Assembly (NCBI GenBank): GCA_963765145.1
Contig: CAVXVG010000027.1
Location: 192,001-256,000, forward strand
Direction: 5' to 3'
DNA from: Parachlamydiales bacterium
GTDB lineage: Bacteria > Chlamydiota > Chlamydiia > Chlamydiales > JAJFMK01
DNA: 64,000 nt
The notes under the pieces were generated by a model. The model worked only from the letters and a program-made list of their open reading frames with translations. It made no database searches and was not told where the DNA came from. The translations under genes and the position numbers were made by a program. Positions 1-64,000 of the stretch are shown here, piece by piece. How positions within the stretch are numbered: position 1 is the stretch's first letter; every line of letters begins with the position of its first letter.

Positions 1-1464
1 GCCCTTGGATTTTTTGTTTTATTTTCTATCCTTTTGCTGCAAGGATACCTCCCTTTAAATCCTCAAAATTTTCCAGGTTTGTCATTCGATTTGGCCTTCA
101 ATACAGCTGCAAGTTTTGTGACCAATACAAACTGGCAGGCCTATGCAGGAGAAACAACGCTCAGTTATTTTTCTCAGATGTTTGGTCTAGCCGTTCAAAA
201 TTTTTTAAGCGCAGCAACAGGATTTTGCGTTCTGTTGCCTTTGACCCGCGGCATCACAAGGAAAACTGCGCAAACGGTAGGGAACTTTTGGGCAGATCTT
301 GTCAGATCGACTCTTTATGTGCTGCTTCCGCTGTCGCTACTTTTTGCTATCTTTTTAGTCAGCCAAGGCTCTATACAAAGCTTTGGTTCTTACGCCGACA
401 TCACTACTTTAGAGGGGGCAAATCAAACCATACCTTTAGGGCCGGTTGCCTCTCAGGTCGCAATCAAACAGCTTGGGTCCAATGGAGGTGGGTTCTTTAA
501 TGCCAATAGCGCCCACCCTTTTGAAAATCCGACACCCTTGACCAATTTTTTAGAAACTTTTGCGATTTTGCTGCTGCCTGCTGCTTTGGTCTACAAGTAT
601 GGAGTCAGGTCAAAAGTTAAAAAGCATGCATGGCTTCTTTTGCTAGTCATGCTATCCATCTGGCTGTCGGGCATTTTTATCTCCAATATTGCAAGTTATA
701 TGCGCAATCCAGTCTTAGGAACCGATCTAGTGTATGAGGGGATAGAGTCTCGCTTTGGATTACACGATACGCTTCTTTGGACTGTTTCGACTACGGCCAC
801 TTCAAATGGTTCATCAAATGGTGCCATAGACAGCCTTTCGCCGCTTGCAGGCGGCGTTGCCCTCTTTAATATCATGCTGGGAGAACTTGTTTTTGGCGGG
901 ATAGGCGTGGGGCTGTGCAGCATGTTGTTATATGTGCTTTTAACGGTGTTCTTAGCGGGATTAATGGTTGGAAGAACGCCGGAGTATAGGGGGAAGAAAA
1001 TTGAAAAGCGGGAAATACAGTGGGTGATGATCGCTATACTAACACCGGCAGCCTCAATCTTATTAGGCTCTGGAATCGCCCTTTCCTTACCTCAAGCTTT
1101 ATCTAGTTTAACCAATGAGGGGCCTCATGGGCTGACAGAAATGGTATATGCTTTCACATCTGCGGCCGGAAATAATGGAAGTGCCTTTCAAGGCTTAAAC
1201 GGCAATACACTCTTTTTTAATCTTGTTCTTGGTTGCATCATGCTGCTCAACCGGATGGCCATTGTTGTGCCGAGCTTAGTGATAGCTGGTGCGCTGGTTA
1301 CAAAAAAAATATCACCAGAATCGCGAGGGACCTTTTCTACTGAATCGTTGCTGTTTGCGATTCTATTGATAGGGGTTATTTTTATCGTTGGGGCTCTGAC
1401 CTACTTCCCGGCCCTTTGTTTAGGCCCGGTTATTGAACATCTGTTGATGTTGAGAGGTGGATAA
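1..1464 (+). CDS. kdpA: K+-transporting ATPase subunit A (5'-truncated by window)
   Basis: Frame open from base 1; [29 protein letters not shown] and GRTPEY motifs; TAATG overlap with kdpB. Confidence 0.97.
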
Positions 1465-3560
1465 TGAAGAAAAAGACCAAATTTTTATCGTCAGAATTAT
1501 TCTTGGGGTCTATTAAAGAGTCGTTTTTGATGTTGTCGCCTCGTGTGCAATTCAGAAACCCTGTGATGTTTGTAGCCTATGTGGGCGCCATTTTAACCAC
1601 GCTATATGTCATTTTTAGTTCAAGTTTAAAAGAGAATTTCTCATTTAATTTGCAAATTTCTCTTTGGTTGTGGTTTACGGTCCTTTTTGCCAATTTCGCT
1701 CAATCCATCGCTGAAAGTCGTGGCAAAGCGCAAGCTTCCTCACTAAGAAAAGCCCAAATTGATTCTTTCGTTCGATTATTTAAAAACAATCACGAGGAGA
1801 AAATACCCTCTAGTGATTTGAGAAAGGGAGATATCATCATTTGTGAAGCAGGAGATTTTATCCCTGCTGACGGCGAGGTGATCGAAGGGATTGCCCTGAT
1901 AGATGAATCTGCCATCACAGGCGAATCTGCTCCCGTCATACGGGAAAGTGGGGGTGATCGTAGCGCAGTGACTGCGGGTACAAAAATTGTCTGCGATAAG
2001 ATCAAAATATTGATTACATCAGAAAAGGGGCAAAGCTTTTTAGATCGGATGATCCATTTGATTGAAGGGGCTAAACGACAAAAAACACCTAATGAAATTG
2101 CTCTCAATATCGTCTTATTTGGACTGACTATCATTTTTATATTCACAGTGATCGCGTTGAAGTTTTATGCCGACTACAGCGGCAAAGCTGCCGACCAAGA
2201 TTTAACTTCTCTGGTGACAGTGCCTGTTCTCGTGGCTCTGTTGGTTTGTCTAATTCCAACGACTATTAGCGCCCTTTTAAGCGCTGTGGGAATCGCTGGA
2301 ATGGATCGGCTGATTCAACGAAATGTGGTGGCTAAAAGTGGCCGCTCCGTTGAGGCAGCAGGCGATATCGACCTACTCATCTTAGACAAAACAGGGACCA
2401 TTACGATCGGCAATAGAATGGCTACCGATTTTTTCCCTATAAAAGGGGTCAGCGTTGAAACTTTAGCAGAGGCAGCACAATTAGCTTCATTGTCTGACGA
2501 GACGCCTGAAGGGCGTTCTATCGTTGTTTTGGCTAAGAAGAAATTCGGTTTGAGGGCAGAGTCACTTGATGTGACCCATACTAAATTCATCCCCTTTTCG
2601 GCAAAAGCTAGGATGAGCGGTGTTGATTTCTTAGACGATAAGGGAAAAGTCGTTAGATCGATCAGAAAAGGGGCACGTGATGCTATAGAGGAATTTATCG
2701 AACAAAATAATGGAACGTTTCCTCAAGAACTTAACAAGGTGATCAACGATATTGCCAACCAAGGAAGAACCCCTTTTGTAGTATCTGATAACGAAAAAGT
2801 GCTTGGCATCGTCCAATTAAAGGATGTCGTCAAAGGGGGAATTAAAGAACGTTTTGCTCTCATGCGAAAAATGGGAATAAAAACGGTGATGATCACAGGA
2901 GATAACCCCCTAACTGCCGCAGCTATCGCAGCAGAAGCTGGCGTCGACGATTATATAGCCGAGGCAACCCCTGAAATTAAACTGGCTTTGATTCAATTAG
3001 AGCAAAAAGGGGGGCGCCTTGTCGCCATGACGGGCGATGGAACAAATGATGCTCCAGCTCTTGCGCAGTCAGATGTTGGTGTGGCAATGAATACAGGCAC
3101 TCAAGCTTCACGAGATGCTGGCAACATGGTTGACCTCGATAGCAATCCGACAAAATTGCTCGATATTGTCGAAATCGGCAAGCAACTTTTAATGACAAGA
3201 GGGGCTTTAACTACCTTTAGTATTGCCAATGATGTGGCCAAATATTTTGCAATCATTCCGGCGCTCTTTGGAGTCCTTTACGTAGGGAAAGAAGAAAGCG
3301 CAGGCCCACTCATGAAGCTCAACGTGATGGGGCTCCATTCTTCTCACAGCGCCATATTAAGCGCGGTGATTTTTAATGCGCTGATCATTGTTGCATTGAT
3401 CCCTTTGGCCTTAAAAGGCGTTGCCTATAAGGCAGAGTCTGCGCAAGACCTACTGAGAAGAAATATTCTTATTTATGGTTTAGGAGGCATTATCTGCCCC
3501 TTTATTGGAATAAAGATCATCGATCTTCTATTAGTCGTGCTCGGAGATATTACATTATGA
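1464..3560 (+). CDS. kdpB: K+-transporting P-type ATPase subunit B
   Basis: [33 protein letters not shown] motifs. Confidence 0.98.
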
Positions 3561-4090
3561 GAAAAATTATTGTTGTCTACTGCTTGCTAGTGCTATTGAC
3601 AGGTCTTTTTTATCCACTTTTAGTCACAGGACTCTCCGATTATTTCTTTGCAGAGAAAGCATCGGGTAGCTTTCTTTATAAAGACCGATGGGTTGGTTCA
3701 AAACTTATCGGACAAAAGTTTTCAAAAGAGGGTTATTTTTGGCCTCGACCCTCTGCTAGCGAGTACGACCCTTTAGCTTCCGGTGGAAGCAATCTTGGCC
3801 CGATAAGTCTAAAGTTAAAAGCTAAGGTAGAAGAAAGGAAGGCAAAATGGGGCTCAGATGCTCCTGTCGAGCTTTTATATGCGTCAGGCAGCGGTTTAGA
3901 CCCTTATATCACTGCCCCTTCTGCCTATTTTCAGGCTGAAAGGGTGGCAAAAGCACGTAATGTGGATAAAGAAATAGTTGAGGCATTGATAAAACAAAGC
4001 ACTATATTGCCCCGCTTTGGCTTTATAGGAAGGCCCATTGTGAATGTTTTGGAGCTGAATCTTTTGTTAGATGAGCATTCAAATGAGTGA
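3557..4090 (+). CDS. kdpC: K+-transporting ATPase subunit C
   Basis: [39 protein letters not shown] motifs; ATGA overlap. Confidence 0.96.
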
Positions 4091-6704
4091 AGATAGCGAC
4101 AGACCTAACCCTGAAGATCTCTTAAGGGCTGTTCAGCGTAGCGAGGTGAAGGGCGCACGCGGTAGGTTGAAAATCTTTTTGGGGATGGCTGCAGGCGTTG
4201 GTAAAACCTATACCATGTTGGAAGAGGCGCAAAAGTTGTCCAACTTAGGCACTCAGGTTGTTGTCGGAAGTGTAGAAACCCATGGAAGAAAGGAAACTGC
4301 CAAGTTACTTGAAGGTCTAAAAATAGTTCCTGAACGGTGGATGGAGTACCGAGGTACCCTTTTTAAAGAACTCGACATCGACGAAATTTTGAAGCAAAGG
4401 CCGGAGCTTGTCATTGTCGATGAATTGGCTCACAGCAACGTCCCAGGTTCGCGCCACCCCAAACGGTGGCAAGATGTTGAAGAAATATTAGATCGAGGGA
4501 TTAACGTTTTTACAACACTCAATGTTCAACACATTGAAAGCTTAAAAGATGTTGTAGAGCAAATTACCGATATACCAGTGACTGAATCGGTGCCAGACTC
4601 GATCATTGAGCAGGCAACACAGATTGAATTGATAGATTTAACCCCTCTGGAGCTTTTAGAGCGCCTTAAAGAGGGTAAAGTCTACTTAGGAGATCAAGCG
4701 CAAATAGCCATCCACCATTTTTTTCAAGAAGATCGATTAACTGCTTTGCGAGAGATGGCGCTCCGTTTTGCAGCAGAAAAAGTCGACCATGATTTACGTA
4801 GGATGGTGTCATCTGTCGAAAGGGAGGAGGCCTGGAAGCCGAGGGAAAGGTTACTTGCTTTGGTAACGCAAAACCCCAGAAACCAAAAAACGATCAGAAC
4901 AACAAGACGGTTGGCATTTGTTCTTAACGCTCCATGGATTGCGTTGCATGTTGACGATGGAAGTGAAATGTCCGATGAAGAAAAAGCCATTTTAACAAAG
5001 AATATGGACCTTGCACGTGATCTAGGGGCCGAAGTTATTTTGACTCATGATCCCTATGTGGAAGAAGCGATAAAAAGAATCGCTAAACAGTGGGGGGTGA
5101 CACAAATCATCATGAGTCGAAGGCCAGAAAGAGTGTTATTTGGTCTTTTTCCTCAAAGTAACCTGGTAGAAAGTGTGATTAAAAATTGCACAAACCTGGA
5201 TGTGCATGTCATCAGGTATACTGGGACAAGTTCGCGGTTTAAGAAATCTCGCCGTTACTTTCCAGAAAACTGGTCTCCCTATCTTGTTGTCACGATTTTG
5301 ATTGGGCTGCTTACAGCGTTTAATCTTTTCATTCATATATGGCTTGGCTACAGAGAGATTGGCTTTAATTACATGGTGGGCATCCTTCTGTTAAGTCTCT
5401 TTTTTAGACGGGGGCCTATTTTATGGGGTTCAATACTGGCTGCGTTGAGTTGGTTCTGTTTTTTTATCTACCCAATTAATAACGAAAGACCTGAACTTAG
5501 CGAAGATTGGCCGTTGCTGATTCTTTTTTTGCTTACTGCTTTTTTTATTGGCCTGTTGACCGAAAGAGCTAGAAAGAGCAAAGAAATGCTTGTTAAAAGG
5601 GAAGAGACCGCAGAGGCCCTTTATAAAACCGCTCGGGACATAGCTACCTCTACCAACCAAAAACAGCTTCTAGAAACTATTTGCAAAAGATCAGAAAGGT
5701 TGCTGGGTGGTGAATGCAAAATTTTCTTAAAAGGAGTAGAGAGCGATCAATTAGATTTAGAAAAAGAAGAGCAAGATCCTAAAGAGAAGGCTGCGATTGA
5801 ATGGGTGTTTGAGAATGGAAAAGAGGCCGGTTGGTCTACGAATACCCTGCCTCTAGGCAAAACGCTTTATCTGCCATTGAAGACGTCTACAGATTCTTAC
5901 GGCGTTTTTGGGCTCACGCCAACAAAAACAACCGAGCTTACCGTCGCTGATAAAAACTTTTTGTTAACAGTCTGTCAGCTGCTTTCAAGTGCTGTCGAAA
6001 AAGAATTCAAGGAAGCACACGAGAGAAAAGAAGAGTCGATCCGGCAAACAGAAAAAGTCTACCAGACAGTCTTGGATCTTTTGTCAGAGAAATTTGTCGA
6101 TCCATTTCATGCGTTAAGAGCATCTGTTGGGGAGTTGAAAGCCGATATCCCATTGGGCGAAAGGCTGATTTACCGGATAGATGATACATCTGAAAAGCTC
6201 TATCGGGATATCGAAAATATTTCTGCAATGGCCAAGTTAAATGCGGGCGAATTAGTGCCTGTTAAAGTCCCGAATGATGTTCGTAAGCTCTTTGACGCCT
6301 GTTTCAATAAGATTAAAAAACTGGTTGTGAAGCATCGAATAAAAATTGATGTCCCTCCAAATATTCCGCTCATCCTGTTTGACTTCAATTTAATACAAAT
6401 TTGCATCACGAATTTAATAGTGAATGCCATCCAAAACTCTCCGGAAGGTTCATGCGTGGAAATTCGAGTACAGATATCAAAGGATCAAGTGTTCTTATCC
6501 GTTTTGGATGAAGGAGAAGGGATACCTGAGGATATGTTAGAGACTGTTTTTGAAAAGTTTACCCGTCTTCCAGATGCTAAAAAGGCGGGCCTTGGTCTTG
6601 GCCTTTCAATTGCAAAAGAGATCGCCGCCCTCCATTCGGGAGACATTCGTGCATCGAACCGTGCAACCGGCGGCTCCGACTTCACCCTCTCTCTTCCCCT
6701 CTAA
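4071..6704 (+). CDS. kdpD: KdpD-type sensor kinase with degenerate H-box
   Basis: GRLKIFLGMAAGVGKTYTML, VDELAH, Usp-like region, 4 TM, GAF-like region, HATPase N/G1/F/G2 boxes; start may be 4083. Confidence 0.93.
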   Translation: MSIQMSEDSDRPNPEDLLRAVQRSEVKGARGRLKIFLGMAAGVGKTYTMLEEAQKLSNLGTQVVVGSVETHGRKETAKLLEGLKIVPERWMEYRGTLFKELDIDEILKQRPELVIVDELAHSNVPGSRHPKRWQDVEEILDRGINVFTTLNVQHIESLKDVVEQITDIPVTESVPDSIIEQATQIELIDLTPLELLERLKEGKVYLGDQAQIAIHHFFQEDRLTALREMALRFAAEKVDHDLRRMVSSVEREEAWKPRERLLALVTQNPRNQKTIRTTRRLAFVLNAPWIALHVDDGSEMSDEEKAILTKNMDLARDLGAEVILTHDPYVEEAIKRIAKQWGVTQIIMSRRPERVLFGLFPQSNLVESVIKNCTNLDVHVIRYTGTSSRFKKSRRYFPENWSPYLVVTILIGLLTAFNLFIHIWLGYREIGFNYMVGILLLSLFFRRGPILWGSILAALSWFCFFIYPINNERPELSEDWPLLILFLLTAFFIGLLTERARKSKEMLVKREETAEALYKTARDIATSTNQKQLLETICKRSERLLGGECKIFLKGVESDQLDLEKEEQDPKEKAAIEWVFENGKEAGWSTNTLPLGKTLYLPLKTSTDSYGVFGLTPTKTTELTVADKNFLLTVCQLLSSAVEKEFKEAHERKEESIRQTEKVYQTVLDLLSEKFVDPFHALRASVGELKADIPLGERLIYRIDDTSEKLYRDIENISAMAKLNAGELVPVKVPNDVRKLFDACFNKIKKLVVKHRIKIDVPPNIPLILFDFNLIQICITNLIVNAIQNSPEGSCVEIRVQISKDQVFLSVLDEGEGIPEDMLETVFEKFTRLPDAKKAGLGLGLSIAKEIAALHSGDIRASNRATGGSDFTLSLPL

Positions 6705-6711
6705 CCCCGTT

Positions 6712-6928
6712 CGAAAAAACCACAGAGGCAGTGAGATCTCGAGAGGAAATTTGAGAGCAGTGAGAGCCTTCTTTGTGTCTTCGTGTCTTTGTGTTTCAAT
6801 TTTCTTTAAAGCGATTGAAACACAAAGACACGAAGACACAAAGAAAACGCTTTCTTTTTTTTCTCAAAAAACAGCTCTCACTGCTCTCAAATTTCCTCTC
6901 GAGATCTCACTGCCTCTGTGGTTTTTCG
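6712..6928. repeat. Palindromic element family A (CCACAGAGGCAGTGAGATC arms) with inner CACAAAGA hairpin
   Basis: 53-bp perfect outer inverted repeat 6715-6767/6874-6926; 32-bp inner inverted repeat 6769-6800/6814-6845. Confidence 0.95.
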
Positions 6929-7001
6929 GTTGTGCAGCAGCAGGTTTACTTCTTTTGAAAAAACGGATATAGATTAACGTCGATATTTGTAGGTTGTCCA
7001 C

Positions 7002-10000
7002 GTGCATTCATATTTCAAAAAAATAACGCTCTTTGTGCTATCCCTCTTAACACCCACCATGAAGGTGACAGGTGTTAGCGAGGTTGGATATACCTATCTG
7101 TACGATGGGACCCTTTCAATTACAGATCCCAATACTTTACCGAATGCGGTCTACCCCGTTATTTTCACTAACAAAGACTCAAGGGGTGCCACCCTTCAGT
7201 TTTCTGCCCCTCTAACTTTCCAAAATCCGATCTTAATCGGAAAAGATTTTGAGGCTGTCATAGATGTCGATACAAATCCGATCAATTTATACAGCAAAAT
7301 TTCCGATTTAACGTCAGGGGGCAACTTGTCATTTATTGGCGGTAATACAGTGACGTCGTTTGGTGTGGCCTCCAATAGCGGCATCACTTCGATCGATGCT
7401 GGTACTGCCCTTAAAGCAGGTTCCAATGCTTTGCTTTCAAATAGATCGCTCTACGCAGTGTCTGGCGTCCTTGATTTGAACAATTACAACCAGACGATAA
7501 AGGCCCTTTCTGGAGGAGGCGAAGTGGCATTAGGAACTGCTACACTGACAGTGGATGGGTCAACAGAAGAGACTCTTTTTTCAGGGACAATCTCTGGAAA
7601 AGGAAGCGTTGTTTTAAAGGCGGGAGAATTAACCCTTGCAAACAACAACAGCTACACAGGCAAAACGACAGTTGAAGTTGCAGGCACTTTAATGGCAGCA
7701 GCTAACCATCCGATATCTTCTTCAGAGGGATTACGGCTAGACGGCACGCTACTAGCTAACGACTTTCAAGTCGCACTGAATGGGCTATCTGGAAAAGGCA
7801 ACCTAAATCTGGGGACAAAAGGAACAGGCATAGTAGCTCTTTTAGGCTCCGAAACCCATTCTTTTGATGGAAATATCGTCGGGGATGGCCACCTAACCGT
7901 GGGGTCCAAAAACTCTAAGCCGACCCTTCTTTTGTCGGGTAGCAATACCCATTCTGGTTCCACCACCATTTTAGGAACGGTTCAAGCAAAATCCGAAACT
8001 GCCCTTTCAAATAACTCAACCATCACGGTAGAACCCTCAGGATCGCTTGATATAAACGGTTTTTCAACTACTCTTGCAGGTTTAAGTGGAGCAGGCAAAG
8101 TTAAAACACAAGGTGCCTCTTTAACAGTTGGAAGCGGTAATTTTAGCGGGGAGATTCAGGACAATGCACCGCTTATTAAAAGTACAGCTCACACGTTAAC
8201 GTTAAGCGGTTCAAACGCTGTATCAAGCATCAGGATCGAAGAGGGAAATTTAGCCGTTCACCAACAAAACAATATAGGGACAGAAGCCATCACCTTTGAA
8301 GGTGCTGACGCAACTTCTGCGAAACTCACTTTCTTACAACCCAATCAAACTTTTACCAATCCCATACTTGTTGCAGACGAGTTTGAAGCCCATATTTCAG
8401 GCAATCAAACCACTTTGAAGGGCAATATTACCGACCTAACAAGAAACGGAAATGTACAATTTGATGGCCAAGTGATTTTAACGGGAGACAATTCCTATTC
8501 CGGAAACACACACATCGCCCCTGACAGCACACTCTACGCAGCAAGTGCAACAGCGTTATCGCCCATCTCCACCTTTGTTGTAGAGGGCAATTTAGAGTTA
8601 AGTGCTGATAACACGCTCAATGCTTTAGAGGGGAATGGCAATATTGTTCTCGGAAGAGAGGGCAGCCCAACCCTCTCCATTACCCATGGAAACGATTTAA
8701 CATTTAGTGGCTCAATAGCCGGGCCTGGATCGTTAACGCTGCAGAGAGGGGATCTCGTATTAACCGGAAAGGAAAATACTCTAGCCGGAACAACCACCAT
8801 TGCACCCACTGCTACTTTAGTAGCTGCCGCTTCAGGTAGCCTTTCTCCTCTTTCACAAGTGGTAGTGGATGGAACCTTGAAGACAGAAAGGATGTCGATC
8901 CATTCAATCCCCTCTCTTTCTGGAACGGGTGAGGTAGTAGTAGGGACAGTCTTAATTCTGACAGACTCTACCAACTTTGCAGGAAATATTTCTGGAACCG
9001 GCGGAGTTAGCTTTCTTGCAAATGGGCCTTCATGCTTGAGCGGCAACAACAGTTATTCTGGACCTACCACCCTTTCAAACGGTTCTTTAACGGCACTTTC
9101 AACAACTGCGCTTTCTCCTTCCTCCGATTTTGCGGTTGATGGAAGTCTTGTTTTAACCGACTGCAGCAATACAGTAGGCACCTTGACCGGGTTTGGCTCT
9201 GTTGATGTGGGGCAGGAAGGGACCCTTTTAACCATTGCCGATGGAAATGAACGTCGTTTCTGCGGAGATATAACAGGAAATGGCGGTGTTGTATTACAAA
9301 ATGGAAAATGGGAAATGTGTCCGACGACTTCCAATCGTTATACCGGGCCTACCACAATAGAATCTGGGGCTACTTTAATTGTAGGCGCCACGAATGCGTT
9401 ACCTCAACAATCTGACTTCCATATCGAGGGCACTTTGTCGCTAAGCAGCGGACATGTTGATTTTGATGCAACTTTGCAAACGCTAGCTGGAGCAAATCCA
9501 AAAGCCAGCATTGATTTAGGATCGAATAAGGGTGGGATATTAACGATCAACGGCTCTTCTTCAACTGCTTATGCGGGCACGATGACAGGTTGCGGCGGAT
9601 TGACCATTCAAGAGGATGCTTCTTTAATTTTAAATGGAGCCACCAGCTATTCAGGCGTGACAACAGTGAAGGGAGACTTGATAGCAGGGGCCGATAGAGT
9701 ATTTTCTGCCTATTCAACCTACGCTGTCGATGGCACCCTTTCAGCCAACGATAAGACCCATACGATTGGCGCTCTCACTGGCTCTGGAATCGTCGATTTA
9801 GGCTATGCGTCCAATACTGTTTTTACTGTTTGCGGGGGAGATTTTGAAGGCCATATCATTGGCTTAGGTCAGTTATTGGTCAACGGAAGAGACAAGTTAA
9901 CGTTGCAGGCCGATCAAAGCTATTCTGGCGGAACAAAAATTGTCGCAGGATCTCTTGTCTTAAAAGGGGCTGGGGCCTTGCTTTCATCTGGAAATGTGGA

Positions 10001-11972
10001 TGTCCAATCGGGTGGAATTTTTGACATCAGCCAGATGACAGCAAGCTCACAAACCGTTGCCAATTTAAACGGCAGTAAGGGCGCCATTCTTAACCTAGGA
10101 GATAAACAACTGGTAGTCGATGCTAAGAGCAATAGCAGCTACAATGGCCTAATAACGGGAACTGACGGAAGCCTTCGTAAGCAAGGGAAAGCGACGTTGA
10201 CGCTCGATGGGATTTCGAATTTTACAGGGGGAATAGAAGTTGCAGACGGCACTTTAGTCGGCACTGTAAAAAGCCTCAATGGAAACATTCAGGTCGATGT
10301 AGACACCCATCTTATTTTTAACCAAAAAGAGAACGGAACCTTTTTAGGCCATTTAAGTGGAGAAGGGAAGTTTTGTAAATTCGGCTCTGGCAAATTAAAT
10401 CTGATCTCAGGAGTTTCCTCTTTTAATGGGATGACAATGGTCAAGGAAGGCAATCTTGCCTTGAATACGGACCTTGGGGGAAATGTGACGGTTCAAGCCG
10501 GAGGGATGTTGTCCGGCAATGGATCTCTTTCTGGTAATCTCTTGATCAACAAAGGTGGGATCATTTCTCCGAGCAATAGCACTGAAATGATCACTGTTCA
10601 TAAAGACTATGTTCAGCGCGATGGTTCCACTTTTGTGGCCCAGATAGATGGCCAAGGAGAAAGCTCTTTAATAGATGTAGGCGGGGCAGCGGCCTTAGGT
10701 GGACATATTCTGGCGACGACAATTGATGGAAAAATTAAATTGAACCACCATTACCATCTCCTCCACGCCGAAGAAGGGGTGACCGGCTCTTTTTCTAATC
10801 TTTCCATCAAGAACAATCCCCCCCTTTATGCTTCAAGGCTCATTTACGGCCAAAATGATCTATTTTTGAAATTAATTAGCACGTTTGTTAATGGTGCTCA
10901 AAATAACAACCAAGCCAATGTTGCTCTTCAATTAGATGGGATTACCAAATCAGATCCTCTTCTCAATGGTCTATTTAGCCAGATGGCGATTCTTCCAATT
11001 GAAGACGTGTCTTTCATTTTGCAGCAATTATCAGGCCAACAGCAAACTGCAGATCTATTTGCGGTAGGTGTCATCAATCGACAGTTTTTAAGACGGCTCT
11101 ACGACCCGTTAAGGCCGATTGTGACAACGTTGCCTGGTTGCTACACTTCTTCAAGCTGCGGTTGGACGGTTTGGGTAGAGGGAGGGCAGGGTCAAACATT
11201 TGTAGACAACTCTGATGAAGCCTCTGGATTTAAACTGTGCGGAGGGCACATCACTTCAGGCATTCAAAAAACATTTTCAGAGTTAACGTTAGGCTTTGCC
11301 GGCTCCTACGATTACGAGAAACTATCCTTTAAACAGAGTGGAACCGGTCGGCTTAATAGCACCTTCGCTGGTCTTTATGCCTTATACCGGCCAGACTGTT
11401 TCTACCTCCTTGCAGATATGGCTTATGGCTATTCTCACGATAGACTTTCTCGCCAAGTGTTCCTTCCTGGAGTTGCTCTTGATATCAGCAGTTCGGCCGA
11501 TATTAACCAATACACCCTCTACGCAGAAGGGGGCATTGACCTGCTGTGCGGTCATCTTTTAATCCAACCCTTTGCGGCGATAGAAGGTGGAGGGGCATGG
11601 AAAAGTAATGTGCACGAACGGGGTGGTGCAGATCTTGGGTTAGATGTGGAATCAAGAGAAGAGGGGACATGTTTTAGCCGTCTTGGATTGCATGCTACAA
11701 CAACCAATTGGCCAGGTGTTGTTTTAAGTTTAGATGCAGCATGGCGGTACCGTTTCACCAAAAACTCCAATTGTGTGTGGCAACAATTTGCAACGTTTGG
11801 CTCACCCTTTGTTGTCGAAGGTGTTCACATCGATCGGAACTGCTTTGAAGGGGCTGCTACATTGACTTGTCCCTGTAGCGATTCAGCTTCCCTCTACATT
11901 GAAGGAGAAGGAGAAATATGGAGCAAGGCTTCAACCTATTCCGTTATCTTAGGGTTTACAGCCTCCTGGTAA
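7002..11972 (+). CDS. Autotransporter (type Va) with repetitive beta-helical passenger
   Basis: Repeated L.LSG.NSYSG.T.I..G.L passenger repeats; C-terminal beta-barrel ending in W. Confidence 0.9.
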   Translation: MHSYFKKITLFVLSLLTPTMKVTGVSEVGYTYLYDGTLSITDPNTLPNAVYPVIFTNKDSRGATLQFSAPLTFQNPILIGKDFEAVIDVDTNPINLYSKISDLTSGGNLSFIGGNTVTSFGVASNSGITSIDAGTALKAGSNALLSNRSLYAVSGVLDLNNYNQTIKALSGGGEVALGTATLTVDGSTEETLFSGTISGKGSVVLKAGELTLANNNSYTGKTTVEVAGTLMAAANHPISSSEGLRLDGTLLANDFQVALNGLSGKGNLNLGTKGTGIVALLGSETHSFDGNIVGDGHLTVGSKNSKPTLLLSGSNTHSGSTTILGTVQAKSETALSNNSTITVEPSGSLDINGFSTTLAGLSGAGKVKTQGASLTVGSGNFSGEIQDNAPLIKSTAHTLTLSGSNAVSSIRIEEGNLAVHQQNNIGTEAITFEGADATSAKLTFLQPNQTFTNPILVADEFEAHISGNQTTLKGNITDLTRNGNVQFDGQVILTGDNSYSGNTHIAPDSTLYAASATALSPISTFVVEGNLELSADNTLNALEGNGNIVLGREGSPTLSITHGNDLTFSGSIAGPGSLTLQRGDLVLTGKENTLAGTTTIAPTATLVAAASGSLSPLSQVVVDGTLKTERMSIHSIPSLSGTGEVVVGTVLILTDSTNFAGNISGTGGVSFLANGPSCLSGNNSYSGPTTLSNGSLTALSTTALSPSSDFAVDGSLVLTDCSNTVGTLTGFGSVDVGQEGTLLTIADGNERRFCGDITGNGGVVLQNGKWEMCPTTSNRYTGPTTIESGATLIVGATNALPQQSDFHIEGTLSLSSGHVDFDATLQTLAGANPKASIDLGSNKGGILTINGSSSTAYAGTMTGCGGLTIQEDASLILNGATSYSGVTTVKGDLIAGADRVFSAYSTYAVDGTLSANDKTHTIGALTGSGIVDLGYASNTVFTVCGGDFEGHIIGLGQLLVNGRDKLTLQADQSYSGGTKIVAGSLVLKGAGALLSSGNVDVQSGGIFDISQMTASSQTVANLNGSKGAILNLGDKQLVVDAKSNSSYNGLITGTDGSLRKQGKATLTLDGISNFTGGIEVADGTLVGTVKSLNGNIQVDVDTHLIFNQKENGTFLGHLSGEGKFCKFGSGKLNLISGVSSFNGMTMVKEGNLALNTDLGGNVTVQAGGMLSGNGSLSGNLLINKGGIISPSNSTEMITVHKDYVQRDGSTFVAQIDGQGESSLIDVGGAAALGGHILATTIDGKIKLNHHYHLLHAEEGVTGSFSNLSIKNNPPLYASRLIYGQNDLFLKLISTFVNGAQNNNQANVALQLDGITKSDPLLNGLFSQMAILPIEDVSFILQQLSGQQQTADLFAVGVINRQFLRRLYDPLRPIVTTLPGCYTSSSCGWTVWVEGGQGQTFVDNSDEASGFKLCGGHITSGIQKTFSELTLGFAGSYDYEKLSFKQSGTGRLNSTFAGLYALYRPDCFYLLADMAYGYSHDRLSRQVFLPGVALDISSSADINQYTLYAEGGIDLLCGHLLIQPFAAIEGGGAWKSNVHERGGADLGLDVESREEGTCFSRLGLHATTTNWPGVVLSLDAAWRYRFTKNSNCVWQQFATFGSPFVVEGVHIDRNCFEGAATLTCPCSDSASLYIEGEGEIWSKASTYSVILGFTASW

Positions 11973-12808
11973 TCTTTTTCATGCCCCTCTCTATTTGGGG
12001 GTATGAATTTGAGTTGGCCTGCGTGTTGCTTTTCCAAAACGAAGCGCAGCATCTAAAAGAGTGGATCGAGTACCACCGATTGATGGGTGTTGAACATTTT
12101 TTTTTGTATAACAACCTAAGTGAAGACAACTATTTAGAGATCCTTGAACCCTACATTGAAAGAGGAGAAATAGAACTTTTTCAAGTTCCAGACCGAACAT
12201 TGAATCAACCCGATAACTTAAGGGTCCAGTGTAGGGTCTATAATGAAGCATTAAAGGCAGCACGTGGACGGGCTAAATGGGTTGCGTTCATCGATGGAGA
12301 TGAATATCTCGTTCCGCTCGAGCACGATAACCTGACCTGTTTTCTAGAAGAATATGAAGATTTTGGAGGGGTACACGCTAGTTGGCTGGTTTTTGGAACT
12401 TCGAACGTACAAAAAATACCAACAGATCGCCTTCGGATAGAAACATTGGTTCATTGCGATGCGACCCCTGCAAAATTAGGAAAAAGCATTGTGAGGCCGG
12501 AGCGGGTAAAAAGATGTACAGACCCTCATGTATTTCTCTATATGCCCACCTACTTCCACGTGAATACCAATTTTACACGCTTTGGCTGGGAGTCGATCCC
12601 TACAATGGAAAGATTGCTTGTTTTTCACTATTACACAGGCGATCTCGACCATTTTATCAACATCAAATACCCACGCAGAAAGCTGTGGTATACCCATCTG
12701 AACTTAGATACCTATTTAAGAGAGATTGAGAGGTATAATCAGAAGCACAATCCTACCATGCTGCAATACGTCGAGCAGGTGAAATATATGATGAATCCCC
12801 ATGGATAA
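11918..12808 (+). CDS. Glycosyltransferase, GT92/GT2-like, with N-terminal hydrophobic segment
   Basis: FQNEA.HLKEWIEYH...GVEHFFLYNNLSED and WVAFIDGDEY (DxD); AGGAG before ATG 11918; overlaps the autotransporter end by 55 bp. Confidence 0.85.
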   Translation: MEQGFNLFRYLRVYSLLVIFFMPLSIWGYEFELACVLLFQNEAQHLKEWIEYHRLMGVEHFFLYNNLSEDNYLEILEPYIERGEIELFQVPDRTLNQPDNLRVQCRVYNEALKAARGRAKWVAFIDGDEYLVPLEHDNLTCFLEEYEDFGGVHASWLVFGTSNVQKIPTDRLRIETLVHCDATPAKLGKSIVRPERVKRCTDPHVFLYMPTYFHVNTNFTRFGWESIPTMERLLVFHYYTGDLDHFINIKYPRRKLWYTHLNLDTYLREIERYNQKHNPTMLQYVEQVKYMMNPHG

Positions 12809-13082
12809 AAAAACCACTGAGACACTGAGATCACAGAGGAAATATGAGAGCATTGAGAGCCATTCTTTTGGTGAAAAATCCAATTAAAACAACATCTAGA
12901 AATCATGCCGCTCATGCGAAGCACATTTTTCTTTGTGTCTTTGTGTTTCTATTATTTTTAAAATAAATTAAACACAAAGACGCAAAGACACAAAGGAATG
13001 GCTCTCATTTTTTTTACTAAAGAGTCGCTCTCAAGGTCCTCATATTTCCTCTGTGATCTCAGTGTCTCAGTGGTTTTTTTTC
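12807..13082. repeat. Palindromic element family A with inner CACAAAGA hairpin
   Basis: CCACTGAGACACTGAGATCACAGAGGAAATATGAG arm and its reverse complement; lies between convergent genes. Confidence 0.93.
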
Positions 13083-13094
13083 ATCCGTAGGGGA

Positions 13095-14342
13095 TTAGAT
13101 CTTTATGGTCAACAACCCATCCCAAGAAGTGGTGAATTCGGCGGAGGTGTGCTCGCGCTTCATCTTCCAGTCCTGCTTTCCTTTAACCCCTTCTGATAAG
13201 AAAAAAAGGGCATTTTTGTCTTTCCCCCTAACCCTGTCTAATAGGTCCATCAGTTTTCCTTCTTTTTCTCTCCGATCTTGAGAAACGAAAAAATCTCCTT
13301 GGCAAGCTTGCCGGTTGGTCAATTGTCCAAGAAATACACCACATTTCTTATAGGGAACGTTAGAAAAGAAAAGGGGCTTTGCGATCGCTTTGGCCTTTTC
13401 AACCAATGTGGGAGTAAAGTCGGTCGGCACTGCAAAGTGGGCAGACCCTACCCTAGAATACTTAGCAAGCTCCGGATGAAACCGATTCGTCAATAAAAAA
13501 ACCTGTAAATAACTGGCCTCTGAGCCTTGTTCACGGATGCTTTCAGCTGCCCTTGAAGCATGCAAAGCAATGGCCTCGCCCATCTCTTCCCAACTTGTCA
13601 CCTCTTTCCCAAACGACCTAGAAGATAATACCCCCTTTTTAGGCTCTGGGCTTTCGTCAAGCAGAAGAGCTTGTTCCCCTCGCAATTCAAGTGCCGTTCT
13701 CAGTCCAAAAACCCCCAATTCTCGCCGTATCAACGTGTCGTCGAGTCCTCTGAATTGAAGGGCGGTTGAAACGCCAAGCGCTCGCAGCCTTTTTCCTATC
13801 TTTCTTCCGATCCCCCAAATCTCTTCGACTGCAAGGTCCTTTAATACGGATTCTGTCTTGTGATCTTCTAGCATATAGACACCCTCTCGAGTCTCTTTTG
13901 CCAGGTGAGAGGCTACTTTGGCTAAAGTTTTTGTCGAAGCCATCCCTATCGAAAGGGGAATGGCTGTCCACTTTAAAACCTTTTTCCGCAGTTCAACAGC
14001 CTCTTCTATCCGATCCAAGGCTAGAAACGCCTCGTCAATCGAATACATTTCTACATGATCTGATCCTTGAGACAACAGCTCCATGACTCGAGAGGAGATG
14101 TCTGCGTAAAGGGCAAAATTGGAAGAGCAAACAATAACACGGTGCCTTTTTAGCTCTTCTTTGCATTTAAAATAGGGCAGACCCATCGGGATCCCAAGTT
14201 TTTTTGCCTCTTTTGATCTGGCCACAATGCAACCATCATTGCTCGATAGAACAACGACCGGTCTATTCCATAATTCGGGACGAAAAACCCGTTCGCAGGA
14301 AACAAAAAAACTGTTGCAATCGGCCAGTGCTATTTTCCCCAT
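13095..14342 (-). CDS. umuC: Y-family DNA polymerase (Pol V catalytic subunit)
   Basis: [33 protein letters not shown]-terminal W.MKRE..S..FTTSW; start set at MGKIAL. Confidence 0.93.
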
Positions 14343-14446
14343 GTCTTCTATTATCAGAGAAAAAGCCATTTTGTGTAGGGATCCTCTTGTTTTTTATGCA
14401 ACAAATCGTCAAAAAGAGGTTAATTACATCTGTTTGGAATTTAAGA

Positions 14447-15058
14447 ATGAAAAATTTACTAGCAAAATTTCTGTTGTTATTGGCCCTTTATGTGCCCCTT
14501 GAAGCCTGCAATGGCGATGCTTGGCTAGAAGCACGAGCGGCCTATATCCACCCAACCGGCGGCCGTTTTAACAAGATCTATAACGATAACGGTTCTTACG
14601 GTGGTAAATTGACCGTTTCTGTTTGGGATGATTTACAAGGTTGGCTTTCTGTTGATGGTTATTCTCTGAAAGGAAAATCGATCGGCCTTAGCACTGGAAC
14701 AGATCTAGATTGCGTCCCATTAGGACTTGGGCTGCAATACATGTTTCCTTGTTGGCCCCTTTGCAATACCGACCTATATGTTGGAGCAGGAGTCGATTGT
14801 TCGTTTTTCTCCATCCATGATAACGGCCCCTATGTCATCGAAAAAATCAACCACACAGCATGGGGAGCTCGATTTCTTGGTGGCGCCATCATCAACTGCA
14901 CAGAAAGTTTTTTCTTCGATATTTTCGTTGAATATACCTTAAGCCGCATAGACTATAACCACGGTTTTGTTGACGGGGTCTATACCTCCTCAGCAGACGT
15001 CAGCCACATCAACGCCGGCGTAGGTGTAGGATATAAATTCAACCTCGGCTGCTGGTAA
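14447..15058 (+). CDS. Small outer-membrane beta-barrel protein (OmpW/OmpA-barrel-like)
   Basis: Signal peptide MKNLLAKFLLLLALYVPLEA, alternating amphipathic strands, near-terminal GVGVGYKF. Confidence 0.75.
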   Translation: MKNLLAKFLLLLALYVPLEACNGDAWLEARAAYIHPTGGRFNKIYNDNGSYGGKLTVSVWDDLQGWLSVDGYSLKGKSIGLSTGTDLDCVPLGLGLQYMFPCWPLCNTDLYVGAGVDCSFFSIHDNGPYVIEKINHTAWGARFLGGAIINCTESFFFDIFVEYTLSRIDYNHGFVDGVYTSSADVSHINAGVGVGYKFNLGCW

Positions 15059-15060
15059 CA

Positions 15061-15166
15061 GGAGCGGGCTGCAAAGGCGAAATAGTTAGAAAGTGCCCAA
15101 TCGGTGTATGACAGCCAATATACTACCGATTGGGCACTTTCGTCCTATTTCATCCTTTTCGCTCCG
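15061..15166. repeat. Imperfect palindrome, possibly terminator-acting
   Basis: GAAAGTGCCCAATCGGT / ACCGATTGGGCACTTTC 17-bp perfect core with GAAATAG/CTATTTC extension, directly after a stop codon. Confidence 0.75.
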
Positions 15167-15332
15167 CCCTTTAAATCGAAGCGTTTAGAGTGCGAAACGG
15201 CGTTGTTGCATAATTAAGCTTAATTTGGACAAATATTGTAGCTTAGACTTTAGTCTGAGCTTGTTTTTGCAGGTTTTAACCTGCAATCAACCTCACACGG
15301 GTTAAAACCCGTGAAAACGAACTCAGGCTAAA

Positions 15333-16791
15333 GAGCCACTTGCAAAAATCGGTAAAGAGTCGGCTTATTCTGAAAAATTAGCGAAAAAAAAGAAATCAAA
15401 TGGCTTCTAGGTGTATCCTATAGGTATCTAACATCCATATTATACAGGGAAAGAAGCCATTATGAAGATAAAGTTTGCCCAGTATTGGGAAAGAATTCAA
15501 GGCTCTCTTTTTCCTTGGCTTGAAGAAGAGCTCCCCCCGCTTACCAAGCTCCAACAAAAACTAGTTGCTATACTCGAAGTCATTCAGATTGAAGAGTTCA
15601 TCCCGTCAACATTGCACGACTGTCGAGGGCGCCCAGAAAAATGCCGCAGGGCGATTATTCGCTCATTTATCGCTAAATCGACCTACAATATTCCTACGAC
15701 TAGAAATTTGATAGATAGGTTGCAGTCGGATATTTCCCTAAGACGGATTTGTGGTTGGGAAACAAGAAGAGAAATACCTAGTGAATCTGTTTTTAGTAGA
15801 GCATTCAATGAATTTGCAAAAACCAAGTTACTTCATAGAGTGCACGAAAATTTGATCACCTCTTCCTATGCTGGAGAAATGGTGGGGCATGTAATAACAG
15901 ATTCTACAGCGATAGAAGCAAGGGAAAAAGTCGCCAAAAAGAAACAGAAGGAAAAGCCAGTTATAGTATTGCCTGAAGGGAAAAAGAGGCGCCCAAGAGG
16001 TTACGAAAGAGAACCTACTCGTCTTCAGAAACAACTAAAAGGCTTGCTTTCGCTAGAAGAGATGATTGCTGATTTACCTTCAGTATGTGATGTGGGAGCA
16101 AAAACAAACTCCAAAGGACATCTGCAATGGTGGCGTGGGTATAAACTTCACATAACAGCATCAGACAACGAAATCCCCTTAGCTGCACTGGTAACTTCTG
16201 CCTCAGTAAATGACAGCCAAGTAGCAATTCCGTTAGCAAAGATTACCAAAAAACGCGTTGATAATCTTTATGATGTAATGGACGGTGGGTATGCCTGTGA
16301 CGATGTTGTAGCGCACAGCAGATTTCTAGGACACGTTCCAATCATTGATTGGCCGGCAAAAGGCCACCCTGAGAACAAAGAAATTAAAGAGGCTGAAAAC
16401 TTGGCTTGTAAGACCATCAATCTACATTCTGCTGAAAAAAAGAGGTTTGAAATCCGTACTTCTGTTGAGAGGGTTTTTTCGAGACTGAAAGATGAATTTG
16501 GTGCGAGGTTTGTCAGAGTTAGAGGAGCGAGCAAAGTGCTTACGCATCTGATGTTTGGGGTCATAGCCTTGACAGCAGACCAACTACTCAAGATACCCCT
16601 CTTATAACTGCAAATCGAAAACGAAAGAACAAGCTAGGATGATAAGGCTACCTGCTGTGCAAAAAAGGCGATTTTTTCAACAGTTCTCCCTGAAATAAGC
16701 AAAAAAACACCAAGTCTGCTTTAAAACAGCGAACTTGGTGTTGCGTTGCCCTTTGCCGAGCAAAAAATCACAGGATTTTTGCAAGTGCCTC
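15333..16791 (+). mobile_element. Complete insertion sequence, IS5/IS1182-like DDE type, 1459 bp
   Basis: 18-bp TIR GAGCCACTTGCAAAAATC / GATTTTTGCAAGTGCCTC (17/18); 4-bp TSD TAAA at 15329-15332 and 16792-16795. Confidence 0.92.
15462..16607 (+). CDS. DDE transposase (IS5/IS1182-like)
   Basis: DSTAIEARE, WRGYKLH, SVNDSQ, MDGGY, RTSVERVFSRLK motifs. Confidence 0.92.
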   Translation: MKIKFAQYWERIQGSLFPWLEEELPPLTKLQQKLVAILEVIQIEEFIPSTLHDCRGRPEKCRRAIIRSFIAKSTYNIPTTRNLIDRLQSDISLRRICGWETRREIPSESVFSRAFNEFAKTKLLHRVHENLITSSYAGEMVGHVITDSTAIEAREKVAKKKQKEKPVIVLPEGKKRRPRGYEREPTRLQKQLKGLLSLEEMIADLPSVCDVGAKTNSKGHLQWWRGYKLHITASDNEIPLAALVTSASVNDSQVAIPLAKITKKRVDNLYDVMDGGYACDDVVAHSRFLGHVPIIDWPAKGHPENKEIKEAENLACKTINLHSAEKKRFEIRTSVERVFSRLKDEFGARFVRVRGASKVLTHLMFGVIALTADQLLKIPLL

Positions 16792-16971
16792 TAAAGCCTA
16801 AGCTACATTTTTTAATTAGAAATTGAATTATGCAACAAGGCCGTGCGAAACTCTCGGTTTGCTTTCACTTTCAACGATAAGTCAAACCTAAACGCTTCGC
16901 GTAATACGACTATTTTCTTTGGAAAAATAAGCAGCACCTTGTAAGGTAAAATTTTTAGGAGAAATTTTTCG

Positions 16972-19284
16972 ATGTCGACACTTTTTAAGTTATGTTCTTG
17001 GCTTTTAGCAACCGCTTGCAGCACTTCGCTTGGCGCCGTTTGCACCGGAGAATGGGATGGAGGTGGGATTCCTGACGATAACTGGAGTGTGCCAGGCAAC
17101 TGGTCAACCGGCTGTTCGCCTCAAGCCGATGGCGATTCTGCAAGCTTTGGCCTGACTGGACCTACTGTGGTGAACCTAGATATTCCTGTTACCCTTACAA
17201 ACCTTACTTTCGAAAACCCCTCGCAAGACTATACGATCAATGATACCGGGCCTAGCATGTTGATGCAGAGTTTTGGCGGTGTTAATCCCACGATGAATGT
17301 GGATAGCGGCAATCAAACGTTTGATCAGCTCGTTTCAATTGCTGCTGGCGATACATTGTTTCTGAACGTGGACGGAACGCTTGACTTTAACACTAACTTT
17401 GGAACTGGGCTGGGAAATTTGACGATTGGAGGAACTGGCGTCATCAACACCAATGCTTTTATTCTTGTACAGAATTTAGTTCAGAATGGGGCGACAATAA
17501 ACAATAACGAGTTTGTTTCAGTAGTCTCAATCTTTATGAATGGGGGTGTTGTAAATAACCTTGGTAGTTATTCTTCTCAAGAAGCGTTAGTTGTTAATGG
17601 GGGGATTATAAATAACCAAGCAACTATTGGGTCTGATTCAGAGCTGATTGTGAATGGAGGGGTTATAAATAGTCTGGCATCGGGATTTGTGAATCCTACT
17701 GGAGGGCTAACTATGAATGGAGGGGCTTTCAACAACGCTGGCTTTATAGAGATTGCTCCGATCGTCGTTAATGGTGGAACATTCATTAATCAATTCGGAG
17801 GTACCATTGAGGATATACCCTCTGTTATGGTCAACGGCGGCACAGTCATTAATCAAGCGGGCGGTCTTTTTGCTAGTGCAGGCTCCTTTACGATCAACGG
17901 CGGCCTCCTCCAAAATGATGGCTTGGTAAGTGCCCCCTCTGCGACGGTTAATAGCCCGGGAGTAGTTACTGGAACGGGTGAATTTTTTGTAACGTTTACC
18001 AATAATGGAACGGTCATTCCGGGAGACTCAGGAGCTCTTCCAGGCACCCTACTTTTTGATGGGGGATATATACAAACTGCCGCCGGCGATCTTGTCATCA
18101 ACGTTTTAAATTCAACAACGTATGGTTCAATTAGTAGCGATTTTGGCGATACCCTTGATGGGACGTTGACCGTCGCCCCTTCTCCCGGATTTTCCGGGTC
18201 GGTTATCGGAGCCCCCTTGACTATTGTCTCAAATCAGGGAGGGACTGTATCAGGCACCTTTTCGAATATTGTCGATCTTTTCCCTACCTTAAGGGCAGAG
18301 GTAACCTACTTCCCTGATACTGTTGTGCTGGAATTGTTCCCCATTCTTAGTTCCTTTATATCACTCAAAGAGGTCGCCTTTTCAACGATCAATCAGGTCA
18401 ATCTTTTGTTAACCAATCATATGGACCGGATGGTTGACCCTTGCTGCTGCCCAGAATATTGTATGCAGTTTTATATCGATCCTCTTGGGTCGACAGGGAA
18501 AGTCCATTCCAGAAACAACATATCGGGCTACCGCTTTAATACAGGAGGCGTGTTGGTCGGCTTAGACGCGTTCTTAAGTGAAGGGGGCGTTGGAGTGGCC
18601 TTTGACTACGAAAGAATCTATTCAAGGGGTTTCAACGACTTTGGCAGCTTTGCCTCTAACAGATATCATTTTAGTGGATATGGAACTTATCTTATCGACT
18701 CCTGTCTTCAACTGGATGCGATCGTCGGTGCCGGCTGGGAAAGCAACCGTTTGAATAGATCAACAGGCCTTTTCGGGAATGAGTTGACAAAAGGAAATCC
18801 GGGTGGCGATTCTTTCGATGCCTTCTTAGGCGCTGAGTACTTCGTTAATTTTTGCGGTATGAATTTCATCCCTCTGGCTGGTTTGCAGTACATTTATTAC
18901 AGAATCCATCAATTCGAAGAAGATGGTGTCGATCTTTTCAATTTTGCATATGAAGCTCAACACTACGACTCTTTACGGCCGTTCCTTGGGTTTAAATTCA
19001 ACTGTCCTTTCAATATCGGTTGTTTTCAGATCGTTCCTCAAATCAATGCTGCATGGCAATATGAATGCCTGGACCGAAGCAAAACACTTGTTGCTACAAA
19101 CACTGAATTTTTTGGTCTCACAACTCCCTTCGTCATTCCAAGAGGGGGGCAAAATATTGTGCTAGCAGGAGCTGATGTAGCCGTTCTCTATGACGGGTAC
19201 ACTTTAGACTTAAGCTATGAGTACGAGGGCAACAAGCGGTATTATAACCACTTCTTCTACCTCGAACTCGCCGCCGCCTTTTAA
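16972..19284 (+). CDS. Autotransporter with NGG-repeat passenger
   Basis: Signal peptide, WDGGG..DDNWS..GNW N-terminal motif, many VNGG repeats, C-terminal barrel ending in F. Confidence 0.85.
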   Translation: MSTLFKLCSWLLATACSTSLGAVCTGEWDGGGIPDDNWSVPGNWSTGCSPQADGDSASFGLTGPTVVNLDIPVTLTNLTFENPSQDYTINDTGPSMLMQSFGGVNPTMNVDSGNQTFDQLVSIAAGDTLFLNVDGTLDFNTNFGTGLGNLTIGGTGVINTNAFILVQNLVQNGATINNNEFVSVVSIFMNGGVVNNLGSYSSQEALVVNGGIINNQATIGSDSELIVNGGVINSLASGFVNPTGGLTMNGGAFNNAGFIEIAPIVVNGGTFINQFGGTIEDIPSVMVNGGTVINQAGGLFASAGSFTINGGLLQNDGLVSAPSATVNSPGVVTGTGEFFVTFTNNGTVIPGDSGALPGTLLFDGGYIQTAAGDLVINVLNSTTYGSISSDFGDTLDGTLTVAPSPGFSGSVIGAPLTIVSNQGGTVSGTFSNIVDLFPTLRAEVTYFPDTVVLELFPILSSFISLKEVAFSTINQVNLLLTNHMDRMVDPCCCPEYCMQFYIDPLGSTGKVHSRNNISGYRFNTGGVLVGLDAFLSEGGVGVAFDYERIYSRGFNDFGSFASNRYHFSGYGTYLIDSCLQLDAIVGAGWESNRLNRSTGLFGNELTKGNPGGDSFDAFLGAEYFVNFCGMNFIPLAGLQYIYYRIHQFEEDGVDLFNFAYEAQHYDSLRPFLGFKFNCPFNIGCFQIVPQINAAWQYECLDRSKTLVATNTEFFGLTTPFVIPRGGQNIVLAGADVAVLYDGYTLDLSYEYEGNKRYYNHFFYLELAAAF

Positions 19285-19335
19285 AAGGGGTGGGTGCTTG
19301 AGGGCGCCCAATTAGATTTCAACCTTCGGGTGTGT

Positions 19336-19441
19336 CTAGTCCGCGTTAGCGTTTGGAGTGCGAAACTCCTGTTTCGCTTTCACTTTCAAAAAGCCAAAGC
19401 GCAGCAGGAGCTCGAGCACTCCAAACGTTAGCGAGGACTAG
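19336..19441. repeat. Family B palindrome
   Basis: GCGTTTGGAGTGCGAAACTCCTG ... CAGGAGCTCGAGCACTCCAAACG between convergent genes. Confidence 0.9.
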
Positions 19442-20967
19442 CTGGCAGCTAGTTCTGAATCGATGGAAAAGCTAGAAAATTTGAATTTACCATGCTCTTT
19501 AACATCCTCTGGTTTATTCATAACCACGGTGAATTTTCCTACAATGACGACTCCATCTTTTTGTACGGTCGTTGTTGCGCCGTCAGCTTCTTGCATAAGG
19601 CTTAAGGGACAGCTTACTTCGACATCCACACTTTCAATTTTACCTTCTGCATTTCTATTGATGGTAATGTGACTGATGTTTTTTTCCTGACGTGCTGACA
19701 TCCCTTGCTTTCCAACGGCTTCGTTGATTAACGATTGTTCTCCCAGCATCATCCCATTGATAGCTGTTTGAGTTCCTAAGTAGAGGAGAGCTGACTCCCA
19801 ATCTGGGTCAGACTTAGCAATTTCGGCCATATCCTTTGTCTGACCAACCTCTTTTCCTTTCTCGTAGATATGAGCATCTACTCGATCTGCATCTGATGCA
19901 TTCTGAGCTCGTGCGTTTTCCAAAGGGTTATAGTTTGGATCGCTTTCCAAAGGTTCATCATTAAGATATCCCATGAGGGCTCCTTCACCTGCTTTATGAA
20001 ACTGAGTCCTTCGTTCGACGATCTCAGGATTCGTTCTCATTTCAGAAAATTCGTGTTTAAAAAGATGGAGTTGAAGATCTTTTAAGTCAGGGAATGCAGG
20101 AAGAACGTTATTCAACACATCCTCAGAATTTTTCATCAGTAACACCAGGTGGTCATAAGGAGGGGTGTCTTTCCCCTTCAGTAAAGCAGGAATAAATGAA
20201 CCGATTAAAGCGCTTGAGTTAGGTTTAAACGAGATGATCAATTCCAGAGCGGCTTTGGGATCTGGGTTGTCGGTCAGCAATATTTCCAACGTAGCTGGGG
20301 TTAAGATATTTTGTGCAATTTCCAAGTGCCCCGCTTCAACTTTGTTTTTACGGATAAGTGATTCTTCGACCCGCTGCCGAAGCGGTTCTAGTTCCTCTGG
20401 AGGTTTGCCAAGTTCTTTTGCTAAGGCATAGCTGTCTACAAGATTTTCAACAGAGGCAGCTGGATCAAAGGGAATTTTAGTCTCTAATTGTCTTTTTAAA
20501 GGCTCCAAATTTCTGGACTTCATCTTGGTTCTAGTGGCTTGCTGAAGGATTTCTCGGCCAACTCCCGGTGAAAGCCCTTCAGGAAGCTCTCCGGTTTCTC
20601 TAAAAGCATCTAAATGCTTAAGCGCCTCTTGCGAAGTAGGCGAGCCCATTTTTACAAGGATTCGATTACAAGCTTTTTGAAAGGATTTACTCACGGCGCC
20701 TTTGACCTGTTCCGTAGAGGCAGCAACGGTTTTACCAATTTCTTTAGCAGATGAGACGAATTCCTGCTTATTGAAGATCCGATTATAGAGCTTTGAAACA
20801 AATCCACCGCTTTCCTTGCTTGTTTGATCTGTAAAAGAGGGTTCAGCAGTTGCTGCCTCTGCAGTTGAAGCTGTTTCTTTTAATGGACGTTGCTGTTGCA
20901 GAGTCTGAAGCTCAGAAATAGAATATGTTTGACCCAGAGTGAGTCCGGAGTCATGGACAGACGCCAT
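19438..20967 (-). CDS. Hypothetical protein, candidate secreted effector
   Basis: Long ORF; GAGG RBS before MASVHDSG; S/T-rich disordered N-terminus; no recognised family. Confidence 0.75.
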   Translation of the reverse strand: MASVHDSGLTLGQTYSISELQTLQQQRPLKETASTAEAATAEPSFTDQTSKESGGFVSKLYNRIFNKQEFVSSAKEIGKTVAASTEQVKGAVSKSFQKACNRILVKMGSPTSQEALKHLDAFRETGELPEGLSPGVGREILQQATRTKMKSRNLEPLKRQLETKIPFDPAASVENLVDSYALAKELGKPPEELEPLRQRVEESLIRKNKVEAGHLEIAQNILTPATLEILLTDNPDPKAALELIISFKPNSSALIGSFIPALLKGKDTPPYDHLVLLMKNSEDVLNNVLPAFPDLKDLQLHLFKHEFSEMRTNPEIVERRTQFHKAGEGALMGYLNDEPLESDPNYNPLENARAQNASDADRVDAHIYEKGKEVGQTKDMAEIAKSDPDWESALLYLGTQTAINGMMLGEQSLINEAVGKQGMSARQEKNISHITINRNAEGKIESVDVEVSCPLSLMQEADGATTTVQKDGVVIVGKFTVVMNKPEDVKEHGKFKFSSFSIDSELAAS

Positions 20968-21052
20968 AAAAAACAAACCTCTTATTTGTTTTCATTCTAC
21001 CACTCATTTATTAAACAAAACCCCTGACTTATTAACCCATTCTTAATAATAG

Positions 21053-21196
21053 GCGAAGCGTTTGGAGTGCGGAAGAGCGTTGTTACATAATTATTCGCTG
21101 GATAAAAATAAACACCCTTCGGGCGTTGTTTGTAGAGCGTCGTGTCTGGAATTTTAATTATGCAATAAGGCCGTTTCGCACTCCAAACGCTTCGCG
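21053..21196. repeat. Family B palindrome whose centre is a family D MITE (about 21076-21172)
   Basis: GCGAAGCGTTTGGAGTGCG / CGCACTCCAAACGCTTCGC arms enclose GCGTTGTTACATAATT ... AATTATGCAATAAGGCC. Confidence 0.88.
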
Positions 21197-21217
21197 TATT
21201 GGGTAAAAACCTGACGG

Positions 21218-21373
21218 ACAGTCTCTTATATTTAACGCATCATCTGGATTTTTAGGGCTCGCCGAAAATGGCTAGTTTGATGACCGTGTTAATGAACTGG
21301 TTACAGTGATTCTGAAAGGTCTTCAAAATGGCCGTTTGCAGGCAGCCCGTTAAAAAAAATCCAATTAAAGAGA
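21218..21373. repeat. Long imperfect palindrome
   Basis: TGGATTTTT-AGGGCT-CGCC-AAATGGC pairs imperfectly with GCCGTTT-GGC-AGCCC-AAAAATCCA. Confidence 0.55.
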
Positions 21374-21413
21374 GAAAAGGTTTTTTTACTGCCGAAGGTT
21401 GTATTCATCGTCT

Positions 21414-21538
21414 TGGGCGCCCTCAACGCTCGAAAGCGCCTCAGTTGAAAAAACGAAAACCTCAGGCTCTACTCCGTAGGCCAATGTCGATGTTTTATTC
21501 AAATGAGGCCTTTCGAGTGCTTGAGGTTCCAGCGCCCA
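21414..21538. repeat. Family E palindrome; related half copy at about 19295-19330
   Basis: TGGGCGCCCTCAACGCTCGAAAGCGCCTCAGTTGAA pairs with TTCAAATGAGGCCTTTCGAGTGCTTGAGG..GCGCCCA; GTGCTTGAGGGCGCCCAA recurs after 19284. Confidence 0.7.
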
Positions 21539-21549
21539 CTCCTTTTTCT

Positions 21550-21936
21550 CTACGCAACTTTATGAATAACAAATGTGACGACGCCCCAGATTTGGTAGTC
21601 GATGTTGCTGGTAAGATGAATGGGTGGATAGGCGGGATTAGAAGCCCGCAGAGTAATTTTCTCTTTTTCGATGTGAAGCCTTTTGACGGTGAATTCGCCA
21701 TTGATAACGGCGACGACAATTTTGCCTGAGAGGGGCTCAAGGGCCTTATCGACAACAAGAATATCGCCCGTTGTGATGTGGTCCCCGATCATCGAATCCC
21801 CTACCACCTTCACGAAGAAGGTGGCTGCAGGGTGTTTGATCATGAATTGATTAAGATCCAGCCGGTCGTGTGCATAGTCCTCGACAGGCGCTGCAAAGCC
21901 TGCCGGGACCGATTCAAACAGGGGAATCGAGCTCAT
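21550..21936 (-). CDS. umuD: UmuD / S24 autopeptidase subunit of Pol V
   Basis: VPAGF cleavage motif, LDLN..MIKHPAATFFVKVVGDSM, EFTVKRL, WGVVT; no LexA DNA-binding domain. Confidence 0.92.
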   Translation of the reverse strand: MSSIPLFESVPAGFAAPVEDYAHDRLDLNQFMIKHPAATFFVKVVGDSMIGDHITTGDILVVDKALEPLSGKIVVAVINGEFTVKRLHIEKEKITLRASNPAYPPIHLTSNIDYQIWGVVTFVIHKVA

Positions 21937-23591
21937 CAGTCTTTCATCGATAGGAGGAACTCGATGTTGTTATTAGTCTTTTTAAGACGGCTAACAAGCA
22001 AGTTCATCGCATCGAGAGGGGACAAGTCAGCAAGTGCCTGACGAACGAGATAAATTTTTTCCAACTCGTTCGGGTGGTAAAGCAACTCTTCTTTCCTTGT
22101 TCCGCTTTTGATCAAGTCGATAGCAGGGTAGACCCTTCTATCGGCTAAGCGACGATCTAAGAACAGTTCCATGTTGCCTGTCCCTTTGAACTCTTCAAAG
22201 ATAACCTCGTCCATTCTGGAGCCTGTTTCGATCAGGGCGGTAGCAATGATGGTTAAAGAACCCCCTTGCTCTACGTTTCTGGCAGATCCAAAGAAACGCT
22301 TAGGTTTGTGCAAGGCATTGGCATCGACACCACCACTCAAAATCTTCCCGGAATGGGGTTGAACGGTGTTGTAAGCCCTGGCCAAACGGGTCAAGTTGTC
22401 GAGAAGGATGACAACATCATGCTTGTACTCAACAAGACGGCGAGCCTTTTCAATGGCCATTTCGGCTACTTGGACGTGACGCTCAGGCGGTTCATCAAAA
22501 GTGGAGGAGATCACCTCGCCTTTGACGATCCGGTGCATGTCGGTCACCTCTTCAGGACGCTCGTCGATCAGCAGCACGATCAAAACGACTTCAGGGTTGT
22601 TTTGAGCAATAGAGTTGGCAATGTTTTGCAAAATAATGGTTTTACCGGAGCGTGGCGGCGCTACGATCAACCCCCTTTGACCTTTCCCAATAGGGGCGGC
22701 CAAATCTAACACCCTCATAGAGAGAACGTCTTTTGTCGTCTCCATCACAATCCGTTCGTCAGGATATAGAGGCGTTAAGTTTTCAAAACTGACCCTTTCT
22801 TTAGCCTTTTCCGGCGGCAGACCATTCATTTTGTCTACTTTCAGAAGGGCAAAATACTTTTCCTTTTCCTTAGGAGAGCGGATGGTTCCGGAAACGCTAT
22901 CCCCCCTTTTTAAGTCGAAACGGCGGATCTGCGCAGGAGATATGTAGATATCTTCAGGAGAAGAGAGATAGTTGTAGTTGGGAGAACGGAGGAAGCCAAA
23001 GCCGTCTGGCAAAACTTCTAAGACACCTTCGCCGTAAAGCACCTCTTCAGGGTCTTCGGCCAAAAACCGCACAATGTCGAAAACCATTTGAGATTTCGAT
23101 AAAGAGCCTAAATGTTTGAGGTCTAAAGTTTTTGCATAATCATTTAGCTGCTCGATCGACATCCTTTGGATATCGGCGATATTGATCATACGAGCGGGAG
23201 CGGAGAAAGGGGTCGTATCGGCTTCGTCAAGTTCAGCTTCTTGCGGCTGGTTCCGTTGCTGTTGATGGTAGCGCTGTTGCTGCTGCTGCTGCTGCCGTCT
23301 TTCTTTGTTGTAACCTTGGCTTTGGTTGCTTTGGCTATTTTGATTTTGGTTTTGGTTCCGATTCTTTTGTCGATAGGCTCCAGATCGATCAGATCTGTCC
23401 TGTCGCTCTTGATGCCGCTCGGGCCTGTCCTGTCGTTCTTGAGTTTTTTCTTGGCTTCGCTCTTGAGACCGCTCTTGATTTCGCTCCGGAGGTTGCGCTT
23501 GTTTTTGTTCGACAGATTCGGCCCGTTCAGTGCCTTCTTGGATAGGTGCAGGTTTCACAGGTTCAGACTCTTGAGAAGATTCATTATTCAT
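21936..23591 (-). CDS. rho: Transcription termination factor Rho with Q/N/R-rich N-terminal extension
   Basis: [45 protein letters not shown] motifs. Confidence 0.98.
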
Positions 23592-23595
23592 GTTT

Positions 23596-24159
23596 TTAAT
23601 GTTCCAATAAGATCTTGAAAAGAAGGGAGGCTTCTTTTTTTAGATCATCAAGGGACCCCCTGTTCAAAAGAACAATGGAGCTCCGGTTTGCTTTTTCTTT
23701 GGAGGAGAGTTGCCGTGCTACTCTTTCCTCAAAATGGGTGATGTCGCGAGCAGAACTTGACCGGATCACAGTCACCGTTTGGTCAAAGGTTTTATCTGCG
23801 CCCGCTTCAAACAGAAGGGGGATTTCTGCGACAAAAATATTACAGTCCTTCGTCTCTGAAAAACAGCGGTCGATCTCATTGAAAACCTTGGGATGTAAAA
23901 GGGCTTCTAGCGCCTCTAATTTTTCCCGATTTCCAAAAACTTTTTCCGCTATTTTCTCCCTCGAAGGTTTTCCTCCGACGAAAACATCAGCACCCAGTAA
24001 TCGTTCAAGCTTTTGGTGAATGTCTTGGTCATGGAGAAGAAGATGGTGAACTATTTGATCGGCACTTACTGTTACTGCACCGAGAGCATCAAGAAATTGG
24101 CAAAGAGCGCTTTTACCAGAGGCAACAAGCCCAGTAACTGCAACTTTTGTTACTTTCAT
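23596..24159 (-). CDS. coaE: Dephospho-CoA kinase
   Basis: [13 protein letters not shown]-loop, ADQIVH, LLHPKV, EIPLLFE; located between polA and rho. Confidence 0.93.
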
Positions 24160-24160
24160 A

Positions 24161-26804
24161 CTAGCATTCTTTCCAATTTTTGCCAACGTTGACTTCTACG
24201 GTTAAAGGAACAGAGAGAGAAAAGGCCCCTTCCATCTCTTCTTTTAAAAGGGCAGTCATTACTTCAAGTTCGGTATCTGGTACTTCAAACACAAGTTCAT
24301 CGTGGATTTGAAGCAGCATCATCGAGTGCAGCCCCTCTTTTTTCAGCCTTTTATCAATGGCAATCATCGCAATCTTGATCAGGTCAGCTTGGCTGCCTTG
24401 CAGAGGAGTATTGACCGCCAGCCTCTCAGCCGCCTGCCGAATTTGAGCATTGGGGTTGTGGATGTCGGTGATCTTCCGCTCTCTTCCCACCATCGTTCGA
24501 GCATAGCCGGTTCTTCTGGCCTCTTCTTTCGACCTTTCAAGATAATCTTTTACTTTGCTGTACCGTTCGAAGTAAAGCTGAATAAATTTATCGGCCTCTT
24601 TAACGCTGATGTTTAGCTCTCGAGATAGTCCAAACGCTTGCTGCCCATAGATAATGCCAAAATTGACCGCTTTGGCCCTGCTTCTCATCTCAGGCGTCAC
24701 CTCTTCAGGAAAAATATTCATCAAAGCGGCAGCTGTCCGGCGGTGGATGTCTCCCCCTTCTCGAAAGGCTTGTAAAAGGAGCGGATCTTGAGAGAAATGG
24801 GCTAGCAACCGCAGTTCAATCTGCGAGTAGTCGGCCGAGACAAACGACCATCCCTCCTTTTTGGGGCGGAAAAGCTGACCGGATCTCTTTTCCTAACGGA
24901 TTTCTAATCGGAATATTTTGCAGATTGGGATCTTGGCACGAAAGGCGTCCTGTTGCCGCGACCGATTGGTTAAAGGTGCAGTGGATCCTTCCTGTTTTTG
25001 GGTGGATGGCCAGCGGAAGCGTGTCGATGTAGGTCGAACGGAGTTTTTCAAGCGTACGGTATTCCAAGATCAAAGGGATCATTGGGTGCTTATCTTCTAG
25101 AAGCTCGAGCACCTCGGCATTGGTCGAAAAGCCTGTCTTGGTCTTTTTTGGAGGAGAAATTTGCAATTTTTCAAAAAGAATTTCTGAAAGCTGTTTAGGA
25201 GAATTCAGGTTAAAGGGTTCTCCTGCCAGATGAAAAATGGTCTCTTCTAACGACTTTGAGGCACTTTTTACCTTTTCCCCAAGTTCAGATAATACCGCTG
25301 TGTCTACGTAGATCCCCGTTTCTTCCATTTCTGCTAAAACAGGAATTAAGGGCAATTCTACTGTTTGATAAAGGGAGGTCAAATGGCGCGTTTCAAGTTC
25401 TTTTGAGAAAAGATCTTGCAGTTTGAGGGTCACCTCAACATCTTCAGCGCAATAGTCGGCAACCTTTTCAATCGCAACTTCTGCCATCGTGATGGAGCCG
25501 GCCCCTTTTCCAATCAACGAATGGATGGGGATTTTAGCCAGATCCAGGTGCTTAAGCGCAAGGGCATCCAAGTTGTGTTGCCGTTCATCGGCCTGAATGA
25601 CATAGGAGGCTACCATCGTGTCAAAAAAAGGCATTTTGGTTTGAATGCCAAGCCCTTTTAAGATGTGGATGTCATACTTGATGTTGTGCCCCACTAAAGA
25701 TTTGCTTTCTAAAAGGGGCTTTAAAAGAGAAACAACCCTCTCCTTGGGCAAAGCTCCATTGAGGGGGACATACCAGATATGGTTTTCGTCTACTCCAAGG
25801 CCAATGCCAACTGCTTCTGCCAAAAAAGGGTGTTCTGAAGTGGTTTCGGTATCGACAGTAAAAGATTCGTAAGACGAGAGCTGTTCGATCACATTGCGTA
25901 GCTCGTCTTCTGTTTGGATGATTGTTGCCGTTTTGGGTGCAGCAGCAGGTTGTGTGGGTTCAAGATCGGCAAGAAGAGTCCGAAAAGCATGGGTGGTATA
26001 AAGCTCTTTTAACCCTCGGGGATCGTGCGGGCCAATTTCGTAAAAAGAGAGCTCTTTAGGAATGTCCAAATCGCTTTGCAACTCGATCAGTTTTCTGCTC
26101 AACCTAAGTTGATCGAGATTGTTTCGAATGGCTTCTCCTCTTTTCCCTTTGATGTTGTCAAGGTTGGCAACAATGCCATCGATCGAACCATATAGGCCGA
26201 TCAGCTCTTGAGCCCCTTTTGGCCCAATTCCCGGCACTCCGGGGACATTGTCACTGGCGTCGCCCAAGATGGCTAGATAATCGCCGATTTTTTCTGCAGC
26301 CAGTCCATAGGTATCGACAATCCCTTGCGGGTCTAAAATCAGGTTTTCTTTAAAGACATTCAAAATCGAAATCGAAGGAGATACCAGCTGAGCCATATCC
26401 TTGTCGCTTGTGCAAAGGTAGGTTTCGATCCCTTGTTCTTTTGCCCACAAAGCTATGGCGGCCATTGTGTCGTCTGCTTCGACCCCTTCTAGTGTAAGCG
26501 TTGACAGACCTTTGAGGCGGCAAAAGTCTCGCGTCCAATCAAATTGGGGTAGAAGGTCGCTGGGTGTTTCTCCCCGATTTTCTTTATAGGCCGGATAAAG
26601 AGCTTTTCTGCTTCTGTCATTATGAGGACCATCAAAAACGATGACGAGATGTTGAGGAGAAAAATCTTTGATCAGCTTATTGACAGAGCGGATAAACCCA
26701 AACAGGGCATTGGTCGAAGCGCCTTGGGGGTTTGTCATCCGCCCTATCGCATGATAGGAGCGGAAAATAAACCCCATGGCGTCTACAACAAAAAGCTTAC
26801 TCAC
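24161..26804 (-). CDS. polA: DNA polymerase I, split by one frameshift near 24850-24875
   Basis: 5'-3' exonuclease, 3'-5' exonuclease and polymerase motifs (TGRLS..DPNLQNIP, ADYSQIELR after the shift, LQIHDEL); GTG start overlaps the sppA stop. Confidence 0.95.
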
Positions 26805-27841
26805 GGAGTCCACAACCATAAGGTTTGGCGGCTTAACCGTGACGAAGGAGGAATGATTCCAAACGATTCTAAGAAAAGATCGGTGATCGATTTGCTTTCG
26901 GTGTTAAACAGTTCTTTGACCCAGTTTTTCTTTTCCAAACTGACCACATAGACTTTTTCCGGATCAAGTCCTGCCTTCTCGGCCAACGCCCGGAGGGCTG
27001 AGTGTTTATCTTTTCCGACTACGTCAAGGTAGCCAAGATCTAAAGCTTGATGAGCAGCGTAAACTTGCGCGCCGTAGTCGTTGATCAGTTTTTCTTTCAA
27101 TAAGCGTGGTCGTGCTGTCGTCACAATGTTGACAAAGTCTTCGTAATGGGCATCGACAATGGGTTGTAGAGACTCTTTATCAGCTTTTCCCCAAGGGCGG
27201 TAAGGGTTCAAGATGTCTTTATCTTTCCCTGCTGTGTAGGTGATCGATTCAAGCCCTAAAGTTTCCATCGGTTTTGCGACGTTAAACTGGGTCGGGATAA
27301 GTGTGCCGATACTGCCAATGATGCTGGGTTGAGTGGCCCAGATTTCATCTGCTGCCGCTGCAATATAAAAGCCACCGCTTGCTGCCATTCCATCTACAAA
27401 GGCAATCACAGGGATTTTCATCTCCTCTTTGTAGCGCATAATCGCTCTGTAGATGCCATCAGAGTCAACAGATCCACCGCCGGGAGAGTTAATGTGAAGC
27501 AGAAGGGCTTTGACCCTTTTGTCCTTCAAGTCCCCTTCTTTAGACTCTTGCAAAAGCTCTGCGATGCTTTCACGATCCAGGTTCTTCTCTCCAATGACTC
27601 CGTTGATCACCAGCTCTAAAATGACAGGGCTTGATTCGTCCAGCACACTCCGTTTTCCCTGTAGGTTGGGCAATACTTTGAGTTTAGCTGTCTTGTTAAT
27701 CTCTTCATCGCCTTTGGTGTCAAAAGTGAGAAGAAGCAGCACTAGAAACAGGCCAATGACAATGCCTATGACTCCCATAAAAGTTTTTACGAAAGAGCGT
27801 AGGGCAACAGAAAAAATAGAAAGAGGGCGGTTTTCAGACAT
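26801..27841 (-). CDS. sppA: S49 family peptidase (SppA/SohB)
   Basis: INSPGG, AASGGFYIA, IIGSIG motifs; N-terminal TM. Confidence 0.9.
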   Translation of the reverse strand: MSENRPLSIFSVALRSFVKTFMGVIGIVIGLFLVLLLLTFDTKGDEEINKTAKLKVLPNLQGKRSVLDESSPVILELVINGVIGEKNLDRESIAELLQESKEGDLKDKRVKALLLHINSPGGGSVDSDGIYRAIMRYKEEMKIPVIAFVDGMAASGGFYIAAAADEIWATQPSIIGSIGTLIPTQFNVAKPMETLGLESITYTAGKDKDILNPYRPWGKADKESLQPIVDAHYEDFVNIVTTARPRLLKEKLINDYGAQVYAAHQALDLGYLDVVGKDKHSALRALAEKAGLDPEKVYVVSLEKKNWVKELFNTESKSITDLFLESFGIIPPSSRLSRQTLWLWTP

Positions 27842-27930
27842 AATCAGCCATTATACGACCTTGTTACATAATTAACCACTCCAGGCAGCGAGATTATAAG
27901 AGAAAGATTGTGACAGAGAATCGGTCTACA

Positions 27931-28043
27931 TAATGTAGCTTAGACTTTAGTCTGAGCTCGTTTTGCTGGACTTTAGTCCTGCTGAAATCTTGCGGGTTAA
28001 AACCCACAAAAACGAACTCAGGCTTAAAGCCTAAGCTACATTA
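27931..28043. repeat. Family C REP-like palindrome, intact
   Basis: TAATGTAGCTTAGACTTTAGTCTGAG ... CTCAGGCTTAAAGCCTAAGCTACATTA with inner GGGTTAAAACCC hairpin. Confidence 0.9.
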
Positions 28044-28146
28044 ATTTTGCAAGAAATAAGATGGAGGTCAAATTTCGATAAATTTCTTTATAAGAAATTT
28101 ATCATTCCTACATTTTTCCGTTCCATTCTCAAGGCAGAGGTGAAAA

Positions 28147-30792
28147 ATGGCTTCTATTCATGAATCTGGAGGGCAACGCCCTATCTTTCAGGGAACACCT
28201 GATCAGGCGTTAAAGGAAATGCACGGACTATTGGATGTCGGCTATGGCAAATTGGCCCATTCCAAGGTGTTGGGGTCGGAAAGTAGCATTGCCTCTGCAA
28301 GGGCATGTCTTACAAAAGTGGGCATGCTTCTTGAGCAAACAAAGGGGCTGTCAGAGCAGGACCGGCAAAAGGTTGTGCAGAAAAAAACTGATCTTGAAAC
28401 AAAAATATTTAGTTTAGACAACGACACGACCAAACGGGGGGCTGTCGGCAAATTATGGAGTAAAGTCTTTGGATCGTTTTTCCATTCGGAAAAAGCTCAA
28501 TTAGGAAAGCTTTCCTCAGAAGAGCTTGCCGTTCTTTATCATTCTGGCAATGCACAAACAGCAGGAAAACAAGGCGCCATTAAAGATGCCTTCCTTGCAA
28601 AAGGCGATAAGCTGGTCTCTGATTTTAAAAAAATGACAACAGAGAATGACCCAGCAAAACTGCGTCAATATATCAAATCAGGCATGCACCAAGAGCTGCT
28701 TGATTACCATTTTGCTGCCTTGGCAATTGACGATCCTGAAAACAAACAAAGCCATATTGATGCGATTGCGACTTTGATGGTCAAAGCCAAAATGGTCAAT
28801 ATAGATTTTATGGACCCGCGAACAAAAGGGAATCCAGAGATCAACAAAGCCATATTCGCAAAGGCAGAAGAGATATTAGACCGCAAGAATGATGATACCC
28901 CTCTTCATCTTAAAGATGTCCTTCTGAATAAGTTGGGCGATTTGTTGCCCCTTGGTCAAGTAAGGGAGCTAAAAGAAGGGCACAAAATTGATCCAGCAGA
29001 GCCGGATACGCAAAAGCAGTTCTTAAAAGAAGTGGGTCTGGAAGGTAGTAAAAAACCAATTCGCGATCTTGCCAAAATGGCATCCAAGGAAATGAAGAGT
29101 CGAACTCCCGAAGGGTTCGAAAAAGCCCGTCTTGCTTTGCTAATAGGGCACGAAATGGTAGAAGCGCACATGCCCCATGGCAAAGATTGGGACAAAGCTG
29201 CAAGTACCTATGTTAAATCGTACATGTCAGGTGCAGTACATCTGATGAGTTTTAATGCTGACAAGGCTGCTTTGGCAACAATAGATACTGCTTTAGAAAT
29301 CTATGAGTTACGAACCACTCAAGATAAAGCTACACATGCATTGGGAGATAAGATGAAGGTCGTTTTAGAGGATCCGAAGATTAAAAATGCGTTCACGGCT
29401 CGCAGAACCCTCAATGATGCAACTTCGTTAATGGAACAATGTGAGCGTGCGGCAGATGAAGCTCAATTATTCGGATCTTTAGAGGGAGGCTTAGCTGAAG
29501 AAGACACCCCACTTGGTGGAGCTAAGCAAGCTCTTAAGGAATTAAAAGCCATGAAGAGCAAGATCGATGACTTGAGTCGTCGACACGACACTGCTGCATT
29601 ACCCGTACAAGAGACGTATGCTGCTGCCATTGCTAGGGCAGAATTCGCTGTGACACGAGCAGAGTTAAGTTTTGGAAAGACACCTACAAACCTTGCTCCT
29701 CCTCCTCCCCTAACTCCCTCTCAAGTAGACGCCGATCTTTTCACCTCTATTTCTTCTGCCATTCCCCTTCCTCCAACCTCTCCCGTCCTGACAGAATCGA
29801 TGGTTTCTTTTGCTTCAACATCGACATTATCGACGCAAACGGCTGCATCCACAGCCTCTCCAATAACTGAATCGCCATTTGCAAGACTTGATGCTGTGGT
29901 AAAACAAAGAGAATACTCGGCGCTCTTGGGAGGAAAGTCTGTGGATTCTCCTCTCAGGCCATTAGGTGAGCTATATATGCTAAAGCATTCTGCTACAACG
30001 CTACCAGGTAAAGAGGGTGAATTGAAGCTGGTCGAAGCAGCCATTCAGAAAAGGTTAAATGCAGCCAATGAGCTTAATTTAAAATTGGTAAAAATGAAAA
30101 AAGGGACGGAGATTAGAAAGGCGTTGGATGCTTCTCCTAGTGCCTTCAAGGATCTTTTAGAGCATGCTCTCATTCTGGCAGAAGAAGGGGCAGGTAAAGA
30201 TGAAAATCAACACTATTTAGTTGCCATATATGTAAAGGCAACGCTTGCAGGCGTTAAGATAGATGCCCCAACTAGTTTCCGAATTGAAAGCTTGAAATGG
30301 GAAGAAAAGGGACATAAATCCCTATTTTTGATGCAACTAGAAGCATCTCCTTTGGGAAAAAAACAACCAGTGATTCAAGCATTAGCTCAAACTATACCTA
30401 ATTGGGGCAGTCCTGAGAGGCAGAAAATGAGAGCAATCGTTTCTGAAGTCGCAAACGGAGACATTCGCCTGCTTAAATCTTATGCTAACAGAAGTTCTGT
30501 TCAAGAGCAGAGAAACCGATTCAAATCGTTGTTTCAAGGCCACGTCAAACTTGCTCTGCTTGAAGGGCATCCATTAAAAGAGCAGAGCTTGGATTTTCTT
30601 GCCGACATGCTCATCTTTAGGGCCCGTTCAGGCGTAGATTTCCATCTTGACCAAAGGGACATCCAACTTTTGAATAAAAACCCAGAGGCCAAAGCAGCTA
30701 TACTGCAGAGAGTTGGGGCGCAATTAGAAAGGCTTCCCACTACAGAAGGGCAAGCTGATTTATATAATAAAATCGAGAATACCCTAGCGTAA
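28147..30792 (+). CDS. Large hypothetical helical protein with Pro/Ser/Thr-rich linker, candidate effector
   Basis: 881-aa ORF; GAGGTG RBS; APPPPLTP and PLPPTSP segments. Confidence 0.8.
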   Translation: MASIHESGGQRPIFQGTPDQALKEMHGLLDVGYGKLAHSKVLGSESSIASARACLTKVGMLLEQTKGLSEQDRQKVVQKKTDLETKIFSLDNDTTKRGAVGKLWSKVFGSFFHSEKAQLGKLSSEELAVLYHSGNAQTAGKQGAIKDAFLAKGDKLVSDFKKMTTENDPAKLRQYIKSGMHQELLDYHFAALAIDDPENKQSHIDAIATLMVKAKMVNIDFMDPRTKGNPEINKAIFAKAEEILDRKNDDTPLHLKDVLLNKLGDLLPLGQVRELKEGHKIDPAEPDTQKQFLKEVGLEGSKKPIRDLAKMASKEMKSRTPEGFEKARLALLIGHEMVEAHMPHGKDWDKAASTYVKSYMSGAVHLMSFNADKAALATIDTALEIYELRTTQDKATHALGDKMKVVLEDPKIKNAFTARRTLNDATSLMEQCERAADEAQLFGSLEGGLAEEDTPLGGAKQALKELKAMKSKIDDLSRRHDTAALPVQETYAAAIARAEFAVTRAELSFGKTPTNLAPPPPLTPSQVDADLFTSISSAIPLPPTSPVLTESMVSFASTSTLSTQTAASTASPITESPFARLDAVVKQREYSALLGGKSVDSPLRPLGELYMLKHSATTLPGKEGELKLVEAAIQKRLNAANELNLKLVKMKKGTEIRKALDASPSAFKDLLEHALILAEEGAGKDENQHYLVAIYVKATLAGVKIDAPTSFRIESLKWEEKGHKSLFLMQLEASPLGKKQPVIQALAQTIPNWGSPERQKMRAIVSEVANGDIRLLKSYANRSSVQEQRNRFKSLFQGHVKLALLEGHPLKEQSLDFLADMLIFRARSGVDFHLDQRDIQLLNKNPEAKAAILQRVGAQLERLPTTEGQADLYNKIENTLA

Positions 30793-30849
30793 CATCTCCT
30801 CAATAAAACTGATTGGCTCTCTCCACTGTTTGAAAAAAGTTTTTTTCTT

Positions 30850-30879
30850 CGCAACGCGTTTGGAGCACTAAACTGCTGA
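30850..30879. repeat. Family B half-site remnant
   Basis: CGCAACGCGTTTGGAGCACTAAACTGCTG resembles one B arm. Confidence 0.65.
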
Positions 30880-30981
30880 AAAAGTGTATTGCCCTGTAAA
30901 TGAACAATTTATAAAACAAATTTCTTAATCTTTTGTTTATGTATGCCTAGTAGGCTTGGGGTATAAAAGTGAGGCTTTTTT

Positions 30982-33900
30982 ATGTCTGTCACCGGTGATT
31001 CCAAAGATTATGCGGCTATTTCACGCCAACTCGACACGGCACTTGATTATGTTGGCAAGGCCAAGGGAACTAAGGATCCAACACGGAAAGATCACCTCGG
31101 AGAAGCTGACAATATTTTACGCACAATAGGCGAAGAGCTTCTAAGCTCAAAAGAAGTTATTGAAGGCCACGGATCTATCTTAAAGGTTTTGGAGAAGTAC
31201 AATCACGTCCTGAAAAAGTATGACGAGGTAAAAGCTTATGCTGATAGCAATGAGGGAGTTGTTCGAGGTAAGCCTTTAGAAAAGGTGAAGTTGTTTTTCA
31301 ATAAAGTTCTTTATACGAAGCTTGGCGCAGAGACTGAAAAAGGACTTTTTGATGCTGCTTCAGACCTTTTAGATGGGAAAATAAAAGTCAAAGAAGGTGA
31401 AAGTAAGAAAACGGTGCATGTCAATCGAAAACAGGTTGAGGAAGACTACAAAGAACTATATGCTAATTTTTTGAAGACGGGAAAAGTCGATCAAGAAGCA
31501 CTTGATAAATGCAAAAAGGATTTAGCTCTTTTACACCAAGGGTTGGATGATTATGGCGTTTCCGGCAAAACTACTCCCGGTAAGCCAACAAGTTTTCAGC
31601 AGTTGACACCAGAAGAAACGGGTAAATATTGGCCAGGCGCAGGCGCTTTACGCAGAAAGTTGGTTCTAGAGCTTGCAAAAGTAACTTCTTTAGAGGCACG
31701 TCTTGTCGCTTTAGAGAACGCGAAGGCCCCAGAAGGCATACCTAAATTTGAAACGAACGCAGAGACAGTCAAAACATTACCTGCTAAGAGCATAGAAGTT
31801 ACTGTTAGAGAGTTAAGAACGGCTTTGGCTCAAGCCAAAGAATCAGGGGTATCTCGTGAACAGATTGGTCGAATGGAATTGGCCTTACATCAGTACACAG
31901 AAGCATTCAATGCGAAGTTAACCAAACTAGTTAAGTTAGATCAAAAATTTTCTGTCGGAGAGTCAATCGGAAAAGATTCCAAGCAGATCGATGAGGCGAT
32001 TGCTTTGGCGCAGGCCAAATTTTTTACCTTTAATGAACCTCATGATCCACAGGTAGGTGTCTATTTGGGTAAGCTGACTGCCTATTTAGTACTAAATGCT
32101 GATCAGAAAGGTAACGGAGAACGATTAGCAGAAATAAGGCAAAGGCTCGAAACAGATCTGCAGAGCCCTAGTGATGAAGCTATGAAAGACTTCGAAAAAG
32201 GGTTTCAATCGCTTCTTGAAGATAGAGCAAAGTTCTATCAATCGGGTTCCGAAGGACTAGAGCGGGTGATCAGCAAGTTGGTTGCAACTTATGACGATGC
32301 AACTACTAGCGAGAAAACGCTGATAGGAAATTTTTTAGATAATAAGGTAATGCTTCTTCCAGCAAACACCACTCCTGCGGTGGTGATGATGCGTTTCACT
32401 TCTGCTTTACAGGCTCCCTCTGACACAAAGCTTAGGGACAATACAACAGGCGTGTTGCTTAAGCTTGCCGTGCGGACTTCCTTTAAAGGAACAGATAAAA
32501 CGAGCACATTAGCGCTTCTTTCTTACCTCGGCAATCCAGAGTCAAAAGAGGTCGAAGCCTTCCACGAAGCGCTTGTCAAGAGGGCAGTCGAAGATCTACG
32601 AGGAGCTGACCAAGAGGGATTGCTTGTCTTCCGTCAAGCGCTTGCTAAAGTGCAATCAAATATTCCTGTCTTTATTACAGAAGAGACCGAAAATAAACTA
32701 AATGCTGCTCTAGGCTTGGGAGTAAAAGAACATTTGGCTGCAGCCTTTGCCAAAAAAGATCCCCAAAATGTAGAGAAAGCCTTAACTTTTGCGGCAAATT
32801 TTTCTAATGACTTTCTTGCGGTTAACGTTAAAGGTTTAGAGGCTCCTCCAGTATTGATCACTAAACTGAAAGGATTACTTGGAGCAGCTCCTGAGCCAAC
32901 CGATGTAAAACGGGCCCCCGGAAATTACGAAGCGCTGGAGAAGGAGTTACAACTAGCTCAAGCCCTGTTTCCAGATAATTCTGAAATTAAAGAATTGTCG
33001 GAAGGTTTAAAAGCTAAGCAAGAGGCGCTCGATAAGGAACTTGCTTCTCTTTTTTCTTGGAGCGGTGCACAAGATCTTTCTACAAGGCTGACACAGAAAA
33101 AAGCCGATGTCGCATCGATTCAAGGTGAAATGCAAAAAGCCATCGATGGAGCGTTGGTCAGAAAAGACTCTGGAGAGCTCCTTCGCATTGAAGCCGACCT
33201 AGAGAAAATGTCTACCATGAGCAGTCTTGCTCCTCATCAACAGGTAATAAAGGGGCTTTTAAACGCTTTGAAAGCGGCTGTCGAGAATGATAGGGATTTA
33301 TCTTTTAATCGGATCGAGCGCCTTGTAGGCACTGAATTGCCGAAGCCTTCTTCAGGCTCAGTAGATTCGGTTAGGAAAGGAGATGTCCGTGAATTTTTGA
33401 TTGTAGAAGAAGGGCAAAAGGGTTTGCCAGATAACTTTGTAGAAGTCAGAAATGAGATTGCAGAGTGTTTGCTTGGCTCCAGGCAAAAGCTTTCCCCAGA
33501 AGTTACTACCAAATTGATACAATACAGTGAAAGCTGCGGGAAAGAAGGCAAAGAAATAGCTCAAGCAAGAGCCATAAAAATCTTAAAAGAGTTTGGATCT
33601 ACCAAACCAGATGATAGGGGAGCAAGGCTCTCGTTGGGTAAATCGACTACAAGGCCATTCATCATTTCTGCAGAGGTTTGGGATCAAAAATATTCCGCCA
33701 CTGCTGTTGAAGGGCAAAGAGAGCGATTAAGTAAACTTATTCCTGGCGCAAACCTGCAGACTATAGAGGAGCAAGTAGAAGTAGCTCCATCTGCCGGTCT
33801 TCTTGCTGTAAAGCCTGCCTTTACGAAGGTAGTGGAGCCTCTTTTAGATGCAGCAAAAAAAGAAGGGAATGAGGTTCATATTCAAGTCCTCGAGGCAGTG

Positions 33901-34536
33901 AAAAAGGAACTTGCCTATCTTGGAGACATAGAAGGAATTATTGCTGAGCTTGAAAAGATTGAATCTCCTCCAGAAAGTCTTTTGCAAGTGATCAATGCTG
34001 CTAAGGAGAATCTCGAGCTGCATAGGGTTGCTGTCCGTTCTTTAACGGGTGATGGGCAAACTCCATTAACACAAAACGAGCTAAATAAAAGGTTTGGAAA
34101 ATATTTAACAGATGGCTCGTTCGAGAAAAATTTAACGCATGATGCTCAGCTTAGTAAGGCTATTATGAGCTTGAAAAAAGATCCGGCAATGCTTGCCAAA
34201 TTTAATGAGATGAAACTCTCTCCCATTAATGTTAATTTATTTGTGCAAGGGCAGCCTCAAAGCTTTGCGAATTCATTGAATGTCCCTACAAACCAATTGA
34301 TGTTTATGCGGGTCATTTTCATGGCGCTTATCATGGAAGAGGTAAAAAACAATCCTCAGTTAAATGGTGAATTTAATAGCACACTAGCTCCTAATATAGA
34401 TCAAAGAGCAAAAGATGATGCAAAAGAAAAATTCGTAAAAGGGTTGGCAACTCGCGAACAGTCTGTAGCAGATGCTTCTATAGCTGCTCATTTAGTGGGA
34501 TTTAAGGCTATTCAAAAGTTAATATTAGGCGCCTAA
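30982..34536 (+). CDS. Large hypothetical coiled-coil-rich protein, candidate effector
   Basis: 1184-aa ORF; GAGG RBS; no signal peptide or recognised motif. Confidence 0.8.
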   Translation: MSVTGDSKDYAAISRQLDTALDYVGKAKGTKDPTRKDHLGEADNILRTIGEELLSSKEVIEGHGSILKVLEKYNHVLKKYDEVKAYADSNEGVVRGKPLEKVKLFFNKVLYTKLGAETEKGLFDAASDLLDGKIKVKEGESKKTVHVNRKQVEEDYKELYANFLKTGKVDQEALDKCKKDLALLHQGLDDYGVSGKTTPGKPTSFQQLTPEETGKYWPGAGALRRKLVLELAKVTSLEARLVALENAKAPEGIPKFETNAETVKTLPAKSIEVTVRELRTALAQAKESGVSREQIGRMELALHQYTEAFNAKLTKLVKLDQKFSVGESIGKDSKQIDEAIALAQAKFFTFNEPHDPQVGVYLGKLTAYLVLNADQKGNGERLAEIRQRLETDLQSPSDEAMKDFEKGFQSLLEDRAKFYQSGSEGLERVISKLVATYDDATTSEKTLIGNFLDNKVMLLPANTTPAVVMMRFTSALQAPSDTKLRDNTTGVLLKLAVRTSFKGTDKTSTLALLSYLGNPESKEVEAFHEALVKRAVEDLRGADQEGLLVFRQALAKVQSNIPVFITEETENKLNAALGLGVKEHLAAAFAKKDPQNVEKALTFAANFSNDFLAVNVKGLEAPPVLITKLKGLLGAAPEPTDVKRAPGNYEALEKELQLAQALFPDNSEIKELSEGLKAKQEALDKELASLFSWSGAQDLSTRLTQKKADVASIQGEMQKAIDGALVRKDSGELLRIEADLEKMSTMSSLAPHQQVIKGLLNALKAAVENDRDLSFNRIERLVGTELPKPSSGSVDSVRKGDVREFLIVEEGQKGLPDNFVEVRNEIAECLLGSRQKLSPEVTTKLIQYSESCGKEGKEIAQARAIKILKEFGSTKPDDRGARLSLGKSTTRPFIISAEVWDQKYSATAVEGQRERLSKLIPGANLQTIEEQVEVAPSAGLLAVKPAFTKVVEPLLDAAKKEGNEVHIQVLEAVKKELAYLGDIEGIIAELEKIESPPESLLQVINAAKENLELHRVAVRSLTGDGQTPLTQNELNKRFGKYLTDGSFEKNLTHDAQLSKAIMSLKKDPAMLAKFNEMKLSPINVNLFVQGQPQSFANSLNVPTNQLMFMRVIFMALIMEEVKNNPQLNGEFNSTLAPNIDQRAKDDAKEKFVKGLATREQSVADASIAAHLVGFKAIQKLILGA

Positions 34537-34575
34537 ATCACAAAATTTGGTAGAATGCTTCCTTTTTGAGGTCCT

Positions 34576-35683
34576 TTGACTCCTGAATATAAAAGTGCAA
34601 TTTTAGAGCGGCGGTGTTTGGTTCCGAATGGAACTGGGCGTCGCTGCTTTCATTTAACTTTGGGGCTAGAAGGATCGGGCATCCAATATCGGGTGGGCGA
34701 TAGCGTAGGGGTGACGACTAAAAACAACGAAGAAGAGGTCGAAGAATTTTTGGGGTTGGTGCCCGGGGCCGAGATCGAGGTGGCCGATAGGAAAGGCAAT
34801 AAGGCCTCTTGGGGCGCTTTTTTAAGGGAGAAGGCTAACCTTGCGACTGTGAATCGGAAATTGATCGAAACGGTGGCAGAAAAGGGGCAGAATCCTTTTT
34901 TAAAAGGGTTGCTGGCAGATCGAGAAGGGTTGAAGGTCTACCTTGGCAGTTTTCATGTCATTGATTTTCTGCAAGAATTTAAGGATGTTGTCTTTACGCC
35001 AGAAGAACTTGGCTCCGTTGATGATGCCGATGATGCCCCGGTTTTACTCGGTGGCTTCAGCGCAGGAAGTCGTTGGAAATCAGGTCGATTTGCTGGTTGC
35101 AGATGTCCATTATGAGATGAGGGGCAAGGAAAGAAGGGGTGTAGCTTCCCATCAGTTGTGCCATGTTTTGCCCCTAAATGAGTCGGTTGTTCCGCTTTTT
35201 CATCAGGCAGCTCATGCCTTTGCGTTGACCGACGATTTACAAGCGCCTTTGATCATGATTGGCCCCGGAACAGGCGTTGCTCCCTACCGTGGATTTATGC
35301 AAGAGCGGGTCAGAAAAGGGGCAAGTAAACGGAACTGGCTCTTTTTTGGGGAATGGCACCAACACAGCCATTTTTACTATGAAGATGAGTGGCAAAAGTG
35401 GTCAGAAGCAGGTTACTTAAAGGTGTCTACCGCTTTTTCTCGAGATCAACAACATAAAATCTATGTGCAGCATCGGATGAAGGAAGAAGGGCAGCAGCTT
35501 TTCCAATGGATCGAAGAGGGCGCCTACATTTATGTTTGCGGGGATGCCTCGCAAATGGCTCGCGATGTGGAAGATGCGCTGCTTGAGATTTTCGAAACAG
35601 AAGGGAAGATGGGCATCGAAGAGGCGCACCAATACCTCAAACGCCTCCGTGCCGCCAAGCGCTACCAGCGCGACGTTTATTAA
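34576..35683 (+). CDS. CysJ-like FAD/NADPH-binding reductase, split by one frameshift near 35010
   Basis: Y..GDSVGV in the first frame; PRFYSVAS, MIGPGTGVAPYRGF, AFSRDQ, YVCGDA, RYQRDVY in the second frame. Confidence 0.88.
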
Positions 35684-35709
35684 TAACGCGAAATAACACC
35701 CACAGATCT

Positions 35710-35815
35710 TTTAAACTTGCCCCTGCCCTTGCCCTATCTAATTCAGTAAAAATCGATTTGCTTGTTTTTACAAAATTCGGGCAAGGGCAGGGGCAAGGGC
35801 ACGGGCAAGTTTAAA
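35710..35815. repeat. Family G palindrome (GGGCA[A/C/G] hexamer arms)
   Basis: TTTAAACTTGCCCCTGCCCTTGCCC ... GGGCAAGGGCAGGGGCAAGGGCACGGGCAAGTTTAAA. Confidence 0.88.
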
Positions 35816-35913
35816 CTGCTTTAGTTGCAGATTCTTAATAAAACCATTCATCTTAATATATTTTTCTAATAGAAGGGGGTTAGTTAGCATATTTTATTTG
35901 ATTTAGGGGTTGT

Positions 35914-36150
35914 ATGAATAGTCGTGCCGTTCTCACGGTTTTACTTGGTATCTTTTGGTTTCTGTATCCACCTAAGGCTTATGCTGCCGAATGTAAACAA
36001 TGCAAAGCCTTGCAGCAGTTAGCACAGAACGAAAAAACCGACATCAAAGATTGGGACACCGACAAAACGACCTGGAACAAGACCAAGAGCCCTTCTGATC
36101 AACCGATAAAAGTGAAGAAATCAAAAGCCCAGCAAACTAATTCAAAGTGA
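35914..36150 (+). CDS. Small exported hypothetical protein with CxxC
   Basis: Signal peptide ending AYA, then ECKQC; GGGG RBS. Confidence 0.65.
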   Translation: MNSRAVLTVLLGIFWFLYPPKAYAAECKQCKALQQLAQNEKTDIKDWDTDKTTWNKTKSPSDQPIKVKKSKAQQTNSK

Positions 36151-36234
36151 TGAAGTGAAAAAATTGTTGGCATAAAATGGGCTAATGAGGTACAACGACG
36201 GTAATAGTACTATTTTGCCCTCCAGAATTCCTTC

Positions 36235-37647
36235 ATGGCTTTAACTGAAACTCTTACAGAAAAGCGGGTCATCGAGACCAACACTCTCAAGATTGAGGGT
36301 GGAACACCTCTTGTAGGTTCTGTTCGCGCTAGCGGTGCTAAAAACGCGATCACAAAGCTTTTGGTCGCCTCTGTTTTATCTGACAAAAGATGTGTTTTTT
36401 ATAATGTGCCAGACATTGGCGATGTTGAGGTTACCGTTGACCTCTGCCGCGAAATCGGTTCTGAAATATCTTGGGACAAAGAAAATGGCATTATTGAAAT
36501 CGTCACAAAAGAGCTAAAAACTTCTTACATTCCACAAAGATTCTCCGGGGCCAATAGAATCCCGATTTTGATGATTGGTGCTTTGCTTGGTCGCACAGAT
36601 GAAGATATTATCGTTCCTACCGCAGGTGGTTGTGTCATTGGAAAGCGGCCTATCGACTTTCACGTTGAGGCGTTAAGTAAACTTGGCGCAACGATTGAAT
36701 ACCGCGAAATGAAGCGTGAAGGGGCCTATTTTGCCCATGCTCACCATGGTTTAAAGGGGGCTTTGATTGCTTTGCCTTTCCCTTCTGTTGGCGCTACAGA
36801 AAACACGATACTTGCCAGCGTGACTGCTAAAGGGACAACAGTCATCAAAAATGCAGCGATTGAGCCTGAAATTGTTGAACTGATTTTATTTTTGCAAAAA
36901 CTTGGCGCTAATATCACTTTAGATGTCGATCGAACCATCGTCATTCAGGGGACAAGACGTTTCTTTGATGTAGAGCATACTGTCATTACTGACCGGATTG
37001 TTGCCGCATCGCTTGGCATGGCCGCAATTTGCTCAAAAGGGCGCGTGTTTGTGGAAGGGGCAGATCATCTCCATATGATCACCTTTTTAAACAAACTGCG
37101 TGAAGTGGGTGGTGGCTTTCAGGTTCGTGCCGGAGGCATCGAGTTTTTCTACGACGGTCCCTTACAAGGGGGATTGCACCTCGAAACAGGTGTGCACCCA
37201 GGGTTTATGACAGACTGGCAGCAACCTTTTGTTGTCCTTTTGACGCAAGCTACAGGCTCATCGGTTGTTCACGAGACCGTTTATGAAAACCGCTTTGGTT
37301 ATGCCGAGACACTTGTGGAGATGGGGGCAGATATTTCTCTGTTCCGACAATGTCTTGGGGGAGCAACGTGCCGTTTTGCTTCGCAAGGTTTTCCTCACAG
37401 CTTAGTGGTCAGGGGGCAAACGCCGCTTGTAGGCCGTCCTGTTCTCATTCCAGACTTAAGAGCCGGTTTTGCGTATGTGATGGCTGCCTTGATTGCAGAG
37501 GGGACCACCCATTTGACAGGAACCCACTTCTTAAAAAGAGGTTACGAGCGTATCGTCCCGAAATTAGCCTCCCTCGGGGCCAACATTTCTTACGTCGAAG
37601 ACTTAAAGGGCTCCTCCCAAACCCAAATCGTCTGGCCCACCAACTAA
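36235..37647 (+). CDS. murA: UDP-N-acetylglucosamine 1-carboxyvinyltransferase
   Basis: SGAKNA, GGCVIGKRPIDFH (catalytic Cys), SVGATEN, PGFMTDWQQ, PDLRAG motifs. Confidence 0.96.
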   Translation: MALTETLTEKRVIETNTLKIEGGTPLVGSVRASGAKNAITKLLVASVLSDKRCVFYNVPDIGDVEVTVDLCREIGSEISWDKENGIIEIVTKELKTSYIPQRFSGANRIPILMIGALLGRTDEDIIVPTAGGCVIGKRPIDFHVEALSKLGATIEYREMKREGAYFAHAHHGLKGALIALPFPSVGATENTILASVTAKGTTVIKNAAIEPEIVELILFLQKLGANITLDVDRTIVIQGTRRFFDVEHTVITDRIVAASLGMAAICSKGRVFVEGADHLHMITFLNKLREVGGGFQVRAGGIEFFYDGPLQGGLHLETGVHPGFMTDWQQPFVVLLTQATGSSVVHETVYENRFGYAETLVEMGADISLFRQCLGGATCRFASQGFPHSLVVRGQTPLVGRPVLIPDLRAGFAYVMAALIAEGTTHLTGTHFLKRGYERIVPKLASLGANISYVEDLKGSSQTQIVWPTN

Positions 37648-37648
37648 T

Positions 37649-37916
37649 AAAAAAACCACAGAGGCAGTGAGATCACCGAGAAGAGTGAGAACATGGAGAG
37701 CTATTCTTTTGGCAAAAAAATTCACTTTCTTCTTCGCGTTTTCTTCGCTCGCCTTCGCGCTCTTCGCGTTAAAAATACAGTTGTCTTTTGCTTAAACGGT
37801 TTGTTCAGCTAAAACAAGCTTAATCTTTAACGCGAAGAGCGCGAAGGCGAGCGAAGAAGAATTAGGGTCCTCAATGTTCTCACTCTTCTCGGTGATCTCA
37901 CTGCCTCTGTGGTTTT
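37649..37916. repeat. Family A palindrome with inner CGCGAAGAG hairpin
   Basis: AAAACCACAGAGGCAGTGAGATCACCGAGAAGAGTGAGAACAT arm plus reverse complement; inner TTCTTCGCTCGCCTTCGCGCTCTTCGCGTTAAA inverted repeat. Confidence 0.93.
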
Positions 37917-37963
37917 ATCAAGCCCCTGCTTTTTTCTTTTGGGTGTGGTAAACTGTTCGGGCG

Positions 37964-38923
37964 ATGGTTGCACTCTGGCGCGAAAAATTGCGCGAAAATT
38001 TTACATCTTGGCCAAAACTTGCCCACTACTTACAGCTTCCACTTGAAGTAGGGGCTACTCCTAGCCAGTTCCCCCTTAACCTTCCTTTGCGCTTAGCAGA
38101 AAAAATTGAAAAAGGACGGTGGGATGACCCCATCCTTCTGCAGTTTCTGCCAACCTCTCAAGAAGATGAAAAAACTGAAGGGTTTGTCAAAGAGCCAGTC
38201 CTGGATCAGGCCTTTCAGCTGGGGCCAAAGCTGCTAAAAAAATACCATGATAGAGTTTTATTGCTACCAACATCAGCTTGCGCTATGCATTGCCGCTTCT
38301 GTTTTCGCAAAAATTTCCCTTATGCCGAAACCAAAGAAGATGATTTAGCAGCCGAATTCGAAGCGATAAAACAAGACACCTCCATCGAAGAGGTCATCTT
38401 AAGCGGTGGCGACCCTCTCTCTTTGTCAAATCAACGATTGGCTGACATTCTTGATAAGATAAAAGCTTGTTCACATGTGAAAAGACTTCGCTTTCACACC
38501 CGCTTTCCTATTGGGATACCGGAACGGATAGACAGCGAATTTATCGATATGCTGCAAAGTTTTCCCGGCCAAGTTTTTTTTGTGATCCATACTAACCATC
38601 CTTTGGAATGGGATGAAGATGTTGAGTTAGCTCACGAGCGTTTAAGAAAAGCGGGTATCGTCCTTCTCAGTCAAACTGTTTTACTTAGAAATGTAAATGA
38701 TAACATCGAAACATTGGAAGCTTTGTGCAGACGTTTGGTCAATAGCGGAGTGATCCCCTATTATCTGCACCAGCTAGACCGTGTAGAGGGGACGGCCCAT
38801 TTTGAGGTGGAGCGCGAGCACGGTAAAGCTCTTGTCAAAGAGCTGTGGTCTCGCCTGTCTGGGTACGGGATTCCTACCTATGCAGAAGAAATCCCCTTTT
38901 TACCAAGCAAGCAGCCCATTTAA
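37964..38923 (+). CDS. KamA/EpmB-family radical SAM protein
   Basis: CAMHCRFCFRK, EVILSGGDPL, RFHTRFP, HTNHP, PYYLHQLD motifs. Confidence 0.92.
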   Translation: MVALWREKLRENFTSWPKLAHYLQLPLEVGATPSQFPLNLPLRLAEKIEKGRWDDPILLQFLPTSQEDEKTEGFVKEPVLDQAFQLGPKLLKKYHDRVLLLPTSACAMHCRFCFRKNFPYAETKEDDLAAEFEAIKQDTSIEEVILSGGDPLSLSNQRLADILDKIKACSHVKRLRFHTRFPIGIPERIDSEFIDMLQSFPGQVFFVIHTNHPLEWDEDVELAHERLRKAGIVLLSQTVLLRNVNDNIETLEALCRRLVNSGVIPYYLHQLDRVEGTAHFEVEREHGKALVKELWSRLSGYGIPTYAEEIPFLPSKQPI

Positions 38924-39255
38924 GGCCCTTGCATCCTCGCATAGGTTGTGGCTACGTCTACAATAGCTATTAATAATGTTGCACACGTAATCGCAGCGAT
39001 AGCTCTTGCAACCTCGCTCCAATCTTTATTTGTAGCTCCTTGCTGCAGATGGATTTTTCTGCCTACAAGCCCTAAAGAGATAAACCCAGTCACCATGCCA
39101 ATCGGTGTCCAATGAGACACACGCAAAGCTAGATCAAGCCAACTCTTTGCCGAATTTGGCTGATGTTTTTCAGCTCCTTTTGTGCGGATTCCAAATCCGT
39201 GAAGAAAGTCGCTTTGTGACACATTGTAAGCTACGTTTTTTAAATTAGTACTCAT
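38920..39255 (-). CDS. Small membrane protein, paralog of 39273-39887
   Basis: Two hydrophobic segments; SHWTPIGMVTG..SLGLV; GGAG RBS. Confidence 0.75.
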   Translation of the reverse strand: MSTNLKNVAYNVSQSDFLHGFGIRTKGAEKHQPNSAKSWLDLALRVSHWTPIGMVTGFISLGLVGRKIHLQQGATNKDWSEVARAIAAITCATLLIAIVDVATTYARMQGP

Positions 39256-39272
39256 CGCTCTCCTTCAGGGGT

Positions 39273-39887
39273 TTAGTTTTTCCAGGGGTCTAGATCTTCA
39301 ATGGCATCATAAGGACTGGTTGGCTTTACCGAATTAGTGTTTGTCCTGGGATGTGTCTCATGTAAAGCTTTTAACTCTACCGAATCCGTCTTGATCCACT
39401 GTTGTTTCTTAAGCGATCCTTGAGTTGGCTGTGTTGTGTTTTGCGATGCAGGTTTTGCGTCCTCCATTTTCTCCACTTCTTGCTTTGCTTTTGGAGCTCT
39501 TTGCTTGTTCTTTTCATCTAATTGATTCAATAGGTTTGCTAAATCACTTAGTGGCATTTCGTTTTTACGAAGGTAGGTCGCAGCAAAGTCCAGAAAGATC
39601 AAAATGAAAGGAAGATTTACTATGGCAAGAATAGAGCGTGTTATTTTGGAAGTATCTTCGTCGTCCAGTCTCTTTTTATTAGAGATGTTATTGACTACTA
39701 GCCCTAAACTCAACAATCCTGTGACGGTTCCAACTACAGGAATCCAGTGGCTTAACTTTAGTGCGTTTTCACCTAGAATCTCTATTTTAGATCGTAGGTT
39801 TGCATCTTTGGGCAGCTTTTTCCATCCAAAGGCCTTCCCTGCGTCAGACGTGGCGACATCTTTTGCTATAGTACTCAAACTAATCAT
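39273..39887 (-). CDS. Membrane protein with hydrophilic tail, paralog of 38920-39255
   Basis: SHWIPVVGTVTGLLSLGLV and D.AATYLR shared with its neighbour. Confidence 0.78.
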   Translation of the reverse strand: MISLSTIAKDVATSDAGKAFGWKKLPKDANLRSKIEILGENALKLSHWIPVVGTVTGLLSLGLVVNNISNKKRLDDEDTSKITRSILAIVNLPFILIFLDFAATYLRKNEMPLSDLANLLNQLDEKNKQRAPKAKQEVEKMEDAKPASQNTTQPTQGSLKKQQWIKTDSVELKALHETHPRTNTNSVKPTSPYDAIEDLDPWKN

Positions 39888-39976
39888 AACAATCCTTGTT
39901 TAGTAAAGAATATTATCTACTTTTAATGTAAATAAAAAATTAACTTAACGCAGGATGTTTATTAAGGTGAGTTAAA

Positions 39977-40008
39977 TTCGGGCAAGGGCAAGGGCACGGG
40001 CAGGGGAC
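39977..40008. repeat. Family G half element
   Basis: TTCGGGCAAGGGCAAGGGCACGGGCAGGGG. Confidence 0.7.
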
Positions 40009-40030
40009 GAAGGGGTGCCACGGACTTTGG

Positions 40031-41758
40031 CTACATTTTGTCGATGGGGCGGATGCCGAGAATGGAAAGGCCTGCTTCGAAGATTTTTGAAGAAAGCACG
40101 GTTAAATGGAGCCTGTTTTTCTCTTCAGGCGAGCCAAGTACCCTGCAATCTCTAAAGAAGGCATTGAAAAGCTCGGACAATGTGTACAGATAATCTGTTA
40201 GTCTATTTGGCAGCAGTTCATTGGCTATAGACAAGAGAAGATCGGGGAATTTAAGAAGATGGAGGGCTAATTTCCTTTCGCTTGGGTGGGTGATCAAGAA
40301 AGGGGCCTTTTGGATCTCATCCAGTGAAAATGAGCTCTTTCTTAAGATGCTTTTGGCTCGAACATTGGAGTAGAGAAGAAAAACGGCAGTATTTCCCTCG
40401 AATCGGAGCATTTTGTCATAGCTAAATGAGTAGTCGCTTAAACGGTGAGTCGAAAGGTCGGCATATTTGATCGCTGCAATTCCAATGGCAGCTGCAAGCG
40501 ATTTTCGTTCCTCTTCCTCAATTTCAGGTTTCTTTTCTTTGAGAACCTCTTCAGCTTTATCGATCGCTTTTGTCAACAAATCGATCAGCTTTTCGGTTTC
40601 GCCGGACCTGGTTTTGAATTTTTTCCCATCAGGACCTAACACCAACCCAAAAGGGACATGGTCTAACCGGTGGCGTTTAGGGTCGACAAGGCCGGCCATG
40701 TTAGCAACGGCATAAACCAGGGCAAAATGGAGCGATTGGCCAGCGTCTGTCACGCAGATGATCCGATCGGCTTTCTCGATTTCTAGTCGATGCCAAATGG
40801 CTGCCATGTCGGTGGTGTCGTAGTTGTAGCCTCCATCCGATTTTTGAACCATCAAAGGTTGAGACGTTCCTTCCCGATTTTTAAATTGTTCGACAAAGAC
40901 ACATTTAGCCCCTTCAGATAGGGTGACAAGCCCTTTACTTTCTAAAAATGAGACAATTTGGGCCAAATAAGGGTTGTAAAACGACTCTCCCCTTTCGATC
41001 AGATGGATATCGAGCAGGTCATAAATTTCTTGGTACCCTTTTTCAGAGACCTCGCAGATAATTTTCCAGATCTTCTTATTGGTTGCATCTCCCCCCTGCA
41101 AAGCGACCACTTCGCTTTGGGCCTCTTTTTTAAAGACAGGGTTTGCATCAAAGCGTTCTTTTGATGCTTTATACCACCCCATCAGATCTGAAAGGGAATA
41201 GGCTTGCCCGTTTTCTATAAAATCGGGGTGCTCCTTTTTGATGAATGCAATCAGCATTCCAAATTGTGTGCCCCAATCGCCCACATGGTTGAGGGCAAGA
41301 ACGTCGTGTCCTAAGAAACGGAAAAGCCTAGCCAAAGCATCGCCAATAATAGTCGATCTTAAGTGGCCTACATGCATTTCTTTGGCGATATTCGGTGAAG
41401 AATACTCGACAATCATTTTTTGAGGCTTTTCAGGAAGAGGAAGGCCAAGCGTTTTGCTGTTATCTGCTTCTTGGAGCCGCTTTTCTAAAAAATCGTCTGC
41501 AAGTGTAATGTTGATGAAGCCCGGCCCTTTGATCTCTAAAGCGTCAACCAGCCCGGTTTTATCAAAAGAAGATACAATGGCCTCAGCAATAGCTTGGGGC
41601 GCTTTTTTCAGTTCTTTTGACAGTTTTAAGGCGCTGTTGCATTGGTAATCAGAAAATTCTGACTCTGCAACATCCAGCGCCGTTGTAGGTGCATCTGGAA
41701 ATGCTTTAAGTAAAGCCTCTTTAAACCTTGTTTTAAGGGTGTCTAAGACGGTTTGCAT
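40031..41758 (-). CDS. argS: Arginine--tRNA ligase
   Basis: SSPNIAKEMHVGHLRSTIIG, NHVGDWGTQFG, KFKTRSG motifs. Confidence 0.98.
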   Translation of the reverse strand: MQTVLDTLKTRFKEALLKAFPDAPTTALDVAESEFSDYQCNSALKLSKELKKAPQAIAEAIVSSFDKTGLVDALEIKGPGFINITLADDFLEKRLQEADNSKTLGLPLPEKPQKMIVEYSSPNIAKEMHVGHLRSTIIGDALARLFRFLGHDVLALNHVGDWGTQFGMLIAFIKKEHPDFIENGQAYSLSDLMGWYKASKERFDANPVFKKEAQSEVVALQGGDATNKKIWKIICEVSEKGYQEIYDLLDIHLIERGESFYNPYLAQIVSFLESKGLVTLSEGAKCVFVEQFKNREGTSQPLMVQKSDGGYNYDTTDMAAIWHRLEIEKADRIICVTDAGQSLHFALVYAVANMAGLVDPKRHRLDHVPFGLVLGPDGKKFKTRSGETEKLIDLLTKAIDKAEEVLKEKKPEIEEEERKSLAAAIGIAAIKYADLSTHRLSDYSFSYDKMLRFEGNTAVFLLYSNVRAKSILRKSSFSLDEIQKAPFLITHPSERKLALHLLKFPDLLLSIANELLPNRLTDYLYTLSELFNAFFRDCRVLGSPEEKNRLHLTVLSSKIFEAGLSILGIRPIDKM

Positions 41759-42837
41759 TTCTGGAAGTGGGGCTGTTCTGTCCGCTTGCCAATCTTCTTA
41801 TCAAGATATTCTTGAGTCAGATGGATCGACGCTTCTAGAGGGGTGATTTTCTTTTCAGCGCTTAAAGTAAAAAGACGGGTCAAAGTAGGCTCTATTTGAT
41901 TAACCAGATGACGAGCGTTAGTAGAATTGTACCCTTGAGGGAGCAACTCTAGAGCCACATTGATGAGACCGCCGGCATTGATGACATAATCAGGTGCATA
42001 GAGGATCGACCGGTCTTGCAACATCTCGGCATGTTGTTCGGTCAATAATTGGTTGTTGGCACACCCTGCAATCGCTTGACATTTGAGTTCAGGGATCGTC
42101 TGATCGTTAAGAACCCCTCCCAAAGCACATGGAGCATAAATATCACAGGCGACTTTGTGGATGTCGTTTGTCCCGATTTTTTCGGCATTGTAAAGCTGGG
42201 CATAATGGTTCAAAACTTTTTCGTCCGGATCTGCGACAAAAAGTTTAGCGCCGCGCCAAAAAAGAAAGCCGGCCAAAGGGGCTCCTACTTTTCCAAGTCC
42301 TTGGATGGCAATCCTTTTACCTTCTAAATTGGTAGATCCATATAAAAAGGAGCAGACTGCTTCGATCCCTTTTACGACACCCCAAGCAGTGAAGGGGCTT
42401 GGGTCTCCGCCGCCGCCCTGTTCAAAGGGGAGGCCGACAACATAAGGGGTGGTTTTTAATAGCTCTGCTACGTCGTCTGTCGTCGTGCCGATATCTTCTG
42501 CCGTGATGTACTGGCCTTTCAAAGTGTTGAGCACTTCGCCGTAGGCTTTGAAAAGAGCCGGTGTTTTAATTTTTCGGTGGTCCCCGACGATAACAGCTTT
42601 GGCTCCGCCAAACCCAACTTTGGTAATAGCAGATTTTGAGGTCATCCCCTGTGAAAGGCGGAGGACATCTGTTAAAGCTTGCTCTTTTGTAGCGTAAGGG
42701 AAAATGCGCGTGCCCCCTAAGCCTGGCCCAAGTGTTGTATTGTGGAGGGCAATAAAAGCATGCAGCCCAACAGTGGGGTTTTTAGCTTCCAGCACTTTTT
42801 CAAATCCTGGAATATGGATCTCTTCAATCGTAGTCAT
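41743..42837 (-). CDS. Leucine (Glu/Leu/Phe/Val) dehydrogenase
   Basis: LGPGLGGTR, GGAKAV, TAEDIG, QGLGKVG, APDYVINAGG motifs. Confidence 0.93.
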   Translation of the reverse strand: MTTIEEIHIPGFEKVLEAKNPTVGLHAFIALHNTTLGPGLGGTRIFPYATKEQALTDVLRLSQGMTSKSAITKVGFGGAKAVIVGDHRKIKTPALFKAYGEVLNTLKGQYITAEDIGTTTDDVAELLKTTPYVVGLPFEQGGGGDPSPFTAWGVVKGIEAVCSFLYGSTNLEGKRIAIQGLGKVGAPLAGFLFWRGAKLFVADPDEKVLNHYAQLYNAEKIGTNDIHKVACDIYAPCALGGVLNDQTIPELKCQAIAGCANNQLLTEQHAEMLQDRSILYAPDYVINAGGLINVALELLPQGYNSTNARHLVNQIEPTLTRLFTLSAEKKITPLEASIHLTQEYLDKKIGKRTEQPHFQKCKPS

Positions 42838-42935
42838 GCTTAATAAAATAAACCAGGAGCTAGCCCTTTATCAATGGAAAAGACCTTAGCCCAAAGAAAG
42901 AGTGATCAAAAAAAATAGTTTTATAGTTCGCGGTA

Positions 42936-43017
42936 GCGTTTGGAGTGCTAAACTCCTGTTTAGCTTTCACTTTCACTGATAAGTCAAAGCTAAACAGGAG
43001 TTTAGCACTCCAAACGC
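42936..43017. repeat. Family B palindrome, intact
   Basis: 32-bp perfect arms GCGTTTGGAGTGCTAAACTCCTGTTTAGCTTT around an 18-nt loop. Confidence 0.96.
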
Positions 43018-43084
43018 GCTGCGGAAGAAAAAGAATATTTGATGCCTTTTGGGTAAAGACTGGGCAAGAGGAATGTCTATTTAC

Positions 43085-43113
43085 TTGAAAGATTTATTGA
43101 GAAGAGGTATTGT
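43085..43113 (+). promoter_or_regulatory. Putative sigma70/sigma66 promoter
   Basis: TTGAAA-17 nt-TATTGT upstream of 43188. Confidence 0.4.
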
Positions 43114-43187
43114 TTTTCCTCACAGCAAACTCTTTTGTCTGAAAATACCGAACAAAGCTTGCTGTCAATAAATTATTTAGGTGATGC

Positions 43188-43910
43188 ATGGCGCAATTAG
43201 CCCTACCAGAAATTCTCCGAAAGGATCTCGTATCGTATTTGTCCGCTGAAAGCGACAGAGAGCTTGTCGATACTTACCTTCATTTTCTAGAACTCAAGCA
43301 TGATCTAGAGCCTGTTCTTTTCATTCGCGATAAAATGATCTTTGAAAATGTCGATAAGGCCTTGTCAAAGCTAGAGAAAGATGGACAGCTTTACCACCAA
43401 GCCGAAATAAAAATACAATTTCATACTGGTGATGTTAACGAAGAGACAAAAAGGGTCTACATCTGCCCATTTACCGGGAAAGTGTTCGGAGACAACACCC
43501 ATCCGAACCCACAAGACGCGATTTACGATTGGGTTTCCAAATGCAAGGAAAACACAGAAAGATCGGGCGGGTTGAAGGCCAAACGTTTCTACGTTTCAGA
43601 AGATCCTGAAGTGATCAAAAGCTATATTCCAAAAGAAAAACCGAAAGAAGGCGTTACTAAAACGGTCTTTTCTTCGCTGTTAAGCGGCCGCCTTTTTGCC
43701 TCTAAAAAGGGTGTTTTAGAAGAAGTTAAGAAGAATTATTTTAAACCAATGAGCCTGTTTGAAGTTCAAAATCAAAATAGGTTCAAAATCGATGATACTT
43801 TTCTTGCTTTCTTAAAAGAAAATTTGCAAGAAGAGAAAATTGCCCGCTTTGTTGAAGAGTTGGCCGAGTATGAGGAATTCTCTCCCTTCATTGAGAAGTG
43901 GCTTGCCTAA
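43188..43910 (+). CDS. Chlamydiae-conserved hypothetical protein (DUF2709-like)
   Basis: YICPFTGKVFGDNTHPNPQDAIYDWVSKC motif; precedes tsaE. Confidence 0.8.
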   Translation: MAQLALPEILRKDLVSYLSAESDRELVDTYLHFLELKHDLEPVLFIRDKMIFENVDKALSKLEKDGQLYHQAEIKIQFHTGDVNEETKRVYICPFTGKVFGDNTHPNPQDAIYDWVSKCKENTERSGGLKAKRFYVSEDPEVIKSYIPKEKPKEGVTKTVFSSLLSGRLFASKKGVLEEVKKNYFKPMSLFEVQNQNRFKIDDTFLAFLKENLQEEKIARFVEELAEYEEFSPFIEKWLA

Positions 43911-44331
43911 GAGGTCTATTCAAGATCAAAAGGCGATGGTGGCTTTTGGGGAACAGCTTGCCTCTTTCCTTAAGTCCCGTGACCTTGTTTTTCTACGTGG
44001 CCCTTTAGGGGCAGGTAAAACAACGCTGGTTAAAGGGATGTTAAAGGCGTTGGTTGGGATCGACCCTGAAAATGTGCAAAGTCCAACCTACTCCTATGTT
44101 CACCCCTATGAAGGGGGGGTGCCCGTTTTTCACTTTGACCTTTACCGCTTAGAAGATGAAAGCACATTTTTTGATTTAGATCTTGATGCCTATTTGTCTA
44201 CCGATGGAATCGGCCTGATTGAATGGCCTGAACGGGTTCCTTCGTTAGCCCCTTTAAGAGAAGGGCGGAAAATTGAGATCAACATTTCCTATGAAGATGC
44301 AGGAAGAAGGGTAGAAGTAGACGGTTTATGA
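43903..44331 (+). CDS. tsaE: tRNA threonylcarbamoyladenosine biosynthesis ATPase
   Basis: GPLGAGKTT, VQSPTY, HFDLYRL, IEWPE; start uncertain (43903 TTG or 43936 ATG). Confidence 0.93.
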   Translation: MPKRSIQDQKAMVAFGEQLASFLKSRDLVFLRGPLGAGKTTLVKGMLKALVGIDPENVQSPTYSYVHPYEGGVPVFHFDLYRLEDESTFFDLDLDAYLSTDGIGLIEWPERVPSLAPLREGRKIEINISYEDAGRRVEVDGL

Positions 44332-44927
44332 AAGATATAGTTCGATTTGTTAAATCTGCGACAGGCGATAACGATTTCCCCCCTCTTTGCTCCCTTTTAG
44401 GGACCCCTTTAAGAGAAGTTGCTGTGGTTGGACGCTCCAATGTGGGTAAATCGTCCCTTCTGAATATGTTATTCGGAACAAAAGGGATGGTGAAAACCTC
44501 TGCCCAACCAGGGAAAACTCGTTTGTTGAATTTCTTTGCTTTTGACGAAAAGCTTTTCTTTGTCGACTTTCCTGGCTGGGGCTACGCCAAAGTAGGAAAA
44601 GAGCAACGGGTTTCTTTTCTCGATATGTTCAAAAGCTACTTTAAATCTAGAAGAGATCTAGCGTTGCTTCTATTTCTCTTTGATTCAAGAAGAGATCCTA
44701 CGACAGAAGATTTGCAGATCTGGGGTTGGTTTAAACAAGAAAACATTCCGGTCGCTTTAGTCCTCACCAAGATCGATAAGTTTGGGGTGACAAAAAGATT
44801 GTCAGAAATAAAGAGGATAAAAAAAGCGTTTGGAGCAGACGATAAAGAGGTCTTTACCTTTTCGACTTTGGAAGGGATTGGTAAAGAACAATTGTGGAAA
44901 AGGATAGAAGATGGGCTCAATCGATAG
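44328..44927 (+). CDS. engB: Ribosome biogenesis GTPase EngB/YsxC
   Basis: GRSNVGKSS, PGKT, DFPGWG, TKID motifs. Confidence 0.93.
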   Translation: MKDIVRFVKSATGDNDFPPLCSLLGTPLREVAVVGRSNVGKSSLLNMLFGTKGMVKTSAQPGKTRLLNFFAFDEKLFFVDFPGWGYAKVGKEQRVSFLDMFKSYFKSRRDLALLLFLFDSRRDPTTEDLQIWGWFKQENIPVALVLTKIDKFGVTKRLSEIKRIKKAFGADDKEVFTFSTLEGIGKEQLWKRIEDGLNR

Positions 44928-45660
44928 TGAAGTGTTTGCCTGCATCGATTGCGAGATGACAGGGCTGGATCCGCAGCAGGATAGGGTCATAGAGGTAGCG
45001 TGCGCCCTTTTTAAGGGTGGAGAGATTTTAGAGTCATTCGAGTCGCTGATCGACCCTGGCATGCCGATTCCTGAGGCATCCATTAAGATACATCACATCA
45101 CAGACACGATGGTCAAAGGGCAGCCTAAAATAGATGAGGTCCTTCCTACCGTGATCTCTATGGTTAGAAAGAGGATCATCATCGGGCATGGAATTGCCGG
45201 TGATTTGGCTCTTTTGAAATCGAGCGCCGACAGGGCAACCATTTCATTTCCGATTGGCGATAGGACAATTGATACCTTTCGTTTGGCAAGGCTTTACGGC
45301 GAGTCGCCGACCAACTCTTTGAATCAACTGAGGCAGCATTTCAACATTGAGGCAGAAGGATCTCACCGCGCTCTTGGAGACGTGAAGGTCAATGTTCAGG
45401 TTTTTCATTACCTAGCAAAGCGGTATAAGACAACAAACGAGCTGTTTAATGCATTGTCTAAGCCGATCCAGTTAAAAGTGATGCCCCTTGGAAAATATAA
45501 GGGCAGACCTTTTGCTGAATTGCCATTGAACTTTTTGCAGTGGGCCGTTCGGCAGCAATTTGATGAGGATTTACTCTATTCCATTAAGTTAGAGCTAGGT
45601 AAGCGAAAATCGTCCTCTTCCTTCAACCAAGCCTTCAATCCCTTTAACCATCTGGATTAG
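44911..45660 (+). CDS. DEDDh 3'-5' exonuclease (DnaQ-like) with small C-terminal domain
   Basis: IDCEMTGL, HRALGDV, MPLGKYKG motifs. Confidence 0.88.
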   Translation: MGSIDSEVFACIDCEMTGLDPQQDRVIEVACALFKGGEILESFESLIDPGMPIPEASIKIHHITDTMVKGQPKIDEVLPTVISMVRKRIIIGHGIAGDLALLKSSADRATISFPIGDRTIDTFRLARLYGESPTNSLNQLRQHFNIEAEGSHRALGDVKVNVQVFHYLAKRYKTTNELFNALSKPIQLKVMPLGKYKGRPFAELPLNFLQWAVRQQFDEDLLYSIKLELGKRKSSSSFNQAFNPFNHLD

Positions 45661-45750
45661 GCAATAGCCCTATTTTCAACGCGAAGCGTTTGGAGTGCTC
45701 CTGAGCTCGTTTAGCTTTGACTTATCAGTGAAAGTGAAAGCTAAACAGGA

Positions 45751-46098
45751 GAGGCACATGCAAAATTCAGATCGAAATAGGCCCACATGCATTGCATTAA
45801 CCTAAGGAAAAGCTTCCTATAAAAATAACAAGATGAACAGGATCGCCTACGGCGACAGGATAAGCTCCGCCTGCATTCTATTTTTTTATCATGTCTATCA
45901 TGCATATCCCATCTATCATGTTCTTGTAACGTAATAGAAAATACATGATTAAGAGGATAGACATGATAAAAAAATAGAATGCAGGCGGAGCTTATCCTGT
46001 TCATCTTGTTCATCCTGTTATTTTTATATTGTTACCAAATGCCATTAAGAGATGTTAAGGGCTTTACCAGGGTTCATTCTGATTTTTGCAAGCGTCTC
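45751..46098. mobile_element. 348-bp MITE related to the IS at 15333-16791
   Basis: TIR GAGGCACATGCAAAATTC / GATTTTTGCAAGCGTCTC; 4-bp TSD AGGA at 45747-45750 and 46099-46102. Confidence 0.88.
45818..46028. repeat. Family F palindrome (AACAGGATG-type arms) inside the MITE
   Basis: 45-bp perfect inverted repeat 45855-45899/45956-46000 plus outer TATAAAAATAACA/TGTTATTTTTATA. Confidence 0.92.
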
Positions 46099-46250
46099 AG
46101 GAGTTTAGCACATACTGTAATTGCGCTTCAGAGCTTAGCCGGTAAGAAAATGGGCTGTTCTAGGAGGGTTTTAAAAACCCCACGGAGTAGTACTAGACTC
46201 TCCAGGCTTTGGCTTGGTAGCCTAAGCAAGCAATACAGGAGAACAGCCCA

Positions 46251-47351
46251 ATGAAACATTATATCGGTTTAGACGTATCTTTGAAAACTACTGCCATCTG
46301 CATCATGGCTCAAGATGGTAAGATCATCCGAGAGATGACAGCCGCTACTGACCCTTTAGCTATCGCAACTGCGATCAAGACGACCAAGCTCACTATTGAA
46401 GCTATAGCAATTGAAGCTGGTGGAACAAGCCGATGGCTTGTTCAAGAACTTCAAGAGCTTGACCTTCCAGCGATATGTATCGACTCTCGCAAAATGGCTG
46501 CCGCCATCGCAATCAAAGCCAATAAAACAGACAAAAACGATGCGAGGGAAATCGCAAACGCCCTTCGGACTGGCTACTTTCAAGAGGTCTATCAAAAAAA
46601 CGATACAAATATGAGCATCAAAAGTCTCTTAAACATCCGACGCAATCTGGTGATACAAAGAACCATGACGAGTAACTGTATCCGCGGTACTTTGAGATGT
46701 TGTGGAAAGCTTTTTTTAGGGTCTAGTAGTAGTCAAAAGAACTTCATAGAGAAGGTAACAGAGTCGATACAAGATCAACCTGAAGAGGTCGCAATGGGCA
46801 TTCGTGCACTTTTAGTAACCTTTTCTCAACTTCACAAACTAGTAGATGAAATAGACAAGAAGATCGAAGACATAGGAAAGAATGACGAAGTCGTTCAGCT
46901 GCTAATGACAGTTCCTGGTGTAGGGATCGTAACTGCAGTGAGCTATAAGGTTGAAATTGGAGACCCAAAAAGATTCACACGATCGAGGTCAGTTGGAGCA
47001 TATGTTGGGATGACTCCAAGGCAGTATAGTTCAGGTGAAACCGAGCATCAGGGGAAAATAACAAAGATTGGATCAAATGAACTCAGAGCGCTGCTATCTG
47101 ATGCCGCCATGAGCATGATGTATCGATGCAAAACATGGAGTAGAGCCAAAGTTTTTGGGCTAAAGATCAATAAGAAGCATGGGCATAAAAAAGCTATAGT
47201 TGCCCTTGGTCGGAAGCTTGGTGTGATAATGCATCGAATGTGGACAGAAGGTAAACCATTTGAAGCTGGTGAAGTCGAGAAAAAAGAAATTGATAAAGTA
47301 ACCAAGCCAAGTCGGAAAGAGAAGAAAAAATCAAAGCAGATGGCTGCTTAA
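46251..47351 (+). CDS. IS110-family DEDD recombinase/transposase
   Basis: YIGLDVS, IEAG, KTDKNDA (RuvC-like DEDD); TVPGVG, GMTPRQYSSG (catalytic Ser region). Confidence 0.96.
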   Translation: MKHYIGLDVSLKTTAICIMAQDGKIIREMTAATDPLAIATAIKTTKLTIEAIAIEAGGTSRWLVQELQELDLPAICIDSRKMAAAIAIKANKTDKNDAREIANALRTGYFQEVYQKNDTNMSIKSLLNIRRNLVIQRTMTSNCIRGTLRCCGKLFLGSSSSQKNFIEKVTESIQDQPEEVAMGIRALLVTFSQLHKLVDEIDKKIEDIGKNDEVVQLLMTVPGVGIVTAVSYKVEIGDPKRFTRSRSVGAYVGMTPRQYSSGETEHQGKITKIGSNELRALLSDAAMSMMYRCKTWSRAKVFGLKINKKHGHKKAIVALGRKLGVIMHRMWTEGKPFEAGEVEKKEIDKVTKPSRKEKKKSKQMAA

Positions 47352-47404
47352 GAAAAGTTAAAAAAGTTCTCAAAGAGCGAAAGAGCAGAGAGAGTAAGAA
47401 AAAA

Positions 47405-47590
47405 GATTCAAATACGAGTTCGAAATAAGGTTAAGACGCTTTGGAGTTGACGCTAATAAGACGTCGTGTAGCACATTGTCTTACCTTGTTTCTTTTGGAA
47501 AGTATGTTGGGGCTGAAGATCAGCTAATAAGGCCGAAATCTTCAATAAAAAGGACCCCGGAGAGAACTATGACCGAGTTAGAATTTTATT
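47405..47590 (+). ncRNA. Predicted bridge/seek-type guide RNA of the IS110-family element (ends approximate)
   Basis: Two structured loops with segments matching the target (47440-47447, 47469-47474) and the donor junction (47501-47508, 47561-47567). Confidence 0.8.
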
Positions 47591-47806
47591 TTTTACGATC
47601 AAGCTTTGGAAGCCCATAGAGGAAGTTGTCAATTATCTTGGGGGAAGTATCCCCCAAACCCCCTCGGCTTAGGAAGGGGAAAGAGAAAAAATCATGCTTG
47701 CCTAGAAACGCAATTAGAGAACTCCAAACGCGTTGCGAACGAAAGAGTTTTTGGGCAAGGGCGCGTGAATGGTAAAAAATAAGATTTACCATTAAGGTGG
47801 GGTTTA

Positions 47807-49566
47807 ATGTCCTATCGAGCTCTATTTTCTTTTGTTTGGCAATCTGTACGACCCTATAAGCTATTTCTACTGCTCATTCTCGTTCTCTCTACGATATGGT
47901 CGTTAGAGGCTATTTTGTGGCCCTACATCTTGAGGTTAGTTGTAGATGGTTTGACCGAGTTTCAAGATAATCGGGAAGCTGTCTGGACCGTCTTACAATG
48001 GCCTATTACGCTGGCGATTATCCTGTGGCTGGGGACCGATATTGGAACAAGTGCGCAAGGGTTTTTAGTGGCTTGGCTGGTTCCTAAAATGGAAGCAGAG
48101 GTGCGGATGAACACATTTGATCATGTTCAAAAGCATTCACCTGCTTACTTTAATAAAAATTTTGCCGGGACTTTAACCAACAAAATTGCCGATCTGACAG
48201 GTGAAGTGACCGCTATTTGGGGACAATTGATCTCTGTTTTTGTCCCATTTATAGGTGCTTTTGTTTTAGCGACCCTCTTTTTTTTCCAAGTTAGGCCGAT
48301 TTTTGCTGTTCTTATCTTTATTTGGATGGTCCTTCACATTTTGATCAGCCTTTTCTTTGCCAACTATTCGGCCCACTACGAACAAATCCACGGAGAAACC
48401 CGCAGCGATTTGTACGGAAAAATTGTCGATAGTTTAACCAACAACATGACTGTTAACCTTTTTTTCCGATTTGTGGATGAGTTCAAAACAGTCTCCCTTT
48501 TTCAACAAAAAGAGAGGACAGCTCACTCACAATCGGCAAGAGTGACACAATATTTGCAGATTGTTTTATCGGCTTTAACTTTTTTGGTAGGCGGGCTGCT
48601 GATCAACGGCTTGATGTTCCATTTTTGGGGGCAGGGAGCTGTTTGACCGGAGAAGTGGTTCAGGTGTTTAGTACCTCAACCAATATCATGATGCTACTAT
48701 TTGGCTTAAGCAGCTCTATCCCAGCGCTTTTTGGTTCGATGGGGATGGCCATGCAAGCGTTGACGCTTTTGGAGGCGCCGCAAGATGTGCTAGATAGTCA
48801 AGGGGCTAAACCTCTAGTTGTTACGAATGGCGAAATTGTTTTTGAAAACGTATCTTTTCAATATGGCCAAAAAGGGTTGTTTGAGAATAAGAGCATTGTG
48901 ATCAAGGGGGGAGAAAAGGTAGGCGTCGTCGGTTTTACCGGAGCTGGTAAAACAACATTTGTGAATCTGATTTTAAGGTTTTATCCCCTTAAAAGCGGTA
49001 AAATTTGCATCGATGGGCAAGATATTTCAGAGGTGACTTTAGAATCGTTACGAAACCAAATTGCATTAGTTCCACAAGACCCGATCCTTTTCCATCGAAC
49101 CATCAAAGAAAATATTCGATATGGTCGCCTAGACGCAACCGATCAAGAGGTAGAAGAAGCTTCGAAAGCGGCCCATTGCGATAATTTCATAGAAAGATTC
49201 TCTGAGGGTTGTGAAACCGTTGTAGGAGAAAGGGGAACTGCTCTTTCGAGCGGTGAGCGGCAACGGATTGCAATAGCGCGGGCCATGTTGTCAAAAGCCC
49301 CTATTTTGATATTAGATGAAGCAACTTCTTCCCAAGATTCTATTACAGAAAAATATATCCAAGAAGGGTTTGAAAAACTCATGCAAAGAAGAACTGCTAT
49401 TGTGATTGCCCACAGACTATCCACCTTGAAAAAGATGGATAGAATCGTGGTTTTTGAAAAAGGAAAAATTGTAGAAGAAGGCAATCACCAAGCCCTTATC
49501 TCACAACACGGACCTTATGCCCACATGTGGGATGTACAAGCCGCTGGTTTTTCCTCCGCCATTTAA
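47807..49566 (+). CDS. ABC exporter (TMD + NBD), split by one frameshift near 48625-48645
   Basis: TM domain in the first frame; GFTGAGKTT, LSSGERQR, ILDEATS, IAHRLST in the second frame. Confidence 0.88.
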
Positions 49567-49707
49567 GGCACTTCTAACGAGAAATCTTGTACTTCAAGCG
49601 CTAAGAAGCGCCTTAGGACCAGTAGCCACAGCCCTCCTGCTGCCAGCTAGCTCCAAGAGGCCTCACATGAGCCACTCCTCTTTTGAACCTGATTAAGCTG
49701 CCTTTTC

Positions 49708-49824
49708 TTAAATATGCATTATTGCTGGCATTCTAGCTCCAGGATTAAAATTTCTAGCGCCTACAGATCTAACTGGTGCTTGTGATTTTGGTTTGCCTTT
49801 GAAGCCGAAAATAGCTGGAAACAT
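49708..49824 (-). CDS. 38-aa micro-protein MFPAIFGFKGKPKSQAPVRSVGARNFNPGARMPAIMHI
   Basis: GGAGGT RBS; paralog of 49982-50110 with only synonymous differences in the shared core. Confidence 0.72.
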   Translation of the reverse strand: MFPAIFGFKGKPKSQAPVRSVGARNFNPGARMPAIMHI

Positions 49825-49981
49825 GCTTACCTCCCAATAAGAGTTAATCTTTAATCTCTATTATTAATACTAGTTGTAGCCTTTTCCCCCGCCACCTGCA
49901 ACCTTTCATGCTGCCTCTCTTATTACTCATATACCAAGGGCGATTGCCCTGGCCTGTTGCAGCTGTTTAAAGGCCTTCGGC

Positions 49982-50110
49982 CTATTTGGTTTTACCTGCA
50001 CTAGGTACTCCTCCGGGATTAAAATTTCGAGCGCCTACAGATCTTACAGGAACGCCTGCTCCTTTTGCTCCTCCTCCTGACGCTTTGCCTAACAAAATAG
50101 CTGGAAACAT
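49982..50110 (-). CDS. 42-aa micro-protein MFPAILLGKASGGGAKGAGVPVRSVGARNFNPGGVPSAGKTK
   Basis: GGGGGTG RBS; paralog of 49708-49824; AGGCC-TTC-GGCCT hairpin at its stop. Confidence 0.72.
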   Translation of the reverse strand: MFPAILLGKASGGGAKGAGVPVRSVGARNFNPGGVPSAGKTK

Positions 50111-50209
50111 ACTTCACCCCCAATAAGAGTTAATCTTTAGTCTCTATTATTAATGGTAGTTGCTTTTGTTTAAGGCATTATAATTTATTTGTAAGGGGTG
50201 GGATAAGAG

Positions 50210-50842
50210 CTAGGGCGAGATTCTTTCTAGCAGCCAACCGGAAGGGCTCTTTCGATAAGCAAAATGATCATGAAGTCTAGAAGGTCGCCCTTGCCAAAAT
50301 TCGATTAAATTGGGAAGTATTGCATAGCCGCGCCAGGTTTCAGGCATGGGAATGGCCCTTCCTGCATATTTTCTTTCTAGTTCTTCAAAACGGTTGATGA
50401 GCTCCTTTTTCCCCTCGATGACTTCACCTTGTTTTGAAGCAAGAGCTCCTAGCTGACTTTTCCTGGGCCTTTTTGAAAAGTACTCTTCTGTTAACTTTTC
50501 TGGGAGCGCTATCACGGAGCCCTCGAGAATAAGCTCTCTTTCGAGCGTTTTCCAGTAGAGGGTCAGGCTTGCGTAAGGGTTTTCTTCCAGCTGCATTCCC
50601 TTTTTGCTGGTTTTGTGAGTAAAAAAATAAGCCCCATCTTCATCGAAATGTTTCAATAGAACCATTCGAGAGGAGGCGCGGCCTGATTTTGTCGAAGTGG
50701 CCAAACAGGCGGCTGTTGGTTCAAGCTCGGAGGAGTGTAGAGCTTCTTCGATCCATTTTTTTCCTTGTGCAAAGGGATTTTGCAGAAGCTCCTTTTCCGA
50801 TAAAACCCCCTCTTGGTACTCTTTCCTTTCATCTTCTAGCAT
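50210..50842 (-). CDS. pdxH: Pyridoxamine 5'-phosphate oxidase
   Basis: SSRMVLLK, YFSKRPRKSQLGA.AS.Q, EFWQGRPSRLHD; start at MLEDERKEY. Confidence 0.95.
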   Translation of the reverse strand: MLEDERKEYQEGVLSEKELLQNPFAQGKKWIEEALHSSELEPTAACLATSTKSGRASSRMVLLKHFDEDGAYFFTHKTSKKGMQLEENPYASLTLYWKTLERELILEGSVIALPEKLTEEYFSKRPRKSQLGALASKQGEVIEGKKELINRFEELERKYAGRAIPMPETWRGYAILPNLIEFWQGRPSRLHDHFAYRKSPSGWLLERISP

Positions 50843-50852
50843 GAGGCCACCT

Positions 50853-52043
50853 ATGATCCAGAAATTAACTCTTGCAGACCTTCCGATCAAGGGGCAAAAC
50901 GTTCTTATGCGGGTCGATTTTAATGTCCCTCTCGATGGGCAAAAAATATTAGACGACACCCGGTTGAGAGAAAGCGTTAAGTCGATACGTTTTGTATTAG
51001 ATAACGGAGGAAGGCCCATTTTGATTAGCCATTTAGGAAGGCCAAAAGGGGGAAAAGACCCATCTTTTTCTATAAGGCCCATCGTAAAGAGGCTGCAGGA
51101 GCTAACTTCGGCCAAAGTCAATTTCTTTGAAGGGCCCTTGCAAGAGGCCCGCTCTCTGGCTAAAGATGGGGAAATTCTTTTGCTGGAAAATATCCGTTTC
51201 GAGCCCGGCGAAGAAAAGCCAGAAAAAGACCCGCACCTTGTAGATCGGTTAAAATCAATTGGTGACTGCTATGTGAATGATGCTTTTGCCACTTCTCATA
51301 GAGCGCACACCTCTATTGTCCCCTTAGCCCAAGCCTTCAAAGGAAAAGCGGCCGCCGGCTTTTTGCTTGAAAAGGAGATTAAATACATTGGAGAGCTGTT
51401 AGATCACCCTAAAAAACCCTTTTTTGCCTTGATTGGAGGGTCGAAAATATCGACAAAATTAGGGGTGTTGAAATCGCTCCTTGGAAAAGTGGATGCACTT
51501 TTTGTGGGTGGTGGGATGGTGTATACCTTTATGCTGGCAAAAGGGTTAAAAATAGGCCGTTCCATCCATGAAAAAGAACTCGTTCCGCAGGCGAGAAAGC
51601 TTTTGGAAGAGGCGGAAGAAAAGAAAATACCTTTCTTTTTACCTGTTGATTTGGTGGTAACTGACGATATCAGTTCTCCACAGAAAATGGAGGTTGTGTC
51701 GATTGAGGATGGGATACCTGATGGTTTAGAGGGGGTGGATATCGGGCCCAAGACGGTCGAGCTTTTCTCAAAGCAGTTAAGTCACGCAAAAAGTGTCATG
51801 TGGAACGGCCCTTTTGGCGTCTATGAACACCCCCCCTTTGATAAGGGGACACTGGCTATTGCAAAGATATTGGCCGATTTGGAGGCAGATGTCGTCATAG
51901 GGGGTGGTGATTCAGTAGCCGCAGTTGAAAGAGGAGGGTATGGTGCACACATGACCCACTTGTCGACAGGAGGTGGCGCAACCCTTGAGTACCTAGAGCA
52001 AGGCTCATTGCCGGGTATAGACGCTTTGACGGATAAGAAATAA
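50853..52043 (+). CDS. pgk: Phosphoglycerate kinase
   Basis: RVDFNVP, SHLGRPKG, NDAFATSHR, IGGGDS, STGGGATLE motifs. Confidence 0.97.
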   Translation: MIQKLTLADLPIKGQNVLMRVDFNVPLDGQKILDDTRLRESVKSIRFVLDNGGRPILISHLGRPKGGKDPSFSIRPIVKRLQELTSAKVNFFEGPLQEARSLAKDGEILLLENIRFEPGEEKPEKDPHLVDRLKSIGDCYVNDAFATSHRAHTSIVPLAQAFKGKAAAGFLLEKEIKYIGELLDHPKKPFFALIGGSKISTKLGVLKSLLGKVDALFVGGGMVYTFMLAKGLKIGRSIHEKELVPQARKLLEEAEEKKIPFFLPVDLVVTDDISSPQKMEVVSIEDGIPDGLEGVDIGPKTVELFSKQLSHAKSVMWNGPFGVYEHPPFDKGTLAIAKILADLEADVVIGGGDSVAAVERGGYGAHMTHLSTGGGATLEYLEQGSLPGIDALTDKK

Positions 52044-52141
52044 ACGTGCCCCTGCCCCTGCCCTTGCCCGTGCCCGTGCCCGAAAAGTTTTTGCCTAAGC
52101 AGTTTTTTAGTTAAGAATCGGGCACGGGCAGGGGCACGTTT
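52042..52141. repeat. Family G palindrome
   Basis: AAACGTGCCCCTGCCC...GTGCCCGA / TCGGGCACGGGCAGGGGCACGTTT directly after the pgk stop. Confidence 0.88.
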
Positions 52142-52249
52142 TAAAATTGTTAAAACCTTTCTATTATAATCTGTCCTGTAGTATACTAAGTCTTCTTAAC
52201 TGAGGGGAATTTGTGACGTGCTTGAAGCGGATAGCCAAGCAGGCCAGAG

Positions 52250-53818
52250 GTGGTTATGACTGAGACCAAACTTAAAGAGTTTGGCCCTTGGCGAGCCTTT
52301 TTATGGCCCGTCCATCGGTATGAGTTGAAGAAGCTCATCCCGATGCTTCTAATATTTTTCTTCATTTCTTTCGATTACAACATCCTTCGCATTTTAAAAG
52401 ACTCATTGGTCGTTACTGCCAAGTCGTCCGGCGCAGAGGTGATCCCCTTTATTAAATTGTGGATGCTTTTTCCCGGCGCCCTGGCCATGATGTGGCTGTT
52501 TAGTTTTTTATCGAGCAGATTTTCACGCGAGACAGTTTTTTATTCGATGCTGTCGGTATTCTTAGGGTATTTTCTACTTTTTCTATTCGTATATCCCGCC
52601 CATGACAGCCTAGAGGCCGATAGTTTGGCCGATTGGATGTCCCAAACCCTTCCGCTGGGCTTTAAAGGCTTGATTGCCATGATCCGTTACTGGCCCTTTA
52701 GCCTGTTTTATGTCATGAGCGAGCTTTGGGGCAGTGTTGTCTTGACGGTTCTTTTTTGGGGGTTTGCCAATCAAGTCACTCGCTTAGGCGAGGCAAAAAG
52801 GTTTTATGGTTTGTTTGGAATTGGGGCTAATTTCTCGGGGATATTTGCAGGGCAAGCCTCTATTTATTGTCTAAAACATACATTTGACCCCTCCCTCCCT
52901 TTCGGAGACACGGCCTGGGATCAGTCGCTGATTATGATTTTATTGATCATCTTAGCTGCAGGCACCATCGCCGGTTTCCTGTTTCGTTGGCTGAACAAAA
53001 GCATATTGACAGACCCCAGATTCTATGACTCTTCGATGTCTCACAAAGAAAGTCATATTAAAGGGAAAATCAGCCTTAGAGAAAATTTCCGCTATCTCTT
53101 GCGTACTCCTTATTTACTCTACATAGCGATCATTGTGGTGGCCTACAACATCGTCATCAACCTAGTTGAGGTGTTGTGGAAGCATGAGGTGCGCCTTTTG
53201 ATGCCTAACCCGTCCGACTATTCCCTCTACATGAACGAGGTGAGTATTGTGATCGGTTTTATAGCAACATTATCGGCACTTTTTGTCTCCGGAAATGCTA
53301 TTCGCCTATTTGGCTGGACCTTCACTGCCTTGTTAACTCCCTTTATTCTACTCGTGACCAGCATTGGCTTCTTCGGCTTCTTCTTTGTCGATCAGCTGGG
53401 GTATGCGGGGGTGATTGCAGCTTTCGGTTCAAGTCCGCTCGCTTGGGTTGTCTTTTTCGGTACCCTTCAAAATGTGATGAGCAGGGGTGCCAAATACACT
53501 GTTTTTGATGCTACAAAAGAAATGGCCTTTGTCCCCCTCCCGCCTGAAAGCAAATTGAATGGAAAAGCGGCCATTGATGGCGTTTGTTCTAGGATGGGCA
53601 AGTCGGGTGGTGCCTTCATCCATCAAACGCTGCTTTTATTTTTCTCAACGCTTACAGCCAGCGCCCCGTATGTTGGTGTGGTTCTCTTTGGTGTGATCTT
53701 GATTTGGATGGCAGCGGCTCGTGCAGTAGGAAGAGAGTTTGTTGCTCTTACAGACGGCCCAAAAGAGAAGGCGCGGGATTCTCTTGCGACAACGCAGGAA
53801 GTAGCTGTAAAGGCGTGA
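52250..53818 (+). CDS. Nucleotide transport protein (Npt/Tlc family)
   Basis: WPVHRYELKK, GAEVIPFIKLW, FYVMSELWGS, FWGFAN, GKAAIDGVCSRMGKSGG motifs. Confidence 0.95.
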   Translation: MVMTETKLKEFGPWRAFLWPVHRYELKKLIPMLLIFFFISFDYNILRILKDSLVVTAKSSGAEVIPFIKLWMLFPGALAMMWLFSFLSSRFSRETVFYSMLSVFLGYFLLFLFVYPAHDSLEADSLADWMSQTLPLGFKGLIAMIRYWPFSLFYVMSELWGSVVLTVLFWGFANQVTRLGEAKRFYGLFGIGANFSGIFAGQASIYCLKHTFDPSLPFGDTAWDQSLIMILLIILAAGTIAGFLFRWLNKSILTDPRFYDSSMSHKESHIKGKISLRENFRYLLRTPYLLYIAIIVVAYNIVINLVEVLWKHEVRLLMPNPSDYSLYMNEVSIVIGFIATLSALFVSGNAIRLFGWTFTALLTPFILLVTSIGFFGFFFVDQLGYAGVIAAFGSSPLAWVVFFGTLQNVMSRGAKYTVFDATKEMAFVPLPPESKLNGKAAIDGVCSRMGKSGGAFIHQTLLLFFSTLTASAPYVGVVLFGVILIWMAAARAVGREFVALTDGPKEKARDSLATTQEVAVKA

Positions 53819-53851
53819 CCTTTAGGGTCGTTTTTTTCAAATTATATTTTA

Positions 53852-53880
53852 TTGCAACTATCCCCTCTTTCCTGTATAGT
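53852..53880 (+). promoter_or_regulatory. Putative sigma70/sigma66 promoter of the second transporter
   Basis: TTGCAA-17 nt-TATAGT. Confidence 0.5.
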
Positions 53881-53927
53881 TTAAGTATAAACCTTTCGCT
53901 GACAGCGTTAGAGTTGAGGATTTTTTG

Positions 53928-55523
53928 ATGAAGGCAAACGTTGACCGAGAATTCGGAGGGATCCGTGCTTTTCTATGGCCAATTCACGGGCACGAGGTTA
54001 AAAAGCTAGTCCCAATGATGATCATGCTTTTGCTGATCTCATTTAACTACAGCGTCTTACGCAATTTGAAAGATGTTGTGGTGGTGACAGCAAAATCCTC
54101 AGGGGCTGAAGTGCTGCCCTTCCTGAAGGTGTGGGCTGTCCTCCCGATGGCTATTCTAATTACCTACTTTTTCACTAGGCTTTCCTCCCGTTTCAATCAA
54201 GACACGGTGGTCTATACGATCATTTCGATCTTTTTAGTTGCTTACGCTGCTTTTGCCTTTATTCTCCATCCTGCAAGTGGCTCTTTACACCCTCATGCCT
54301 TTGCCGACTTCTTGCAAGACATCCTGCCGGTTGGCTTTAAAGGGTTGATTGCCATGTTCCGCAACTGGACCTTCACCCTCTTTTATGTGATGTGCGAGCT
54401 GTGGGGAACCATGGTCTTGACCGTTTTGTTTTGGGGTTTTGCCAACGAAGTGACTAAAATTGGCGAAGCGCGCCGTTTTTACAGCATTTTGGGGATTTGC
54501 TCTAACATTGCAGCCATTTTTGCAGGTCAAATCGCCAACTTTCTTTCAGGCATGGAATACAATCCTCACTTGCCATTTGGGACGAATGCTTGGGATCAAT
54601 CGATGATGCAAATTGTCATATTGATTGTCATTTCGGGTCTATTGACCATGACGGCTATGTGGTGGATGAAGAAAAATGTGCTGAACGCTAAAGAATACTC
54701 TACTTTTCATTCCACATTGAACGAAACTGCGTTAGAAAAACGGTTAAAAAAGAAAAAAAGACTCTCTTTAAGAGAAAGTTTCCGGTTCCTATCTGATCAT
54801 AAGTATTTGGCCTGTATTGCGATTTTGGTGGTCTCTTACAACTTGGTCATCAATTTGGTGGAAGTGATTTGGAAAGACCAATTGCGTGAACTGTATCCTT
54901 CGCCTAAAGACCTCAACATTTACATGAATAACCTCACTTCTCTGATGGGGGTATTTTCTACCATGGCCGCATTGGTCATGTCTCAAGTGATTGGCCGTTT
55001 TGGATGGACAAAGGTTGCTCTTGCCACCCCGTTTATCATGATGGTCACAAGCATTGGGTTTTTCAGCTTCTTCTTTATGCAAGACCATTTAGGGGCAGCA
55101 TTTTTGGCAATGACCGGCATGACCCCTCTTGCTATAGCTGTATTTTTTGGTTCGGCACAAAACTGTTTAAGCAAGGCGGCCAAATACTCTCTATTTGACA
55201 CGACAAAAGAGATGGCCTTCATTCCTCTCAACCATGATGAAAAACTGCGAGGCAAGGCCGCTATTGACGGCGTTGGCTCTCGTTTAGGGAAGTCTGGCGG
55301 GTCATTTGCTCACCAAGGCCTATTAGTTGGGTTAGGAAGTTTTTCGAATTCGGCCCCTTATATCGCAGGCCTTTTGTTAAGCGTTATTTTTGTCTGGATC
55401 CTGGCGACCAAGTCTTTGGGTCGGCAATTTGCAGCCCTAGTTGCATCAAAAGATGCCGAAGCCTACCAAGAGCTTGCCGACGACGCTCCAGCCAGCGGAG
55501 AGCCCACTCAAGCCAAAGTCTAG
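53928..55523 (+). CDS. Nucleotide transport protein (Npt/Tlc family), second paralog
   Basis: WPIHGHEVKK, FYVMCELWG, KYSLFDTTKEMAFIPL, GKAAIDGVGSRLGKSGG motifs. Confidence 0.95.
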   Translation: MKANVDREFGGIRAFLWPIHGHEVKKLVPMMIMLLLISFNYSVLRNLKDVVVVTAKSSGAEVLPFLKVWAVLPMAILITYFFTRLSSRFNQDTVVYTIISIFLVAYAAFAFILHPASGSLHPHAFADFLQDILPVGFKGLIAMFRNWTFTLFYVMCELWGTMVLTVLFWGFANEVTKIGEARRFYSILGICSNIAAIFAGQIANFLSGMEYNPHLPFGTNAWDQSMMQIVILIVISGLLTMTAMWWMKKNVLNAKEYSTFHSTLNETALEKRLKKKKRLSLRESFRFLSDHKYLACIAILVVSYNLVINLVEVIWKDQLRELYPSPKDLNIYMNNLTSLMGVFSTMAALVMSQVIGRFGWTKVALATPFIMMVTSIGFFSFFFMQDHLGAAFLAMTGMTPLAIAVFFGSAQNCLSKAAKYSLFDTTKEMAFIPLNHDEKLRGKAAIDGVGSRLGKSGGSFAHQGLLVGLGSFSNSAPYIAGLLLSVIFVWILATKSLGRQFAALVASKDAEAYQELADDAPASGEPTQAKV

Positions 55524-55540
55524 CAAAAATCGGTTTAGCC

Positions 55541-55637
55541 CGCGCTAGCGTTTGGAGTGCTAAACTCCTGTTTAGCTTTCACTTTTCACTGACAAGTCAA
55601 AGCTAAACAGGAGTTTAGCACTCCAAACGCTAGCGCG
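55541..55637. repeat. Family B palindrome, intact
   Basis: 39-bp perfect arms between convergent genes. Confidence 0.96.
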
Positions 55638-55642
55638 TTATA

Positions 55643-56146
55643 TTAAACAACTTGGGGTGTTGGTTTGCGGGCTGATAACAGCAGGTTGAGGTAAGAGGCG
55701 ACGCCGAGGAGCAAGAAAAATAGGGTTGCTTCTGGAGGGGCTGTCAGGCCAAAAAGGATCCAGACCAACAATAGAAGCTGACACGTGGTCATGACTTTGC
55801 CGAAGAAGAAGGCCGAAATCTTGTGGCAACTCCACTTTCCTTGTCCCCATAAAGTGAAAAAGAAGAGAACCAAAGCCCCTTCTCTTGCGAAAAGAGAAAG
55901 CAACAGCGGCAATGACAGGCCGTCCTCGAGATAGAGAGATCCAAAGCTTAAAATCGCAAATACTTTATCGCCGATCGGGTCAAGGTAGGTTCCCAATTTA
56001 GTCGGTCCCAGCCTGCGGGCCAAAAAACCATCTAAAGCATCGGAAATGCCGGCTGCAAGCGTCAAGATAAGTCTTGCAAGCGGCCCCGCGTAGATAAAGG
56101 CGATTCCTAGCGGTATACGGAGAAATGAGAGTAAGTTTGGTAACAT
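55643..56146 (-). CDS. CDP-alcohol phosphatidyltransferase (PgsA-like)
   Basis: PNLLSFLRI and SDALDGFLARR...LGTYLDPIGDK motif; GGGAG RBS before 56146. Confidence 0.9.
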   Translation of the reverse strand: MLPNLLSFLRIPLGIAFIYAGPLARLILTLAAGISDALDGFLARRLGPTKLGTYLDPIGDKVFAILSFGSLYLEDGLSLPLLLSLFAREGALVLFFFTLWGQGKWSCHKISAFFFGKVMTTCQLLLLVWILFGLTAPPEATLFFLLLGVASYLNLLLSARKPTPQVV

Positions 56147-56197
56147 GATGTATCTCCCTCGTGATTTTATACGATTTTCCATGTAATATCTATCATT

Positions 56198-57685
56198 ATG
56201 ACAAACGCTATTTCCCCTACACGAGAAGAAGATTACCCAGAGTGGTACCAAATGGTGATCAAAGCTGCCGATTTGGCTGAAAATGCCGAAGTTCGGGGCT
56301 GTATGGTGATCAAGCCCTGGGGGTATGGCATTTGGGAGCGGATCCAACGAGAGATGGATGATAGGATCAAAGCATTGGGCCACGAAAACGCCTATTTTCC
56401 CCTCTTTATCCCTTTAAGTTTTTTAGAAAAGGAAGCTAAGCACGTTGATGGCTTTGCAAAAGAATGTGCGGTTGTCACTCATCATCGCCTAGAAGAAAAA
56501 AATGGAAAACTCATTCCTACAGGAGAGCTGCAAGAACCATTAATTGTCAGGCCAACTTCAGAAACCATCATTGGCGACTCCTTTTCCAGATGGGTCTCTT
56601 CTTACCGTGATTTGCCCCTTATGATCAACCAATGGGCCAATGTGGTCCGCTGGGAAATGCGTCCTAGGATTTTCTTGCGAACGACCGAGTTTCTCTGGCA
56701 AGAGGGGCATACAGCCCACTCCACTGCCAAAGAGGCTGTAGATGAAACGATGCAAATGCTAGAAATGTACCGCTCCTTTTTTGAGGATTTGTTGGCCATT
56801 CCTGTGATCGCCGGTAAAAAATCGCCTCAAGAGACATTCCCAGGGGCTGAAAGTACGTTTACACTCGAAGCGATGATGCAAGATAAAAAAGCGCTGCAAG
56901 GGTGTACCTCTCACTATTTGGGGCAACATTTCGCACAAGCTTCTAACATTTCATTCGATAATAAAGATGGGGTCAGAGAATTTGCCTACACCACCTCCTG
57001 GGGTTCTACCACCCGGATGATAGGCGGATTGATCATGGTTCACGGAGATGACGACGGAGTGAGATTGCCTCCACGTATAGCTCCAAAACATGTTGTCATC
57101 ATCCCAGTCATTCCTAAGCCTGAAGAAGAAGAGCGTGTCTTACAGCACGCAAAGCAACTACAGCTGCAACTAGAGCAACTTTCTTACCATGGTCAGCCGA
57201 TCAGAGTTCATCTTGATAAAAGAGACCGTCGAGGCGGAGAGAAAAACTGGGAATGGATCAAAAAGGGGATACCGCTCCGCATTGAAGTGGGTCCAAAAGA
57301 CATCGAGAAAGGGCAAGTTGTCCTCGCGCGGCGTGATAAAGGGGTTAAAGAGAAAGAGTTTTTAACTCAAGAGGCTCTATTAGCTAAAGTACCCCAAACG
57401 CTTGAAGAGATTCAAAGTAACTACTTCCAACAAGCAAAAGCCTTCCAGCAAGCAAATATTGTCGGCGACATCAAAACAATGGATGAGCTGAAAGCTTTCT
57501 TTGAAAAAAAGGGTGGAGGCTTTGTCCGTGCTAAGTGGTCTGGAGATGAGAAGATCGAACCTCTCTTAAAAGAGCACAACCTTACCATTAGATGCATTCC
57601 GCTTGAACAATCGGACTCGCAAGGCAAGTGCATCTTTACGGGTGAACCTGCTACCCTTGATGTGATCATCGCCAAATCTTATTAG
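56198..57685 (+). CDS. proS: Proline--tRNA ligase, archaeal/eukaryote-like type
   Basis: VRPTSET, NQWANVVRWEMR, EFLWQEGHTAH, SHYLGQ, TSWG; C-terminal AKSY; no insertion editing domain. Confidence 0.96.
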   Translation: MTNAISPTREEDYPEWYQMVIKAADLAENAEVRGCMVIKPWGYGIWERIQREMDDRIKALGHENAYFPLFIPLSFLEKEAKHVDGFAKECAVVTHHRLEEKNGKLIPTGELQEPLIVRPTSETIIGDSFSRWVSSYRDLPLMINQWANVVRWEMRPRIFLRTTEFLWQEGHTAHSTAKEAVDETMQMLEMYRSFFEDLLAIPVIAGKKSPQETFPGAESTFTLEAMMQDKKALQGCTSHYLGQHFAQASNISFDNKDGVREFAYTTSWGSTTRMIGGLIMVHGDDDGVRLPPRIAPKHVVIIPVIPKPEEEERVLQHAKQLQLQLEQLSYHGQPIRVHLDKRDRRGGEKNWEWIKKGIPLRIEVGPKDIEKGQVVLARRDKGVKEKEFLTQEALLAKVPQTLEEIQSNYFQQAKAFQQANIVGDIKTMDELKAFFEKKGGGFVRAKWSGDEKIEPLLKEHNLTIRCIPLEQSDSQGKCIFTGEPATLDVIIAKSY

Positions 57686-57715
57686 CAGATAACCGGACGT
57701 AGGTTCTCTTTTAAT

Positions 57716-57754
57716 GCGAAGACCTTCTCTTTTACTTAAGAGACGGGTCTTCGC
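57716..57754. terminator. Hairpin downstream of proS
   Basis: GCGAAGACC-TTCTCTT / AAGAGACG-GGTCTTCGC stem; weak U-tract. Confidence 0.5.
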
Positions 57755-57815
57755 GATCTTCTAGAAAAGAAATCAAATGACAGGTTAATGTCTGGGCTTC
57801 AAATAAGAGATTTAT

Positions 57816-58496
57816 ATGACAGCCTTAGTCCCCATTACTTTAAACGCAAATTCCTTTTACCGTCTTTATGCCCCTGCTTGCATTGAGGACGAAGGACCCC
57901 ATTTTGCCTTTAACTTTCAGTTTGTTGGCTCATTTGGCACAACAGAGTTTAGTATGGAGGACATAAAAGCGAGAATAATCCACTGTAATGAGGCTGCAGG
58001 TTATTGTGTCGTCGCTCTTGTCGTGAGCGTCATTGTTCTTAGTCTTTTCCGCCGAATGGATTTGATAGTACTGCCTATCATTGTCTTTGCTGCAGGAATC
58101 TTTCATCAGTTCCAGGAGAAGAAAACGTTAGAAAAGGTAAGTGCTCTCCATCAATTTTTCCTGTCCGTTCCAGAACCTGAAAAGCGGGCCGACGCATTAT
58201 TATCGTCAGGTCCTTACTTGTTGCAAAGATGCTGGGAATTTGGATGCATCCCAAAAGATAACTTAGACCGGAGCCACCAAACAATTTGCGAAATCGGTAA
58301 TGCCATCGTATCAGGACATCCCGAGCACTTTGGAGACCACAGAAGCAATCTTATCACCGATTTTTCGGGCATCATCGGTCTAAACACTTCTTTTACAGAC
58401 CTTACCAACTCAAGGCCTACTGTGGTAATAGTGCCCCAAAGAGAACAGGATCCTGCCCGGACGCAGTTTGATCCTGTTCTTTTTGAGTTACAGTAG
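57816..58496 (+). CDS. Hypothetical membrane protein with paired hydrophobic helices
   Basis: 226-aa ORF with two closely spaced TM segments. Confidence 0.7.
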   Translation: MTALVPITLNANSFYRLYAPACIEDEGPHFAFNFQFVGSFGTTEFSMEDIKARIIHCNEAAGYCVVALVVSVIVLSLFRRMDLIVLPIIVFAAGIFHQFQEKKTLEKVSALHQFFLSVPEPEKRADALLSSGPYLLQRCWEFGCIPKDNLDRSHQTICEIGNAIVSGHPEHFGDHRSNLITDFSGIIGLNTSFTDLTNSRPTVVIVPQREQDPARTQFDPVLFELQ

Positions 58497-58502
58497 AAGA
58501 TT

Positions 58503-58526
58503 TCGAGCAAGGGCAGGGGCAAGTTT
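58503..58526. repeat. Family G half element
   Basis: TCGAGCAAGGGCAGGGGCAAGTTT between convergent genes. Confidence 0.6.
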
Positions 58527-58536
58527 ATTTTGGGTG

Positions 58537-58824
58537 TTACCTCACGTAGATCCAGGAGGGCTGGATGCTAGCCAAAGAGCGGCGGGTGGCTGCGGAGTGT
58601 CGATGGATGGGCATATGCGAGAGCTTCTCGTCGAATTTGGCGCGCATGTTTTCCATGGTTTGCCAATCTTCTTCGGTAAAATGCTCAGGGTTTTTGACAA
58701 ACGCTCGCAGCTGCTCACGTGTCAAATTCAACCCCGCCAACATCTCGTCAAAGCTTTTAGTGACCTCGTCAAACTTTGCCTCTTCTTCTTCAATTTGTCT
58801 GTCGGTGACTACCATAAGATTCAA
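58537..58824 (-). CDS. Small hypothetical protein
   Basis: 95-aa acidic helical ORF; TTGA overlap with the rseP stop; start uncertain. Confidence 0.65.
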   Translation of the reverse strand: MNLMVVTDRQIEEEEAKFDEVTKSFDEMLAGLNLTREQLRAFVKNPEHFTEEDWQTMENMRAKFDEKLSHMPIHRHSAATRRSLASIQPSWIYVR

Positions 58825-60656
58825 CTCCCAAAAAGACGTAGCACATCGTTGTAAGTAAAGAATAGGATGAGGGCGATGAGTGCAAGTGCAAAAGGGAAGA
58901 TGAGCTTATCGATAAGTTTTAACGAAAATTTACGGCCTGTCACTATTTCAATGAGGCCAAAAAGAATGGTTCCACCATCCAAAACTGGAAGGGGCAATAG
59001 GTTAATGAAAGCTAAGTTCAGAGAGATAACTCCTAGCCAGAAAATGCCGCTTTTGAAGCCATCGGCCCATGAGGTCGACATGATGCGTACAATTCCAACC
59101 GGTCCAGAAACCCATTTTGGACTGATATGGCCAGACAAGAGCCCACCGAGCGTTGTTCCAATCTCTGAAGAAACTTCAGAAAATTGCTGGAAAGGGTTTG
59201 GGTTATAATTAACAGGTCGATCTGTAAGTCCGGGTAGTCCCAAGTAAAGTGTTTGGTCGGTTGACTCTTTGTCTTTGTCTGACCAATCCTTCAAAGGTTT
59301 TGGTGTCACCCCATTTAAAAGTGCAAATCCATCGGCTGTTTTTGGCAATGCGGGATCGGTTAAAGCTTTGATCAGGGGGCTAAAAGCCCTTTCATCGTGA
59401 ATCTTATCGTAAAAGTTTTGAGTTTCTTCTTGAGAAAGGGATGAAGGCGCCCCATTTCGATAAACAATAAGATGGGCTGTGTGGGTTTGAACAAGCTTTA
59501 AAATGTCTGGTGCAGTTGAGACTTTTTCACCATCGACCGATACAATCCTGTCGCCAACCTGCAAAGATCTTTCTACATCGGTTTTCAGGTGTTCAGGGAT
59601 GTATTTGATTTCATCTTCTCTGTCGATAAAGCGGAATCTTCCATCAACAGTTCCGTCTGAAGATATGTTGTAAGGGATAAATAAAAGGCCATCCTTTGAA
59701 GGTGAAAGGCGGGCTTCGTAGGTCCAATCGCGGAGTTCATCCTTAGTAAAGGAGTCTAGTTTTAAGGCTGATAGAGGAACTCTTGGCACTCTTCTGACGA
59801 GCAGCTCGCCTGATCTATCGATCACAACAAGAGCATTGCCATCTTGCACCAAAGTGTTTAGCTGGCTTTGAGAGAAGATCGGCATCCCATCATACCAAAC
59901 AATAGTATCTCCCGGTTCAATTCCGGCTTTTTGAATGGGAGCTTTAGGAGAAATAACGGCCTTTTCAATCCAGGGAGGGTTGAAAGTAATAAAAGAACCT
60001 GGGGCGACCACTCCAAAGGTAGGGGCCTTTTCGCCATGCCTTTCAGTGGTGTAAGGAGATAGAGGAATCTGCTTGTCTTCTACAGTTCCTTTTGTCCAAT
60101 CATGAAGTCTAATAGAAAGATCGGTCTGCCCTTCAGCGACTATAGGGGCTAAGAAGTGGCTTTTAATCCCTGTGACCTTTTCATTGCCATAGCTCAAAAT
60201 TTCGTCACCGGGTCGAAATCCCGCAATATACAGTTCAGACTTAGGGTCTACAGCGCCTATGGTTGTGGTTAAATTAGAGAAAGGCTGATCTCTTCCACCT
60301 AACGCAAAAAGGAGGACAAAAACTAAAAAGGCAAATACTAGGTTGACAAAAGGACCCATAAAGGCAACTTTGACCCGATTCCATGGGCCTCTTCCAAAAA
60401 AACCATCCGGAACGTCATAGGGGTCGAGATCTCCATCTCTTTCAGTCCCTTTAATTTTTACGTAGCCGCCAAAAGGGAGCCAGCCGAGCTGCCATTTTTC
60501 GCCATTCGGGCGGATCCACGAAAGGAGGGGAGAGCCGAAGCCAACACTGAAGGTTTCAACTTTCATGCCCACTTTTTTGGCCATAAAATAGTGACCAAGT
60601 TCATGGATAAAAATCAGAAAGCCAAGCCCCAGGGCGGCTAATATAATACCTAACAT
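58821..60656 (-). CDS. rseP: Site-2 intramembrane metalloprotease with PDZ domains
   Basis: HELGH, FSVGFG, PFGGYV, SGPVGI, NLLPLPVLDGG motifs. Confidence 0.95.
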   Translation of the reverse strand: MLGIILAALGLGFLIFIHELGHYFMAKKVGMKVETFSVGFGSPLLSWIRPNGEKWQLGWLPFGGYVKIKGTERDGDLDPYDVPDGFFGRGPWNRVKVAFMGPFVNLVFAFLVFVLLFALGGRDQPFSNLTTTIGAVDPKSELYIAGFRPGDEILSYGNEKVTGIKSHFLAPIVAEGQTDLSIRLHDWTKGTVEDKQIPLSPYTTERHGEKAPTFGVVAPGSFITFNPPWIEKAVISPKAPIQKAGIEPGDTIVWYDGMPIFSQSQLNTLVQDGNALVVIDRSGELLVRRVPRVPLSALKLDSFTKDELRDWTYEARLSPSKDGLLFIPYNISSDGTVDGRFRFIDREDEIKYIPEHLKTDVERSLQVGDRIVSVDGEKVSTAPDILKLVQTHTAHLIVYRNGAPSSLSQEETQNFYDKIHDERAFSPLIKALTDPALPKTADGFALLNGVTPKPLKDWSDKDKESTDQTLYLGLPGLTDRPVNYNPNPFQQFSEVSSEIGTTLGGLLSGHISPKWVSGPVGIVRIMSTSWADGFKSGIFWLGVISLNLAFINLLPLPVLDGGTILFGLIEIVTGRKFSLKLIDKLIFPFALALIALILFFTYNDVLRLFGS

Positions 60657-60811
60657 ATCACCTCTAAAAACGACTCACTCGCGTAGTAACTCACTATCCT
60701 ACCAAACCACTCGATTTTGGTGAAAATAGGACCGGAAAAGTAGCGTAAGTAAAATCATAATTTAAAAAATGAAAAAAAGCAAGGAAACTGGGGGGGCTTG
60801 TTGCATTATTT

Positions 60812-60958
60812 ACCACAGAGGCAGTGAGATCACAGAGGAAATAAGAGAGAATTGAGGGGATTTGTATCATCATCTTCCAATTTTCTCTTCATCTTCCAAA
60901 AGAATGGCTCTCATCGCTCTCATATTTTTTCTCTGTGATCTCACTGCCTCTGTGGTTT
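60812..60958. repeat. Family A palindrome (short form), preceded by a lone D-like end at about 60794-60810
   Basis: ACCACAGAGGCAGTGAGATCACAGAG and reverse complement; GGGCTTGTTGCATTATT adjacent. Confidence 0.9.
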
Positions 60959-61001
60959 AAAAAGAGGAAGTTGCAAAAATAAGAATTTGTAGTTTATCAG
61001 T

Positions 61002-63071
61002 GTGTCCAACGTTATGCGCCTATTTTTCGGTTTTTTCTCTCTTTTTGCCCTCTTTTTTCACCCTCTTTCTGGAGATCTAGGCGAAACTAGCCCTTTATTG
61101 GAAAAGGCCCCCATTAACTTTCAAAACCTCGAAAAAGATACAGGACAGAGCAATACATCAATTATTCCCCTCTATCTAGAGAACCTAACGCCAGAACCTG
61201 GTCAGGCTTTGCCTGAGGAAGCTGTTGTCACGGAGTTGGACAGGAAACTTGCCTTTTTGGAAGAGATTTTGGAAAAACGTGACTACGAACGTTTTAGGTG
61301 TTTAGCAAGGGATGCTTTTGATTTGTGGGATGATGAAGCCTTACGAGATTTGGAAGAGCTTGCCTATAAAAATGATGTTTTTGACATCAGCCTTGAACTT
61401 GGCAGAAGGTTTCAAGATTTAGAAGAATGGGGAATGAGCGCCTTTGAATTGGGGGCTTATTCTGAAGCTTATTGGGTTCTTTTAGAGCTTTTTGAAACTG
61501 AAGAAAAGCCCACTTACCAAGTTCCTCATGCAATAGGTGAGATCTTTTGGTTTTGGGAAAGAAAATGTGAGGCTTATACCTACTTCAGAATCGCAAAACA
61601 GAGAATAGAACAAGTGCTTGCAGAAGCAAAAGTTGAAGATGAAGACGAGATCATCTCTGCAAGACTTGCTTTAGCTTCGATCCATTACCTTGAAAGAAAT
61701 GAGGTTGGGGCCCTTAACAATTTAAACGATCTTTTAAGCCGCTATCCCGATCACTATTCGATTGCCGCAACATATTCCTATCTTCTAACCGAATCGGGCT
61801 ATTATAGAAGCGCTAAGTGTGTTTTTGATGCTTATTTGACCACGCCGTGGGAACAATGGGACGAATTTGAGACAGAAAAAGGGGCAAGCTTAATGAACCT
61901 TTATATCGAAAAGGTTCGATATTTAAGGCTAATTGGCCATCAGGAAGCTGCTTTTGCACTTCTCTACCCTTTAATCGAAAGGCAAGAGACCATTCCCAAC
62001 CCAGATATCATTTGGGGTTCGCTTGCTGAAGTTGAGGTGGTTTCAGATTATTTTAGACAAGCAGCTAGCTCCTACTGTATTGCTCTCGATGAAAACCCTG
62101 TTAGCGAAATTTATCCACATGATTGGTGGGATGCCTATCAATTCCATCGCTCCTTTTTTTATGGAGAAGGAGAGCTGCTCCATACCATCCCAGGGCAAAA
62201 TGAACACATTTACAGAGGGAACCTATTTGAAAGATTCGGCTTACCCCATTTTCTTGACACAACCTTCGAGATCGATCATTACAGCGTGATTGATGTTCAA
62301 GATGTATTGACAGGGGATTTAGAAAACGAAAAAGGAGATCGGTGGCGCCTTTTTGTGAACTACGGTTTCGATAGCTTCAATGCAAATCAGTTAATCCTCG
62401 GGCTTTATTTTGCTCAAAGCATTGTCGGTGGAAAAGCCATATTCACTGCAAAAGACGAAAGAGGGCAAACCTTTATAGAAGGAAACTACCATTACCCCTC
62501 TTGGGAAATCATAGAAGCGACCACTCAAAGAGGTTTGTATGACCAGGTTAAGTTTGGTAGAACCCACTATTTCAACCAAAAATTTTATTTTGATGGTTGG
62601 ACAGCGTATAGGGTATGGGGTGTTGCCGGTATAAACAGTGTGGCAACCTCTTGGGCAACCTATTGGGATTTAACCTGGTCGTTTGAAAATCTATTTACAG
62701 AAAGATATTTGGGTGAAAACGGCTCTATTAACCTGATCTATAATTTGGACGCAGAATATATCTTCAACAGGAAATTTGGTATTACATCCGATGGAACTGC
62801 TTTGTACGAATTGCTTCCTTTGATTACTCAAGAGACCCATTCGATTTACCTATACGTTAATAAAGAATTTAACCCTACATTTAGGGCAGAGGCTTTTGGG
62901 GGGTACAGCGCTAATCGGCATGGAACAACAGCCCCGGATTATGGACTAAAATTGATTTGGAAGAAAAAGAACTGCTGGCGTGTTGTGGCCAACTATACTC
63001 ACCAGGCGGGAACAACAGTACAAGATAGTACCGTTGAACAATTTTTGATCGGTGCCTATGTATATTTTTAG
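61002..63071 (+). CDS. Exported TPR-like protein with C-terminal beta-barrel (PelB/PgaA-like architecture)
   Basis: Signal peptide, helical repeat N-terminal half, aromatic strand-rich C-terminal half ending YVYF; directly upstream of a PelA-like gene. Confidence 0.65.
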   Translation: MSNVMRLFFGFFSLFALFFHPLSGDLGETSPLLEKAPINFQNLEKDTGQSNTSIIPLYLENLTPEPGQALPEEAVVTELDRKLAFLEEILEKRDYERFRCLARDAFDLWDDEALRDLEELAYKNDVFDISLELGRRFQDLEEWGMSAFELGAYSEAYWVLLELFETEEKPTYQVPHAIGEIFWFWERKCEAYTYFRIAKQRIEQVLAEAKVEDEDEIISARLALASIHYLERNEVGALNNLNDLLSRYPDHYSIAATYSYLLTESGYYRSAKCVFDAYLTTPWEQWDEFETEKGASLMNLYIEKVRYLRLIGHQEAAFALLYPLIERQETIPNPDIIWGSLAEVEVVSDYFRQAASSYCIALDENPVSEIYPHDWWDAYQFHRSFFYGEGELLHTIPGQNEHIYRGNLFERFGLPHFLDTTFEIDHYSVIDVQDVLTGDLENEKGDRWRLFVNYGFDSFNANQLILGLYFAQSIVGGKAIFTAKDERGQTFIEGNYHYPSWEIIEATTQRGLYDQVKFGRTHYFNQKFYFDGWTAYRVWGVAGINSVATSWATYWDLTWSFENLFTERYLGENGSINLIYNLDAEYIFNRKFGITSDGTALYELLPLITQETHSIYLYVNKEFNPTFRAEAFGGYSANRHGTTAPDYGLKLIWKKKNCWRVVANYTHQAGTTVQDSTVEQFLIGAYVYF

Positions 63072-64000
63072 AACAATTTTATTGTTTAGCTTGGTGCAGG
63101 CAGCTCTTTTTGCACAAGTTGAACCACGCACTGTTTTAGTTCTCTACTTACAAAGCGAAGAGCCTGAACCTAATCTCAATCCCAATCAGGCCGAAAACTA
63201 TGTTGAAATGCCATTGAATCAGCTAGGGTTGAAAATTGCCCTGTTTGATTTAGAAAATGGCACCCCAAATTACGAGGCTTACGATGATTTAAGGGGCATT
63301 TTCGCTTGGCTTCAAAACACTAAAACGATCAAAGACCCTGTTGCTTTTTTAGATACTTTAAAAGAACAGATCCAAAAAGGGATCAAGTTTGTCACTTTTG
63401 GGTCATTGTCATTTGACCAATCAGACCCTCAACTTGTGCCCATTTTATCAGAAAAAGTGGCCGAAATTTATAAACTCATTGGGCTGGAAGACACCGGAAG
63501 GGCGATGGAAAAAGATTTCCGGACAACCATCGCATCGCTCGACAAAACAATGGTAGGTTTTGAATACCCTTTAAAGGCTTTCACAGCTCCCTACGATGTC
63601 ATGATGCCAATGAAAGGAAACAGTTATCTGGATGTTCATGTTCCTGATGTAGAAGGTTCCCGTTCGTCGGTTGTGTTCACAAGTCCTTTGGGTGGGTATG
63701 TAGCTTCTGGCTGGGAATTGTATACCGATGAGTCGGGCAAAAGAGATACTGTTCAGTGGCTCGTCAACCCCTTTTTGTTCTTTAAAGCGGCATACTCTAC
63801 AGAAAATCTTCCTAAGCCAGATCCAACCACCCTTTCGGGTCGAAGAGTGTTTTATAGCCAAATTGATGGAGATGGTTTTTATAACGTGTCTCTAATCAGC
63901 CCTTATTACGAGCAGTTCAAACTATCTCCCGAGGTGCTTTTACAAGAAATTTTTATTCCTTATTCGGACTTTCCATTTGCCTTTGCGCCGATTGCGGCAG
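63058..64000 (+). CDS. PelA-like polysaccharide deacetylase (3'-truncated; absent from ORF track)
   Basis: Hand translation MYIFRTILLFSLVQAALFAQVEPRTVLVLY...EMPLNQLG...WLVNPFLFF...LPKPDPTTLSGRRVFYSQIDGDGF. Confidence 0.78.
   Translation, partial: MYIFRTILLFSLVQAALFAQVEPRTVLVLYLQSEEPEPNLNPNQAENYVEMPLNQLGLKIALFDLENGTPNYEAYDDLRGIFAWLQNTKTIKDPVAFLDTLKEQIQKGIKFVTFGSLSFDQSDPQLVPILSEKVAEIYKLIGLEDTGRAMEKDFRTTIASLDKTMVGFEYPLKAFTAPYDVMMPMKGNSYLDVHVPDVEGSRSSVVFTSPLGGYVASGWELYTDESGKRDTVQWLVNPFLFFKAAYSTENLPKPDPTTLSGRRVFYSQIDGDGFYNVSLISPYYEQFKLSPEVLLQEIFIPYSDFPFAFAPIAA

Follow-up and report, generated by a model that had tools for sequence, protein, structure and literature searches.

Published work describes two patterns among RNA-guided insertion sequences of the IS110 family. 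The recombinases of IS621 and ISCro4/IS622 have a RuvC, coiled-coil and Tnp fold with a DEDD motif and a catalytic serine; their RNAs carry a target loop and a donor loop with four guides and act on a dinucleotide core, and a REP target and a junction promoter have been reported for them (Durrant 2024, PMC11208160; Hiraizumi 2024, PMC11208158; PMC13626964; bioRxiv 10.1101/2025.05.14.653916). Members of the IS1111 group, for 93% of which bridge RNAs have been predicted among the ISfinder entries (PMC11208160), have subterminal inverted repeats and ends of unequal length, the left one short and the right one long (PMC11208160, PMC11187229). In ISEc11, ISPa11 and ISKpn4, studied by Siddiquee et al. 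2024 (PMC11187229), a long non-coding region lies 3' of the transposase, and the match to the top strand of the target precedes, within a stem-loop, the match to the bottom strand. ISPa11 also targets a host REP, and natural retargeting has been described between the relatives ISEc11 and ISXne4 (PMC11187229). RNA guidance, a downstream RNA in IS1111 elements, REP targeting and natural retargeting are already published (PMC11208160, PMC11187229, PMC12288879).

The element described here lies in a window of 64,000 nucleotides (the whole stretch of DNA that was analysed) and resembles both sets of elements in the respects listed above, down to a target in a REP-like host palindrome and a predicted junction promoter. 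It is very probably an IS1111-group insertion sequence that moves by RNA-guided recombination. It belongs to a different clade from ISEc11, ISPa11 and ISKpn4, with a different target, and its RNA is a predicted one. Unlike IS621 and ISCro4, with which its protein shares 22-24% identity, it carries the RNA region in the right end (theirs is in the left), has an AC core (theirs is CT) and possesses long inverted repeats. Its parts and their surroundings are as follows.

46110..47722, + strand: IS1111-type element, 1,613 bp with both AC cores (five full-length copies with the same end points)
46110..46111, + strand: AC core, left junction (the empty repeat arm has a single AC)
47721..47722, + strand: AC core, right junction
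46118..46129, + strand: left subterminal inverted repeat TAATTGCGCTTC (11 of 12 nt equal the reverse complement of 47705-47716)
47705..47716, + strand: right subterminal inverted repeat GAAACGCAATTA, partner of 46118..46129
46251..47351, + strand: IS110-family transposase/recombinase, 366 aa, the only ORF of the element
46100..46109, + strand: flank to the left of the insertion, GGAGTTTAGC, the inner portion of the repeat arm (the same in five of five copies)
47723..47731, + strand: flank to the right of the insertion, TCCAAACGC, the outer portion of the repeat arm (five of five copies and one orphan right end)
45680..45751, no strand: the other arm of the host palindromic repeat, together with the repeat's middle (about 350 bp with another palindrome family stand between it and the split arm)

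A BLASTN comparison with the host's own genome (2.68 Mb in 37 contigs, 84.8% complete) returned five full-length copies, 99.9-100% identical: three are identical, one has a missense change and one is frameshifted by a one-base insertion, and four of the five keep an open frame and the catalytic residues. Each of the five is flanked as GGAGTTTAGC-AC ... AC-TCCAAACGC, and the empty sites rebuilt by removing the element are in every case the same as free repeat arms, with no longer target duplication. The subterminal inverted repeats, which are kept in orthologs, lie 6 nt and 4 nt inside the cores, and 139 nt on the left and 369 nt on the right separate the cores from the ORF. An earlier note on this DNA had called an IS110/IS1111-type element with AC on both sides, splitting a repeat arm at TTTAGC-AC-TCCAAA; the five copies with common end points and identical flanks bear out both statements, and every motif that it named was found where it had placed it. 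It had also proposed mapping all genomic copies as a check, and all five sit in TTTAGC-AC-TCCAAA, with none at unrelated sequences. Besides these, the last 36 nt of the element occur as an orphan at G000:C21:174136-174171, followed by TCCAAACGC and preceded by another palindrome family; as no left end motif lies nearby, it is probably a truncated sixth insertion. The joined circle junction is absent from the assembly, and no joint was seen in four shallow public contig sets, which cover only pieces of the element. Short identical pieces were present in the public runs X1, X2 and X3 (shares of at most 0.27, all contigs), and contigs of the RNA run X7 hold a 204-nt piece of the element's 5' end with four differences, a cover that stops short of the right end.

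The transposase exceeds the cut-offs for Pfam PF01548 and PF02371 and scores 239.5 bits against NCBIfam NF033542 (cut-off 140). In an alignment to 8wt6, its residues D8, E55, D94, D97 and S261 correspond to D11, E60, D102, D105 and S241 of IS621, numbered as in PMC11208158; among 46 homologs the last four are invariant, and D8 is at least 90% conserved. With an AlphaFold2 model (mean pLDDT 86.3), the ten best Foldseek matches were all chains of IS621 and ISCro4 (E 3e-16 to 2e-14, 22-24% identity; top match 8wt9). The family named in the earlier note is confirmed by the Pfam and NCBIfam scores, the active-site alignment and Foldseek alike. The G-x-x-P-xxxx-S-G motif of IS1111 elements (PMC11187229) reads GMTPRQYSSG here, and a basic C-terminal tail makes the protein longer than the 330-350 aa typical of the group (PMC11187229). 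When 8,000 candidates were scored, at least 3,867 relatives had an E value of 1e-40 or better, the nearest of them at 68%, and relatives occur in 35 of 401 genomes of the order, the own genome counted. The best plasmid match was at 41.5%, and among the 25 best plasmid records the nearest named element is ISMno22 of Methylobacterium nodulans, with about 40% identity over 93% of the protein; unnamed alphaproteobacterial IS110-family transposases are also near at the protein level. A single-protein scan of genome contigs gave only five distant loci (26-32% identity), which were left out of the covariation analysis. Upstream of the ORF, in the left end (46140-46250), there is a conserved pairing of GGGCTGTTCT, near 46153, with AGAACAGCCC just before the start codon, which could mask the ribosome-binding site, and many orthologs have a conserved CGGAGTAGT...CTCTCC segment.

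The insertion point, in all five full copies, lies in one arm of a host palindromic repeat. The 12-mer TAGCACTCCAAA occurs 178 times in the genome, against 0.37 expected from base composition, and is followed by CGC, as in the repeat, at 176 of the 178 sites; GCACTCCAAA occurs 287 times. Searching with both arm patterns gave 292 arms, among which 86 left arms have a right arm within 200 nt, mostly 63-68 nt away. Only 22 of 287 arms fall inside ORFs of at least 100 aa, though such ORFs cover 83% of the genome. A mostly intergenic repeat with about 290 arms would offer the element many landing sites of low cost. The distance from the insertion to the partner arm is 421 nt (upstream) in the window, 68-69 nt in three other copies and 356 nt in one. 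A tie between the repeat and a RAYT gene was looked for and not seen: none of the six PF01797 (Y1 tyrosine transposase) matches in this genome (85% complete) has an arm within 1.5 kb; for that reason we speak of a REP-like palindrome and not of a demonstrated REP/RAYT system. In the window the host palindrome is itself interrupted, at 45752-46096, by about 350 bp with CAGGAG on both sides, an insert that holds a different repeated palindrome (45855-46000) with 45-bp perfect arms and many genomic relatives; elsewhere in the window, at 15462-16607, a transposase-like ORF (IS1182/IS5-like, below cut-offs) stands between arms of the host repeat family. The genome also has a single copy of an unrelated IS110-family element (L029, G000:C25:31093-32619; 27% identity, intact 362-aa ORF) with subterminal inverted repeats of its own; it too splits the host repeat arm, at the dinucleotide used by the first element but from the opposite strand, as TTTGGA-GT ... 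GT-GCTAAAC. Its rebuilt 20-nt empty site has 36 occurrences, and its 3' region contains TTTTGGAGT, which equals left flank plus core, and ATAGCAG, which equals the donor end.

The right end of the element contains a predicted bridge/seek RNA, the parts of which are listed together with the donor sequence that it would read.

47418..47574, + strand: predicted RNA core, target loop and then donor loop (span of the covariance model, which includes this sequence)
47422..47438, + strand: 5' arm of the stem closing the target loop (pairs with 47478-47492 in the fold; helix 1, 8 of 8 counted pairs changed on both sides)
47478..47492, + strand: 3' arm of that stem (from fold and covariation)
47440..47447, + strand: right target guide TTTGGAGT (complementary to the top strand of AC plus TCCAAA; covaries with the right flank)
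47449..47467, + strand: inner hairpin of the target loop (helix 2)
47468..47474, + strand: left target guide GTAGCAC (left flank plus core save the first letter; covaries with the left flank)
47501..47508, + strand: right donor guide AGTATGTT, made up of AGTAT (47501-47505), the core-facing GT (47506-47507, variable) and a scaffold T
47509..47559, + strand: donor-loop inner stem GGGG/CCCC with a variable apical hairpin (helix 3, 99.1% of cells paired)
47561..47567, + strand: left donor guide AGAGAAC (the last 7 nt of the right end)
46112..46116, + strand: right donor ATACT (tracked by the right donor guide across orthologs)

The structure was assessed in orthologs collected from genomes of the order and from metagenomes (the 80 best of 348). 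A transposase match was present at 147 loci; the 91 of these that combined at least 40.5% identity with the donor-loop motif yielded 70 distinct RNAs, from which one (L020) was dropped for its deleted target loop, leaving 69 RNAs of elements at 41-59% protein identity; the selection made use of the left donor guide motif, and right ends were located by a similar motif. The stems are marked by ATAAGGTTAAGAC at 47425, GTCTTACCTTGT at 47478 and GGGGC (47509-47513) with GACCCCG (47553-47559). Across the 69 rows, 94.9% of the cells of the three helices are paired, against 78.7% after shuffling and 32-42% after sliding, controls that favour the structure somewhat, as it is the alignment's own consensus and the sequences are related. 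Compensatory changes on both sides occur in 14 of 17 pairs, and the nine strongest pairs by corrected mutual information are all stem pairs. The structure rests on this covariation, since the single-sequence fold of 47400-47600 is unexceptional (z -1.38). Folding and covariance modelling across homologs had been suggested in the earlier note, and the two-loop scaffold is indeed held by compensatory changes. No covarying outer stem that would close the donor loop was found in the 69-RNA alignment, which fits the multi-loop donor region of many IS1111 RNAs reported in PMC11208160. Rfam gave no family over the right end, only microRNA models below threshold on the neighbouring palindrome, and the covariance model found the five copies and two weak matches (E 0.01 and 0.5) in the genome, with no solo RNA copy. 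The ortholog that was set aside, L020 (G053), also has a right junction that departs from the usual end and flank. In another ortholog, L037 (G200:C3; 57% identity), the right end holds two guide-RNA scaffolds (1367-1524 and 1882-2009, about 485 nt apart), both enclosed by one left end and one right end. The flank actually present agrees with the first scaffold; in the second, the right target guide is different and the donor guide is degenerate. A G/C-run hairpin motif, GGGGG..CCCCC..CCCCC, lies 3' of the RNA in the window (47633-47680), and similar motifs are present in L037, L038 and L040 and once elsewhere in the genome.

Within the target loop, the match to the top strand (47440-47447) stands 5' of that to the bottom strand (47468-47474), which is the order given for IS1111 elements in PMC11187229. 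When 357 nt of the right end were dinucleotide-shuffled 20,000 times, the two target strings appeared together four times and all four guide strings never; as the strings had been picked after the fact, covariation in orthologs is the real test. For this, guides were scored against flanks by the letters outside the core only. With RNAs lacking a flank and 10 with a one-base alignment slip set aside, the right target guide agreed with its own right flank at 5.30 of 7 letters, against 2.14 when permuted (n=50), with 45, 45, 45, 43, 42, 33 and 12 of 50 matches at successive positions, counts that imply a reading of about 6 nt. The left target guide scored 4.86 of 7 against 2.27 (n=49), its five core-adjacent letters climbing from 31 to 49 of 49. 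None of 20,000 permutations reached the right target, left target or right donor score, also with identical guides collapsed, and there were 42 distinct right guides among the 50 RNAs. When kinship was limited by pairing 40 complete elements into 20 disjoint nearest-neighbour pairs on the protein tree, the flank fitted its own guide in 84 of 106 comparisons at which the right guides differ and the partner's in 10; for the left guide the figures were 76 of 92 and 7. The fit is poor on at least one side in L047 with its four sister copies (right guide 3/6), L052, L153 and L159. At its two core letters the right target guide reads GT in 60 of the 69 RNAs, counted by column. These results agree with the earlier placing of TTTGGAGT at 47440-47447 as a target match; TAGCAC at 47469-47474, read there as left flank plus core, was correctly located, with too short an extent, for the slot has 7 nt with an outer mismatch: the outer G of GTAGCAC is matched at none of the 178 genomic TAGCACTCCAAA sites, 177 of which have T. 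The notion that orthologs with a TTGGAGT guide are directed to this repeat family was not borne out, GCACTCCAAACG being present in one of five genomes searched (G001, 10 sites) and in neither G200 nor G192. As for the description of the element as intact and reprogrammable, natural retargeting in the orthologs supports programmability; that this copy is both is something we infer.

The donor loop is less straightforward. The right donor guide matched its own end at 5.75 of 7 letters, against 4.56 when permuted (n=52), and in the pairs the right donor followed its own guide 12 times and the partner's 3. Only about 5 nt of it (AGTAT) track the donor across orthologs; the eight-of-eight match of AGTATGTT to the junction claimed in the earlier note was therefore right in position and overstated in length, with GT limited to 10 of the 69 RNAs and the final T a near-invariant letter of the scaffold. 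The left donor guide, AGAGAAC, holds by sequence at the position first proposed, 47561-47567, and is almost invariant, its covariation being reached by 266 of 20,000 permutations; the rare variants AGGGA, AAGGA and AAAGA match their own ends, and the same motif was used to pick the orthologs, which is why no fair test of this guide can be drawn from them. In IS621 the right donor guide pairs with the core and then has two free handshake letters. Here, in contrast, the core-facing donor letters vary freely (GT 10, AG 16, AA 15, GG 11, GA 8, AT 7, other 2, in 69 RNAs) and are followed by a near-invariant T and G, which begin the inner stem; donor-core pairing of the IS621 type is possible in the window copy, with its GT, and does not extend across the 69 RNAs. 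Handshake-like covariation of these letters with the target letters before the core was sought in 41 elements and not seen, nor was a base-pairing partner for them found inside the RNA, and their weak associations with target positions +3 and +4 are best put down to shared descent. It is conceivable, and we put it forward tentatively, that the clade has a variant bridge RNA whose donor loop need not read the top-strand core and which lacks free handshake letters. In that case the direction of the reaction would depend on a target loop that pairs with the whole core and a donor loop that pairs with it loosely, unlike the IS621 rule; the same reading would take in a clade that retargets often, with two guide RNAs in L037, and two unrelated elements that converged on one repeat dinucleotide from opposite strands.

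An alternative is that the donor loop has a minor part: the protein would find the ends through the subterminal inverted repeats, and the working guide would be a seekRNA of the target loop only. Such a reading suits donor guides that are short and little varied and core-facing letters that are unconstrained, and short target-only RNAs predominate for ISEc11, ISPa11 and ISKpn4 (PMC11187229) as well as for CazIS110-1 (bioRxiv 10.1101/2025.10.25.684509), although in the latter both circle formation and integration needed the full-length RNA. With a donor-loop stem conserved as well as that of the target loop, right-donor covariation beyond all permutations, own guides preferred by 12 to 3 in the pairs, and rare left-donor variants that go with their own ends, we consider it unlikely.

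For the preferred two-loop, RNA-guided reading, the steps may be pictured by analogy with IS621, ISEc11, ISPa11 and CazIS110-1. The ends would join at AC into a circle, and the joined ends would build a promoter, TTGCCT-18 nt-CATACT, from which the recombinase and the downstream RNA would be transcribed; its upstream box is placed at

47698..47703, + strand: predicted -35 box TTGCCT (in the circle junction, CATACT would follow after 18 nt)

and its predicted -10 box, CATACT, would be given by the core C and ATACT (46112..46116). The transcript would be processed into two forms, a short one with the target loop and a longer one with both loops; the target loop would open the DNA and pair with both strands of TAGC-AC-TCCAAA, the donor loop would read AGAGA-AC-ATACT, and the RuvC and serine active sites would exchange strands beside the core. 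Whether such elements excise cleanly or copy out is disputed (bioRxiv 10.1101/2025.10.25.684509). Of 63 right ends from orthologs, 34 have a TTG[A/C] that begins 24-25 nt ahead of the end, which leaves 17-18 nt to a CATACT/CATAAT-type box, and the motif is absent from 14; most orthologs have TTGAC, a stronger -35 box than the TTGCCT of this element. The putative junction promoter would account for the little-varied right donor sequence. The weak -35 box, together with one frameshifted copy, one orphan right end and only 5 insertions against 178 free perfect sites, could also mean that the element was recently active and is now silent, with the right anatomy and no more movement in this host; three identical copies and a fourth with one missense change imply recent movement, however, and the catalytic residues are intact, so that we find silence distinctly improbable. 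That the protein chooses its target by reading a hairpin or cruciform of the repeat, the right-end matches being incidental, is scarcely credible, for although every copy sits in a palindromic repeat arm and a paired-repeat preference has been proposed for ISPpu9 (PMC12288879), dozens of orthologs with other guides occupy other, matching sequences, and for two of the five copies the partner of the occupied arm is 356-421 nt off.

Bridge recombinases are being mined as genome-writing tools, and the solved structures found here are those of IS621 and ISCro4 only. The ends of the present element are mapped, its core is AC, its target is known and its predicted RNA is compact, at about 160 nt; its orthologs supply more than 40 naturally occurring guide-target pairs, from which the reprogrammable letters can be seen, with guides readable straight from chlamydial genomes. 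More than one RNA-guided element may use chlamydial intergenic palindromes as landing pads. A search of the open literature gave no paper on a chlamydial IS110/IS1111 bridge RNA or on this ortholog; PMC9997750 mentions IS110 only for Tisiphia, Wolbachia and Paracaedibacter, and the searched part of the PMC11208160 supplements has no match to the clade's end motif or to 'Chlamyd'. It is quite possible that the element stands as an unnamed entry in a large ortholog table.

As to the host, a DUF2709 gene adjoins the element, two NTP/NDP exchange transporters are encoded in the window, Hc1 is over its cut-off and a Chlam_OMP6 match falls below it. We take these to be marker families of Chlamydiota, and they are consistent with an environmental chlamydia, as the chlamydial lineage given in the earlier note would have it. 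Directly 3' of the element, an ABC transporter is encoded by two ORFs, a membrane part (47807-48646) and an ATPase part (48625-49566), the overlap of which suggests a gene split by a frameshift.
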